This document shows positions 1-11,654 of a stretch of 11,654 nucleotides of DNA, one piece after another. This DNA comes from a virus. The notes beneath the pieces are model-generated. The model did no database searches. It was given only the letters and a program-made list of their open reading frames with translations, and was not told the origin of the DNA. The stretch lies in UHGV virus genome UHGV-1617644; one strand, written 5' to 3'. Both the position numbers and the translations under genes were made by a program. How positions within the stretch are numbered: position 1 is the first letter of the stretch; the number at the start of each line of letters is the position of its first letter.

Positions 1-17
1 TCTGACTGAGAGTTTAC

Positions 18-560
18 TCACTTAGCCGCGTGTCCACTATTGCTGGGTAAGATCAAACCAGATGGAACTGTATCTGATGGCCACGGGATCGGGGCACCTA
101 CAGGAAAGGTCGAATTATTTTCCAAACCAAGATATTTAAGGACATCAGCAACAGAGCTTTTTGCCAAAATATCTCGCCCAACCTGTGTCAGGTCAGCCAA
201 ATTAGCGGTATCTTGATTGGTAAAATACGGTAATTTGTTTTCGGATGCTGAAAGATTAGCAAGTGCGGTAAGTATGGCATTAATTCTCTGATAGTTCTTA
301 TCTAATGCAGACGACATTTTTGCGATAAAGCCGGCCTGATCGCCATCGTCCTGTACATCCAGTCCACTTTCATTTGCTGTATATTGTGCTATTGCAGATG
401 CAATAAAGCTGGCCTGCCGAATAGCCTTGTTGACTTGCGCGCTGGATGCTTTCCCTGCTGTAAATCCTGATAAAAGCGCAGGCAACGCTTCCCATTCCTC
501 CTGCGACATAACATTGGCATTTTTACCCGTTGCGAATGCTTTAAAGTCATTTTTTGCCAT
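18..560 (-). CDS. Tail fibre protein, conserved N-terminal (constant) region only (180 aa from ATG at 560; track ORF starts at 578)
   Basis: Contains ...KLPYFTNQDTANLADLTQVGRDILAKSSVADVLKYLGL..., which matches my recollection of the conserved PYFT...VGRDILAK...YLGL segment of P2 gpH / Mu S-type fibres. The ATG at 560 has GGGGAG 10 nt upstream and overlaps the upstream stop. The ORF stops only 24 codons after the motif, at nt 18-20. Confidence 0.65.
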   Translation of the reverse strand: MAKNDFKAFATGKNANVMSQEEWEALPALLSGFTAGKASSAQVNKAIRQASFIASAIAQYTANESGLDVQDDGDQAGFIAKMSSALDKNYQRINAILTALANLSASENKLPYFTNQDTANLADLTQVGRDILAKSSVADVLKYLGLENNSTFPVGAPIPWPSDTVPSGLILPSNSGHAAK

Positions 561-1240
561 CAGAGTAATACTCCCCATGCCCCTACATCAAAACCACTGA
601 TAAATTCGTTATCCATATCAAAACCAAAAAATTTTGAACCTTCCGATGGGGTTTCCACCGAAGGTGTTTCAATGCCACCCGCCCACACCCCGGCGGCTTT
701 TACTGTGAGATATCCCTGTTTAATTGCAGCAATTAACTCACGCGATACATCTGAAATATCAGTATCAGGAAAGACCCAGACCGATATCGTCATGTCCTGG
801 TTATCGACAATCTGCATTCGCAGCCCGGATCCTGCTGTTGCAGCGTCAAGAATTGCCGGAAGCGAATCATTCCGTCCGTCCCAGTTATTAATCGCAATCT
901 TCGCTTTAAGAATGACACGATAAGTTTCATCGCTGAGATACATGTATCCTGAATCAGGATCGTATGGTCCCCGCCATACCCCCTGATCATATCCAAGCCC
1001 GTCGGTATCCCAGCTGAAATAGACACCTGAGATAGGCTGGCTGACAACACGGCTACGTCCGATCCACAATCCAAGAATGTCAAGTTGCACACCAACCGCA
1101 GAGTCAATATCAAATGCAGTAATCAGCCCTCTGGTGGCAGCCGCAACATCAATAAGTGGCCGGGTCATCAGATCAACATGCGCAAGAAATTTAGGTTTGG
1201 TGGCGTGGTAGTTCGTGATTAGTTCGGTGTATTTGCTCAT
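560..1240 (-). CDS. Tail/baseplate protein, P2 gpI / Mu gp48-position equivalent (226 aa)
   Basis: Sits between baseplate J and the tail fibre; its TGA overlaps the fibre ATG (TGATG). Synteny-based. Confidence 0.6.
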   Translation of the reverse strand: MSKYTELITNYHATKPKFLAHVDLMTRPLIDVAAATRGLITAFDIDSAVGVQLDILGLWIGRSRVVSQPISGVYFSWDTDGLGYDQGVWRGPYDPDSGYMYLSDETYRVILKAKIAINNWDGRNDSLPAILDAATAGSGLRMQIVDNQDMTISVWVFPDTDISDVSRELIAAIKQGYLTVKAAGVWAGGIETPSVETPSEGSKFFGFDMDNEFISGFDVGAWGVLL

Positions 1241-2436
1241 GACTCCACCGTTATAACGATATTTTCCGGGGTACAGGACGCAGATTCGTTGTATCTGATA
1301 TCAATGTTTGATGACGACAAAGCCCCCGGGGATTTCCCAATCGTCAGTTCCTGAATATCGTAATAGCGTGCATTCCCGCCACTCACCACGCCAAGATTCG
1401 CCGGTGAGTAAATGCGACTTAAAAGGACCGAATCACCAATCATCAGACTATTGATATAGCCGGAAATAGCCTGCTGGATCTGCTGCCCTATCTGTGAGGT
1501 ATAACCCGTAAAAACTTTTAATTTAATCCGGGCATAAACAGGCACATCACTAGAGCGCGAGAATTTGATTACATGGGGATTGCCGTATTTATCCGGAACC
1601 GTAACGGATGTTGTACCGTGAGTGGCTGTCCCCTGGCCTTTATTCCCTCTGATAGCCTGAGCAATATCCGTCACATCACCGCCATCCACAATTACAGCAA
1701 CAGAGTGTGGCGGTAACCCGTTACCGTCCTCCGAACCAGTATCGTTTTCATAGAGTTTGTGGCGAGTTACACCGGTAACATTAGAAACAGCACCATCCAG
1801 TGCTTCAAATGGGGTTATTGATGGCAACGCAACACTTTGCGACTGACGGATACGTAACTCCGCGTCAGTTTCTGCCGGAGTGCCCACAGTAGCCGCAGCA
1901 GGATTGGTTACCGAAACCCAGCCACGGGTTGGCGTATTTATTTCAGTGATAGTTCCAGCCAGCGCCGCCACTGCACCACTGACGGAACATGTTGCGGTCG
2001 CCATCACTGTACCATCCACGCCGACCACTACTGAAGCAGGCAAACGCCATATCACATTATTACTGTCTTTCACGCTGCCATTAATGATGGTTGTTCCGGC
2101 AGTTCCTGTAAGAAGCAAATCAACCGTAGAATTCGTCGCGCCTTTACGTGAAATACCATTTATTTTCACGTTACTGGTCAGTGCGGCCCCATAGCCGGTT
2201 GCTGGTGAAAAACAGTTGTAGACAGTTATCGCCATATTATTGGCATCATGAATCGCCAGCGCCATCAGAGCCACCATCTGGCCGTCTTTACTGTCCGGTT
2301 CGAGGTAGGCATCACTACCATAAATCTGCTGAAAATAGCTAATCAGGGTGCTGAGTATCGTCTGATAATCAGGCGCACTGATCCCCTCCGCGGTTACCTT
2401 TGCAGATAAACCGAGAGAATCAAGGTTCAGAGCCAT
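1237..2436 (-). CDS. Baseplate J-like protein (399 aa)
   Basis: Largest baseplate ORF, in the gpJ position between the wedge and gpI-like genes; 4-nt overlap with the next gene. Synteny-based. Confidence 0.65.
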   Translation of the reverse strand: MALNLDSLGLSAKVTAEGISAPDYQTILSTLISYFQQIYGSDAYLEPDSKDGQMVALMALAIHDANNMAITVYNCFSPATGYGAALTSNVKINGISRKGATNSTVDLLLTGTAGTTIINGSVKDSNNVIWRLPASVVVGVDGTVMATATCSVSGAVAALAGTITEINTPTRGWVSVTNPAAATVGTPAETDAELRIRQSQSVALPSITPFEALDGAVSNVTGVTRHKLYENDTGSEDGNGLPPHSVAVIVDGGDVTDIAQAIRGNKGQGTATHGTTSVTVPDKYGNPHVIKFSRSSDVPVYARIKLKVFTGYTSQIGQQIQQAISGYINSLMIGDSVLLSRIYSPANLGVVSGGNARYYDIQELTIGKSPGALSSSNIDIRYNESASCTPENIVITVES

Positions 2437-2789
2437 TACGCCTCCGATGTAACAGTCGTTATTCCATAAAGAGTGTCGATTTCAGCGGAAAACATGACAC
2501 GTCGGGTCGTGGTATCCAGCGTCGTATTGAAAGAGAGGATTGATTTAACGCCCTGCGTTTCGAGGATGCGCTTACGGATCGCCAGGTTGTAGGTTTCCGG
2601 CTTCTGCTTACCGAGTACGGACTGGATCCACGGAGTCCCCTCGGTGGTGTCGAGAAACCATTGCCCATACCACAATTCGAATCGCGTTTTTACCGCCTGC
2701 GCCACGGCCTCCGGTGAGTTAATCAGCCAGGTGTCATCACCGCAGCCAAAGGTGTAATCGCCATCGGCGTCTTCACGTCTGTATCGCAT
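2436..2789 (-). CDS. Baseplate wedge/assembly protein (117 aa; gpW / gp25-position equivalent)
   Basis: Translationally coupled between the spike and baseplate-J genes; size typical of gpW-like proteins. Synteny only; sequence not recognised. Confidence 0.5.
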   Translation of the reverse strand: MRYRREDADGDYTFGCGDDTWLINSPEAVAQAVKTRFELWYGQWFLDTTEGTPWIQSVLGKQKPETYNLAIRKRILETQGVKSILSFNTTLDTTTRRVMFSAEIDTLYGITTVTSEA

Positions 2790-3541
2790 CAGTTTACCCC
2801 GTCGGTACTGCTTTCACCGCGCTGAACACCACCATGAGTGTGCGTATCATCGATTGGCTTGCCGTTAGCCTTCACGCTCCCCAAAAACTCAACAGCACCA
2901 GTGATTTTTGAAGCCACACCAGAAACCACAGACCCCACCATGCCCCCCATCCAGGTTAACAGGCCATGAATGGTTACTTTCTCAGAAAAATCAGCCAGGG
3001 GGGCAACCACATCAAGCCCCCCCGGAGCGACAATTTTAATTTTCCTGGTATCAGGATTAAGCTCAAAATAGGTGCTGCCGTCGTCACTACGCAACTGTGT
3101 GGCACTGGTATTAATACCGCTAATCTTCCTAGCCTGCGACTGGGGACCGACAATACAAAACGCATCCGATAAATCATGCATTCTGTCATCGACCGGCTCC
3201 TGTATCCCGCCACTCTGCCACCAGAAATCAATACAACGATCGGCAAAAACGACAAGACACTCATCCCCGGCTTTAACCGGAAAAGTCAACGTACAGCCTC
3301 CGCCGCGCGGAAATACCACTGGCACATCCACCAGCAACGGGTAATTTTTGGTAATGCGGTTACCGTCGTTATCCTTTTCAACCGAACGGATAGCTGGCTG
3401 CACAACCGCCGTCACCGCGTCGGGATCGAATGACTGAACAATGCCAGGCAAGGCGACACGGATCTGGTTCTTTGTTGTTTCCCGTTCAGATTTGAATGTT
3501 TCGGCAAGGTCGCCGCTGCGGGTCTGGTCAGATACTGCCAT
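2789..3541 (-). CDS. Baseplate central spike protein (250 aa; P2 gpV / Mu gp45-like position)
   Basis: GGAG 8 nt before ATG; first gene of the spike-wedge-J-I-fibre block; C-terminal Gly-rich region with a THTH motif that I recall resembling the His-containing apex of gpV-type spikes. Confidence 0.6.
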   Translation of the reverse strand: MAVSDQTRSGDLAETFKSERETTKNQIRVALPGIVQSFDPDAVTAVVQPAIRSVEKDNDGNRITKNYPLLVDVPVVFPRGGGCTLTFPVKAGDECLVVFADRCIDFWWQSGGIQEPVDDRMHDLSDAFCIVGPQSQARKISGINTSATQLRSDDGSTYFELNPDTRKIKIVAPGGLDVVAPLADFSEKVTIHGLLTWMGGMVGSVVSGVASKITGAVEFLGSVKANGKPIDDTHTHGGVQRGESSTDGVN

Positions 3542-3560
3542 TTAGTAGGCTCCAGAAAGC

Positions 3561-3590
3561 AAAAAACCCGCCAGATGGCGGGTTTTTATT
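3561..3590. terminator. Rho-independent hairpin terminator, bidirectional by sequence (AAAAAA-CCCGCC-AGAT-GGCGGG-TTTTTATT)
   Basis: Perfect 6-bp GC-rich stem (3567-3572 / 3577-3582), 4-nt loop, A-tract upstream and T-tract downstream. On the minus strand it reads CCCGCC-ATCT-GGCGGG-TTTTTTGCTTT, about 20 nt after the 131-aa stop. Confidence 0.65.
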
Positions 3591-3606
3591 AATAAATCAG
3601 TTAGAC

Positions 3607-4002
3607 CTAAACGGCTACATCAGTCTTCATTTGTTCCCATTGAGAAAAAATTGTTTTTACTTCCAAGATTGATTGTTGTGCCATTGCTTTATTTATGCCA
3701 CAACTACTTAAATCATAATCAGCCTCATTCCGAGCTAACCTCTGTTGCTCAAGTTTGTAAGCCATAGATTTTAGACTTCGAGGATCATAGGGTTCCAGTT
3801 TATTTTCTCCCTTATTTTTAAGATAAGAGATAAGGCTGGCATGATGATCCCGAGTATAAGCAGGAAGACTAGTTAGATTATCTTTAATTTCATGGTAGAG
3901 AGCGTAATATGCTCGTGAAATAGCATTACGATAACCAATCTCACAATCTTCAGCAAAACAACGTTCGGCCGAAGACAAAAACTCAGAACTAGTTATAGGC
4001 AT
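3607..4002 (-). CDS. Small alpha-helical protein with HEPN-like signatures (131 aa), second gene of the cassette
   Basis: ATG at 4002 lies inside the last codons of the 256-aa ORF; weak SD AAGAG. Contains RAYYALYHE (residues 30-38, an R-x6-H spacing) and LARNEADYD (residues 89-97, R-N-x3-Y where HEPN families usually have R-x4-6-H). Assignment is from recalled motif patterns, not an HMM hit. Confidence 0.7.
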   Translation of the reverse strand: MPITSSEFLSSAERCFAEDCEIGYRNAISRAYYALYHEIKDNLTSLPAYTRDHHASLISYLKNKGENKLEPYDPRSLKSMAYKLEQQRLARNEADYDLSSCGINKAMAQQSILEVKTIFSQWEQMKTDVAV

Positions 4003-4759
4003 ATTTACACTCTTTTAATCCATTTCTTTCAACGGAAAATCTTGCTATCAGGTTACAATCATCAAGCAAATCGATCGAGCAGATTTCATCAGCAAGTCGC
4101 ATATTCATTGCAACAACCCGCTCTGGAGACGCCTTAACCACCTCAACCAAATACGTTCCACCAGACGCCCCGTTAATGTCCGCGCGATATTCAGTTGACG
4201 GGAATTCAGCCATAACTCTGTGCACAGCCAAGGCAACTTGCCTATATTGCTCTGAAGAGCACCCTGAATTTTTATAAGCTTCATCCATATCGTTAATTAC
4301 CTCCTGCAAGAAGGTTTCTGCGTCATCCCTATGCTCTTCTTCGGATAACATTTTGCAATGACGCCCTAAATACTCCACGCATTTCGATAGTTTCCCTACC
4401 AAGTACGCAACGCCGCCAGCTTTGTAAGTAAACCACTTTGTAGGAAACTTATCAGCTAAAGAATATATGTAGTAATCCAGTTTTTCGAGTAGAGAAAATC
4501 GCTCGAGAAGTTTACAAAAGATCCGTGCGAAATTAACGTCAGCATGTGGAAGGATGACCTCAAGCGACTCAATCCCAAAGAGCACCTCACCCTTAGCTAT
4601 ATAAGCCAACGCTACAAGTGCTTCAGCCATAGGAGTATGATTAGAACCATACTCCGAAACCACTTCTCGGAAAGTCCACATATCAAGTGGCTCCCCACTG
4701 TTGATTACATTAATCAACTGGTCAAAACGCTCTTCGGCTTTTAGTTTTGGTCTCGCCAC
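3989..4759 (-). CDS. Hypothetical protein (256 aa from GTG at 4759; alternatively 230 aa from ATG at 4681), first gene of a two-gene cassette
   Basis: Low-GC ORF with no motif I recognise; no nucleotidyltransferase GSxxRG...DxD motif and no CxxC zinc-finger spacing. GTG at 4759 has a weak SD; the in-frame ATG at 4681 has GGGGAG 9 nt upstream. Its 3' end overlaps the next gene by 14 nt. Confidence 0.7.
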   Translation of the reverse strand: MARPKLKAEERFDQLINVINSGEPLDMWTFREVVSEYGSNHTPMAEALVALAYIAKGEVLFGIESLEVILPHADVNFARIFCKLLERFSLLEKLDYYIYSLADKFPTKWFTYKAGGVAYLVGKLSKCVEYLGRHCKMLSEEEHRDDAETFLQEVINDMDEAYKNSGCSSEQYRQVALAVHRVMAEFPSTEYRADINGASGGTYLVEVVKASPERVVAMNMRLADEICSIDLLDDCNLIARFSVERNGLKECKYAYN

Positions 4760-4789
4760 AGTTCACTCACTACTTATTTTTTGTCAGAT

Positions 4790-4817
4790 TTTATGTTCGC
4801 GTATACAGTTTAGTCAA
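4790..4817 (-). promoter_or_regulatory. Candidate sigma70-type promoter for the two-gene cassette (-35 TTGACT, 16-nt spacer, -10 CATAAA)
   Basis: Read on the minus strand in the 173-bp AT-rich intergenic region upstream of the 256-aa ORF: TTGACT (4817-4812) and CATAAA (4795-4790). The -10 matches consensus at only 4/6; judged by eye. Confidence 0.3.
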
Positions 4818-4932
4818 TCCACATCTGATCTACTTAGTAGTTTCGCACAAAATCCCCCTTAGAAAATGAATCTCTAGATTTTACTACGAGCCCATTTCCC
4901 TGAAAAATCGAGGATTTTCTACTCTAGTGCCA

Positions 4933-5394
4933 TTAGAACCCTTTTGATTTTGCAACACGAATACCACCAGCCCAACCATTAAAATCAATCACATTACTAC
5001 CGGGGACAGGATTATTTGTGTTGAAAGCATATCTAGCACCAATTTTCCATGCTTGCGGACTAACACTAGGATCCTTTGACAGTTTTATCCACTCTTTCAT
5101 ACCGTTGTAAATATATTCCTGACAAGAATCCCGGGTTCCTTTGCGGTTGGTGTATGCGTCCAAATCATTACATTGCTGGAATGTGTTCCTGATGATGTCA
5201 GCGAAATCATCTAAGGTCATTGTAAAACGTCGCCCATTCATTGAGAAAAAAGGCTTCACAGATGCGTAATGTTGCCATTCCGTAAACTTTTGCTGCTCCA
5301 TCAGGTCGGCTGCTTTAAATTCAAACTTACCTGGTTCGGCAAAAGAAGTCGTAGAAATCAGCATCGTTATTGCAACTATCACCTGTTTTTTCAC
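4933..5394 (-). CDS. Secreted/periplasmic protein of unknown function (153 aa), accessory gene
   Basis: Classic Sec signal peptide MKKQVIVAITMLISTTSFA|EP; two Cys in the mature part (possible disulfide). GTG start 2 nt after the hub TAA with GGGGAG 7 nt upstream, so translationally coupled. Gene is visibly more AT-rich than the flanking tail genes. Confidence 0.7.
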   Translation of the reverse strand: MKKQVIVAITMLISTTSFAEPGKFEFKAADLMEQQKFTEWQHYASVKPFFSMNGRRFTMTLDDFADIIRNTFQQCNDLDAYTNRKGTRDSCQEYIYNGMKEWIKLSKDPSVSPQAWKIGARYAFNTNNPVPGSNVIDFNGWAGGIRVAKSKGF

Positions 5395-5396
5395 GC

Positions 5397-6461
5397 TTAC
5401 GCTCCCCGTTGCATTGCCAACTGGCTAGGTATATCGCTAGCCCCACGCGCTTCGCACATCATATCCATGTACCACGCCTGGCCCCTTGTGTCGCCAGTGT
5501 ACATAATCCCGCGAACAATATAAACGCCATCCGTTGCGATGCTGGCAGGCTGCGATGTGGTGCCGCTTAGCGTAATATTTCCGTCCGTGTTCTGGTCGGT
5601 GATCTGCCCACCAGCCATCGCAATATCGTTGTTCGACAACGCGGTACGATAGACGGAAGCCTGATCCAGCTGAATGAGCCCGTTAACCCGGATGTTCGGA
5701 TTAATAAGAGCGCGGACGTTTACGCCGTTGCCGATGGTCTGCTGCGGCATGCCAATAAGCCCGGTAGCACTGTTGAGCACAATCGCTTCGTGAACATATT
5801 CATTAGTCGCCACCATCTGGCGCTGACCGTCCACGAATTGCCATGTTGCGCCACATTGCCCGGCTACGTTATCCATTAGATGCCGCGTCATGCCAAAGAG
5901 CACCCGCCCCCGGGGGAATACAGTAGCAGGCATTTCAGGCGTCAGGCCTTCGGTCACACCTTTGGCTTCGAAGTCTTTCATCAGCGCACGGTTCACATCA
6001 GCGACCGTGTAACCGGCAGCCAGCGTCTGTGAGGTTATACTGGTGGCAAAAGCCAGATCAGTATCTGCTGCCTGAATCAGGACGTAGGAATCAACCGGAC
6101 TGTCTTTTCCTGTGACCGAGTAGCGAATTTCACCGCTGAAAATCAGTCCGTAGTTGCGCCCATCACTCTGGCCCACGTCCGCCGCGTCAACTTCCCGCAC
6201 TGTCCCGACGTCGCTTGCCGACACCTCCGGCGCGATACCGTCGTAACCCGCAATCAGACGCACTTTCGAAAACTCCTGCCCGGTAATTCGGTTCACAGTA
6301 TCTGCCGAAAGGTTATAAATTTTGATAGTCCCTACCCGGGACGCGCTGCTGATGTTGAACCAGTCGATCGTAAAGGTGACTTTAAAATCACTTAGCTCAA
6401 TTCCCTGACCGTTCCCGTCCACAAGCTGCAGCTCGAAATGTCTCATCCAGTTCTGTGACAT
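5397..6461 (-). CDS. Baseplate hub protein (354 aa; Mu gp44 / P2 gpD-like position)
   Basis: GGAG 5 nt before ATG; position immediately before the spike module and size fit a hub protein. Synteny-based call. Confidence 0.6.
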   Translation of the reverse strand: MSQNWMRHFELQLVDGNGQGIELSDFKVTFTIDWFNISSASRVGTIKIYNLSADTVNRITGQEFSKVRLIAGYDGIAPEVSASDVGTVREVDAADVGQSDGRNYGLIFSGEIRYSVTGKDSPVDSYVLIQAADTDLAFATSITSQTLAAGYTVADVNRALMKDFEAKGVTEGLTPEMPATVFPRGRVLFGMTRHLMDNVAGQCGATWQFVDGQRQMVATNEYVHEAIVLNSATGLIGMPQQTIGNGVNVRALINPNIRVNGLIQLDQASVYRTALSNNDIAMAGGQITDQNTDGNITLSGTTSQPASIATDGVYIVRGIMYTGDTRGQAWYMDMMCEARGASDIPSQLAMQRGA

Positions 6462-6463
6462 GC

Positions 6464-6766
6464 TTACTCCGTTGATACCAGTAAATGGCTGCGACCGCCC
6501 AGGTCAGTTTTTGTGGGGTAATCCTGTGTGTTGTCATCACAGACCACCACCAGCTTAAAACCAAGCCCCATACAGGCGTACTGCGCCAGCAGGTCAGCAC
6601 CAGTGACGAGAGGAATACCGGAGATTACCGGCTCCCCTCTGTCGTTCTGCAGGTCCATAATCCAGTACAGATCGCGCCATATGATGCTAATCCGCCAGGT
6701 GACACCACCCAGGACGATGCTGAACTGCTGGTTGTCCGCTGTCAGCGGAATTTCCTGAATTGTCAT
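6464..6766 (-). CDS. Small baseplate-associated protein (100 aa), function unassigned
   Basis: ATG overlaps the upstream stop (TAATG), G-rich SD upstream; translationally coupled between the post-TMP gene and the hub gene. Confidence 0.55.
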   Translation of the reverse strand: MTIQEIPLTADNQQFSIVLGGVTWRISIIWRDLYWIMDLQNDRGEPVISGIPLVTGADLLAQYACMGLGFKLVVVCDDNTQDYPTKTDLGGRSHLLVSTE

Positions 6767-7353
6767 TAGCCGCCCCCCAGTAATGACGCCACGTTACCCG
6801 TGATGCTTTTCAGCAGTGAAGTATCTGGAGGTTTTGTGGTTTTGTTGCCGCTGTTCTGTACCGCCGACGTGCTGGCCCCTTCCTTCATGTTGGTTTTATC
6901 CGCGACGGTAATCTGCTGTGTCCGGGAGATAATGACCTCCCTCAGGGTGAGGACGGCGGACAGGACGTTTTCGGTTGTCTTGTCCGTCGTCACTTCCAGC
7001 GCCCGGATCAACATGTTGCTGTACAGCCGTTTACCGGTTACCACATCGAAGGGGATACGGCTTTCCTGCAGATCCAGTAGCTCCTGATACGTCTGCTGAG
7101 GACTCAGGCCGAGCTGGCTGGTAGCCGTCAGATTACTGGCAAAATCCAGCAATGCGCCGCCACCGGCGAAACCAACCTCCATCACCACTTCTGACGGTTT
7201 TTTATAGGCATGATCAGCGACAGCGGCCCCGACCTCTACCGGATGCTCTGTTATTTCAAGCATATCTGTATGCTTCTCTGAAATAACAACACTGGGAACA
7301 ATCATTCCTATTTTTCTGCTCTGCTGATGAAAAAGTGTAGAGAGAATATCCAC
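6766..7353 (-). CDS. Post-tape-measure tail/baseplate assembly protein (195 aa), function unassigned
   Basis: GTG start overlapping the TMP stop (TAGTG) with GAGG upstream. Sits where Mu/P2-type clusters carry a tail-completion or DNA-circulation-like protein; no motif recognised. Confidence 0.55.
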   Translation of the reverse strand: MDILSTLFHQQSRKIGMIVPSVVISEKHTDMLEITEHPVEVGAAVADHAYKKPSEVVMEVGFAGGGALLDFASNLTATSQLGLSPQQTYQELLDLQESRIPFDVVTGKRLYSNMLIRALEVTTDKTTENVLSAVLTLREVIISRTQQITVADKTNMKEGASTSAVQNSGNKTTKPPDTSLLKSITGNVASLLGGG

Positions 7354-9362
7354 TAACCCACCCTCACCTGATTACTTCGCATGACCTGAGCATTTGCAGA
7401 CTGTTGCCGACGTGCAACCTCATTACCGACAGCGTGCGGATCTCCGCCACCGTAAATGTGGTAAGTATTTTGCTGGTTAACCTCTGTCATTTTGCCACTA
7501 ATTCCCGCCACGGCAGCCTTATTAATCAGCTCTCGAGAATAGATATTTCTTCCATTTTCATGCTGGATAATGCTGCTCATCAATGCTGACATGGTTTGCG
7601 GATCGCTCATATTCAGGGCAGCCCGGGGATCCACTCCCAGTCGTTGCGATACAGCCCTGATATACGCAGTTGTGTTGTTATTATCAGACGCAGGTGCCCA
7701 GGTAGAGATAATTTTCTCCACACTGTTTATTCCCCGTCCGGCGTACAGCATTAACTGACGAGCAAGAGCCCGTAATCCATCAAAAGCAGTTTCAAATCTG
7801 GCAAATCGCCCGCCCGGGCGTTCAAGAGAAGCCCCTGCCTGACCAGCAAAATTAAGGTTTCCCGGATTGTTATTCCGTTCTCCTCGTTTCGTAGCCTGTG
7901 CATATTGTTCCGGCTCATCATCACCAAACCAGCCGCGTACCGTCCGGCCCACACTGCGGGGATCGAATCCCCAGTGCTCTTTAATCCAGTCGGCAGTACT
8001 GTTAGCGCTGTCTGTAACCATCGGCATCGCTGACGGATTTTCGCTGCCCTGATTAAGTATCTGTTTGCCGATGCTGACGGCATCAGCCCAGCGGCCATCT
8101 TTGATAGCGTTGAGCAGGTCGGCGATCATGTTCAGCATTTTGCTGAATTCGCCCATCTGGTCGATGAAGTTGCTGAAATCCCACTTCAGGGACCATGATT
8201 TGGGGTCAATATTGAGCAGTTTCGCCAGCGCTTTCACCAGTTCATTAACAGACCCTTTCAGGTCACGAACCATCTTCAGCGCGGCATCGACCTCCGGCTT
8301 CCACTTGCCCCAGTCAATCAGGCTGTCGCCGCCTTCCTTCCAGGTCTGATAGTCCTCCCACAGAAGGGCAATCCCCGCCGCCAGCGCGGTAATGAGGCCA
8401 ATCGGCGACATCCAGAACGTACTGTTCAGAATGCGCAGCGCAATCGTCAGCGCGCCAAACAGCGAGATGAGCTCCCGCGTTTGCTTATCCAGCGATTGCC
8501 ACCAGGTGATAAGGCTGGATGTTCCCTCAATTAGCCTGAAGAACAGCCGCCCGATGATGTCTCCGAGCGCCAGAATGCCTTTTATGGCTTTCGTCAGGGT
8601 CTGCTCGATGCGCGGGAAGTTATCGAGGATGTGGCGGCGCAGTGTGTCCAGCGAACCCGCCAGACCACCAGCAAGATTAGAGCCGATTTTGTCACGGGCC
8701 ATGCCTGCCATCGCGCCGAACTCGCGCAGGGAGGTCATAAATTTGTTGGAGCTTCTGGCCGCCTCGTCAGCATTGAAGCCGATAGCTTTCGCCATTGCGC
8801 TGTACTGCCCGGAGAAGCCACCCACACCCCGGCGCATCGCCATAAGGGTATTTTCGTCAATGCCCAGCATCTGCGCATACTGGTTAGCCCGGTAATACGG
8901 CATGCCGCTGAGCTTCTGGCCTACACCTGTAAAAATAGAGGCCATGTCACGCATGTTACCGCTGGCATCCCGTGTCTGTACCCCTAGGCGATTCAGAAAT
9001 CCCTCTGCACCGGGATTGTTACGAATAAACCGGGAGAGGCTTTCCAGAGAAGAGCGCGCAGCGTCTGCACTGCCGCCAACCTGCGAAACCGCATAGCCAA
9101 TAGACTGAATTCCATGGACCGTCGCGCCGGTGCGCTGTGACGCCCAGTAAAGATTATCCAGACCGGAGGCGATCTTAGCCGTGAAGGCCACCACGGACAG
9201 TGCAGTTCCTTCGACGGCCAGCCCCATTTTGATGACATTTGCAGTTGTACCGGCGAGGACAGAACCGAACTTTTTCGCTCCTGCATCATCCACACTGAAG
9301 CCAAGCGAGACGAGGAAATCTTTAATAGTTTCAGCGTTCATTATCCTATCTCCATTTCTCAA
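7353..9362 (-). CDS. Tail tape measure protein (669 aa by track; likely true start at the ATG at 9341)
   Basis: Longest ORF, directly after the chaperone/frameshift pair; Ala/Gly/Ser-rich with hydrophobic central segments (e.g. LISLFGALTIALRIL..., IGLITALAAGIALLW). GGAG lies 8 nt before the second ATG (MNAETIK...), so the first 7 codons of the track ORF are probably not translated. Confidence 0.85.
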   Translation of the reverse strand: MRNGDRIMNAETIKDFLVSLGFSVDDAGAKKFGSVLAGTTANVIKMGLAVEGTALSVVAFTAKIASGLDNLYWASQRTGATVHGIQSIGYAVSQVGGSADAARSSLESLSRFIRNNPGAEGFLNRLGVQTRDASGNMRDMASIFTGVGQKLSGMPYYRANQYAQMLGIDENTLMAMRRGVGGFSGQYSAMAKAIGFNADEAARSSNKFMTSLREFGAMAGMARDKIGSNLAGGLAGSLDTLRRHILDNFPRIEQTLTKAIKGILALGDIIGRLFFRLIEGTSSLITWWQSLDKQTRELISLFGALTIALRILNSTFWMSPIGLITALAAGIALLWEDYQTWKEGGDSLIDWGKWKPEVDAALKMVRDLKGSVNELVKALAKLLNIDPKSWSLKWDFSNFIDQMGEFSKMLNMIADLLNAIKDGRWADAVSIGKQILNQGSENPSAMPMVTDSANSTADWIKEHWGFDPRSVGRTVRGWFGDDEPEQYAQATKRGERNNNPGNLNFAGQAGASLERPGGRFARFETAFDGLRALARQLMLYAGRGINSVEKIISTWAPASDNNNTTAYIRAVSQRLGVDPRAALNMSDPQTMSALMSSIIQHENGRNIYSRELINKAAVAGISGKMTEVNQQNTYHIYGGGDPHAVGNEVARRQQSANAQVMRSNQVRVG

Positions 9363-9971
9363 TGCGCCGCTGGTTATCCGCTTTTACCGCCAGATGGTCA
9401 TTCAAGAGAGCAATGTCGTACAAATCGACAGAGCCATCTTTAAGTGCTGTATAAGGAATTAACCCGGCGTCAACCGGATTGAGAAGGTAGGACAGCCCGT
9501 CCGGCAGGCTGTTAAACGTCAGCCCTGTTGCAGACTCTGCGTCGTGCTGGTAAGGGGTGTAGGCAAAAAATTTCCCAGCGAATCGGCGACCACCCGCGCC
9601 ACCAGCTGCAGCATGACCAGCAGGTCAATATCATCAAACATCAGTTCGCCCTTGGTAAATACCGGCACCCATCCGTCCATATGACGCCGCGACACCACCG
9701 CAAGACAGGGATGAATAATCGCTTCGGTGTCATCTTCGGTCAGGGAAGACAGTTCCTCAGCGATACGCGGGAGCATGGTTTCAAACACCGGTTTTAACTG
9801 CTCGAATTTCACGGTTTCGATTTTGCCGTCAGCAGGCAAACGGGAGCGAATGCTCCCGAAATCTGACATCATTCCCGCCAGTACCGGCAGAAGTTTGCGG
9901 GTCACTTTCAGCTGGTCAAAAACGCTGAGTTTTGCCACGCGATATTTCACGCCTTTAATTTCGAATTCCAT
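9346..9971 (-). CDS. Predicted -1 frameshift fusion product of the chaperone (GT / E+E' analogue, about 208 aa)
   Basis: Hand translation: the -1 frame is open for 75 codons from the slippery site to TAG at 9348-9346 (KFFAYTPYQHDAESATGLTFNSLPDGLSYLLNPVDAGLIPYTALKDGSVDLYDIALLNDHLAVKADNQRRIEKWR); the +1 frame hits TAA almost immediately. This ORF has no ATG, so it is absent from the supplied ORF track. Confidence 0.55.
9519..9971 (-). CDS. Tail assembly chaperone, short in-frame product (lambda gpG / P2 gpE analogue, 150 aa)
   Basis: Lies between tube and tape measure; GGGGAG 9 nt upstream of ATG; a slippery heptamer sits near its 3' end and an open -1 frame runs into the TMP start (see frameshift features). 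Confidence 0.7.
   Translation of the reverse strand: MEFEIKGVKYRVAKLSVFDQLKVTRKLLPVLAGMMSDFGSIRSRLPADGKIETVKFEQLKPVFETMLPRIAEELSSLTEDDTEAIIHPCLAVVSRRHMDGWVPVFTKGELMFDDIDLLVMLQLVARVVADSLGNFLPTPLTSTTQSLQQG
9564..9576 (-). promoter_or_regulatory. Programmed -1 ribosomal frameshift slippery site (mRNA GGGAAAUUUUUUG)
   Basis: In the chaperone frame the codons are CUG GGA AAU UUU UUG, so G_GGA_AAU fits the X_XXY_YYZ pattern, with overlapping A_AAU_UUU and U_UUU_UUG heptamers. As I recall it, lambda G/GT uses the near-identical G_GGA_AAG. Confidence 0.55.
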
Positions 9972-9974
9972 GTA

Positions 9975-10415
9975 TTAAAACTCCCCGAGAACCTGGTCAA
10001 TCTTGCCGCAGTCAAACACCCACGGCATCGTATTACCGGTTTTAGCGTTGGCGTTATCCGGTTGTTTCTGGAACGCAACACTGCGTGCCGTGATGATGTC
10101 GCCGCTGACCTTGTTGCGGATCACGATAACGTTATTCCCCCATGTGGCAGAAGACTGGCTCTGTGCGTTATACGCCAGCGACAATTTTTTATTTGTCGGT
10201 GATGTCTTCAGAAGGTTAACGGTAATCGTCCCGCTTTTATCTGCATGGAGGCTGTGCATCACTTCGCCATCAGCACCGATGGTCATGGTGTTTTTAGGAC
10301 CGCCCATCGCAACCACAATCCCCTCCTCAGAACTTGCCGAACCGTACCCGAGGTCAATCGAACCGGTCGGCCCGGTCAGCGTCGCAGTGACATCCATAAA
10401 AGAATAGGTAGACAT
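9975..10415 (-). CDS. Tail tube protein (146 aa)
   Basis: Small ORF directly after the sheath gene; SD GGGGAAG between sheath stop and ATG. Position and size typical of myovirus tube proteins. Confidence 0.6.
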   Translation of the reverse strand: MSTYSFMDVTATLTGPTGSIDLGYGSASSEEGIVVAMGGPKNTMTIGADGEVMHSLHADKSGTITVNLLKTSPTNKKLSLAYNAQSQSSATWGNNVIVIRNKVSGDIITARSVAFQKQPDNANAKTGNTMPWVFDCGKIDQVLGEF

Positions 10416-10425
10416 TCACTTCCCC

Positions 10426-11571
10426 TTAGCGAACAACGTTAATCTGTACGTCAGCGTAATGAACCGCGCCTGCAAGTTTTATTGCAGCCTGAATCACCGG
10501 AGCCTTACGGGCTTCACGTTCTGATTGTGCCTGTTCATCCAGCGGCTGGGCGTATACGTAATAACCTTTGGGCAGCGTGTCACCTGATGACAACTGCCCA
10601 AGGTTGCCACCGTTCCATACGCCCGGAGCAATCAGTCCATTCTGAACAGCCTGATCCAGTGATTTTTCTACATTTGATAACAGTCGGGTAATACCGGCTT
10701 CAGTCTGGGGAACTTTCGTGGTGCTGGTATAAAGCAGGTTATAGAGGTTGGTCTGCACATAATTCTGTAACCAGTCCAGGCCGTGGCGTTCATCAAAGAA
10801 ATCGCCGTTAGCCATCACTCCCTGCTGGAGGATAGCTGTATCATTCTGGTAGTACACGAACACATTGCAGTTTTTTGCATCAAGTGCCGATGCCTGGCTG
10901 ACTGTCAGTGTTTCATACCCGACACCCGGCTCCTGCTTAAACTTGAGCGTAATCGCGGTATTACTGCCATTGAAATTAACCGTGAATGCCCGGCCAAATG
11001 CAGATAACGCAGCGTATTTATTACCCGATGAATACTGAATAAAACTGCGTGAATATCCGGCGGTTTTCAGTTTTGATGCCAAATCATCGCTGGATGCAGT
11101 CTGCAGGCATTTCTCATCGCTTGTCGTAATCGCCAGAATACGGCTTACAGAAGAGGATTCGATCGCCGCAGCCACTTTCAGCCAGTCTGCATCCGGAATA
11201 TCTTCATCGTCTGCAATCCCCAGCCCATACCATGAAGTATAATCGAGCATGGCATTCACAGCCTGCTCCAGCGTCTCAGGCGTGGCCTGTTCGCTGTCTC
11301 CCTTCGTTTTCACCCAACGACCAACAAAAACCTCCTGAGGTTTCGGTGATTGTGAGAAAAACACCTGCGCAGCCTTATATTCTGGTGATTCCACGCCAAA
11401 ATCTTTTCCAATATCTTCCGCGGCAGAATAACGACGAATGCGCTCACTTACCGGAATGATTGTGGACGGGCCGAGAATGAGTAATGCACCAAAATTTCGC
11501 CCTGATGCTGCACGCGGCGACATGATCACATCAACATTAACAACGTTTGATACAGGCAAGCCCTGTGCCAT
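10426..11571 (-). CDS. Tail sheath protein (381 aa)
   Basis: First gene of the sheath-tube-chaperone-TMP series; GGAG 8 nt upstream of the ATG; size fits a contractile sheath subunit. Assigned by synteny, not by a motif. Confidence 0.6.
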
Positions 11572-11574
11572 AGC

Positions 11575-11654
11575 TTAATCTCCGAAAAAGATGACTGGTG
11601 CTTCCACCAGCGATTTAATACCGTACTCGCGCACAACCTTCCGGCGCAGGCGCA
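11575..11654 (-). CDS. 3' end (about 26 codons) of an upstream late gene, truncated by the window edge; product unknown
   Basis: Hand translation of the minus strand gives an open frame ...RLRRKVVREYGIKSLVEAPVIFFGD ending in TAA at 11577-11575, 3 nt before the sheath ATG; the sheath SD (GGAG) lies inside its last codons. Confidence 0.4.
   Translation of the reverse strand, partial: RLRRKVVREYGIKSLVEAPVIFFGD

What the first reader, a model, noticed from the sequence alone, without database searches (positions are those of the whole stretch)
1..130. Tail fibre ORF ends just after its conserved constant-region motif, at the window edge
Fibres of the P2 gpH / Mu S type normally continue for hundreds of residues after the VGRDILAK...YLGL segment into a receptor-binding region; this ORF stops after ...FPVGAPIPWPSDTVPSGLILPSNSGHAAK. 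In Mu, P1 and e14 this junction is where the fibre enters a DNA-invertase-controlled invertible segment. The fibre may be truncated, split from a separate receptor-binding protein, or adjacent to an invertible region just outside the window.
Basis: partly seen in the sequence, partly recalled or inferred. Interest (0 to 1): 0.45.

Follow-up and report, generated by a model that had tools for sequence, protein, structure and literature searches.

The report
Prophage tail fibre gene cut by IS3
The short tail-fibre gene at the window edge is an ordinary prophage fibre gene interrupted by a copy of the insertion sequence IS3, which removes its receptor-binding half; it is not a naturally short fibre or an entry into an invertible segment.

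Summary
The ORF is real: window 560..18 on the minus strand (578..18 from the first in-frame ATG). It ends ...VPSGLILPSNSGHAAK*. The reason it ends there was missed. Window 55..1 is the left terminal inverted repeat of IS3: it is identical to thousands of IS3 copies in E. coli, and the IS3 transposase gene starts 11 nt beyond the window edge. The last 12 residues and the stop codon are encoded by IS3.

An uninterrupted twin prophage (L010, GCA_014355795.1) is identical to window 56..7240. There the fibre runs on for 358 aa. Its residues 143-358 match the T4 gp37 receptor-binding tip (PDB 2xgf, E 2.5e-79). After it come a tail-fibre assembly gene, an acetyltransferase gene and a short relic of a Pin invertase. 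The twin has no intact invertase and no partner crossover site.

The N-terminal part matches the constant part of P1 S, and that match ends exactly at cixR (the YLGL motif). Sibling prophages do carry a live e14-type pinE segment at that spot. In this lineage the site is degenerate (11/16).

Verdict: a recent, strain-private IS3 insertion has made the fibre gene a pseudogene. This is ordinary and of low interest.

The parts
18..560 (-). Truncated tail-fibre CDS of 180 aa: 168 phage-encoded residues plus 12 IS3-encoded residues plus the stop. The ORF listing gives 18..578 from an upstream in-frame ATG.
   Evidence: The start at MAKNDF matches the gene calls in L004, L009 and L010. PHROG tail-fibre families match only up to residue 171 or earlier.
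56..560 (-). Phage-derived part of the fibre gene (codons 1-168 plus the first base of codon 169). It holds the P1-Sc-like N-terminal module (aa 16-147) and the first 26 residues of the gp37-like tip module.
   Evidence: 100% identical to the empty-site twin L010. P1 S match. 2xgf matches only aa 143-172.
1..55 (-). Left end of IS3: the terminal inverted repeat IRL, starting TGATCTTACCCAGC..., plus the leader. The IS3 orfA start lies 11 nt beyond window position 1.
   Evidence: The 60-mer window 60..1 hits 14,667 places in 3,956 of 5,426 E. coli genomes. It lies next to genes annotated 'IS3-like element IS3 family transposase'. The boundaries of a 1258-bp reference copy were defined.
18..20 (-). 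TGA stop codon of the fusion ORF, lying inside the IS3 terminal repeat.
56..58 (-). GTT, the predicted 3-bp target-site duplication (left copy). The right copy would lie beyond the window.
   Evidence: Inference. The empty site in L010 reads ...CCATCTGGTT|ATGCTCTG. Reference IS3 copy L002 has a 3-bp duplication.
117..142 (-). Degenerate relic of a Cin/Pin-type 26-bp crossover site, on the codons for LKYLGLENN. The central TT is at 130..129.
   Evidence: It is the position homologous to P1 cixR and to the L004/e14 crossover repeat TTGGTTTGGGAGAAGG (PMC12529663). Only 11 of 16 bases match that repeat. The window has no match at 3 mismatches or fewer, and L010 has no inverted partner.
560..1240 (-). 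Upstream DUF2612 / baseplate wedge gene. Its stop codon overlaps the fibre start by 1 nt. Included as context.
   Evidence: Pfam PF11041, E 2.4e-47.

Best explanation
The window is the tail and baseplate module of an E. coli myovirus-type prophage, related to vB_EcoM-606R2 and SEN34-like phages, which in relatives is inserted next to yfhH. Its last structural gene is a modular tail fibre. The N-terminal module is homologous to the constant part of P1 S. The C-terminal module is a T4 gp37-like collar, needle and receptor-binding tip. A 1258-bp IS3 has transposed into codon 169, which is 14 residues into the collar domain. The IS3 is in the same orientation as the fibre gene.

Translation therefore runs 12 codons into the IS3 left inverted repeat (LILPSNSGHAAK) and stops at a TGA there. 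The product keeps the baseplate-proximal module but lacks the whole receptor-binding tip of about 190 aa. The downstream fibre chaperone gene (tfa) is separated from its operon.

Shown: the junction, the IS3 identity, the empty site and the content of the intact gene. Inferred: any particles made would be fibre-defective and unable to adsorb by this fibre. Inferred: the insertion is very recent, since there are zero substitutions against the empty-site twin over 7.2 kb. Inferred: the window ends there because the repeated IS3 broke the assembly, exactly 55 nt into the repeat.
For: Identity of the edge sequence:
- Window 55..1 is 100% identical to the IS3 left end, which occurs in 3,956 of 5,426 complete E. 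coli genomes at a median of 4 copies per genome.
- The annotated IS3 transposase CDS begins 11 nt past the matched 60-mer.
- A reference copy is 1258 bp long, with IRL TGATCTTACCC..., IRR TGATCCTACCC... and a 3-bp duplication.

Empty site:
- L010 is identical to window 56..7240. The only differences are a 6-nt spurious alignment extension at the junction.
- L010 continues ...[21 protein letters not shown]... to give a 358-aa fibre.

What is lost:
- Intact homologues carry the Pfam Collar domain at aa 155-202. The window protein has no Pfam hit.
- L010 aa 143-358 match T4 gp37 (PDB 2xgf) at E 2.5e-79. The window keeps only aa 143-172 of that match.

Homologues:
- There are 2,937 homologues. In the 120 listed, most are 280-313 aa and nearly all carry a precomputed Collar hit. 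Most of the shorter ones that carry a source name are labelled partial. Among the best matches coverage stops at 94-95% of the query, short of the last 12 residues.
- No PHROG tail-fibre family matches beyond residue 171.
Against: The right end of the IS3 and the rest of the fibre gene lie outside the window. A simple insertion with a GTT duplication therefore cannot be told apart from an IS3-associated deletion or rearrangement.

The exact junction was not found in any other public sequence searched, so it rests on this one assembly. Loss of function of the prophage is inferred, not measured.
Confidence: 0.94

Rival explanations
1. The fibre gene enters a Gin/Cin/Pin-type invertible segment just outside the window. 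On this view the ORF end reflects one orientation of a switchable C-terminus.
For: The N-terminal module is homologous to P1 Sc up to cixR. Close sibling prophages (L004, 99.3% identical over window 400..11654, and phage vB_EcoM-606R2, L005) have pinE or a DNA invertase, an inverted tfa and an inverted fibre fragment. Their e14-type crossover repeat sits on the LGL codons (PMC12529663).
Against: The ORF continues 22 codons past the homologous site in perfect identity with a non-invertible allele, and is then broken by IS3, not by a crossover site. The window's site matches only 11 of 16 bases, and the window has no match at 3 mismatches or fewer. The identical twin L010 and the complete genomes examined with this allele have only a 35-42-codon Pin relic and no inverted fibre or tfa genes; no partner site was found in L010 or L001, the two loci checked for one.
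Confidence: 0.03
2. It is a naturally short, complete fibre or adaptor protein of about 180 aa, with the receptor-binding function carried by a separate downstream protein.
For: None was found beyond the ORF length itself. A few short homologues (172-258 aa) appear in the protein search.
Against: Most of those short entries that carry a source name are labelled 'partial'. The two sequences read, P0002 and P0016, simply break off in mid-sequence. The last 12 residues are encoded by the IS3 inverted repeat. The identical twin has one continuous 358-aa ORF. The cut falls inside the Collar domain.
Confidence: 0.01
3. The fibre-IS3 junction is an assembly artefact: a chimeric join at a contig end. 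On this view the fibre is intact in the real genome.
For: The junction is unique to this window in every collection searched. Only 55 nt of IS3 are present, right at the edge.
Against: The join falls exactly at the first base of the IS3 IRL (TGATC...). That is what transposition produces, whereas a random chimera would rarely hit the element's terminal nucleotide. A 55-nt overhang into a repeat is what de Bruijn assemblers leave at a true boundary between unique and repeated sequence (inference).
Confidence: 0.02

Closest known systems
IS3 of Escherichia coli (IS3 family, 1258 bp) inserted into a prophage gene
   Same: The terminal 55 nt are identical to canonical IS3 copies. The insertion begins at the IRL terminal TG. 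Reference copies have orfA 11 nt further on, a length of 1258 bp and a 3-bp duplication.
   Different: Only the left end lies in the window. The transposase genes, the IRR and the duplicated target were not seen. This particular insertion site is not in any of the 5,426 complete E. coli genomes, in the GTDB species representatives or in the JGI metagenomes.
T4 gp37 long-tail-fibre tip (PDB 2xgf) and lambda-type side tail fibres, with their Tfa/gp38-type chaperones
   Same: In the intact twin, aa 143-358 align with the gp37 tip at E 2.5e-79, including the HxH repeats and the C-terminal NIAFNYIVRLA. tblastn identity to T4 gp37 is 62.7% over aa 150-358. A Caudo_TAP tail-fibre assembly gene follows.
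   Different: The window copy keeps only the first 26 residues of this module. The N-terminal attachment module is unrelated to that of gp37 and is P1-Sc-like.
P1 S / Cin, e14 StfP-StfE / PinE and Mu S / Gin invertible tail-fibre segments
   Same: The N-terminal module is about 38-40% identical to P1 Sc and ends at the position of cixR. Sibling prophages have the exact e14 crossover repeat TTGGTTTGGGAGAAGG at the same codons, together with pinE (PMC12529663).
   Different: In this fibre lineage the site is degenerate (11/16), has no partner, and the invertase is reduced to a C-terminal relic. The ORF end has nothing to do with inversion. Mu S and P2 H were not compared specifically.

Membership tests
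IS3 (IS3-family insertion sequence) | Terminal inverted repeat starting 5'-TG and matching the IS3 IRL | tested here: met
   Window 55..1 is identical to the IRL and leader of annotated IS3 copies. There are 14,667 matching places in E. coli genomes.
IS3 (IS3-family insertion sequence) | orfA-orfB transposase made by a programmed -1 frameshift | not testable with these tools
   It lies beyond window position 1. In reference copies the CDS, annotated 'IS3 family transposase, programmed frameshift', starts 11 nt after the matched 60-mer.
IS3 (IS3-family insertion sequence) | 3-bp target-site duplication flanking the element | not testable with these tools
   The right end is outside the window. 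The predicted duplication is GTT (window 58..56). Reference copy L002 shows a 3-bp duplication.
IS3 (IS3-family insertion sequence) | The element interrupts a target that is continuous elsewhere (an empty site exists) | tested here: met
   L010 is identical to window 56..7240 and reads straight through the site. L001, L006, L008 and L009 do the same at 96-98% identity.
Gin/Cin/Pin/Hin invertible tail-fibre segment | Intact serine DNA invertase gene next to the fibre genes | tested here: not met
   The window has none. The twin L010 has only a 35-codon diverged HTH relic, and L001 has a 42-codon relic nearly identical (41/42) to the PinE C-terminus. The source DNA beyond the IS3 was not seen.
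Gin/Cin/Pin/Hin invertible tail-fibre segment | Two inverted 26-bp crossover sites, one of them inside the fibre gene | tested here: not met
   The homologous site (window 142..117) matches 11 of 16 bases of the e14/L004 repeat. The window has no match at 3 mismatches or fewer. L010 has no inverted partner.
Gin/Cin/Pin/Hin invertible tail-fibre segment | Alternative fibre C-terminus and tfa genes in the opposite orientation | tested here: not met
   Absent from L010, L001, L006 and L008. Present in the sibling loci L004 and L005.
Gin/Cin/Pin/Hin invertible tail-fibre segment | Constant fibre part homologous to P1 Sc and ending at the crossover point | tested here: met
   The tblastn match of aa 16-147 to P1 S ends at the annotated cixR. 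The sequences are ...VGRDILAKTSILAVIQYLGL in P1 and ...VGRDILAKSSVADVLKYLGL here.
T4 gp37-type receptor-binding fibre tip (Collar domain plus HxH needle) | Complete Phage Tail Collar domain (PF07484) followed by the HxH needle and tip | tested here: not met
   The window protein has no Pfam hit and keeps only aa 143-168 of the module. The twin L010 and L001 meet the criterion: Collar at aa 155-202 in L001, and 2xgf at E 2.5e-79 for L010.
   Only P1 S was examined in detail. Mu and P2 did not appear among the 40 rows shown out of 787 phage records.

The most novel reading that the evidence does not exclude
The 180-aa stub might be more than debris. It consists of the P1-Sc-like attachment module plus a 12-residue IS3-encoded tail. 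It could be expressed and used, for example as a fibre-less baseplate cap or as a surface or decoy protein that interferes with other phages, as reported for e14 StfE2. Alternatively, the IS3 could have mediated a rearrangement that places a different receptor-binding module downstream. Nothing in the window excludes either reading, because the DNA beyond the IS3 was not seen.
Probability: 0.03. Interest if true: 0.35.

Novelty: already known. Interest (0 to 1): 0.08.

Why it matters
It matters mainly for annotation. The gene should be called a tail-fibre pseudogene disrupted by IS3, not a short fibre or the constant part of a phase-variable fibre. The prophage should be scored as probably adsorption-defective, even though the rest of its tail module looks intact.

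The locus is also a compact example of fibre modularity. A P1-Sc-like stem is joined to a T4 gp37-like tip at a decayed invertase crossover site, while sibling prophages still carry the live pinE switch there. That pattern is already well known.

Tried and rejected
Searches for the junction elsewhere, all negative:
- Left junction as a 41-mer and a 24-mer in GTDB genome contigs and in JGI metagenomes.
- Predicted right junction in metagenomes and in complete E. coli genomes.
- Exact-protein look-up of the 186-aa product.
- No complete E. coli genome covers more than 93% of window 1..700.

Other points:
- At first sight the 60-mer hits at 100% identity suggested that TGGTT belonged to the IS. 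The boundaries of the reference copy showed these were chance or selected flank matches, and that the IS starts at TGATC.
- The megablast extension to window 50 is a spurious gapped extension (TG-TC). The true breakpoint is between window 56 and 55.
- Pfam and PADLOC gave nothing decisive for the cargo ORFs.
- Structure prediction was not run, because sequence matches to 2xgf and to the empty-site twin already settled the question.

Full report
**Observation**

The minus strand of window 1..600 carries an ORF that ends ...YLGLENNSTFPVGAPIPWPSDTVPSGLILPSNSGHAAK*, with its stop codon at 20..18. The ORF listing starts it at 578. Gene calls in related loci start at MAKNDF instead. That is the ATG at window 560, which overlaps the stop of the upstream DUF2612 wedge gene by one base. 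The CDS is therefore 560..18, 180 aa.

**What the edge of the window is**

Read on the minus strand, window 55..1 is TGATCTTACCCAGCAATAGTGGACACGCGGCTAAGTGAGTAAACTCTCAGTCAGA. The 60-mer 60..1 matches 14,667 places in 3,956 of 5,426 complete E. coli genomes, with a median of 4 copies per genome. In two unrelated loci it is followed 11 nt later by a CDS annotated 'IS3-like element IS3 family transposase, programmed frameshift'.

On reference copy L002 the element is 1258 bp long. It begins TGATCTTACCC (IRL), ends with the inverted TGATCCTACCC (IRR), and is flanked by a 3-bp duplication. The window therefore ends 55 nt inside the left end of IS3, and the IS3 has the same orientation as the fibre gene.

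The residues LILPSNSGHAAK and the TGA stop are encoded by the IS3 inverted repeat. Fibre sequence stops after Gly168 plus one base (window 56).

**The empty site**

Homologous fibres in complete E. coli genomes align up to ...CCATCTGGTT and then continue ATGCTCTGATGCAGGG (...[11 protein letters not shown]...), not into IS3.

An exact-protein look-up of the neighbouring DUF2612 protein found L010 (GCA_014355795.1). L010 has the same cargo genes as the window and is identical to window 56..7240. The only 'mismatch and gap' are a spurious 6-nt alignment extension across the breakpoint.

In L010 the fibre is a continuous 358-aa ORF. It is followed by:
- a 192-aa tail-fibre assembly protein (phrog_105, E 1.7e-96);
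- a hexapeptide acetyltransferase gene on the other strand;
- a 35-codon diverged relic of an invertase HTH;
- a 215-aa ORF;
- the host gene yfhH.

Zero substitutions over 7.2 kb imply that the IS3 insertion is very recent.

The junction itself is private to this window. It is absent from all complete E. coli genomes, from the GTDB species representatives, from JGI metagenomes and from the exact-protein index.

**What was lost**

Intact homologues carry the Pfam Phage Tail Collar domain at aa 155-202. The window protein, cut at aa 168, has no Pfam hit.

L010 aa 143-358 align end to end with the crystallised receptor-binding tip of T4 gp37 (PDB 2xgf, E 2.5e-79), including the HxH repeats. The window protein keeps only aa 143-172 of that match. 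tblastn shows 55-75% identity of aa 150-358 to gp37 of T-even phages and to lambdoid side tail fibres.

There are 2,937 protein homologues. In the 120 listed, most are 280-313 aa and nearly all carry a precomputed Collar hit. Most of the shorter ones that carry a source name are labelled partial. Among the best matches coverage stops at 94-95% of the query, short of the last 12 residues. PHROG tail-fibre families likewise stop matching at or before residue 171.

The stub therefore keeps the baseplate-proximal module but lacks the whole receptor-binding tip. The chaperone gene is also displaced by the IS. The defect in adsorption is inferred, not measured.

**The invertase idea**

Residues 16-147 are about 38-40% identical to P1 S. 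The match ends at P1's annotated cixR, whose crossover lies in CC-TT-GG of the codons for YLGL. P1 reads ...VGRDILAKTSILAVIQYLGL and the window reads ...VGRDILAKSSVADVLKYLGL.

The closest complete-genome relative of the window as a whole is L004, 99.3% identical over window 400..11654. L004 and phage vB_EcoM-606R2 (L005) carry a different fibre C-terminus together with the following:
- an inverted tfa gene and an inverted fibre fragment in both, pinE in L004 and a shorter gene annotated 'DNA invertase' in L005;
- inverted repeats AAACCTTGGTTTGGGAGAAG on the ENLGLGEG codons, found in L004.

These repeats contain the e14 P-segment repeat TTGGTTTGGGAGAAGG reported in PMC12529663.

The window's fibre allele is a different, fixed one:
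- The homologous site (window 142..117; TTGGTTTGGAAAATAA at 130..115) matches only 11 of 16 bases. The window has no match at 3 mismatches or fewer.
- The twin has no inverted partner site.
- In L001, L006, L008 and L010, which carry this allele, the invertase is reduced to a 35-42-codon C-terminal relic beside an acetyltransferase gene.

In any case the ORF runs 22 codons past the site before the IS3 breaks it. Inversion therefore does not explain the ORF end.

**Mechanism and confidence**

The best explanation is IS3 transposition into codon 169 of a modular fibre gene (P1-Sc-like stem plus gp37-like tip), giving a read-through fusion that stops in the IRL. Confidence is about 0.94.

Not shown: the right IS3 end, the GTT duplication and the fate of the distal fibre and tfa genes in the source strain. 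An IS3-associated deletion or rearrangement cannot be excluded.

The IS3 overhang is exactly 55 nt, a common de Bruijn k value. This suggests that the window edge is a contig end at a repeat boundary (inference).

**Novelty**

This is ordinary. IS disruption of prophage genes, mosaic fibres and decayed or live Pin switches are all well known. The interest is for annotation only.

Noticed in passing
window 3607..5394 (-): Three cargo ORFs sit between the baseplate-hub gene (5397..6461) and the spike gene (2789..3541). They are a 153-aa ORF with a hydrophobic, signal-like N-terminus and no family hit, a 256-aa ORF (phrog_17809, function unknown), and a 131-aa weak HEPN-like ORF that the 256-aa ORF overlaps by 14 nt (Pfam HEPN E 0.002, below the cut-off; PADLOC HEPN_IX E 0.003). 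Relatives carry different genes in the same slot: L001 has a 113-aa ORF plus DUF4282, and L009 has ORFs of 110, 243 and 142 aa. This suggests a variable hot spot for morons or defence genes.
   Followed up: partly
window about 400, and L004 2080..2898: There is a mosaic breakpoint inside the fibre gene. The best complete-genome match, E. coli PS1Thumoskin9 (99.3%), stops matching at window 400, about fibre residue 54. From there the window follows the L001/L010 allele, while L004 carries an e14-type switchable fibre.
   Followed up: partly
L001 6141..7238; L006 and L008 equivalents: RefSeq/PGAP annotates the intact fibre of this allele as a partial pseudogene ('missing N-terminus', starting at the Collar region). 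In L001 and L010 the ORF is continuous from MAKNDF (365 and 358 aa), so the P1-Sc-like N-terminal module goes unannotated.
   Followed up: partly
L001 8451..8579; L010 9167..9274: These are relics of the Pin invertase C-terminal HTH. In L001, 42 codons are nearly identical (41/42) to the end of PinE. They lie next to a serine/hexapeptide acetyltransferase gene on the opposite strand, which appears to have replaced the invertible segment and the invertase catalytic domain.
   Followed up: partly
L010 7330..7560 compared with L001 6780..7100: The needle region of the gp37-like tip differs between otherwise close alleles. The number and sequence of the GTKTTSSFDYG and HxH repeat units vary, which is consistent with repeat-mediated variation of the fibre tip.
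   Followed up: no
window 1..55: The IS3 portion of the window is exactly 55 nt, a common assembler k-mer size. This suggests that the window's left end is a contig end produced by the multicopy IS3, which occurs at a median of 4 copies per E. coli genome.
   Followed up: no

Follow-up and report, generated by a model that had tools for sequence, protein, structure and literature searches.

A predicted terminator and ribosome-binding site border a conserved accessory-gene hotspot between the baseplate hub and central spike genes of a phage tail operon

The junction between the baseplate hub gene and the central spike gene of the contractile-tail module described here is, as judged from the comparison of related loci, a widely conserved accessory-gene hotspot bordered by a conserved unit of terminator and ribosome-binding site (RBS). 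We consider it probable that the hairpin in this border is the resident terminator of a moron slot, which would insulate the tail genes in the lysogen and would be read through by Q-modified RNA polymerase in lytic growth. From the anatomy of the hairpin, its conservation, the diversity of the cargo, the presence of Q and the layout of the late genes, we infer this readthrough, the termination in the lysogen and the activity of the cassette promoter. A literature search returned no description of a hotspot at this junction, which is not proof of absence; the hotspot is apparently undescribed so far, and what is new about it is descriptive.

All the long open reading frames (ORFs) of the window, i.e. 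of the whole stretch of 11,654 nucleotides of virus genome UHGV-1617644 that was analyzed, lie on the minus strand and constitute a contractile-tail module. The sheath gene (10426-11571) is the first in tail-module order and is followed by the genes for the tube, a chaperone and the tape measure (7353-9362), then by those for a baseplate protein, the plug (6464-6766) and the baseplate hub (5397-6461; phrog_196, E 3e-88), the last of which forms the conserved upstream border of the slot. Three ORFs of low GC content (orf153, orf256 and orf131) separate the hub from the baseplate central spike gene (2789-3541), which encodes a 250-aa protein that matches Pfam PF18352 (E 1.7e-44), has a GpV apex motif and is named "membrane-puncturing spike protein" in RefSeq. 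Downstream of the spike gene, and on the same minus strand, are the genes for a wedge protein, a J-like protein (1237-2436) and a DUF2612 protein, and the start of a fibre gene. The GC content is 0.36-0.46 across the three low-GC ORFs (3600-5400), compared to 0.50-0.57 in the flanking tail genes.

The last cassette gene, orf131, ends with a TAG codon at 3609-3607 and the ATG of the spike gene, the first core gene downstream of the terminator, is at 3541-3539 (both on the minus strand), which leaves a gap of 65 nt (3542-3606). A strong terminator hairpin had been reported in this gap by the initial annotation, and our analysis confirmed it as described. The hairpin starts 19 nt past the orf131 stop codon, in sense orientation and outside coding sequence, and consists of a stem-loop on the minus strand (3562-3587; AAAAACCCGCC / AUCU / GGCGGGUUUUU) with 11 bp, 6 of them G:C, and a tetraloop, together with a U6 tract (3561-3566, minus strand), of which five of the six U residues also pair with an upstream A-tract. 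Read on the minus strand, the element from 3587 to 3561 is AAAAACCCGCC-AUCU-GGCGGGUUUUU plus one U, after which come GCUUUCU, GGAG and the ATG, with the GGAG of the spike RBS (3550-3553, minus strand) separated by 7 nt from the U-tract and by 8 nt from the start codon. The free energy of the hairpin alone was -16.9 kcal/mol, and the fold of its 91-nt context had a z-score of -4.9, a stability equaled by none of 200 shuffled sequences. A G+C-rich stem, a loop in the 3-8 nt range, a U run and a sense position after a stop codon, i.e. the sequence hallmarks of intrinsic terminators, are thus all found at this site.

In a terminator scan of the window the spike-gap site was by far the best (11 pairs), and none of the other 16 terminator-like matches had more than 8 pairs or a clean T run. 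As the total of 17 matches represents only a modest excess over shuffled sequences (10.4 +/- 3.3), the case depends on this single site and not on enrichment. A search of the element against Rfam gave nothing at gathering score, and the sub-threshold matches were all to the terminator ends of sRNA, leader and attenuator models. By its sequence the hairpin is predicted to be a real and strong intrinsic (Rho-independent) terminator, at which transcripts would be expected to end. No sigma-70-like promoter was detected on the minus strand from 3542 to 4780, a stretch that includes the gap, in agreement with the earlier statement that the gap holds no obvious promoter, and the A/T-rich stretch before the hairpin could at best give rise to transcripts that would still include the terminator. 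As the hairpin is strong and is followed by no promoter, expression of the spike, wedge, J and fibre genes would need readthrough or antitermination, and on this point we agree with the initial annotation.

A prophage of E. coli PS1Thumoskin9 matches the window with 100% identity. This prophage is complete, with repressor, Cro-like, replication, Q, lysis, terminase, head and tail genes, and has an invertible fibre segment after the tail genes. The late genes are on one strand, in the order "antiterminator Q family protein", a 400-nt gap, holin, lysozyme, spanin, terminase, head and tail. The Q antiterminator gene (12749-13183 in locus L006) was assigned by its match to PF06530 (E 1.1e-50, above the cut-off), and a tR'-like terminator with a 9-bp stem and a T7 run (13460-13481 in L006) lies 277 nt past the Q stop codon, ahead of the holin gene. 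Inspection of the sequence separating Q from the holin gene revealed neither a late promoter nor a Q-binding element. Over the approximately 24 kb from Q to the fibre genes, no canonical sense-strand terminator was found other than this tR'-like one and the spike-proximal hairpin. Q is also annotated at the head of a co-directional late operon in Salmonella phage SEN34 (SEN34_60), in E. coli phage vB_EcoM-606R2 and in Yersinia phage YP3. The presence of Q was checked in four complete genomes with this tail module, all four of which encode it upstream, and three of them have the hairpin, the exception being YP3, in which the hub and the spike are present and the hairpin is absent; the wider set of 160 loci described below included 5-kb flanks only. 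In lambdoid phages, the last early gene switches on the late operon via antitermination (PMC8022706), and SEN34 has been reported to form turbid plaques and to have myovirus morphology and lambda-like regulation (PMC5261728).

A strong terminator with no promoter behind it would also be the mark of a polar insertion in a decaying or domesticated tail cluster, as had been suggested for this element. Against such decay, the tail ORFs of the window are all intact, the prophage is complete and includes Q, three E. coli genomes share the identical arrangement and 307 of 5426 have related ones, and the plaque-forming phage SEN34 carries the same hairpin, so that we find this reading hardly credible. 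For annotation purposes, decay should not be concluded from a strong terminator located midway along a tail operon if a Q-type antiterminator is encoded by the phage.

The hub and spike genes were located, with the hub used as anchor, in 160 loci with spike homologues, taken from 80 viral contigs and from 80 bacterial contigs representing one genome per species, each with 5-kb flanks. A block composed of the hairpin, the U-tract, GGAG and the ATG was found 5' of the spike gene in about 130 of the 160 loci, and in 103 of 120 distinct upstream sequences. Loci bearing this block reach down to 46% identity in the spike protein, show hub-to-spike distances that range from 21 to 2817 nt, and belong to E. 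coli, Salmonella, Citrobacter, Enterobacter, Yersinia, Pantoea, Erwinia, Serratia, Rahnella and Photorhabdus. Phages SEN34, vB_EcoM-606R2 and 683R1 (the latter two from E. coli) have other genes in the slot and the same block before the spike ATG.

In an alignment of 58 distinct relatives (A1), conservation is complete or at least 90% in the stem CCCGC/GCGGG and in the GGAG, of which G39 and G42 are invariant and G40 nearly so. Four of the six T columns of the U-tract are invariant as well, a fifth is at least 90% conserved and the sixth varies, and the loop and the 5' A-tract vary freely. The plus strand of the window also folds at this site (z = -3.5) and has a U5 tail, so that the element looks bidirectional in this window; as conservation does not extend to the upstream A-tract, the polarity that is conserved matches that of the tail genes. 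Stem positions are paired in 86% of the cells of the alignment versus 35-58% when the partner is slid, and five of the nine pairs show changes on both sides, a value that none of 500 shuffles reached. Compensatory variants of the stem include CCCGC/GCGGG, CCUGC/GCAGG, GCCGC/GCGGC and CCCACC/GGUGGG. RNAalifold returned the same 5-bp core with a covariation term of -0.2, which is small because the sequence of the stem is itself so conserved; taken as proof of structure the covariation is moderate only, and the slid-partner and shuffle controls do support the pairing. The pattern CC[CT]GC-N3-9-GC[AG]GG-T4+ occurred 130 times at the site and about 9 true times elsewhere in the 1.53 Mb of loci (the other 20 matches elsewhere being the same hairpin on the opposite strand), which rules out a generic scattered repeat.

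The content of the slot was analyzed by ORF calling and clustering of 123 distinct slot sequences, which resolved about 60 protein clusters, including about 55 of cargo in the sampled loci. Sense orientation accounts for 92% of the coding residues in the slot; some cargo is antisense, as in a slot type of 694 nt, so for those genes the terminator cannot be the closing element. The first position is nearly always occupied by a small protein with a signal-peptide-like N-terminus, which in most loci belongs to a family of about 113 aa. The first slot gene of the window, orf153 (4933-5394, minus strand; GC 0.39-0.42), starts 3 nt after the hub stop codon and also encodes a signal-peptide-like N-terminus, most relatives carrying the different protein of about 113 aa in its place.

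The commonest cargo is an uncharacterised pair of TPR-like and HEPN-like proteins. A pair like that of the window, formed by a protein of 243-273 aa followed by an overlapping one of 123-142 aa, was present in 31 of the 123 distinct slots. Its first member in the window, orf256 (3989-4759, minus strand), overlaps orf131 by 14 nt, and was modeled with confidence by AlphaFold2 (pLDDT 89) as a run of TPR-like helical repeats with a small alpha/beta domain at the C-terminus. This protein had no match in Pfam, NCBIfam or PADLOC, its best PDB matches in a fold search were TPR proteins (none with E < 0.001), and a homologue search returned only entries labeled "hypothetical protein". The product of orf131 (3607-4002, minus strand; phrog_5176, of unknown function) is weakly HEPN-like, with a Pfam HEPN match below the cut-off (E 0.0023) and a PADLOC match to HEPN_IX (E 0.003), and PDB sequence searches with the cassette proteins, including that of orf131, gave no match. 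We considered the cassette as a HEPN-MNT toxin-antitoxin pair and as a known defence system, and discarded the former because orf256 has no NTase or other Pfam match and the latter because no PADLOC match was significant. The complete cassette of the window is present in 3 of the 307 E. coli genomes having the flanks, and EPEC E2348/69 carries a version of it with 85% identity.

A sigma-70-like promoter for the cassette is predicted at 4788-4817 on the minus strand (TTGACT, 18 nt, TAAAAT; 10 of 12 positions matching), some 30 nt ahead of the orf256 start codon. The number of promoter-like matches over the whole window was not above chance (12 found versus 14.4 expected), and in other loci cassettes that have diverged from this one show a TTGAC-N17/18-xAxxxT motif at the corresponding upstream position. 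[quoted passage not shown] The variable presence of the cassette at this position, its deviant base composition and the terminator after it are all moron features, and with its low GC content and putative promoter it would fit the published definition. Its terminator is homologous to the hairpins of loci without cargo, and is better called the terminator of the slot.

The initial annotation had implied that the hairpin came with the insertion, and had proposed to check whether relatives lacking the insertion lack the hairpin. This check gave the opposite result, as relatives without this cassette keep the hairpin. Among them are at least seven cargo-free loci from five genera, in which the sequence from the hub stop codon to the spike ATG contains only the hairpin, the U-tract and the Shine-Dalgarno sequence (gaps of 39 nt in L156, 40 in L165, 38 in L154, 57 in L157, 66 in both L121 and L123, and 86 in L143). 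Locus L143 is from Salmonella enterica s1 (CP191473.1, region 2682296-2693048). The hairpins of these loci have shorter stems (6-8 bp; about -9 to -18 kcal/mol for centroid hairpins) and long U runs. Loci L110, L103 and L119 have a small secreted-type protein plus the hairpin and nothing else. The hub and spike genes overlap or abut, with no hairpin, in six loci (L098, L100, L101, L149, L150 and L152), and a proper terminator is also missing in three loci with short gaps (no hairpin in L124 and L158, a hairpin without U-tract in L159) and in three bearing cargo (L058, L063 and YP3). Three natural states are therefore observed among related phages, namely cargo plus hairpin, hairpin alone, and neither. 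As the hairpin is kept in at least seven cargo-free loci, insulation of moron promoters cannot be its sole role, unless these loci have lost their cargo. If they did not arise by cargo loss, the hairpin would have a role of its own, which could lie in partial termination, in blocking spurious transcription, or in RNA stability or translation.

One such role would be that of a built-in attenuator, ending a fixed share of the late transcripts even in the presence of Q and thereby yielding less spike, wedge and fibre protein relative to sheath, tube and tape measure, in what amounts to a designed version of the polarity proposed by the initial annotation. Attenuation would account for the conservation of the hairpin in loci that carry no cargo, and hence no moron in need of insulation, and for its constant location at the same junction in sense orientation. 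However, Q-modified RNA polymerase (as with lambda Q, Q82 and Q21) resists intrinsic terminators, no stoichiometric step is obvious from hub to spike, both being low-copy parts of the baseplate, and relatives with overlapping hub and spike genes do without the hairpin. Although partial termination is listed by Casjens and colleagues among the possible roles of terminators within late operons (PMC8022706), and an effect of the ant moron of P22 on tailspike dosage is reported (PMC2629481), we consider an attenuator unlikely.

The U-tract, a spacer of 0-8 nt and GGAG are tightly coupled in all relatives, and the intergenic region of the cargo-free loci is just the hairpin, U8, GGAG and a U-rich spacer. 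This compact arrangement could point to an element for RNA stability or translation, with the stem-loop guarding either the upstream message at its 3' end or a processed spike message at its 5' end, the U-tract beside GGAG enhancing translation of the spike, and termination being incidental. Nevertheless, an invariant U run straight after a G:C stem is the signature of termination and not of a stability hairpin, and all the sub-threshold Rfam matches were to terminator modules. Furthermore, the same design follows cargo at other junctions in the Burkholderia relative vB_E192a (spike 55% identical), in which cargo and a strong terminator are found directly before the hub and before the wedge gene. 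The stability or translation reading is, in our opinion, improbable.

When loci with spikes 97-99% identical were compared, homology stopped at the hairpin: the stem and all the sequence 3' of it were unchanged, and the loop differed between most cargo types. Locus L111 has two hairpins in tandem, of which the upstream one keeps the E. coli-type 3' flank GCTTTCT, and Yersinia locus L106 has an identical hairpin before the hub and before the spike. These observations would agree with a function of the stem at the DNA level, as a recombination site (attC-like or a microhomology anchor) for cargo exchange. Such a function seems very improbable, since no integrase, transposase or recombinase was detected in or beside the slot, its left border has no matching hairpin, the sequence of the stem is that of a generic strong terminator, and ordinary mosaic recombination in the conserved flanks gives the same pattern more simply. 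An integron-type cassette system was likewise discarded, as there is no adjacent tyrosine-recombinase integrase or attI site. A hairpin before the hub was also observed in Izhakiella (L149).

According to the preferred reading, that of a resident moron-slot terminator, the hairpin would belong to the tail operon of the phage lineage, whose tail module is common to SEN34/Brunovirus, and would close the accessory slot between the baseplate hub and the spike. Transcription of the cassette in the lysogen would start at its own sigma-70-type promoter (4817-4788), and the transcript of about 1.2 kb would stop at the hairpin, 7 nt short of the spike RBS, so that the baseplate and fibre genes downstream (spike, wedge, J and fibre) would be kept silent; other transcripts that are not antiterminated would likewise be halted before the spike RBS. 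Upon induction, Q would modify RNA polymerase at a presumed late promoter closely following the Q gene, and the modified polymerase would pass both the tR'-like terminator and the spike hairpin, allowing the tail genes to be expressed free of polarity. With the terminator already in place, any cargo that brings a promoter and lands upstream of it would be automatically insulated, which would help to explain why the site is a hotspot.

The conservation data also allow, more tentatively, for a second possibility to which we give considerably less credit than to the preceding one, namely that the hairpin block is an ancestral and selected module of the tail operon, with a function of its own, that made the junction a hotspot across Enterobacterales. 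The module might serve for programmed partial termination or block transcription that is not antiterminated, and the resident insulator may recruit cargo, rather than the cargo bringing its own terminator. Both the hairpin-bearing loci without cargo and the tandem or duplicated hairpins of L111 and L106 are compatible with an ancestral module.

The arrangement can be compared to several known systems. Like the morons of lambdoid phages, the cassette is extra DNA of lower GC content between tail genes, with a putative sigma-70-type promoter and a predicted Rho-independent terminator in a Q-dependent late operon; unlike in those morons, the terminator is not only cargo-borne, and the block is fixed at the junction across genera, even where cargo is absent. 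The nearest specific analogue is the "ant moron" (immI region) 5' of the tailspike gene 9 of P22, for which we relied on secondary sources. It is also a variable region of the late operon, located upstream of a gene for host recognition or puncturing, which late transcription must cross (PMC2629481, PMC8022706), and this variable moron directly 5' of the tailspike gene has been reported, in a secondary source, to affect how often late transcription reaches the tailspike (PMC2629481). The two cases differ in that P22 has a podovirus tailspike and the phages studied here a myovirus central spike, and in that control in P22 is exerted by repressors and an antisense RNA, whereas no homologues of ant, arc or mnt are present here.

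Lambdoid late operons driven by Q antitermination do contain intra-operon terminators (PMC8022706). Those within the late operons of phage L and P22-like genomes, whose roles were called unknown by Casjens and colleagues, have been proposed to cause partial termination or to stop spurious transcription that is not antiterminated (PMC8022706). The hairpin described here resembles them in being a predicted Rho-independent terminator inside a late operon with a single promoter, and differs in its presence in about 130 loci, its covariation, its occurrence in loci without cargo and its association with an accessory-gene hotspot. The hotspot is a clean natural system for asking what terminators inside late operons do, a question called open in the same work (PMC8022706). 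The slot resembles the hotspots for defence genes in P2-like phages and P4 satellites (Rousset et al. 2022, PMC9122126) in being a variable position between conserved phage genes, filled with many small cassettes, several of which look defence-like. It differs from them in the phage family and in the position, which is here inside the tail operon. The conserved border of terminator and RBS provides a simple handle for mining the hotspot.

As a minor observation, long-range pairing between the 3' end of orf131 and the start of the spike gene encloses the terminator in the minimum-energy fold of the window; this pairing recurred in 22 of 114 distinct upstream regions, mostly of one cassette type, and is probably incidental.

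Strong terminators in Burkholderia phage vB_E192a (locus L167), a relative with a 55%-identical spike, lie immediately upstream of the hub (2107-2128), wedge (5362-5381) and tail-protein (7614-7633) genes, the first two following inserted genes and the third a structural-protein gene. Placing a terminator just upstream of the next core gene is thus a recurring design of this tail-module family.

The number and position of the hairpins vary among some of the loci carrying spike homologues. Locus L106 harbors the identical hairpin twice, upstream of the hub gene and upstream of the spike gene (3184 and about 4960), and L149 has it only upstream of the hub gene (3987). A tandem pair of terminators was found at 4925-5000 of L111, the upstream copy of which keeps the E. 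coli-type 3' flank GCTTTCT; the pair looks like the trace of a cassette imported along with its own terminator.

Two further sequence features were found around the hairpin. A palindromic motif, CCTGAYATTTGATCAGTAA, lies directly before it, about 20 nt upstream, in eight loci (L046, L070, L102, L109, L126, L144, L153 and L164) that belong to different genera and are not uniform in their cargo, and it is frequently accompanied by an antisense gene encoding a protein of approximately 120-140 aa (cluster 6). It could represent either an operator or the terminal part of a short conserved ORF. Within the window, the final codons of orf131 (GCCGUUUAGG; 3600-3612) are able to pair with the start region of the spike gene (CCUACUAAAUGGC; 3539-3550), and the terminator lies inside this helix in the minimum-energy fold. 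Because this pairing is present in only 22 of the 114 distinct upstream regions, mainly with one cassette type, it is probably incidental.

The genes preceding the terminator in the window form an uncharacterized two-gene cassette (3607-4759, minus strand) that encodes a TPR-like protein of 256 aa (orf256), with a small alpha/beta C-terminal domain, and an overlapping, weakly HEPN-like protein of 131 aa (orf131). Neither PADLOC nor Pfam gave an assignment for this pair. It is the most frequent cargo of the hotspot, occupying about a quarter of the distinct slots (31/123), and a pair of similar organization is found at a different tail junction in the Burkholderia phage (L167, 943-2104). We consider the TPR-like/HEPN-like pair a candidate system of the anti-phage or toxin type.

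The protein encoded by the first ORF after the hub gene (~109 loci) is in nearly every case small and begins with a signal-peptide-like segment; in the window it is orf153 (4933-5394, minus strand; MKKQVIVAITMLISTTSFA/EP...). In most relatives this position is taken by a family of ~113 aa, apparently unrelated to orf153, whose conservation spans E. coli to Photorhabdus. Family searches with the first-position proteins returned no match; a role in superinfection exclusion or at the envelope may be proposed for them.

Elsewhere in the window, the region between the tail chaperone and tape-measure genes (9363-9518) contains a G+C-rich hairpin lacking a T run (9480-9461) and a small ORF annotated in RefSeq as DUF6889. 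Rather than a terminator, this is probably the frameshift or extension region typical of the chaperone gene.

In the host prophage (L006), outside the window, the intergenic region between Q and the holin gene (13183-13587) carries a tR'-like terminator at 13460-13481; neither a late promoter nor a Q-binding element was identified in this region. The prophage adjoins tadA, yfhB and yfhH, the same neighbors as those of the prophage deposited as vB_EcoM-606R2.

Follow-up and report, generated by a model that had tools for sequence, protein, structure and literature searches.

The region between positions 3545 and 5396 of the sequence studied here, an 11,654 nt stretch of the UHGV virus genome UHGV-1617644 (the window), is an accessory-gene hotspot with two slots, both of them filled, in a SEN34/Brunovirus-like prophage of Enterobacterales. 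It lies between the genes for the baseplate hub and the baseplate spike, with ORF153 in the first slot and a TPR-HEPN pair, ORF256 and ORF131, in the second (Table 1). The base composition, variability and breakpoints of the locus, the folds of its proteins and the strict pairing of ORF256 with ORF131 are shown here, and the anatomy, comprising the hotspot and the organisation of its second slot as a moron, is very likely correct. The complete explanation, in which anatomy and function are blended, appears likely; within it we infer RNase activity, toxin-antitoxin roles, a function in defence and the part played by the exported protein.

Table 1. Features of the hub-spike hotspot and its flanks, with positions in the window.
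Feature	Position	Strand	Basis or remark
Baseplate spike gene, 250 aa, left flank	2789..3541	-	PF18352, E 2e-44
Intrinsic-terminator hairpin, AAAAACCCGCC-ATCT-GGCGGGTTTTT, and T-tract	3556..3587	-	Terminator scan
ORF131, slot 2 gene 2, AF0298-like HEPN-domain protein	3607..4002	-	Overlaps ORF256 by 14 nt
ORF256, slot 2 gene 1	3989..4759	-	TPR-like helical repeats and small alpha/beta C-terminal domain
Intergenic spacer with the slot 1/slot 2 junction (between 4866 and 4940) and the slot-2 upstream region	4760..4932	-	36% GC
Sigma-70 promoter-like site, TTGACT-18 nt-TAAAAT	4788..4817	-	Consensus scan, 10/12 matches
ORF153, slot 1, predicted exported protein	4933..5394	-	ORF list and sequence
Baseplate hub gene, 354 aa, right flank	5397..6461	-	phrog_196 baseplate hub, E 3e-88
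Ribosome-binding site GGGGAG of ORF153, inside the end of the hub gene	5402-5407	-	

A sequence-only reading had drawn attention to a low-GC block between hub and spike, and this is borne out by computation: 755 of the 1852 bases between 3545 and 5396 are G or C (40.8% GC), whereas the remainder of the window has 51.3% (chi-square 68.8, p ~1e-16), and the two hand counts it offered proved exact (33.3% GC at 3601-3660 and 60.0% at 5401-5460). When all 1852 nt windows were scanned, that with the minimum GC content started at 3541, coinciding with the reported block. Sliding GC and codon usage, the checks suggested by that reading, likewise distinguish the block from its flanks as being of foreign composition. 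GC3 is between 0.24 and 0.42 in the three cargo ORFs (values of 0.24, 0.42 and 0.39), compared with 0.53-0.64 in the spike, hub, plug, Dit-like and tape-measure genes; relative to tail-gene codon usage, ORF131 and ORF256 are the worst fit among 15 genes and ORF153 is intermediate. The assignment of these ORFs to the minus strand agrees with the RefSeq genes of a 99.4%-identical E. coli prophage. Across 84 related loci, the GC content of the gap between hub and spike is 0.37-0.45 (median 0.43), against 0.55 for the hub and 0.51 for the spike, a contrast that is true of every cargo variant.

The same reading had placed these genes in a Mu-type module, a frame that does not fit the prophage. The backbone is that of a lambdoid-regulated myovirus related to SEN34 (Brunovirus), in which no transposase genes were seen; in full, it carries a Q antiterminator, a lambda-family holin, TerL and DUF3383/DUF3277 sheath and tube genes, with the late genes all on one strand. 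The closest phages are SEN34, a Salmonella phage, and vB_EcoM-606R2. The baseplate is of the E217/Pam3 type. The hub matches PF22759 (E217_GP41) at E 2e-4, under the Pfam cut-off, and the spike has a GpV apex motif as well as a weak match to TIGR01644 (phage_P2_V).

Among 84 loci of close relatives, defined by hubs at least 96% identical, 17 cargo layouts were found, with the gap varying between 690 and 1906 nt. All 84 have the gap occupied, as do 58 of 66 species representatives; these 66 species-level loci range from empty sites (37-66 nt) through a single gene (~350 nt) to 2582 nt, and between them hold more than 50 cargo families. The expectation that hub and spike adjoin one another elsewhere was realised in part: alignment of related tail clusters, a comparison proposed at the outset, found the two genes adjacent in eight distant relatives (37-66 nt apart, with hubs 44-57% identical) and diverse cargo at the site otherwise, the gap normally being filled in this lineage. 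The prophage backbone is present in 353 of 5426 complete E. coli genomes (about 6.5%), 10 of which contain 80% or more of the query, and the three-gene cargo of the window is found in 3 of the 84 close-relative loci, with unrelated genes in its place elsewhere. Together with the foreign composition, these frequencies sustain the earlier suggestion of horizontal acquisition. Beyond E. coli, the hotspot recurs widely among the Enterobacterales, with 537 loci in IMG/VR, and dozens of the gene families that it holds are unannotated.

The scarcity of the trio also bears on whether the three cargo genes might be ordinary baseplate genes, for structure or assembly, that happen to be low in GC. Such a role would suit their position inside the tail operon and on the same strand, the translational coupling of ORF153 to the hub, and the tight packing of a ~113 aa slot-1 gene between hub and spike in some relatives. 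However, unrelated genes take their place in all but 3 of these near-identical backbones, such that conservation of the same three genes as structural components, an outcome contemplated in the sequence-only reading, was not observed, and the eight relatives mentioned above have nothing between hub and spike. Furthermore, slot-1 proteins with signal peptides or lipoboxes would exit the cytoplasm, where virions assemble, and slot 2 has its own terminator. A structural function for these genes is scarcely credible.

Comparison of the window with 16 variants mapped the outer breakpoints of the exchanged segment to ~3585 and ~5440, both within conserved sequence; the boundaries first given, 3545 and 5396, are not the exact ends. 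Homology of the hub with the other variants ends at 5440, with the last ~43 nt of the gene (5397-5440, about 13 codons) belonging to the variable segment, and the C-terminal tail of the protein covaries with the slot-1 allele. On the other side, homology common to all variants resumes at 3584-3587, and the left boundary of the variable segment is a hairpin that immediately precedes the ribosome-binding site and ATG of the spike gene. Rather than a single ~1.85 kb insertion of three genes, as had been proposed, the block consists of two independently exchanged units with an internal breakpoint at 4866-4940. One and the same TPR-HEPN cassette is found after C01 (as in E. coli E2348/69), C06 or C07, and members of the ORF153 family precede four different cassettes. 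Spike identity is uncoupled from hub identity.

In the terminator scan, the boundary hairpin has 11 pairs, six of them G-C; its RNA fold is -19.6 kcal/mol (z -3.9), and none of 200 shuffled sequences was equally stable. The stem is present in all 79 surveyed sequences upstream of spike genes other than those of L073 and L075, and the loop is variable. At these two loci slot 2 had been considered "empty", which was rejected on account of an opposite-strand gene present there. As the hairpin is kept at four of the eight empty sites, it is not strictly tied to the presence of cargo.

Since the breakpoints fall in conserved flanks and direct repeats are absent, exchange of cargo between related prophages would occur through homologous recombination in these flanks, and not through transposition. 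The sequence-only reading had reported no flanking direct repeats, and the repeat search agreed, returning an internal 13-mer as the sole direct repeat and the terminator hairpin as the sole inverted repeat. It is very improbable that the block owes its insertion to a transposable element, to an integron-like cassette mechanism or to a recombinase with site specificity for the hairpin. The hairpin does form a constant boundary, having a loop that differs both between and within cargo types, and its persistence at some empty sites is what might be expected of a recombination site; but no transposase, integrase or recombinase lies within or beside the block, and the search of the block revealed no terminal inverted or direct repeats. 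The boundaries at ~5440 and 4866-4940 are also in ordinary coding or spacer sequence, where divergence climbs gradually with no fixed cut.

Slot 2, as judged from its sequence, is a classic moron, consisting of a promoter-like site, ORF256, the overlapping ORF131 and a terminator. The promoter-like site is 29 nt upstream of the ORF256 start, pertaining to slot 2 and not to ORF153, and is one of seven identified by the consensus scan, where 4.5 would be expected by chance. A 33 nt block (GGATTGACT...ATAAAAT) is identical in the alleles of the window and L002, which are ~84-88% identical, with diverged sequence on both sides; the site is partly conserved in the Yersinia homologue, conservation across genera thus being partial. 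From this arrangement we infer how the promoter and terminator are used: the unit would start from its own sigma-70-type promoter, with the intrinsic terminator halting prophage-state transcripts ahead of the spike gene, and Q-antiterminated late transcription would read through this terminator.

Immediately next to the hub stop codon is slot 1, in which a gene for a signal-peptide protein is nearly always present; each allele, when read by eye, appears to encode a basic n-region followed by a hydrophobic core and either an AxA-like site or a lipobox. The usual resident is a widespread and conserved exported protein of ~113 aa. Because the slot is usually filled by this protein, tightly packed in some relatives, ORF153 is a non-homologous replacement of the resident and not an addition to it. 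The GTG start of ORF153 is 2 nt past the hub stop codon, and through translational coupling to the hub the protein would be made together with the late tail operon. Its N-terminus (MKKQVIVAITMLISTTSFA-EPGK) has a putative signal peptide cleavage site before EPGK, and C75 and C91 are invariant in the family alignment. Klebsiella prophages have a 67%-identical homologue likewise placed after the hub, with different cargo downstream. No match to ORF153 was found in Pfam, PADLOC, NCBIfam, the PDB or the PHROGs function classes, such that it lacks any relative of known function. A relationship of the ORF153 family to C01 was considered and rejected, as the two did not cluster by BLAST. ORF153 would most likely act in the periplasm, and our guess at its role there is one such as superinfection exclusion.

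Every TPR-like gene examined, including those from E. coli, Yersinia, Klebsiella, Citrobacter and Serratia, has a HEPN-like gene after it, and the two overlap. The pair is also found beside the integrase of a P2/186-like prophage and upstream of the tape-measure gene in a Klebsiella phage, the two genes staying together across three phage backbones; a diverged second version, C03 with a 142 aa HEPN protein, is homologous. Within the hotspot it is the commonest cargo. ORF256 has a TPR-like array at about residues 8-185 and an alpha/beta C-terminal domain at about 190-245, and is predicted to be the sensor or antitoxin partner. Assignment of the C-terminal domain as a minimal nucleotidyltransferase was rejected, as the GxSGG...DLLDD spacing does not fit GS-x9-13-DxD and no nucleotidyltransferase match was found in Pfam or NCBIfam.

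ORF131 has a four-helix, up-and-down HEPN fold for which the closest structure is AF0298, with no significant match in Foldseek (best E 0.5). It scores 18.5 bits against PF05168 (HEPN), for which the gathering score is 22, and 6 of 12 homologues match this family at E 0.01 or better (best 2e-6). The canonical R-x4-6-H motif is absent, being replaced by R91-N-E-A-D-Y96, with tyrosine for histidine in all 12 family members. HEPN proteins of the AF0298-like and AbiV types also retain the arginine and lose the histidine, having a conserved histidine between helices 2 and 3, and an alternative active site has been predicted for them (PMC3710099). In ORF131 the D52-H53-H54 motif is at the start of helix 3, fitting such an alternative-histidine site between helices 2 and 3, and we predict that the protein is a non-canonical HEPN RNase toxin with R-x4-Y and an alternative histidine.

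As the canonical histidine of Rx4-6H is missing, ORF131 could instead be catalytically inactive, a dead HEPN fold in a non-toxic pair that serves in prophage gene regulation, RNA binding or the countering of host defence. HEPN domains without catalytic residues can indeed be binding modules (PMC3710099), and the change of histidine to tyrosine (R91-x4-Y96) is without exception among the homologues. However, the pattern in ORF131 is exactly that of the AF0298-like and AbiV proteins with their predicted alternative site. R91, N92, D95 and Y96 are invariant, as is D52-H53-H54, and RNKADY and SHH are retained even in the distant homologue of P2 type; this conservation of polar residues exceeds the needs of a scaffold. 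Loss of activity is accordingly regarded as quite improbable, and the prediction of a non-canonical RNase toxin is preferred.

The interpretation of the TPR-HEPN pair as a toxin-antitoxin or abortive-infection/defence module, drawn from its sequence and gene order, is somewhat favoured. The TPR protein would hold ORF131 in check, the downstream gene being translationally coupled to ORF256, until binding of a protein of an infecting phage by the ORF256 repeats released ORF131; the cassette probably protects the lysogen from other phages in this way. Other cargo of slot 2 includes YafO, Doc/Fic, an Mrr-type restriction endonuclease (Mrr_cat) and T5orf172, which are typical of toxin and defence loci. 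PADLOC hardly detected known defence systems in the hotspot cargo, giving weak matches only (HEPN_IX and PycTM), and there was no demonstrable enrichment of known defence systems within the hotspot. For the pair itself, HEPN_IX at E 0.003 was the only hit and not a meaningful one; as a system, it is absent from PADLOC, Pfam and NCBIfam. Beyond the sub-threshold HEPN match in Pfam, the cargo proteins belong to PHROGs families of unknown function only. No description of the hotspot site or of the TPR-HEPN pair was found in the open-access literature or the DefensePredictor supplements.

ORF256 and ORF131 could alternatively form a plain addiction-type toxin-antitoxin system that serves to stabilise itself or the prophage, without any anti-phage role. 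Two overlapping genes with a toxin-type HEPN domain downstream would suit this, as would the YafO and Doc toxin pairs in the same slot at other loci and the lack of a match to known defence systems in PADLOC. However, the upstream partner is a 256 aa TPR protein with the architecture of a protein-binding sensor, being neither a small DNA-binding antitoxin nor an MNT nucleotidyltransferase, the usual neutraliser of HEPN toxins, and phage accessory sites, on three different backbones, are the only places where the pair is found. Addiction without a role against phages is therefore considered unlikely, and a module acting in defence is preferred. The two are not exclusive, as many toxin-antitoxin modules bring about abortive infection.

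Fixed cargo sites in prophages, such as the P2/P4 hotspots, are among the best sources of new anti-phage systems. The present hotspot is unusual in its location within a baseplate gene block, and its conserved flanks (the 3' end of the hub on one side, the terminator hairpin and spike start on the other) make automatic mining easy. In the TPR-HEPN pair, the idea of a HEPN toxin without the canonical histidine, and with a controller other than an MNT nucleotidyltransferase, becomes open to experimental test, whilst the near-constant presence of an exported protein beside the hub raises the question of which periplasmic functions a tail operon requires. In annotations, ORF153, ORF256 and ORF131 should not be named tail proteins. 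A more ambitious and rather doubtful proposal is that the hub-spike junction of SEN34-like prophages is an unmined defence hotspot of Enterobacterales, with the TPR-HEPN pair a new abortive-infection system and the slot-1 proteins a new exclusion class. If true, the non-canonical HEPN RNase (R-x4-Y, alternative histidine) would be under the control of a free-standing TPR sensor that recognises a protein of the invading phage, and the C01, ORF153 and C07 families would form a new and rapidly replaced class of periplasmic superinfection-exclusion factors.

Morons, a concept of Hendrix and Juhala, are known from lambdoid phages, in which lom and bor of lambda are examples and one lies between tail genes of HK97/HK022. 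The slot-2 unit resembles these in having its own promoter-like site and terminator and in lying between late genes that are adjacent in relatives, and the hotspot cargo likewise differs in composition from the surrounding genes. As in the lambdoid cases, this placement could allow expression from the prophage without switching on the neighbouring late genes, and the Q-antiterminated late operon would read through the slot-2 unit too. The differences are that two slots are juxtaposed here, one coupled to the hub and the other autonomous, and that the site is inside the baseplate block of a myovirus. For slot 1, the relevant comparison is with known periplasmic or lipoprotein superinfection-exclusion factors, namely Sp of T4, Llp of T5 and Cor of phi80/N15. 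The slot-1 products are likewise predicted to be small, phage-encoded exported proteins or lipoproteins, and their genes adjoin those of the host-penetration apparatus, but they have no sequence similarity to these factors in Pfam, the PHROGs function classes, NCBIfam or the PDB.

Like the HEPN-MNT (HepT/MntA, type VII) and AF0298/UPF0332 proteins, ORF131 is a small single-domain HEPN protein; it is also the downstream gene of an overlapping pair, and has a conserved tyrosine next to the catalytic motif. It differs from HEPN-MNT in having R-x4-Y instead of R-x4-6-H, and in its partner, which is a TPR array with a small C-terminal domain and has no nucleotidyltransferase according to Pfam and NCBIfam. 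HepS of Gifsy-1 (PMC13043305) and Tha of S. aureus prophages (PMC11087260) are, in the same manner, HEPN effectors in accessory sites of temperate phages. No sequence relationship of ORF131 to HepS (PMC13043305) or Tha (PMC11087260) was found, and HepS is a single protein with the canonical R-x4-6-H and no partner (PMC13043305), whereas here there are two genes, with a separate TPR protein.

The hotspot differs from the antiviral hotspots of P2-like prophages and P4-like satellites (Rousset et al. 2022, PMC9122126) in belonging to a different phage family and in its location between baseplate hub and spike; PADLOC also hardly detects known defence systems in it. In other respects the two are alike: both are fixed between conserved core genes, with highly diverse cargo among near-identical backbones, both hold many uncharacterised genes along with some toxins and nucleases, and recombination in the flanks is proposed for both. 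A direct link to the P2 type is provided by the TPR-HEPN homologue beside the integrase of the P2/186-like prophage.

The low-GC block between the baseplate hub and spike genes is very probably a cargo hotspot with the anatomy of a moron. All genes in the window are on the minus strand and together form a contractile-tail and baseplate module, running from high to low coordinates as sheath, tube, chaperone, tape measure, Dit-like protein, plug, hub, the block, spike, sheath-initiator-like protein, baseplate J, wedge and fibre. The GC values counted by hand in the sequence-only reading were exact on recomputation, and the low-GC observation stands: the block is 40.8% GC against 51.3% in the rest of the window (p ~1e-16), and a scan of the whole sequence placed the lowest-GC 1852-nt window almost exactly over it. 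GC3 in the block genes lies below the 0.53-0.64 of the adjoining tail genes, and ORF131 and ORF256 show the worst fit to tail-gene codon preferences among 15 genes. The distal baseplate and fibre genes are also below the central tail genes in GC and GC3, and their outer neighbours in the complete prophage are a Pin invertase and genes for tail-fibre assembly; together these suggest a second mosaic, host-range region.

Features in and around the block, with their positions in the window
Feature	Position	Strand	Remarks
Suggested second mosaic, host-range region	1-1240		
Distal baseplate and fibre genes	18-578, 560-1240	-	GC 43-47%, GC3 0.37-0.42
Spike gene	2789..3541	-	
Start of lowest-GC 1852-nt window	3541		
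Low-GC block	3545-5396		
Terminator hairpin	3587-3556		11 bp, G+C-rich, T-tract; downstream of ORF131; -19.6 kcal/mol, z -3.9
Spike-side boundary of variable segment	3584-3587		Breakpoint mapping
ORF131 (slot 2)	3607..4002	-	GC3 0.24
ORF256 (slot 2)	3989..4759	-	GC3 0.42
Sigma-70-like site	4817-4788		TTGACT-18-TAAAAT; 29 nt upstream of ORF256; consensus match
Slot 1/slot 2 junction	4866-4940		Breakpoint mapping
ORF153 (slot 1)	4933..5394	-	GC3 0.39
Codons for hub C-terminal ~13 residues	5397-5440	-	
Hub gene	5397..6461	-	
Hub-side boundary of variable segment	5440		Breakpoint mapping; 43 nt into hub gene
Tape-measure gene	7353-9362	-	

A 99.4%-identical copy of the sequence is found in E. coli strain PS1Thumoskin9, within a prophage of ~30 kb whose genes, all on one strand, include those for a Q antiterminator, a lambda-type holin and terminase as well as head genes and this tail module. 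The closest phage records are Escherichia phages vB_EcoM-606R2, -689R2 and -611R5, Yersinia phage YP3 and Salmonella phage SEN34 (Brunovirus), and the baseplate proteins match E217/Pam3 families. The phage is not of the Mu type.

The flanks of the block are present in 353 of 5426 complete E. coli genomes, only 10 of which have at least 80% of the query (block plus flanks). Other E. coli genomes have different gene sets at this site, among them one combining a 113-aa protein with the HEPN pair seen here, one in which a 154-aa protein accompanies DUF2335, and sets with a YafO toxin pair, DUF4282 or a 241-aa lipoprotein. Among 84 close relatives (hub identity 96% or more), drawn from IMG/VR contigs, eight E. 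coli loci and the window itself, the hub-spike gap ranges from 690 to 1906 nt in 17 layouts, that of the window being found in only three, and gap GC is low throughout (median 0.43 against 0.55 for the hub). The wider set comprised 66 species-representative Enterobacterales genomes with hubs 44-96% identical: eight junctions are empty, only 37-66 nt separating hub from spike; in another eight the gap measures 347-417 nt and is filled by one gene; in the remainder it reaches as much as 2582 nt, and the cargo represents more than 50 protein families. Thus the expectation that hub and spike are adjacent elsewhere is borne out only in those eight distant relatives, the gap being filled in all the close ones, and the block is not a one-off insertion. 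That its genes, which are on the same strand as the tail module, might be structural seems very improbable given such turnover of gene sets. In an Apirhabdus locus (L173), the gap contains what reads as a putative IS21-family transposase fragment on the opposite strand.

The block is divided into two slots, the first occupied by ORF153 and the second by ORF256 and ORF131, which reassort freely: the slot-2 TPR-HEPN cassette is found after slot-1 families C01, C06 or C07, and four or more cassettes occur behind C06. The C-terminal ~13 residues of the hub covary strictly with the slot-1 allele, and this region carries the slot-1 ribosome-binding site, hence the hub tail is swapped along with the slot-1 cargo. 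Mosaicism extends to the spike gene, the protein of which varies from 60% to 99% identity among loci with hubs at least 96% identical (L009-L088). Acquisition by transposition is the alternative, but no flanking direct repeats were found around the block, in agreement with the sequence-only reading, and no recombinases; taken with the breakpoints, hub-tail covariation, reassortment and spike variation, this points to cargo exchange through homologous recombination between conserved flanking sequences.

The start of slot 1 falls anywhere from 13 nt upstream to 3 nt downstream of where the hub stop codon ends, and every product in the 84 close relatives has, by inspection of the sequence, a signal peptide or lipobox at its N-terminus. 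The families are C01 (~113 aa; 66 loci), C06, to which ORF153 belongs (10 loci), and C07, the 241-aa lipoprotein (eight loci). Of the 58 species-level loci that are occupied, 46 have C01, and in six of these 46 it is packed between hub and spike with neither spacer nor hairpin, which marks it as a long-standing resident of the operon. ORF153 has no detectable relationship to C01; they have in common their position, coupling, signal peptide and two invariant cysteines; ORF153 has a GTG start 2 nt past the hub stop and a ribosome-binding site within the hub gene. A 67%-identical homologue occupies the same place in Klebsiella prophages, with other cargo downstream. As a predicted exported protein made with the tail genes, ORF153 may act in the periplasm, for example in exclusion of superinfecting phage. 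As read from their sequences, slot-1 lipoproteins of 290-380 aa in other genera (L124 and L139, N15; L129, N35) have a C-terminal part like C01 or C07, as if a small exported protein had been fused to an extra N-terminal domain. The tape-measure gene, the start of which is overlapped by a small DUF6889 gene, is labelled a lytic transglycosylase in RefSeq and has PF01464 (SLT) in relatives, which would be relevant were a tail-borne muralytic activity the target of the exported slot-1 proteins.

ORF256 forms 10 close clusters, and a search of 1.84 billion proteins yields no more than 56 representatives at the 50% identity level, most full-length (248-286 aa) and the rest fragments of 71-147 aa. 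It had no match in any family library searched; in its structural model (pLDDT 89.3, pTM 0.85) around ten paired helices lead into an alpha/beta domain of three strands. The second common cassette encodes a distant homologue, the 243-aa C03 (hhalign E 1e-5; phrog_17809 E 7e-12), with a 142-aa partner homologous to ORF131 (E 1e-11). The two versions together occupy slot 2 in 37 of the 84 close relatives and in seven of the 66 species-level loci, with a putative eighth in L135. In all the cases inspected, an overlapping HEPN-like gene comes after the TPR-like one. Such pairs also occupy this hotspot in Yersinia (58% identity) and Klebsiella (76%). Another, whose HEPN partner is 38% identical and retains RNKADY and SHH, is found next to the integrase at one end of a P2/186-like prophage, and a further one is upstream of the tape-measure gene in Klebsiella phage ST405-OXA48phi1.3 (MK416008). 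In the latter, the HEPN reading frame (4752-5129) is split into two small ORFs in the GenBank annotation, whilst by tblastn it aligns unbroken with ORF131 over 126 residues (46% identity). The allele in the window is rare, being found in 10 of the 5426 E. coli genomes, always at the hub-spike site. The TPR-HEPN pair is therefore a unit.

Homologues of ORF131 form 12 clusters (44-99% identity) with invariant residues including R25, N26, R30, H37, D52, H53, H54, R88, R91, N92, D95 and Y96, and its AlphaFold2 model (pLDDT 83.7) is a helical bundle. The family profile matches PDB 9xbd ('HEPN domain-containing protein') and 2hsb (E 0.003-0.004), with RNxxDY in common, and six of the 12 family members match PF05168 (best E 2e-6). 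A tyrosine replaces the canonical HEPN histidine, as might be expected on the less probable reading that this HEPN is inactive and serves in regulation or counter-defence. However, AF0298-like and AbiV HEPN proteins have also lost this histidine, whilst keeping the arginine and a conserved histidine between helices 2 and 3, and are predicted to have an alternative active site (Anantharaman et al., PMC3710099). ORF131 fits this branch and would be catalytic. Entries 9xbd and 9xbc, for which no publication was found, are proteins of 125-131 aa with an RNxSDYDL motif as in ORF131; in one the Y is replaced by F, hence the tyrosine is apparently being probed.

Judged from its sequence, slot 2 is built like a moron. 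The 33-nt core of the promoter-like site is identical between the window allele and that of L002 (~84-88% identity), with both sides diverged, and other cassette types have promoter-like sites of their own. The terminator hairpin is directly followed by the spike ribosome-binding site and start codon; its stem is constant and its loop variable in all surveyed spike-upstream sequences except L073 and L075, and it is missing from loci in which C01, with no other cargo, is coupled to the spike. L073 and L075 (~7400-7840) lack the conserved hairpin; their slot-2 gene is on the opposite strand, encoding a 94-aa product with CxxC...CxxC, and a different, bidirectional terminator follows C01. Of the eight empty junctions, four (L177, L150, L167 and L160) retain the hairpin (ACCCGC...GCGGGTTTTT), where it may be a relic of cargo since lost or a landing pad that was there beforehand; no such hairpin follows the homologous pair in the P2-type prophage, hence it belongs to the site rather than the cassette. 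The behaviour of terminators under Q regulation is established in lambda. By analogy, this one, in a Q-regulated late operon, would halt transcripts in the prophage state and be read through in lytic growth.

On balance we lean slightly towards a defence or toxin-antitoxin function for the pair. A large upstream partner with a small overlapping downstream HEPN gene, the protein-binding-sensor architecture of ORF256 and confinement to phage accessory sites argue for a toxin-antitoxin-like abortive-infection module, in which the TPR protein would restrain the HEPN protein and release it on sensing an invader. Less probably, the same gene arrangement could belong to a pure addiction module. Fellow cargo at such sites includes YafO, Doc/Fic, an Mrr-type endonuclease and T5orf172. 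An incomplete search of the accessible literature and of PADLOC 2.0 turned up no account of either the hub-spike site or the pair. Morons and prophage cargo hotspots are already well known, and the hub-spike site is a new instance of them.

What the first reader, a model, noticed from the sequence alone, without database searches (positions are those of the whole stretch)
3607..4830. Autonomous two-gene cassette (256 aa unknown + 131 aa HEPN-like) inside the tail operon: candidate undescribed defence or toxin-antitoxin module
Two low-GC ORFs overlap by 14 nt (3989-4002), have their own upstream AT-rich region with a -35/-10 candidate, and are followed within about 20 nt by a strong hairpin terminator. 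That is a self-contained expression unit dropped into a structural operon. The first protein has no motif I recognise; the second has HEPN-like features. Accessory cargo in prophage structural operons is frequently anti-phage or addiction cargo, and HEPN domains are common RNase components of abortive-infection and TA systems. I cannot match the pair to a named system from memory.
Basis: partly seen in the sequence, partly recalled or inferred. Interest (0 to 1): 0.8.

Follow-up and report, generated by a model that had tools for sequence, protein, structure and literature searches.

The report
Prophage TPR–HEPN two-gene toxin/defence cassette
A self-contained two-gene cassette sitting between two tail genes of an E. 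coli prophage encodes an unusual HEPN-type (probable RNase toxin) protein and an uncharacterised repeat-protein partner; the pair travels together between many phages and is most likely an unnamed, untested anti-phage or toxin-antitoxin module.

Summary
On the minus strand, gene A (3989-4759, 256 aa, GTG start) overlaps gene B (3607-4002, 131 aa) by 14 nt. The cassette is 36-46% GC against 50-57% in the flanks. It has a conserved sigma-70-like promoter (4817-4788) and a strong hairpin terminator (3587-3562), and it sits between the baseplate hub and spike genes of a SEN34-like E. coli prophage.

B is a real HEPN protein of the AF0298/UPF0332 (PF05168) type. It lacks the canonical His: the motif is R91-x3-D95-Y96, with invariant H54 and H37. 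A is a TPR-like helical array followed by a small alpha-beta-beta-alpha-beta domain. A has no invariant residues and no nucleotidyltransferase motif, so it is probably a regulator or sensor rather than an enzyme.

The overlapping A+B pair is intact in every gammaproteobacterial context I examined, including at least eight different prophage or chromosomal positions that are typical moron or defence hotspots. The same slot holds a YafO toxin-antitoxin pair, DUF2335, or a remote A+B homologue in other strains.

No named defence or TA system matched in PADLOC 2.0, NCBIfam or Pfam, and the proteins are absent from the DefensePredictor tables. Function is untested. My best reading is a HEPN toxin held in check by a TPR partner that replaces the usual MNT antitoxin. 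I class it as a new variant of a known kind.

The parts
4788..4817 (-). Sigma-70-like promoter of the cassette (TTGACT, 18-nt spacer, TAAAAT), about 30 nt upstream of the GTG start of gene A
   Evidence: It matches 10 of 12 consensus positions. Both hexamers and their spacing are conserved in the E2348/69 and Yersinia alleles although the Yersinia spacer has diverged. The count of such sites in the region is not above chance on its own.
3989..4759 (-). Gene A, 256 aa. N-terminal TPR-like helical repeats (about residues 8-137), a helical hairpin (144-185), and a C-terminal beta-beta-alpha-alpha-beta domain (191-243). Predicted non-enzymatic partner (antitoxin or sensor).
   Evidence: - ORF. It matches phrog_17809 at 1.3e-49 with unknown function and has no Pfam, PADLOC or NCBIfam hit.
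- AlphaFold2 model: mean pLDDT 89.4.
- Foldseek gives weak matches of an approximately 80-residue stretch, which I take to be the C-terminal domain from its predicted alpha-beta-beta-alpha-beta order, to the MamM/CDF cytoplasmic domain, E about 0.3-0.5.
- No column is invariant, or even 90% conserved, over 46 homologues. The best-kept positions are small or hydrophobic residues plus N219.
- dN/dS is 0.08.
3607..4002 (-). Gene B, 131 aa. HEPN domain protein of the AF0298/UPF0332 (PF05168, 'HEPN-T') type with the non-canonical motif R91-N-E-A-D95-Y96 and invariant H54 and H37. Predicted RNase toxin or effector.
   Evidence: - ORF. It matches phrog_5176 at 4.3e-36. Pfam HEPN gives E 0.0023 and 18.5 bits, below the 22-bit cut-off.
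- The family profile A4 hits PDB 9xbd_A at 2.5e-7 and 2hsb (AF0298) at 3.6e-4. Nine of 16 members hit Pfam HEPN, best 2e-6.
- The AlphaFold2 model is a five-helix bundle, pLDDT 83. The Foldseek top hit is 2hsb (probability 0.96, TM 0.58-0.60), followed by other HEPN structures.
- Invariant residues across divergent pairs are E21, R25, N26, R30, Y32, Y33, H37, P47, H54, L57, Y60, E70, R91, D95 and Y96.
- dN/dS is 0.055.
3989..4002 (-). 14-nt overlap of the A stop codon and the B start codon (ATGCCTATAACTAG), suggesting translational coupling
   Evidence: Read directly from the sequence. An overlap of 10-38 nt is kept in all homologous pairs examined.
3562..3587 (-). Intrinsic terminator hairpin (11-bp stem, 4-nt loop, T-run) lying 20 nt after the B stop codon and 20 nt before the spike gene start. 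It is the shared right-hand boundary of the cargo slot.
   Evidence: Found by the scan. Free energy -17.4 kcal/mol, z = -5.1. The same stem and downstream sequence follow every cargo variant, with only the loop differing. Terminator-like hairpins also follow the pair in loci L006, L009, L028 and L033.

Best explanation
The cassette is a prophage 'moron' that encodes a two-component HEPN toxin module.

Shown by the analysis:
- It is an independently transcribed unit, with its own promoter and the slot terminator, inserted between the baseplate hub and spike genes.
- B is an AF0298-type HEPN protein with a strictly conserved polar constellation: R91, D95, Y96, H54, H37, R25, N26, R30 and E21.
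- A is a fast-evolving TPR-plus-small-alpha/beta-domain protein with no catalytic signature.
- The two genes are always adjacent and overlapping, A first, and they move together between unrelated phage positions.

Inferred:
- B is an RNase toxin that uses the alternative active site proposed for this HEPN subfamily, in which R comes from the R-x3-D-Y motif and a His comes from an earlier helix.
- A occupies the place that the MNT nucleotidyltransferase antitoxin has in classical HEPN-MNT pairs. It probably neutralises B by binding rather than by AMPylation.
- In the lysogen the pair is made constitutively from its own promoter.
- A trigger frees or activates B. The trigger is most plausibly a protein of a superinfecting phage captured by the TPR array, or alternatively loss of the more labile A.
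- Active B then cleaves cellular RNA and arrests growth, aborting the infection.
- During induction of the carrier prophage, Q-antiterminated late transcription would read through the terminator into the spike gene. I did not test this step.
For: - HEPN assignment.
- Subfamily variant: Anantharaman et al. 2013 (PMC3710099, read) state that AF0298-type HEPNs lack the H of Rx4-6H (D in its place), keep the R, and have a second conserved H N-terminal to the motif that could form an alternative active site. They also report that HEPN proteins lacking the canonical motif scored as toxins in a genome-wide screen.
- A is non-enzymatic.
- Gene order matches type II and HEPN-MNT dyads, with the antitoxin gene at the 5' position and overlapping the toxin gene (rule cited from PMC3710099).
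- Strict pair conservation across A identities as low as about 18-25% and B identities of 34-47%.
- Contexts in which the intact pair occurs:
  - the hub/spike slot;
  - upstream of the terminase genes;
  - a siphovirus tail module;
  - the integrase/attachment-site edge of a P2/186-like prophage and of an Enterobacter prophage;
  - downstream of the tail-fibre genes;
  - between the Q antiterminator and the holin;
  - upstream of the tape-measure gene in a Klebsiella phage;
  - a chromosomal site in Erwinia with no phage genes in the flanks.
- The slot is a variable cargo site. In other strains it holds a YafO toxin TA pair, DUF2335, or a remote A+B homologue.
- The slot flanks occur in 307 of 5426 complete E. 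coli genomes, but this allele occurs in only 10.
- Cassette alleles are far more diverged (84% nt) than the flanking tail genes (93-98%), which indicates exchange by recombination.
- An antiterminator Q gene is present in the same prophage.
- Precedents for prophage-encoded HEPN RNases activated by phage structural proteins are Tha (PMC11087260) and HepS (PMC13043305), read.
Against: - There is no experimental evidence of toxicity, RNase activity, an A-B complex or phage resistance for any member.
- The canonical catalytic His is missing. AF0298-type HEPNs have, to my knowledge, no demonstrated RNase activity, so B could be a non-catalytic binder.
- A lacks the DNA-binding domain typical of type II antitoxins and is much larger than usual antitoxins.
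- Neither protein gave a significant hit to PADLOC models. B's best hit was HEPN_IX at E 0.003.
- The cassette lies in the sense orientation within the late operon, so it is probably over-expressed during the carrier phage's own lytic growth. This raises an autoimmunity problem that my model does not solve.
Confidence: 0.55

Rival explanations
1. The pair is a plain toxin-antitoxin addiction module. B is the toxin and A the labile antitoxin, and the pair stabilises the prophage or chromosomal island (post-segregational killing, selfish persistence) without a dedicated anti-phage role.
For: - The architecture is the same as TA dyads: two overlapping genes, putative antitoxin first.
- A YafO-family TA pair occupies the same slot in other strains.
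- One member sits at a chromosomal site in Erwinia with no phage genes in the flanks.
Against: - A integrated prophage is not lost by segregation, so an addiction function has little to act on.
- A is large, TPR-rich and evolves faster than B (A about 18-25% identity against B 34-47% between the same locus pairs). That fits a sensor better than a simple antitoxin.
- Nearly all contexts are phage moron or defence hotspots.
- Many TA systems at such sites have turned out to be defensive, so this rival overlaps with the main explanation.
Confidence: 0.2
2. B is a catalytically dead HEPN-fold adaptor. The pair then serves the phage in some other way, for example as an anti-defence factor, an RNA-binding or translation regulator, or a lysogenic-conversion function, rather than killing the host.
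For: - The canonical His of Rx4-6H is absent.
- Anantharaman et al. 2013 note that several HEPN families are non-catalytic binders or regulators, such as MtlR and the aminoglycoside NTase C-terminal domains.
- PADLOC gives only marginal hits.
Against: - Fifteen invariant residues, including a charged and His cluster (E21, R25, N26, R30, H37, H54, R91, D95, Y96), persist across pairs whose B proteins share only 34-36% identity. That looks like an active or ligand site rather than a scaffold.
- The same R...D/Y plus upstream H pattern is the one proposed as an alternative RNase site for AF0298.
- The conserved upstream overlapping partner is typical of a toxin that needs neutralising.
Confidence: 0.15
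3. The roles are reversed. A is the effector (for example it sequesters an essential host or phage protein through its TPR array), and B is its regulator or chaperone.
For: - TPR arrays bind proteins.
- B is more conserved than A, as some regulators are.
Against: - A has no invariant residue and no enzymatic motif.
- Gene order puts A where antitoxins sit.
- HEPN is the established effector domain in comparable systems.
Confidence: 0.05
4. A and B are accessory tail or baseplate assembly or structural proteins of this phage lineage.
For: The cassette lies between the hub and spike genes in the same orientation as the tail operon.
Against: - It is absent from about 97% of prophages that share the hub and spike flanks (10 of 307 genomes).
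- It is replaced there by unrelated cargo, including a TA pair.
- It is found near integrases, upstream of terminase genes, between Q and the holin, and at a chromosomal site without phage genes in the flanks.
- Its GC content differs from the tail genes and it has its own promoter and terminator.
- It has no structural PHROG category.
Confidence: 0.03

Closest known systems
HEPN-MNT (HepT/MntA, type VII) toxin-antitoxin pairs, especially the PF05168 / AF0298 (UPF0332, 'HEPN-T') branch
   Same: - B is a small stand-alone HEPN protein of this branch. It has the RAYYAMYH helix, the R-x3-D-Y motif with D in place of H, and an upstream conserved His.
- It is encoded downstream of and overlapping a partner gene.
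- It keeps a conserved Tyr next to the motif, the kind of residue that MNT AMPylates in HepT systems. PDB 9xbc is the Y-to-F form of the closest solved relative, 9xbd.
   Different: - The partner is not a nucleotidyltransferase. It has no Pfam NTP_transf hit, no G[SG]...DxD motif and no invariant residues. It is a 256-aa TPR plus alpha/beta-domain protein instead.
- Neutralisation by AMPylation is therefore unlikely.
- The pair is restricted to Enterobacterales and Aeromonas mobile elements. Classical HEPN-MNT pairs are instead abundant in archaea and thermophiles (PMC3710099).
Prophage-encoded HEPN abortive-infection systems: Tha/Ith (S. aureus), HepS (Salmonella Gifsy-1), RAZR, AbiV
   Same: All are HEPN effectors carried as accessory cargo of temperate phages, expressed in the lysogen and kept inactive until infection. 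In Tha and HepS the trigger is a phage structural protein (PMC11087260, PMC13043305).
   Different: - Those systems have the canonical Rx4-6H motif and a sensor region fused to the HEPN domain in a single polypeptide. AbiV instead has an RNA antitoxin.
- Here the putative sensor or regulator is a separate TPR protein, and the HEPN has the His-less AF0298-type motif.
- I made no direct sequence comparison with Tha, HepS, RAZR or AbiV; this comparison rests on their published architectures. Foldseek matched B's model to the solved AbiV structure only weakly (probability 0.04).
HEPN families linked to TPR or Sel1 repeat proteins noted by comparative genomics (LA2681 family; AbiU2 with a Sel1-repeat gene)
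   Same: The combination of a HEPN gene with a repeat-protein gene in one operon was recorded for other HEPN families (Table 1 of PMC3710099).
   Different: Those are different HEPN families with the canonical motif. None is the AF0298-type family, and none has been characterised as a pair. I made no sequence comparison to them here.
DefensePredictor DS-28 (E. coli: 163-aa HEPN family nuclease plus 252-aa hypothetical protein; experimentally protective)
   Same: It is a two-gene E. coli system made of a small HEPN protein and a partner of unknown function of about 250 aa.
   Different: - The partner is unrelated to A (BLASTP E = 1.3).
- The DS-28 HEPN has a canonical RNSVAH motif.
- The gene order is reversed.
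- None of the window or E2348/69 protein accessions appears in that paper's tables, as far as they are stored.

Membership tests
HEPN superfamily, PF05168 / AF0298 (UPF0332, HEPN-T) branch (protein B) | Significant sequence-profile similarity to family members | tested here: met
   The profile of 16 B homologues hits 9xbd_A at 2.5e-7, 9xbc_A at 1e-6 and 2hsb (AF0298) at 3.6e-4. Nine of 16 members hit Pfam HEPN, best 2e-6. The window protein alone is sub-threshold at 18.5 against 22 bits.
HEPN superfamily, PF05168 / AF0298 (UPF0332, HEPN-T) branch (protein B) | All-alpha up-down helical bundle fold | tested here: met
   The AlphaFold2 model has five helices and pLDDT 83. The Foldseek top hit is 2hsb (probability 0.96, TM 0.58-0.60), followed by HepT, a Sulfolobus HEPN, TM0613 and the sacsin HEPN domain, all with weak E-values of 0.6 or more.
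HEPN superfamily (canonical RNase form) | Rx4-6H catalytic motif | tested here: not met
   The motif is R91-N-E-A-D95-Y96, and no His follows in any of 16 homologues. This is the deviation described for the AF0298 family, with D in place of H and a conserved His elsewhere (here H54 and H37) (PMC3710099).
HEPN superfamily | Metal-independent endoribonuclease activity and toxicity | not testable with these tools
   This needs expression and biochemical assays.
HEPN-MNT (HepT/MntA) type VII TA system | Adjacent minimal nucleotidyltransferase (MNT) antitoxin with the G[SG]x9-13 DxD motif | tested here: not met
   A has no Pfam or NCBIfam nucleotidyltransferase hit. Its GASGG stretch sits in a beta-hairpin and is not conserved in distant homologues. 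No column is invariant in 46 homologues.
HEPN-MNT (HepT/MntA) type VII TA system | Partner gene 5' of and coupled to the HEPN gene; conserved Tyr near the motif as the modification site | tested here: met
   A precedes B with a 10-38 nt overlap in all pairs. Y96 is invariant. Whether it is modified cannot be tested here.
Type II toxin-antitoxin module | Toxin neutralised by direct binding of a cognate protein antitoxin that usually carries a DNA-binding domain | tested here: inconclusive
   The gene organisation fits. No HTH, RHH or AbrB domain was detected in A. Binding and neutralisation were not testable, and no complex prediction was possible.
Named anti-phage systems (PADLOC-DB 2.0.0; NCBIfam 20.0) | Significant match of the component proteins to a system's models | tested here: not met
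   A has no hit. B has only HEPN_IX at E 0.003 and 15.7 bits. NCBIfam gives none. Distant homologues also give only marginal hits. Newer DefenseFinder or PADLOC releases and Brenes & Laub 2025 could not be checked.
TPR repeat proteins (protein A, N-terminal half) | Tandem helix-turn-helix repeats forming a superhelical array, with matches to TPR profiles | tested here: met
Phage moron (autonomous accessory transcription unit) | Own promoter and terminator, composition different from neighbours, presence or absence polymorphism between related phages | tested here: met
   Promoter. Terminator. GC content. Polymorphism. Promoter activity itself was not tested.

The most novel reading that the evidence does not exclude
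The A+B pair is a new anti-phage family in which a stand-alone TPR protein directly senses a phage protein and licenses a His-less AF0298-type HEPN. That would be the first demonstration that this 'non-canonical' HEPN branch is an active RNase toxin. It would also show that the branch can be controlled without an MNT nucleotidyltransferase. A naturally occurring copy sits in the reference EPEC strain E2348/69, and a second, remote allele family occupies the same prophage slot.
Probability: 0.3. Interest if true: 0.7.

Novelty: new variant of a known kind. Interest (0 to 1): 0.55.

Why it matters
- **Tests an old prediction.** If the pair is a working toxin or defence module, it gives a genetically tractable E. 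coli example of the AF0298/UPF0332 HEPN branch. The activity of that branch has been an open prediction since 2013 (alternative His, D in place of H).
- **Shows partner swapping.** It would show that the MNT antitoxin can be replaced by a repeat-protein partner.
- **Defines a cargo hotspot.** The site between the baseplate hub and spike of SEN34-like prophages is present in about 6% of complete E. coli genomes. Its right-hand boundary is a shared terminator, which makes it useful for mining further unknown systems.
- **Limited surprise.** HEPN-based cargo in prophages is now a familiar theme, and thousands of comparable candidates exist, so this is a solid lead rather than a surprise.

Tried and rejected
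- **Nucleotidyltransferase idea for A.** The invariant GASGG in close homologues prompted it. I rejected it because the motif lies in a beta-hairpin, is lost in distant homologues, and no DxD is conserved.
- **DefensePredictor DS-28.** Its gene sizes are similar, but the proteins are unrelated.
- **HepS, Tha, RAZR and AbiV.** All have the canonical motif and different architectures, so the cassette is not a member of any of them.
- **RNA antitoxin or regulatory RNA.** Rfam found no family in the window. The A-upstream region has no notable repeats.
- **Wider locus scans.** The search for related loci with the 46-sequence alignment failed for lack of a conserved stretch.
- **AFDB Foldseek.** The library was unavailable.
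- **Literature.** Searches for the protein accessions, the PHROG ids, and the PDB codes 9xbd and 9xbc found nothing relevant. 'UPF0332' together with HEPN found nothing. The NAR 2026 domain-centric screen does not mention HEPN or TPR. Brenes & Laub 2025 is not held.
- **C-terminal domain of A.** Foldseek on the A model gave only weak matches to the CDF-transporter cytoplasmic domain. I treat this as a fold resemblance without functional meaning.
- **Distant HEPN relatives.** Those outside Gammaproteobacteria (L039, L041) have different partners, so they do not extend the A+B family.
Full report
**Setting.** The 11.6-kb window is the tail and baseplate module of an E. coli prophage, and every long ORF is on the minus strand. 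It is 100% identical to a prophage of strain PS1Thumoskin9. That prophage carries terminase, head, tail, lysis and antiterminator Q genes, with a pinE invertase gene beside its tail-fibre end. The nearest sequenced phages are Salmonella phage SEN34 and several Escherichia vB_EcoM phages. The finding lies between the baseplate hub gene (5397-6461; phrog_196, 3.4e-88) and the spike gene (2789-3541; Pfam spike N-terminal domain, 1.7e-44).

- Gene A is 3989-4759 (256 aa, GTG start) and gene B is 3607-4002 (131 aa). They overlap by 14 nt.
- GC falls to 0.36-0.46 across the cassette, against 0.50-0.57 in the flanks.
- A TTGACT-18-TAAAAT promoter-like site lies at 4817-4788. By count, such sites are no more frequent here than in shuffles. 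However, its hexamers and spacing are conserved in the E2348/69 allele and, with substitutions, in a Yersinia allele whose spacer has diverged.
- The hairpin at 3587-3562 folds at -17.4 kcal/mol with z = -5.1.
- Both genes are under strong purifying selection. dN/dS is 0.08 for A and 0.055 for B, at dS of about 0.84-1.04.

**Three refinements to the observation.**
- The terminator stem and everything downstream are common to all cargo variants at this site, and only the loop differs. The terminator therefore marks the right edge of a cargo slot rather than belonging to this cassette alone.
- The low-GC island also contains a 153-aa signal-peptide ORF (4933-5394) immediately after the hub gene.

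**Protein B.**
- Alone, it scores just under Pfam's HEPN threshold.
- A profile of 16 homologues hits the solved 'HEPN domain-containing protein' 9xbd at 2.5e-7 and AF0298 (2hsb, UPF0332) at 3.6e-4. Nine of the 16 members hit Pfam HEPN.
- The predicted five-helix bundle has 2hsb as its best structural match.
- The canonical Rx4-6H motif is not present. Instead R91-x3-D95-Y96 is invariant, together with H54, H37, R25, N26, R30 and E21, across pairs whose B proteins are only 34-36% identical.
- This is the deviation Anantharaman et al. (2013) described for the AF0298 family, for which they proposed an alternative RNase site using an upstream His. They also noted a conserved Tyr as the likely nucleotidylation target in MNT-linked HEPNs.
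- The closest solved relative exists as a wild-type and a Tyr-to-Phe pair (9xbd and 9xbc). I found no paper describing them.

**Protein A.**
- It has no hit in Pfam, NCBIfam or PADLOC, and only an unknown-function PHROG.
- The word-indexed search of 5.8 billion proteins found 10 clusters. An exhaustive profile search of 1.84 billion representatives found 56, almost all 250-290 aa long.
- The AlphaFold2 model is confident (pLDDT 89). It has an N-terminal array of paired helices, a helical hairpin, and a beta-beta-alpha-alpha-beta domain.
- The C-terminal domain resembles only weakly the CDF-transporter cytoplasmic domain.
- No column is invariant across 46 homologues, and the conserved positions are structural.
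- I specifically looked for an MNT-like nucleotidyltransferase signature and did not find one.

**Linkage and mobility.** In every gammaproteobacterial locus examined, an A-like gene is followed by an overlapping B-like gene. The contexts differ widely:
- the same hub/spike slot in Yersinia;
- upstream of the terminase genes in Xenorhabdus;
- a siphovirus tail module next to an MliC gene;
- the integrase/attachment-site edge of P2/186-like Yersinia prophages and of Enterobacter prophages;
- downstream of the tail-fibre genes in an unclassified Enterobacteriaceae isolate (RIT814; the cluster also includes Cronobacter sakazakii);
- between the Q antiterminator and the holin in Serratia;
- upstream of the tape-measure gene in Klebsiella phage ST405-OXA48phi1.3, where the B gene is unannotated;
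- a chromosomal site in Erwinia with no phage genes in the flanks.

Hosts are Enterobacterales and Aeromonas, and all source names are 'hypothetical', 'TPR protein', 'HEPN domain-containing' or 'UPF0332'. More distant HEPN relatives outside this clade have other partners.

**The slot is a cargo hotspot.**
- Its flanks occur in 307 of 5426 complete E. coli genomes, but this cassette occurs in only 10. Three are identical, and seven carry the 84% allele found in EPEC E2348/69.
- Other strains carry a YafO-toxin pair, a DUF2335 protein, or a 243-aa plus 142-aa pair at the same place.
- That 243/142-aa pair turned out to be a remote homologue of A+B (hhalign probabilities 99.2% and 98.6%). It is present in 33 genomes.
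- Flanking tail genes are 93-98% identical between strains whose cassettes are 84% identical. This indicates that the cassette is exchanged independently of the backbone.

**Mechanism.**
- What is shown: the cassette is an autonomous unit, B is a HEPN protein with a conserved polar site, A is a non-enzymatic repeat protein, and the two are strictly linked and mobile.
- What is inferred: B is an RNase toxin, and A is its neutraliser and possibly its sensor, standing where MNT stands in classical pairs. Infection or loss of A releases B, leading to growth arrest. Q-modified late transcription reads through the slot terminator during the carrier phage's own lytic cycle.
- Precedents for prophage HEPN effectors triggered by phage structural proteins are Tha and HepS. 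AbiV shows that HEPN toxins can have unconventional antitoxins.
- Weak points are the missing catalytic His, the lack of any experiment, the lack of a complex model, and an unresolved autoimmunity question.

**Comparison and novelty.** The cassette works like a HEPN toxin-antitoxin or abortive-infection module.
- It is not a HEPN-MNT system, because the partner test failed.
- It is not DS-28, and it is not any PADLOC 2.0 or NCBIfam family.
- I rate it a new variant of a known kind.
- One caveat applies: a 2025 screen of E. coli prophage defences could not be read.

Noticed in passing
window 4933-5394 (-): A 153-aa low-GC ORF with a clear signal peptide (MKKQVIVAITMLISTTSFA/EP) starts 2 nt after the hub gene ends. 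It has no hit in Pfam, PHROGs, PADLOC or NCBIfam. A 69% nt-identical 154-aa homologue occupies the same position in prophages with other cargo. E2348/69 and Yersinia carry an unrelated 113-114-aa signal-peptide protein there instead. In one metagenomic siphovirus locus (L011) the gene just before the A+B pair is an MliC lysozyme inhibitor. This may be a second, exported cargo slot.
   Followed up: partly
window 3541-3607, compared with L002-L005: The slot terminator (stem AAACCCGCC/GGCGGGTTT and the following TTTTGCTTTCTGGAGCC up to the spike start codon) is identical behind four unrelated cargos. Only the 4-nt loop and the upstream sequence differ. The right-hand recombination boundary of the hotspot therefore appears to lie in the terminator itself.
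   Followed up: partly
L005 1705-2864 (E. coli TUM12357 and 32 other complete genomes): The 243-aa plus 142-aa 'hypothetical' pair at the same hub/spike slot is a remote homologue of the A+B system (hhalign 99.2% and 98.6%). Its HEPN motif is R-V-N-S-D-Y. Two deeply diverged alleles of one system family therefore compete for the same slot.
   Followed up: yes
L033 4752-5147 (GenBank MK416008, Klebsiella phage ST405-OXA48phi1.3): The deposited annotation misses an intact 131-aa HEPN (B-type) gene that overlaps the A homologue by 17 nt. It lists two short ORFs of 43 and 71 aa instead. The A homologue is also annotated about 22 codons short.
   Followed up: yes
L041 3615-4762 (Pirellulales metagenome-assembled genome): A distant AF0298-type HEPN (153 aa) overlaps an upstream 129-aa gene with no Pfam hit and is followed by a TacA1-family antitoxin gene. 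This is an apparent TA cluster with yet another HEPN partner type.
   Followed up: no
L003 1685-2675: In the YafO-cargo variant of the slot, the gene upstream of the YafO-family toxin is a 190-aa protein with no Pfam or PADLOC hit, rather than a recognisable YafN antitoxin.
   Followed up: no
L026/L027 5255-5914: In the P2/186-like Yersinia prophages a 219-aa gene of unknown function sits between the integrase and the A+B pair. It has only a marginal PADLOC NsnC hit at E 0.0025. It may be further cargo at the integrase/attachment-site hotspot.
   Followed up: no

What the first reader, a model, noticed from the sequence alone, without database searches (positions are those of the whole stretch)
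3607..4002. 131-aa protein has HEPN-like helix-1 and R-N-x3-Y motifs, with Tyr where the catalytic His is expected
RAYYALYHE (residues 30-38; nt about 3915-3889) resembles the aromatic-rich first helix of HEPN domains, and LARNEADYD (residues 89-97; nt about 3738-3712) has the R-[polar]-x3 spacing of the R-x4-6-H RNase motif but ends in Y. This could be a divergent active HEPN RNase or a catalytically inactive HEPN acting as regulator or antitoxin. Both readings are inference.
Basis: partly seen in the sequence, partly recalled or inferred. Interest (0 to 1): 0.6.

Follow-up and report, generated by a model that had tools for sequence, protein, structure and literature searches.

The report
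Prophage HEPN protein with TPR-like partner
The 131-residue protein is a real member of a known HEPN (RNA-nuclease-like) subfamily in which Tyr/Asp normally replace the textbook catalytic His. The less ordinary part is that it travels between phages as a two-gene cassette with an uncharacterised TPR-like partner rather than the usual nucleotidyltransferase antitoxin.

Summary

Tyr in place of His is not new. It is the norm for the AF0298-like branch of HEPN-T (PF05168).

The new part is the context:
- The gene overlaps by 14 nt an upstream 256-aa gene. Its product is predicted to be a TPR-like solenoid plus a small alpha/beta domain, with no MNT and no enzyme signature.
- The pair has its own promoter-like site and terminator. 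It sits in a low-GC cargo slot between the baseplate hub and spike genes of an E. coli prophage.
- The same pair recurs as an inserted accessory cassette (a "moron") in at least four to five different phage contexts.

Best reading (inference): a toxin/abortive-infection-type cassette, with a non-canonical HEPN RNase held in check by a TPR-like partner. Activity and toxicity are untested. I rate it a new variant of a known kind, of moderate interest.

The parts
3607..4002 (-). 131-aa AF0298-like (UPF0332 / PF05168 HEPN-T) HEPN-domain protein; putative effector
3889..3918 (-). S29-R-A-Y-Y-A-L-Y-H37-E38 signature in the second helix (SRAYYxxxH)
   Evidence: Invariant or near-invariant. The same signature was the search pattern that recovered 59 relatives.
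3841..3852 (-). R51-D52-H53-H54: the alternative conserved His, at the end of the loop between helix 2 and the inserted helix
   Evidence: Invariant. H54 is at least 90% conserved. It aligns with the conserved His of AF0298 and 9xbd and of the MNT-linked set (H57 of A5). The predicted role comes from PMC3710099.
3715..3732 (-). R91-N-E-A-D95-Y96: the variant of the Rx4-6H motif (R kept, D-Y instead of H) at the end of helix 74-99
   Evidence: The same RNxxDYD is seen in PDB 9xbd, and 9xbc is its Y-to-F mutant.
3989..4759 (-). 256-aa partner gene. Its stop overlaps the HEPN start by 14 nt. Predicted TPR-like helical repeats (about residues 8-137), long helices, a small alpha/beta C-terminal module (about 189-245) and a disordered tail ending in Y-A-Y
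4788..4817 (-). Sigma-70-like promoter candidate (TTGACT-18-TAAAAT, 10/12), about 29 nt upstream of the partner's GTG start
   Evidence: This is a consensus match only; the number of such sites in the region is no higher than in shuffles.
3562..3587 (-). Intrinsic terminator hairpin (11-bp stem, T-run), 20 nt after the HEPN stop codon
3542..5396 (-). Low-GC cargo slot (36-46% GC against 50-57% in the flanks) between the baseplate-hub gene (5397-6461) and the spike gene (2789-3541) of the prophage
   Evidence: Composition. Flanking Pfam hits. Other cargo occupies the same slot in other E. coli strains and phages.

Best explanation
The 131-aa protein is a HEPN-domain protein of the AF0298-like (UPF0332, Pfam PF05168 'HEPN-T') branch. 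In this branch the textbook Rx4-6H motif is replaced by R-x3-D-Y, and a conserved His is supplied from the insert between helices 2 and 3. Here the candidate site is H53/H54 with R91, and probably D95/Y96, E21, R25 and R30.

It is the downstream, translationally coupled gene of an autonomous two-gene cassette (promoter-like site, 256-aa partner, HEPN, terminator). The cassette lies in a cargo slot of a prophage tail/baseplate module.

Most likely mechanism (inferred, not shown): the HEPN protein is a metal-independent RNase-type toxin or effector. The partner is a non-enzymatic TPR-like protein that binds and restrains it, taking the place of the MNT antitoxin used by related HEPNs. On a trigger such as infection by another phage or loss of the partner, the HEPN is freed and cleaves RNA. 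The outcome would be abortive infection, superinfection exclusion or addiction.

Shown here: fold and family membership, motif conservation, gene coupling, conservation of the pair, and mobility of the cassette.
Inferred: RNase activity, toxicity, neutralisation by the partner, and a defence role.
For: Family and fold:
- Pfam HEPN E 0.0023.
- 72 of 150 family representatives hit PF05168, best E 4e-9.
- The PDB profile search finds only HEPN proteins at E < 0.02.
- hhalign to MNT-linked AF0298-like HEPNs gives 98.35%, E 1e-14.

Candidate active site:
- E21, R25, R30, H37, H54, R91, D95 and Y96 are at least 90% conserved across 150 representatives.
- The alternative-His model for exactly this subfamily is in PMC3710099.

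Operon:
- 14-nt overlap, with overlaps of 1-17 nt in relatives.
- A promoter-like site and a terminator.

Partner:
- TPR-like model.
- No conserved catalytic-type residues across the wider partner family.
- It evolves faster than the HEPN: 56-63% against 71-78% identity in the same contigs, as antitoxins and sensors usually do.

Mobility:
- The same pair is found in the hub/spike slot of Klebsiella, Trabulsiella, Citrobacter and Pseudocitrobacter prophages.
- It is found in a siphovirus-type tail module next to an MliC gene.
- It is found upstream of the tape-measure gene of a Klebsiella phage, between the B-like and A-like genes of a P2-like Vibrio phage, and (partner homology marginal) after the tape-measure gene of a Pseudomonas phage.
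- In other E. coli strains the same slot holds a YafO-toxin pair.

Related HEPNs are paired with MNT antitoxins in 14 of 40 neighbourhoods. This shows that the clade's ancestors were toxin-antitoxin toxins.
Against: - No experimental data exist for this protein or, as far as I could find, for RNase activity of any AF0298-type HEPN.
- The canonical catalytic His is absent.
- The Pfam score of the window protein itself is below the gathering threshold.
- PADLOC has no model for the pair, only a weak generic HEPN_IX hit.
It rests on the 2013 analysis of 2hsb.
- No complex model could be made, so the partner-HEPN contact is inferred from gene coupling alone.
- The promoter call is a consensus match at background frequency.
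Confidence: 0.5

Rival explanations
1. The HEPN domain is catalytically dead. It works as an RNA-, nucleotide- or protein-binding adaptor or regulator together with the TPR-like protein. The pair would have a non-toxic accessory function for the prophage, for example regulation or counter-defence by sequestering a molecule.
For: The canonical His of Rx4-6H is missing. Inactive HEPN domains that serve as binding modules are well documented (PMC3710099). No toxicity data exist. Neither protein matches a curated defence model.
Against: Eight polar residues, including a His and two Arg, are at least 90% conserved across very divergent representatives. According to PMC3710099, truly inactive HEPNs lack conserved charged and polar residues. 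The same residues are kept in MNT-linked relatives that sit in toxin-antitoxin-type operons.
Confidence: 0.25
2. The pair is a phage tail or baseplate accessory (assembly chaperone or structural decoration). It is expressed with the late genes and has nothing to do with toxins or immunity.
For: It lies inside the tail/baseplate operon in the same orientation. TPR-like proteins are often chaperones. Several homologous cassettes also lie in tail-gene regions.
Against: - Only 10 of 307 E. coli genomes with this prophage region carry the pair, and related phages have other cargo or almost none in the slot, so it is dispensable for tail assembly.
- It is low in GC and has its own terminator.
- It also occurs between the late-control and replication genes of a P2-like Vibrio phage, and in chromosomal contexts without adjacent tail genes.
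- HEPN domains have no known structural role in virions (my own knowledge).
Confidence: 0.1
3. It is a cryptic type VII HepT/MntA-like system. The 256-aa partner would be a highly diverged nucleotidyltransferase that AMPylates Y96 to neutralise the HEPN.
For: Relatives of the HEPN are paired with MNTs. In canonical HepT the Tyr of RX4HXY is the AMP acceptor (PMC11586414; PMC7641770). A Y-to-F mutant of the equivalent Tyr in an MNT-type relative has been crystallised, 9xbc.
Against: - The partner has no NTP_transf_2 or Polbeta hit, whereas true MNT neighbours score E 1e-11 to 1e-13 in the same scan.
- Its model is a TPR-like solenoid plus a beta-beta-alpha-beta module without the G[GS]...DxD arrangement.
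- Across the wider partner family no acidic or Gly-Ser catalytic motif is conserved.
Confidence: 0.05

Closest known systems
AF0298 / UPF0332-type HEPN-T proteins (Pfam PF05168; PDB 2hsb, and the unpublished 9xbd/9xbc 'HEPN domain-containing protein')
   Different: Those proteins are typically encoded next to a minimal nucleotidyltransferase (14 of 40 neighbourhoods). Here, and in a proteobacterial/phage clade, the neighbour is a roughly 250-aa TPR-like protein. This clade also has a longer segment between the inserted helix and the motif helix (NKxENKLEPYD).
HepT/MntA (HEPN-MNT) type VII toxin-antitoxin systems (e.g. SO_3166/SO_3165; Aphanizomenon HEPN/MNT; Legionella)
   Different: The canonical RX4HXY RNase motif is absent. 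The partner is not an MNT. Neutralisation by AMPylation is therefore unlikely. HepT proteins belong to the DUF86 / HEPN-M branch, not HEPN-T (PMC3710099).
AbiV, and AbiU2 with its Sel1-repeat partner (lactococcal abortive-infection HEPN proteins)
   Same: [quoted passage not shown] It also notes that AbiU2 is in an operon with a Sel1 (TPR-like) repeat protein. These are precedents for a non-canonical HEPN and for a HEPN paired with a repeat protein in phage defence.
   Different: No sequence match to AbiV or AbiU2 models in PADLOC. AbiV is 201 aa and is reported to be controlled by an RNA antitoxin (bioRxiv 10.1101/2024.05.05.592566). No RNA-family match above threshold and no tandem repeat was found here.
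Prophage-encoded HEPN abortive-infection proteins HepS (Gifsy-1) and Tha (S. aureus prophages)
   Same: HEPN effectors carried by prophages that defend the lysogen, triggered by structural proteins of incoming phages (PMC13043305; PMC11087260).
   Different: As described in those papers' abstracts, HepS is a single-protein system and Tha is a different, staphylococcal system. Homology of either to this protein was not tested here. This locus is a two-protein cassette with a separate putative sensor or inhibitor and a non-canonical motif.

Membership tests
HEPN superfamily | All-alpha up-down helical bundle of the HEPN type | tested here: met
HEPN superfamily | Significant profile similarity to HEPN families | tested here: met
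   The protein's own Pfam PF05168 score is sub-threshold (18.5 against 22 bits, E 0.0023). However, 72 of 150 family representatives hit PF05168, with a best E of 4e-9. hhalign to MNT-linked HEPNs gives 98.35%, E 1e-14. The PDB profile search hits 9xbd and 2hsb at E 0.003-0.005.
HEPN superfamily | Rx4-6H catalytic motif at the end of core helix 3 | tested here: not met
   R91 is present, but Y96 lies where the His would be at x4 spacing (D95 at x3), and there is no His within 4-6 residues.
HEPN superfamily | Metal-independent endoRNase activity | not testable with these tools
   This needs biochemistry.
AF0298-like branch of HEPN-T (PF05168 / UPF0332) | Motif Arg kept, motif His absent (D or D-Y in its place) | tested here: met
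   R91...D95-Y96 is conserved at 90% or more. The same is seen in AF0298 (REESDY), 9xbd (RNRSDYD) and the MNT-linked set. The definition is from PMC3710099.
AF0298-like branch of HEPN-T (PF05168 / UPF0332) | [quoted passage not shown] | tested here: met
   H53/H54 is invariant in close homologues. H54 is at least 90% conserved in 150 representatives. It lies at residues 53-54, right after the 42-52 loop of the model. It aligns with the His of AF0298 and 9xbd and with H57 of A5. Its 3D proximity to R91 was not measured.
AF0298-like branch of HEPN-T (PF05168 / UPF0332) | Association with (or fusion to) a minimal nucleotidyltransferase | tested here: not met
   The upstream partner has no NTase hit. 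True MNT neighbours of relatives are detected easily.
[quoted passage not shown] | RX4HXY motif in the toxin, and an MNT antitoxin that AMPylates the Tyr | tested here: not met
   The motif is R-x3-D-Y without His. The partner is TPR-like, not an MNT. AMPylation itself cannot be tested here.
Protein-protein (type II-like) toxin-antitoxin / abortive-infection cassette | Conserved, translationally coupled two-gene operon that moves as a unit between mobile elements | tested here: met
   Overlaps of 1-17 nt are conserved. Pairs are seen in at least four to five different phage contexts and several genera.
Protein-protein (type II-like) toxin-antitoxin / abortive-infection cassette | Toxicity of one component, neutralised by the other; a phage-defence or addiction phenotype | not testable with these tools
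   No experimental report was found for these accessions.
Catalogued anti-phage defence systems (PADLOC-DB 2.0) | Match of the components to a system model | tested here: not met
   There is only a weak generic HEPN_IX hit (E 0.003) and nothing for the partner. Among 150 relatives, 39 hit HEPN_IX and 7 hit the candidate PDC-M05B.

The most novel reading that the evidence does not exclude
The 256-aa and 131-aa pair would be a previously uncatalogued, phage-borne abortive-infection or toxin-antitoxin family. A non-enzymatic TPR-like sensor or inhibitor would have replaced the MNT antitoxin and would directly gate an AF0298-type HEPN RNase that uses the alternative active site (loop His plus Arg plus Asp-Tyr). 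If so, the pair would be a tractable E. coli model for testing whether that long-predicted alternative HEPN active site is real.
Probability: 0.35. Interest if true: 0.6.

Novelty: new variant of a known kind. Interest (0 to 1): 0.42.

Why it matters
The alternative active site of AF0298-type HEPN proteins was predicted in 2013. In the literature I could search, it has not been tested. This E. coli prophage cassette is small and self-contained, and its host is genetically tractable, so the prediction can be tested directly with H53/H54, R91, D95 and Y96 mutants.

If the pair is a defence or addiction module, it shows that a HEPN toxin lineage normally controlled by covalent AMPylation has been re-wired to a repeat-protein partner. 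It would also add a new two-gene system to the cargo repertoire of prophage tail-region hotspots.

If the HEPN is inactive, the finding is an ordinary hypothetical moron.

Tried and rejected
- Single-sequence search against PDB sequences: no hit. The family profile was needed.
- NCBIfam: nothing for any of the three cargo proteins.
- The search for related loci with the 150-sequence alignment failed because no stretch was conserved enough. It was repeated with a 14-sequence alignment.
- Literature: no paper was found for PDB 9xbd/9xbc, for 'UPF0332' together with HEPN, or for the RefSeq accessions of either protein. The DefensePredictor supplements do not list these accessions; its HEPN systems are different proteins. 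The P2/P4 hotspot paper and the NetFlax paper do not describe this pair.
- Type III (RNA antitoxin) idea: no Rfam match above threshold. All weak hits sit on the terminator hairpin, and there are no tandem repeats.
- Cryptic-MNT idea for the partner: rejected.
- A metal-site idea, from the invariant C82, C127, H134, C167, C227 and C235 in close partner homologues: these residues are not conserved in the wider partner family, so they are not a family-defining site.
- The conserved C-terminal Y-A-Y tail as an active-site plug: it is present only in the closer half of the partner family, and is left as speculation.

Full report
**1. What is there**

The window is 100% identical to a prophage tail/baseplate region of E. 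coli PS1Thumoskin9. All large genes lie on the minus strand: tail sheath/tube-like genes, a tape-measure/lytic-transglycosylase gene, the baseplate hub (5397-6461), the spike (2789-3541), baseplate J and others.

Between hub and spike lies a low-GC stretch, 36-46% GC against 50-57% in the flanks. It holds three genes:
- a 153-aa protein with a signal peptide (4933-5394);
- a 256-aa protein (3989-4759);
- the 131-aa target (3607-4002).

The 256-aa and 131-aa genes overlap by 14 nt. A Shine-Dalgarno-like AAAGAG lies inside the end of the upstream gene. A TTGACT-18-TAAAAT site lies about 29 nt upstream of the 256-aa start. A strong hairpin followed by a T-run lies 20 nt after the 131-aa stop. Together this is the classic 'moron' layout of promoter, genes and terminator.

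**2. The observation**

- In 13 homologues of 44-99% identity, R25, N26, S29, R30, Y32, Y33, H37, D52, H53, H54, R88, R91, N92, D95 and Y96 are invariant.
- An exhaustive HMM search found 1671 cluster representatives at E < 1e-3.
- In an alignment of the best 150, E21, R25, R30, Y32, Y33, H37, H54, R91, D95 and Y96 are at least 90% conserved, although mean column identity is only 23%.

**3. Is it a HEPN?**

Yes. The evidence is as follows.
- Pfam PF05168 matches residues 6-119 at E 0.0023. This is 18.5 bits, just under the 22-bit cutoff.
- 72 of the 150 representatives hit PF05168 on their own, with a best E of 4e-9.
- The family profile finds three PDB sequences at E <= 0.011, and all three are HEPN proteins: 9xbd, 9xbc and AF0298/2hsb.
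- An hhalign comparison with 11 relatives that sit next to nucleotidyltransferases gives 98.35% probability and E 1e-14. The SRAYY..H, loop-His and R..DY elements align in register.

**4. The Tyr-for-His issue**

Anantharaman et al. [quoted passage not shown] They name AF0298 (2hsb), with AbiV, as families in which the motif His is absent. [quoted passage not shown]

The window protein fits this description point by point. R91 is kept. D95-Y96 replaces the His. H53/H54 sits right after the 42-52 loop.

The conservation pattern favours a functional polar site over a dead domain. The same paper states that inactive HEPNs lack conserved charged and polar residues.

Two leads, both unproven:
- PDB 9xbc is a Tyr-to-Phe mutant of the equivalent Tyr in an MNT-type relative. 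Its depositors apparently consider this Tyr functional, but I found no paper.
- In canonical HepT toxins the motif Tyr (RX4HXY) is the AMP acceptor. Y96 stays near-invariant in the clade that has no MNT partner, so its role here cannot be only that.

**5. The partner and the cassette**

The 256-aa protein has no Pfam, NCBIfam or PADLOC match. It belongs to phrog_17809, and the HEPN belongs to phrog_5176; both have unknown function.

Its model (pLDDT 88.3) has these parts:
- paired helices at 8-137;
- two long helices;
- a beta-beta-alpha-alpha-beta module at 190-243;
- a disordered tail ending in an invariant Y-A-Y.

The partner evolves faster than the HEPN in the same contigs, 56-63% against 71-78% identity. 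Its most variable part is the N-terminal repeat region (residues 21-80) and its most conserved part is 221-240. That fits a variable sensing surface plus a conserved docking module, but this is inference.

**6. Comparative context**

A pattern scan of GTDB genomes gave 59 loci. I read the gene upstream of each HEPN.
- About 13 loci, from Yersinia, Serratia, Gilliamella, Trabulsiella, Citrobacter, Pseudocitrobacter, Yokenella, Enterobacter and (more weakly) Acidithiobacillus and Pararobbsia, have a homologue of the 256-aa partner overlapping the HEPN start.
- 14 loci have a minimal nucleotidyltransferase. Most of these are archaeal and some are bacterial. In 4 of the 14 the nucleotidyltransferase is fused to a ribbon-helix-helix (RHH) domain.
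- In 4 further loci the HEPN is instead followed by an AAA_16/ORC-CDC6-like ATPase.

The pair occupies the same hub/spike slot in Klebsiella, Trabulsiella, Citrobacter and Pseudocitrobacter prophages. A diverged E. coli allele of 142 aa plus 243 aa also sits there. The pair also occurs:
- in a different, siphovirus-type tail module next to an MliC gene;
- upstream of the tape-measure gene of Klebsiella phage ST405-OXA48phi1.3;
- between the late-control-B-like and replication-A-like genes of a P2-like Vibrio phage;
- after the tape-measure gene of Pseudomonas phage PG1, where partner homology is marginal.

Only 10 of 5426 complete E. coli genomes carry it, and 4 of those 10 are E2348/69-lineage (O127:H6) records. 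By contrast, 307 genomes have the flanking prophage genes. In other strains the slot holds a YafO-toxin pair or other small genes.

So the pair is a dispensable, horizontally mobile unit that keeps its two genes together.

**7. Mechanism**

Best-supported reading, confidence about 0.5: a toxin/abortive-infection-type cassette. An AF0298-type HEPN acts as an RNase using H53/H54 and R91 (with or without D95/Y96). The TPR-like partner restrains it by direct binding and stands in for the MNT antitoxin of the ancestral type VII-like systems.

Shown: family, fold, motif conservation, operon coupling, pair conservation and mobility.
Inferred: catalysis, toxicity, neutralisation, trigger and biological role.

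Rivals:
- an inactive HEPN adaptor (0.25);
- a tail-assembly accessory (0.1);
- a cryptic MNT partner (0.05).

I found no sign of an RNA antitoxin.

**8. Novelty and verdict**

The HEPN assignment and the His-less motif are known biology, so the protein itself is a new member of a known subfamily. The pairing with a TPR-like, non-MNT partner, and its spread as a phage moron, is not in PADLOC or in the papers I could search. I therefore rate the whole as a new variant of a known kind.

Interest is moderate, at 0.42. It is a clean, testable candidate and a handle on the unproven alternative HEPN active site. It is also one of many uncharacterised two-gene prophage cargo modules, and nothing about its activity has been shown.

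Noticed in passing
window 4933-5394 (-): A 153-aa protein with an N-terminal signal peptide (MKKQVIVAITMLISTTSFA/EP), low GC, and no Pfam, NCBIfam, PHROG or PADLOC match. A 64%-identical copy sits next to the hub gene in a strain whose slot carries a YafO pair instead. It is therefore an independent, secreted cargo gene and not part of the HEPN pair. Shorter versions (113-117 aa) occur in E2348/69 and Klebsiella.
   Followed up: partly
window 3542-5396; loci L003, L063, L064, L065: The interval between the baseplate-hub and spike genes of this prophage family (Brunovirus SEN34-like) is a variable cargo hotspot. Different strains and phages hold a YafO-family toxin with a 190-aa upstream gene, a diverged HEPN/partner pair (142 + 243 aa), three unrelated small ORFs, or two small ORFs.
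   Followed up: partly
window 3562-3587 (-): A strong intrinsic terminator sits inside the tail/baseplate gene string, directly upstream of the spike gene. Late transcription must either read through it or restart after it.
   Followed up: no
L072 2501-2896 (Klebsiella phage ST405-OXA48phi1.3, MK416008.1): The HEPN homologue is an intact 131-codon ORF. The GenBank record annotates two short CDSs (QBP08146, QBP08147) in its place, which is a probable mis-annotation.
   Followed up: yes
L009 3258-4004 (Gilliamella apicola): The partner gene is split into 157-aa and 86-aa ORFs, while the HEPN gene stays intact. This could be a frameshifted or pseudogenised partner, which would be unexpected if the HEPN were a lethal toxin. 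The related L010 has an intact 248-aa partner.
   Followed up: no
L020, L032, L049, L062 (Burkholderia, Verrucomicrobiales, Noviherbaspirillum, Armatimonadia): A longer (about 170-184 aa) HEPN-T relative with the same SRAYY/R..ADY motifs is followed, after a gap of 8-15 nt or an overlap, by a roughly 550-aa AAA_16/ORC-CDC6-like ATPase. This is another non-MNT partnership of this HEPN branch.
   Followed up: partly
L042, L048, L053, L057 (Bathyarchaeia): The upstream partner there is a fusion of a ribbon-helix-helix domain with a minimal nucleotidyltransferase (181-196 aa).
   Followed up: partly
window 3989-4759 (-), partner residues C82, C127, H134, C167, C227, C235 and the C-terminal Y253-A-Y255: Six Cys/His residues and the disordered YAY tail are invariant among close partner homologues (at least 48% identity) but are lost in more distant ones. 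Their role is unknown.
   Followed up: partly

Follow-up and report, generated by a model that had tools for sequence, protein, structure and literature searches.

A TPR-like prophage protein strictly linked to a predicted AF0298-like HEPN ribonuclease: a candidate two-gene toxin–antitoxin or abortive-infection module

The stretch of DNA analysed here (the window; 11,654 nucleotides of the virus genome UHGV-1617644) is the tail and baseplate module of an Escherichia coli prophage, with its genes on the minus strand, and the E. coli chromosome NZ_CP180607.1 is 100% identical to it. The genes run in the order sheath, tube, tape measure, baseplate hub and spike, followed by sheath initiator, baseplate J and wedge, and three extra genes, encoding proteins of 153, 256 and 131 amino acids, lie between hub and spike (Table 1). 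Over this insert the GC content is 37–43%, compared with 50–57% in the flanks. The 256-aa and 131-aa genes overlap by 14 nt (3989–4002) and have a promoter-like element in front of them and an intrinsic terminator behind; the former is base-for-base identical at the E2348/69 locus despite differing surroundings, and a hairpin equivalent to the latter lies 3′ of the pair in Klebsiella phage ST405-OXA48phi1.3. An Rfam search of the cassette for an RNA antitoxin gave no match at the gathering score, all sub-threshold hits falling on the terminator hairpin, and no repeats were found in the cassette.

Table 1. Features of the window that bear on the 256-aa/131-aa gene pair
Feature	Position	Strand	Details
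Baseplate hub gene	5397–6461	minus	
153-aa ORF	4933–5394	minus	directly after the baseplate hub gene; signal-peptide-like N-terminus (MKKQVIVAITMLISTTSFAEP...)
Sigma-70-like promoter	4788–4817	minus	TTGACT-18 nt-TAAAAT; 10/12 consensus matches; ends 29 nt upstream of the GTG
256-aa gene	3989–4759	minus	GTG start at 4759; stop at 3991–3989
TPR-like alpha-solenoid	4205–4759	minus	residues 1–185; 10 helices (8–185), about five hairpins
Small alpha/beta domain	3992–4204	minus	residues 186–256; beta-beta-alpha-alpha-beta at 191–243
131-aa HEPN-domain gene (AF0298-like HEPN-T)	3607–4002	minus	ATG at 4002; predicted RNase toxin/effector
Intrinsic terminator	3562–3587	minus	11-bp stem, then T-run; closes the two-gene unit
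Spike gene	2789–3541	minus	

The first of the three extra genes, for which searches of Pfam, PHROG, NCBIfam and PADLOC returned no match, appears to be independent of the other two. In prophages whose slot holds other cargo, its position is taken by a gene of comparable length (154 aa, WP_126927342.1), and E2348/69 has a different gene there, of 113 aa. Elsewhere in the window, about 155 nt of apparently non-coding sequence separate a 150-aa gene (9519–9971, minus strand) from the start of the tape-measure gene (TTG 9362); the gap before a tape-measure gene is the usual location of a frameshift-extended tail assembly chaperone.

The 256-aa open reading frame proposed by the sequence-only reading is present both in the list of open reading frames and, as the same coding sequence, in the PGAP annotation of NZ_CP180607.1. 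The frame did not arise by chance but is a genuine gene: it has full-length homologues down to about 18% identity, and most of its differences from the 88%-identical copy of E2348/69 lie at third codon positions (16, 11 and 82 at the first, second and third positions, respectively). The same reading had left the start of the gene undecided between a GTG at 4759 and an ATG at 4681. The second candidate does exist, as codon 27 preceded by GGGGAG and 9 nt, but the ambiguity disappears on comparison: as judged from the in-frame stop, the starts of relatives and the loss of Met27 among them, the gene starts at GTG 4759. An in-frame TGA lies one codon upstream, so that this GTG is the first possible start, and relatives begin at the homologous residue, with GTG in E2348/69 and Yersinia pekkanenii, TTG in a metagenomic siphovirus and, in distant members, ATG with a good Shine–Dalgarno sequence (for example GGAGG at locus L025). 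The N-terminal peptide MARPKLKAEER is nearly invariant in the ten closest clusters, the helix of residues 8–21 belongs to the confidently modelled AlphaFold2 fold, and codons 1–26 carry the same coding signature as the remaining gene when compared with E2348/69 (3, 0 and 9 differences by codon position). PGAP also selects GTG 4759, and the alignment to PHROG 17809 begins at residue 1. The rejected ATG (4679–4681, minus strand) is ATT (Ile) in the E2348/69 copy and variable elsewhere. The gene thus assigned has a GTG start and a weak Shine–Dalgarno sequence.

The co-occurrence with the 131-aa gene that the sequence-only reading had put forward for checking is strict: in all 27 loci retrieved with a 256-aa relative, amounting to roughly ten distinct lineages, a HEPN gene of about 126–131 aa follows directly downstream on the same strand, with an overlap of 4–17 nt. 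The linkage persists where identity has dropped to about 20% in the 256-aa protein and to 34% in the HEPN protein, and the identities of the two partners to the window copies co-vary (Spearman rho 0.97, n = 15 non-independent pairs), the 256-aa protein diverging faster (about 20% versus 34–39% for the HEPN protein in the deepest pairs). A genome scan with a narrow alignment of the family returned one locus only. Literature searches gave no description of this pair and nothing relevant on HEPN-TPR pairs or UPF0332. In Klebsiella phage ST405-OXA48phi1.3 (MK416008.1, L027) the HEPN gene is intact at 3749–4144 (131 aa; E 1.4e-49 against the profile of its family); the deposited record misannotates it as two short ORFs in another frame (3804–3935 and 3932–4147), and the annotated start of the 256-aa homologue in this record looks about 10 codons too late.

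The 131-aa protein is a full-length member of PHROG 5176 (E 4.3e-36). Taken singly it matches the Pfam HEPN family (PF05168) with an E of 0.0023 and 18.5 bits, below the curated cut-off of 22, and among the PADLOC models it gives only a weak match to HEPN_IX (E 0.003). PF05168 is matched by 6 of the 10 members of one family alignment (A5), with a best E of 1.1e-11 that may belong to a pasted fragment of the solved HEPN protein 9xbd, since this fragment is among the ten. Searched against the PDB, the family profile retrieves the HEPN chains 9xbd (E 0.003) and 9xbc and the AF0298 structure 2hsb (E 0.0044). Across deep divergence, 9xbd included, R30, Y32, Y33, H54, R91, D95 and Y96 are invariant. 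Given this invariance, the motif of the family is R91-N-E-A-D-Y96 (R-x4-Y) rather than Rx4-6H, the canonical His being replaced by Tyr. The sequences of 9xbd and 9xbc differ by a Tyr-to-Phe change at the position aligned with the invariant Tyr96, which suggests that this tyrosine is under study by someone; a search for literature on entry 9xbd returned nothing relevant.

Loss of the Rx4-6H histidine with retention of the arginine is characteristic of AF0298-like HEPN-T proteins, in which a second conserved His, in an insert between helices 2 and 3, has been put forward as part of an alternative active site for RNase activity, a feature also found in AbiV (PMC3710099). The 131-aa protein has this arrangement, keeping the arginine (R91), lacking the canonical His and carrying the alternative one (H54) between helices 2 and 3. 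Its sequence thus points to an AF0298-like HEPN-T protein, a predicted RNase with a putative active site of Arg91 and His54, together with Asp95 and Tyr96; since the canonical His is missing, catalysis is a prediction. The protein is not basic (pI 5.9). Because the HEPN match is weak, the canonical His is a Tyr and inactive HEPN domains are known (PMC3710099), the domain could instead be catalytically dead, both proteins forming a complex that binds nucleotides, RNA or protein and has a regulatory function without toxicity. We consider this improbable: R91, H54, D95, Y96 and R30 have been kept without exception over deep divergence, exactly such a configuration is regarded as an alternative active site (PMC3710099), and the neighbours found in the slot have a toxin–antitoxin flavour.

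No such family assignment is available for the upstream protein. It has no Pfam family even at E ≤ 1 and no match in NCBIfam or among the PADLOC-DB v2 defence models, and the best phmmer match in the PDB is only a designed coiled coil (E 0.17). The earlier view that it has no recognisable family accordingly stands as far as curated functional families go; it falls short in that the protein has a TPR-like fold and an informative genomic partner. The protein belongs to PHROG 17809 (E 1.3e-49; residues 1–255 against profile positions 2–256 of 258) and is called hypothetical in every source; as both PHROG 17809 and PHROG 5176 are annotated as of unknown function, membership in them is functionally uninformative. 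The family is rare: a word-seeded search of 5.8 billion sequences yielded 10 clusters and an exhaustive profile search of 1.84 billion proteins 56 representatives (E ≤ 1e-3), about a dozen of them short fragments (71–147 aa) and the full-length ones 248–286 aa long; it occurs in 10 of 5426 complete E. coli genomes and in 1 of 50,697 phage records.

An AlphaFold2 model based on a ten-sequence alignment (pLDDT 89.3, pTM 0.85) consists of a solenoid of stacked antiparallel helix hairpins, as in TPR-like folds (CL0020), and a small alpha/beta domain. At the level of sequence, the window protein has no above-threshold match to a TPR HMM; weak Pfam TPR_1/2/8 hits occur in 6 of 51 relatives (best E 5.9e-6), and the 51-sequence family profile finds designed PPR/TPR chains in the PDB through summed weak repeats. 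BFVD contains two structures from uncultured siphoviruses that resemble it over the full length and are close to it in size. The C-terminal domain has no clear structural match and its fold is not confidently assigned; candidates considered for its beta-beta-alpha-alpha-beta order were the nucleotidyltransferase fold and the type II KH domain, which has an alpha-beta-beta-alpha-alpha-beta topology and a GXXG loop between the two helices.

Conservation within the family differs in kind from that of its partner, catalytic-type residues being conserved in the HEPN protein only. Not one column is invariant among 51 sequences of the 256-aa family, whose best-conserved elements are a TPR-like pattern, ‘ALA..A.G....A...FE’, and ‘MN..LA’, the best-conserved motif of all, which is carried by a helix of the C-terminal alpha/beta domain. 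A regular-expression search found no Walker A, CxxC or HExxH motif and no nucleotidyltransferase motif G[SG]x9-13DxD, in agreement with the first reading, which had seen no ATPase, nucleotidyltransferase, nuclease or zinc-finger signature. Since the family lacks any invariant residue, binding rather than catalysis is the probable function of the 256-aa protein. Its TPR-like surface is the natural candidate for contacting the HEPN protein, a phage-derived trigger, or both. It is very unlikely that the protein is an enzymatic antitoxin whose C-terminal domain, a divergent minimal nucleotidyltransferase (MNT), AMPylates the HEPN protein (for instance on Tyr96) in the manner of type VII HepT/MntA, for the family has no catalytic motif or invariant acidic residue; the Pol-beta nucleotidyltransferase motifs hG[GS] ... 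[DE]h[DE]h were likewise negative by regular expression, and Pfam NTP_transf_2 gave no match. The same features bear on an exchange of roles, with the 256-aa protein as the effector and the HEPN protein as its regulator or immunity protein. The HEPN protein is the more conserved of the two, and a downstream position is by itself no proof of toxin identity, but with neither invariant residues nor catalytic motifs in the 256-aa family, and with a catalytic-type constellation retained in the HEPN protein, this arrangement strikes us as highly improbable.

The position of the pair is that of mobile cargo. It is found in at least four different phage contexts: in the hub/spike slot of this myovirus type and of locus L025; near siphovirus tail genes, where it adjoins a gene for an MliC-domain protein or precedes the tape-measure gene; after an antiterminator; and close to icd at the end of a prophage. 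The MliC-domain (membrane-bound lysozyme inhibitor) gene, which adjoins the pair in the metagenomic siphovirus (L004, 2409–2753; L005, 2494–2736), is another moron-type cargo gene inside a tail cluster. The flanks of the hub/spike slot (3542–5396) are common to 306 E. coli genomes, only 10 of which have the pair; in others (L003, L028, L029 and L030) the slot is filled by a 190-aa gene with a YafO-family toxin, a DUF2335 gene, a single 241-aa gene or an overlapping 243-aa/142-aa pair, these alternative cargo genes all being annotated as hypothetical. The hub/spike slot is thus a variable cargo hotspot.

Such a distribution weighs on the possibility that the pair serves the life cycle of the phage itself, for example as a regulated RNase whose targets in lytic growth would be host or phage transcripts, or as a tail-assembly accessory with a TPR adaptor or chaperone. 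A function of this kind is unlikely: the pair is carried by few of the E. coli genomes that have this backbone region, other cargo takes the same slot, and in other phages it sits at unrelated positions, including those next to the antiterminator and at the prophage end. It also has its own sigma-70 promoter, terminator and foreign GC content.

We favour, at a probability of roughly 55%, the reading in which the two genes form a toxin–antitoxin or abortive-infection module that prophages carry as cargo (a ‘moron’), with the 256-aa protein as non-catalytic partner of the HEPN protein. The gene arrangement is that of type II toxin–antitoxin pairs, two small co-directional genes that overlap and, in all 27 loci retrieved, are inherited together, and the acidic character of the upstream protein (pI 5.0) is counted in favour of the module. 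The gene structure, start codon, fold class, linkage, co-divergence and cargo-like placement, and the restriction of catalytic-type conservation to the HEPN protein, are shown directly, whereas physical binding, toxicity, RNase activity, the trigger and any anti-phage effect are inferred. In the proposed scheme, a TPR-like solenoid with a small alpha/beta domain would stand in place of the MNT antitoxin of classical HEPN-MNT pairs. Both genes would be transcribed in the lysogen from their own promoter, and the HEPN start codon, which lies within the last codons of the upstream gene, would allow translational coupling, so that the HEPN protein would not be made without its 256-aa partner. The partner would bind the HEPN protein and hold it latent; loss of the partner, in a toxin–antitoxin mode, or capture of the TPR surface by a protein of an invading phage, in an abortive-infection mode, would free the RNase, which would then arrest translation.

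Two properties of the upstream gene fit less easily. Typical type II antitoxins carry a DNA-binding domain for autoregulation; none that could be recognised (HTH, RHH, AbrB or Phd) is present in the 256-aa protein. The combination of a GTG start with a weak Shine–Dalgarno sequence is likewise unexpected if an antitoxin were needed in large excess over its toxin. More tentatively, the TPR-like protein could be antitoxin and sensor at once in an undescribed minimal abortive-infection system, its C-terminal domain, possibly a remnant of an ancestral MNT, holding the AF0298-type HEPN protein inactive and its solenoid sensing a protein of the incoming phage and releasing the nuclease. If this narrower version were true, a non-enzymatic replacement of the MNT protein would represent a new wiring of HEPN toxins to phage sensing.

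Toxin–antitoxin, CRISPR and abortive-infection systems repeatedly use HEPN RNases as effectors, and for each new family the main question still to be answered is what keeps the enzyme latent and what sets it off. In the present case a protein-binding repeat protein would take the place of the MNT protein, the usual controller of HEPN-T toxins, in a pairing that has been kept over deep divergence and in a unit that travels between unrelated prophages. Validation of the favoured module would add a compact two-gene unit of about 1.2 kb to the prophage-borne immunity and addiction systems and provide a tractable model of TPR-mediated control of a HEPN protein with a non-canonical R/H/Y active site. 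At a practical level, the start of the gene is fixed, and one deposited phage record at least, MK416008.1, is seen to misannotate the HEPN gene.

Among known systems, the nearest in gene organization are the HEPN-MNT pairs, of which type VII HepT/MntA are the characterised DUF86 branch. As in those pairs, the gene of the partner is followed at once, with an overlap, by a small HEPN gene; unlike in them, the partner has 256 residues, no nucleotidyltransferase motif and a TPR-like solenoid followed by a small domain, and, as it is not an MNT protein, it is not expected to carry out nucleotidylation. The normal partner of HEPN-T proteins, encoded alongside or fused to them, is an MNT nucleotidyltransferase (PMC3710099). 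In other HEPN families the domain is associated with TPR or Sel1 proteins through gene fusion or a shared operon, as in LA2681 and in AbiU2 with its Sel1-repeat gene (Anantharaman et al. 2013, PMC3710099), so that a repeat-protein partner of a HEPN domain has a computational precedent, itself uncharacterised. Both LA2681 and AbiU2 keep the canonical Rx4-6H motif and belong to different families, and no sequence relationship was found between them and either protein of the window.

In its prophage accessory position, and in a latency until infection that is here only proposed, the HEPN protein may be likened to HepS of Gifsy-1 (PMC13043305), Tha/Ith of S. aureus phages (PMC11087260), RemAIN and lactococcal AbiV, the last of which has the alternative-His configuration in common with AF0298-like HEPN-T proteins. 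None of HepS, Tha, RemAIN and AbiV has a TPR-like partner, and PDB searches detected no sequence similarity to them; HepS is a solo HEPN protein with a canonical R100-H105 and no partner (PMC13043305), and Tha is inhibited by a small antisense-encoded protein (PMC11087260). HepS, Tha and RemAIN, as members of different HEPN families with a canonical Rx4H and no TPR partner, were set aside as identities for the present protein and are analogues only. The validated DS-28 pair of DefensePredictor (a 163-aa HEPN protein, WP_000528930.1, and a 252-aa protein, WP_000494510.1) was also set aside: its sequences were judged unrelated by eye, its gene order is opposite and its HEPN motif is the canonical RNSVAH. 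The accessions of the window and E2348/69 proteins were not found among the DefensePredictor supplement entries listed.

The closest parallel in concept is offered by RnlA-RnlB and LsoA-LsoB, in which a HEPN toxin, RNase LS, is restrained by a dedicated non-enzymatic protein antitoxin and has an anti-phage function. Both are listed in PMC3710099; although they differ from the present pair in gene order, sizes and folds and are not homologous to it, they embody the same concept as the module proposed here.

Follow-up and report, generated by a model that had tools for sequence, protein, structure and literature searches.

Tail genes and overlapping reading frames

The window analysed here is a stretch of 11,654 nt from a viral genome (UHGV-1617644), in which all genes lie on the minus strand and the tail genes follow one another in the order sheath, tube, chaperone and tape measure. 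The sheath gene (10426..11571) matched phrog_205, 'tail sheath', with an E value of 1.8e-135, and Pfam DUF3383. The tube gene (9975..10415), directly upstream of the chaperone gene, matched Pfam KPP10_Orf10 (E=8.8e-61), and its homologue in phage Magia is labelled putative tail tube protein in that record. The tape measure gene (7353..9341, with its ATG at 9341-9339) encodes 662 aa, including a lytic transglycosylase region at the C terminus, and its identity was given both by phrog_2276, 'tail length tape measure protein' (E=3.9e-282), and by the RefSeq annotation of a 99.9%-identical prophage.

Between the tube gene (10415-9975) and the tape measure gene (from 9341) we found two overlapping ORFs. 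The first, in the zero frame, is the tail assembly chaperone gene (9519..9971), whose translation (9971-9519) gave a 'G'-like short product of 150 aa with the C-terminal end ...ADSLGNFLPTPLTSTTQSLQQG, followed by a TGA stop (9519..9521). Pfam placed it in Phage_TAC_15 (PF21822) at 108.8 bits, above the gathering cut-off of 22. The second ORF, in the −1 frame, runs to 9346. Sequence searches for solved structures returned none for the chaperone or the extension, and NCBIfam holds no model for either.

Read from the GGG at 9576, the −1 frame gives GKFFAYTPYQ...RRIEKWR and contains 76 sense codons before a TAG stop (9346..9348). A previous sequence-only reading of this DNA had described the frame as open for 75 codons; re-translation found no stop between 9573 and 9349, in agreement with an open frame, but corrected its length to 76. 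Counted from the first UUU, the extension comprises 74 codons (9349..9570), supported by its coding signature and by tblastn, and would form the 'T'-like part of a predicted fusion of 208 aa. Its conserved C-terminal module (9349..9456) corresponds to DUF6889 and PHROG 4364: residues 41-76 of the −1 translation matched PF21829 (DUF6889) with an E value of 3.7e-19 (68.6 bits, cut-off 23.9), and the translation matched phrog_4364, 'unknown function', with an E value of 4.5e-21. The frame ends next to the tape measure start, as had also been proposed, with the ATG 4 nt past the TAG, and the GGAG ribosome-binding site of the tape measure gene sits within the end of the −1 ORF. The TAG itself results from a private G-to-T substitution; in relatives, the frame continues for five further codons and overlaps the tape measure ATG. 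The extension in the window falls 5 residues short of that in every relative, a point against a programmed frameshift here.

The slippery run G_GGA_AAU_UUU_UUG (9564..9576) occupies the zero-frame codons CUG GGA AAU UUU UUG (9578-9564). It lies 18-16 codons before the chaperone stop, the GGA codon being the 18th before the TGA, which confirms at 9576-9564 the GGGAAAU and following U-run that had been reported at this distance. Three overlapping heptamers are in phase within it: heptamer A, G_GGA_AAU (9576-9570, GGGAAAT in the DNA, in X_XXY_YYZ phase), heptamer B, A_AAU_UUU (9573-9567), and heptamer C, U_UUU_UUG (9570-9564, TTTTTTG). In the window as a whole, TTTTTTG occurs 6 times versus 2.8 expected and GGGAAAT 3 times versus 2.3 expected. 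By themselves the heptamers are not above chance; their position, phase and conservation exceed it.

Conservation of the slippery run and of the −1 frame

We compared the site in 78 intact relatives from different species, with 38–85% aa identity. An in-phase xxU_UUU_UUN was present in 77 of them, A_AAU_UUU in 69 and G_GGA_AAU in 66, counts that represent non-independent events, since the relatives share phylogeny. The codons of the run were kept as well, with GGA in 72/79, AAT in 73/73, TTT in 78/79 and TTG in 73/74 Leu codons. The codon preceding UUU ended in U throughout (AAT 73, AGT 3, GGT 2, GAT 1) and never in C, this U being kept even where the amino acid differs, and the Phe codon in the run was always UUU. 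Unlike these synonymous sites, the adjoining Asp and Ser codons were free to vary.

The extension spans 79–82 codons in nearly all loci and ends at, or overlaps, the tape measure ATG. Its codon-position entropy was 0.72/0.59/1.35, the third position being the most variable. The U-run, within the chaperone ORF, marks the exact point at which the amino acid sequence of the −1 frame (FFARTPRQRD...) becomes conserved, and in tblastn comparisons with distant phages the homology of the extension starts at residue 1, FF. The −1 frame is kept open and, judging from its substitution pattern, evolves as a coding sequence. It might be argued that the open frame and the heptamers coincide by chance and that the long product is neither made nor needed, a view that fits the near-chance frequency of each heptamer alone in the window and the lack of a stimulatory structure in the fold, RNAalifold and z-score tests described below. 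However, a −1 ORF of 76–82 codons that has stayed open, with substitutions of the coding type and a Pfam-level family signature, effectively refutes coincidence, to which we assign a negligible probability.

The same data bear on whether the −1 ORF could be a small gene in its own right, encoding an unfused 'DUF6889 family protein' of ~54 aa from its own start codon. RefSeq/PGAP annotates it so in hundreds of E. coli genomes, a short ORF is called there in some phage records, and Pfam and PHROGs each hold it as a separate family. However, the start assigned by PGAP is a CTG, and the −1 frame of the window contains no ATG, GTG or TTG upstream of the conserved domain; among the relatives, such a codon was found between the slip site and the domain in 19/79 loci, and an SD-like motif in 1/79. 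The onset of −1 frame conservation within the chaperone ORF also speaks against a separate gene, which would moreover leave the frozen synonymous sites of the slippery run unexplained. On sequence grounds, the −1 ORF appears to lack initiation signals of its own and to be reachable solely by a change of frame, and we consider an independent gene very unlikely.

The DUF6889-type −1 ORF spans phages of Enterobacterales, Acinetobacter, Burkholderia, Ralstonia and Bordetella. An in-phase heptamer of another type was found at the same codons in Burkholderia, Acinetobacter, Bordetella, Ralstonia and Providencia phages, the types in distant phages including C_CCU_UUU, G_GGU_UUU and U_UUU_UUU; the forms seen across relatives are G_GGA_AAU, A_AAU_UUU, U_UUU_UUN, C_CCU_UUU and G_GGU_UUU. 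Sites with T4 occur in Magia and BgManors32 (C_CCU_UUU) and in AbTJ (AAAUUUU), and the site of Bordetella phage IFTN9 reads G_GGA_AAU ACU, without any T-run.

Transcriptional slippage, in which RNA polymerase adds one U on the A3U6 run and a minority of the mRNA is in frame, would produce the same fusion. T6 is present in 77/78 relatives and seven T's in a few, and one extra T in the DNA gives exactly the fusion ORF. Natural in-frame fusions are nevertheless rare, a point in favour of a programmed −1 slip by the ribosome: among the top 120 homologues there is one, with 7 T's, and its junction is exactly the predicted LGNFFAYT. Against this, documented bacterial cases involve runs of ~9 A or T (review PMC5009743), compared with T6 here, and the distant homologues with T4 or no T-run still always carry an in-phase X_XXY_YYZ heptamer. 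Since ribosomes are sensitive to phase and the polymerase is not, the retention of phase counts against polymerase slippage, as does the P2 site, which is identical in sequence and annotated as translational. We regard a transcriptional origin as highly improbable.

Probable position of the predicted slip and candidate stimulators

The comparative evidence makes it very probable that the long form arises by a programmed −1 slip on G_GGA_AAU_UUU_UUG, yielding a 208 aa chaperone–DUF6889 fusion beside the 150 aa form. A slip on heptamer A or B would give the same junction, LGNFF; the predicted sequences are ...LGNFFAYT... for A_AAU_UUU and ...LGNFLAYT... for U_UUU_UUG.

The slip had originally been assigned to GGGAAAU. 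This heptamer is indeed present and in phase, but it is one of three that overlap and the least conserved of them (66/78, compared with 77/78 for U_UUU_UUN). That the shift occurs specifically on this lambda-like G_GGA_AAU, with the U-run as mere context, is suggested by the 66 relatives in which it is intact, by the retention of the rare Gly codon GGA in 72/79 loci, and by L026 and Bordetella phage IFTN9, in which it is the sole remaining heptamer. However, it has been lost from twelve relatives whose extension is intact, in some of them through synonymous changes (CTC/CTT, GGT/GGC); it is absent from the Burkholderia, Ralstonia and Providencia phages, and in four relatives a −1 stop separates it from the U-run. 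In L038, L070 and L075, the extension is intact (77–81 aa) although the U-run is immediately preceded by a stop in the −1 frame, so the shift must fall in the U-run there. In E. coli, moreover, AAU performs poorly as an A-site codon for −1 shifts, and an exclusive role of G_GGA_AAU seems unlikely to us. AAU and UUG are both 'heterogeneous' ZZN codons, which are weak A-site codons in E. coli (Sharma et al. 2014, PMC4066793); two of the three heptamers of the run carry one of them, which counts against the slip. From the comparison of the relatives, the U-run heptamers are the favoured candidates for the main or ancestral site of the shift; a slip on heptamer B or C is the most likely event, with G_GGA_AAU probably auxiliary or redundant.

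RNA structure downstream of the heptamer, which the sequence-only reading had suggested looking for, was searched for, and no conserved one was found. Folding of the window downstream of the site gave z values of −0.3 to −0.9, with no stimulatory structure, and RNAalifold on 59 diverse relatives gave a consensus of −0.5 kcal/mol, with no helix near the site. The fold z-scores of 82 individual sequences averaged −0.29, and the Rfam search returned no matches. Downstream RNA structure appears to be uninvolved in the slip. An 8-bp hairpin, CAGCCUGCCGGACGGGCUG, at 9510-9492 was considered and rejected; it occurs in the SEN34-like subgroup only, more than 50 nt away from the site, and is due to the codons for NSLPDGLS. 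On the upstream side, an SD-like GGGUGGUC (9588..9595) lies 13–19 nt 5' of the heptamers, and its CGG GTG is retained in 50/79 loci although CGG is a rare codon. Its action as an upstream stimulator is possible but speculative.

A broader model, which we advance tentatively and regard as possible rather than probable, would treat the site as a compound 13-nt run whose three overlapping heptamers turn over while the shift stays at the same codons. The efficiency would be the sum of weak sites, perhaps aided by the SD-like GGGUGGUC and not by a downstream structure, and DUF6889 would be a distinct 'T-domain' family of contractile tails that shares no sequence relationship with lambda T or P2 E'.

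Relation to known tail frameshifts and to current annotation

The locus shares several features with the conserved tail frameshift of lambda, gpG/gpGT (Levin et al. 1993; Xu, Hendrix & Duda 2004, 2013, 2014; summarised in PMC5009743), namely two overlapping ORFs between the major tail or tube gene and the tape measure gene, a G_GGA_AAN-type heptamer for a −1 shift near the end of the first ORF, and a long product expected to be low in abundance. By the definition of Xu et al. (2004), every sequence-level feature of a G/GT-type arrangement was found, including synteny, a slippery run, an extension without start signals, and conservation of the site and of both frames, so that the arrangement proposed from the sequence is strongly supported by comparison. 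There are also differences. Lambda uses G_GGA_AAG, with an efficient Lys codon, whereas the heptamer here ends in U and is not the best conserved; the tail here is contractile, with sheath and tube genes upstream, and the T-like domain comes from another sequence family (DUF6889).

Contractile-tail phage P2 resembles the locus closely. Its gpE/gpE+E' pair was reportedly the subject of work by Christie and colleagues in 2002 (J Bacteriol 184:6522). In this myophage too, a small chaperone gene directly precedes the tape measure gene T, the −1 shift is annotated on GGU UUU UUG (GGT TTT TTG, site 19685, GenBank annotation), that is, on U_UUU_UUG in the phase of heptamer C, the zero-frame stop follows a few codons past the shift, the end of the extension overlaps the T start codon, and a conserved module of ~37–40 aa lies at the C-terminal end of the extension. 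P2 E/E+E' is a proven precedent for a shift on GGU UUU UUG in the same phase. The P2 system differs in the size of gpE (91 aa versus 150 aa here) and in having a single heptamer instead of three overlapping ones. Membership of the extension in the sequence family of P2 E' was ruled out by Pfam and hhalign: PF06528 (Phage_P2_GpE) gave no match to the fusion at E<=1, and hhalign of the extension profile with P2 E' gave a probability of 0.4%. The chaperone and its extension would work like P2 E+E' without being members of its sequence family. With dnaX and IS3/IS911 the site shares an X_XXY_YYZ tandem-slippage heptamer of the kind decoded by E. coli ribosomes. Those systems need a downstream hairpin or pseudoknot and/or an upstream SD, whereas no conserved hairpin or pseudoknot was found here 5–9 nt downstream of the heptamer, and the SD-like GGGUGGUC is a speculative counterpart.

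Klebsiella phage Mulock (MN098327, CPT_Mulock_014/015) and Burkholderia phage Magia (MT701587, CPT_Magia_015/016) both combine Phage_TAC_15 with DUF6889 and have the same slip position; Mulock carries an identical GGGAAATTTTTTG, while Magia differs in having C_CCU_UUU only. These two records are the only ones with a joined CDS, a predicted 'tape measure chaperone frameshift product'. In the Magia paper the programmed frameshift was identified as a prediction (PMC7883833); the Mulock and SEN34 papers do not discuss one, and we found no mention of DUF6889 in the literature.

By analogy with lambda gpG/gpGT and P2 gpE/gpE+E', a small fraction of the ribosomes on the chaperone mRNA would slip back one nucleotide at the run and read ~74 more codons in the −1 frame. 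Their product would join the chaperone body (residues 1-134) to the DUF6889 C-terminal domain, beside the abundant 150 aa form. Both forms would bind the tape measure protein, with tube protein brought in by the additional domain that the long form carries, and the tail would in this way polymerise around the tape measure. The finished virion would contain neither the short nor the long form. The analysis directly shows the anatomy of the locus, its conservation and the coding character of both frames, from which the slip, its low efficiency and the role in assembly are inferred. We consider the site an ordinary, well-conserved case, with nothing unexpected beyond the lambda G/GT and P2 E/E+E' paradigm.

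The main value of the result is for annotation. As had been anticipated, the fusion is overlooked by ORF callers: RefSeq/PGAP and most phage records show a 177-nt gap or a separate 'DUF6889 family protein' starting at CTG, so that the long form is commonly split into a bogus small gene of 'unknown function'. The prophage lineage of the window occurs in at least 368 of 5,426 complete E. coli genomes, without a frameshift annotation in RefSeq, and related lineages occur across Enterobacterales; a predicted tail assembly protein of 208–213 aa is absent from the records of the E. coli prophage and of these lineages. DUF6889/PHROG 4364 would be better described as a frameshift-encoded C-terminal domain of Phage_TAC_15 chaperones, and for frameshift predictors the site offers a clean comparative example of heptamer turnover with no RNA stimulator. 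Labels of the 'NTP pyrophosphohydrolase' type on the −1 ORF are spurious.

The slippery run of the chaperone gene

[quoted passage not shown] The heptamer was found at 9576–9570 in the X_XXY_YYZ phase, the TGA following 18 codons after its GGA, and re-translation of the −1 frame revealed no stop between 9573 and 9349, although its length was 76 codons rather than 75. Translation in this frame from 9576 yields GKFFAYTPYQHDAESATGLTFNSLPDGLSYLLNPVDAGLIPYTALKDGSVDLYDIALLNDHLAVKADNQRRIEKWR and ends at a TAG (9348–9346, minus), 4 nt ahead of the tape-measure ATG. The described anatomy, a slippery run with an open −1 frame, was confirmed.

The zero-frame codons at 9578–9564 (CUG GGA AAU UUU UUG) contain three overlapping in-phase heptamers on the minus strand: G_GGA_AAU (A, 9576–9570), A_AAU_UUU (B, 9573–9567) and U_UUU_UUG (C, 9570–9564). 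Slippage on A or B would generate the junction ...LGNFFAYT..., while slippage on C would generate ...LGNFLAYT.... In systematic measurements performed in E. coli, AAU and UUG were 'heterogeneous', weaker A-site codons, and the H_HH.U_UU.Y motifs, to which A_AAU_UUU belongs, were in the efficient class (Sharma et al. 2014, PMC4066793). Single heptamers were no more frequent in the window than expected by chance, so the case must rest on context and conservation. We consider a programmed −1 frameshift of the G/GT type on the chaperone run highly probable. Lambda G/GT and the other members of the conserved family of tail-chaperone frameshifts are arranged in this way (review PMC5009743).

A downstream stimulatory structure, which the earlier reading proposed searching for, was not supported at the slip site. 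The window folded no better than shuffled sequence (z of −0.34, −0.57 and −0.86), RNAalifold on 59 diverse sequences gave an essentially unstructured consensus (−0.5 kcal/mol), the fold z averaged −0.29 over 82 sequences, and an Rfam search returned no match. Upstream, the Shine–Dalgarno-like GGGUGGUC (9595–9588, minus), 13–19 nt from the heptamers, may pair with the 16S 3′ end and is a lead for a frameshift stimulator; the rare Arg codon CGG, which is part of it, was kept in 50 of 79 loci.

Conservation and turnover of the predicted shift site

A search with a chaperone profile yielded 80 loci, each from a different bacterial species (38–85 % amino acid identity), and 78 of them were intact. 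An in-phase xxU_UUU_UUN was present in 77 of these 78, ending in UUG (71), UUU (4), UUA (1) or UUC (1), while heptamer B was kept in 69 and heptamer A in 66. Of the three, GGGAAAU is kept least often; it was lost in 12 loci, in some by purely synonymous changes (CTC/CTT Leu, GGT/GGC Gly) and in others by Asn to Ser, Gly or Asp. A single locus (L026) carried heptamer A only. The predicted shift site is a compound run with the U-rich heptamers B and C as its conserved core. A search of 80 closely related IMG/VR viral contigs confirmed the GGGAAATTTTTTG run in 76; in a 77th, B and C were retained while a synonymous CTA codon had abolished A, and the run search pattern found nothing in the remaining three.

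When codons were counted in 79 sequences (the 78 loci plus the window), the codon preceding UUU always ended in U, whatever the amino acid (AAT 73, AGT 3, GGT 2, GAT 1). Within the run, Phe was UUU in 78/79, Leu was UUG in 73/74 and Gly was the rare GGA in 72/79, whereas flanking codons varied freely (Asp GAT 42 and GAC 34; Ser, six codons). Frozen codons between free flanks are the classical signature of nucleotide-level selection, here on a putative recoding site. A −1-frame stop lies immediately 5′ of the U-run in four loci (L038, L070, L073 and L075). Three of these retain an intact extension (77–81 aa), so that in those three the frame change must take place inside the U-run.

Distant phage relatives were collected by tblastn with the extension as query. 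Homology began at its first residue, FF, and other types of in-phase heptamer occupied the same codons: C_CCU_UUU in Burkholderia phages Magia and BgManors32, G_GGA_AAU plus A_AAU_UUU in Acinetobacter AbTJ, G_GGA_AAU only in Bordetella IFTN9, G_GGU_UUU plus U_UUU_UUC in Ralstonia PY059, and U_UUU_UUU in Providencia PSTCR3. The slip position thus appears conserved while the motif turns over, which argues for tandem slippage by the ribosome. The long form could instead be produced by RNA-polymerase slippage, but some of the runs in distant phages are merely 3–4 nt, which disfavours it.

The same frameshift has already been predicted in homologues and belongs to a well-known kind of system. It is annotated in two true homologues, Klebsiella phage Mulock, with an identical GGGAAATTTTTTG, and Burkholderia phage Magia. 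In function, the closest counterpart is P2 E/E+E′. The P2 record puts the −1 site inside GGT TTT TTG, which is U_UUU_UUG in the same phase as heptamer C, and the end of E′ overlaps the start of gene T. DUF6889, the family of the extension, showed no detectable sequence homology to the P2 E′ module, so the locus would work like E+E′ while lying outside that sequence family.

Coding extension and its annotation

The extension matched Pfam DUF6889 (E=3.7e-19) and PHROG 4364, of 'unknown function'. It spans 79–82 codons in nearly all relatives, its end overlapping the tape-measure ATG, and past the zero-frame stop the −1-frame entropy was 0.72, 0.59 and 1.35 at codon positions 1, 2 and 3. An independent gene was rejected: the frame is coding, but no ATG, GTG or TTG was found 5′ of the conserved LPDG... 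module in the window, and among 79 relatives just 19 had such a codon and one an SD-like motif.

As the earlier reading had anticipated, ORF callers miss the predicted fusion. In an E. coli prophage record (L005), RefSeq/PGAP calls a stand-alone 54-aa 'DUF6889 family protein' with a CTG start (9606–9770, about 9495–9346 in the window), and in several phage records a gap of 177 nt is left. Judging from feature lists under the matches, the ORF separating chaperone and tape measure is apparently labelled 'NTP pyrophosphohydrolase' in some records of E. coli and Klebsiella phages. That label and the CTG-start gene seem to be annotation artefacts left by a frameshift that went unrecognised. The value of the result lies in correcting how the DUF6889/PHROG 4364 family is annotated, together with the CTG-start gene called by PGAP, not in new biology.

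Natural in-frame fusions were rare, with one of the top 120 homologues (P0001) carrying both Pfam domains. Its DNA (L173, Logan contig SRR23924998_45326, 694–712) has seven T's instead of six, giving an in-frame 213-aa chaperone–DUF6889 fusion whose junction is exactly LGNFFAYT. Another homologue, P0016, continues in the +1 frame beyond the run; judged from the protein, this would fit one T fewer. Each of the two reflects either a sequencing error in the homopolymer or a genuine indel mutation of the slip site.

The TAG (9346–9348, minus) results from a G-to-T change (GGAGAGAGG to GGAGATAGG) that is private to the window and falls within the ribosome-binding region of the tape-measure gene. 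GAG or GCG occupied this codon in every relative with a readable extension end (72 of the 80 IMG/VR loci, the others being cut off or different there) and in a 99.9 %-identical E. coli prophage. In those relatives in which the frame was traced further, it continued for five more codons (…WREDNER*), overlapping the tape-measure ATG by 11 nt.

Gene order and relatives

The locus lies in a contractile-tail module with every gene of the window on the minus strand: tail sheath (11571–10426; phrog_205, Pfam DUF3383), tail tube (10415–9975; Pfam KPP10_Orf10), the 150-aa chaperone (9971–9519; Pfam Phage_TAC_15, E=3.5e-31; phrog_1688, 'tail assembly chaperone') and the 662-aa tape measure (9341–7353; phrog_2276, E=3.9e-282), followed by baseplate genes. 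A 901-nt query (9200–10100) was 99.9 % identical to an E. coli prophage, and 368 of 5,426 complete E. coli genomes matched the window query. Relatives of the window are Salmonella phage SEN34 (Brunovirus), Yersinia phage YP3 and the vB_EcoM-606R2 group.

In its C-terminal third, the tape measure matches lytic transglycosylase/endolysin families (phrog_873, phrog_7182), predicting a built-in cell-wall hydrolase; PGAP names the entire protein 'lytic transglycosylase'. The otherwise tightly packed baseplate genes are interrupted by an AT-rich, 173-nt non-coding gap (4760–4932), where a promoter-like TTGACT-18-TAAAAT on the coding (minus) strand (10/12 match) may be an internal promoter.
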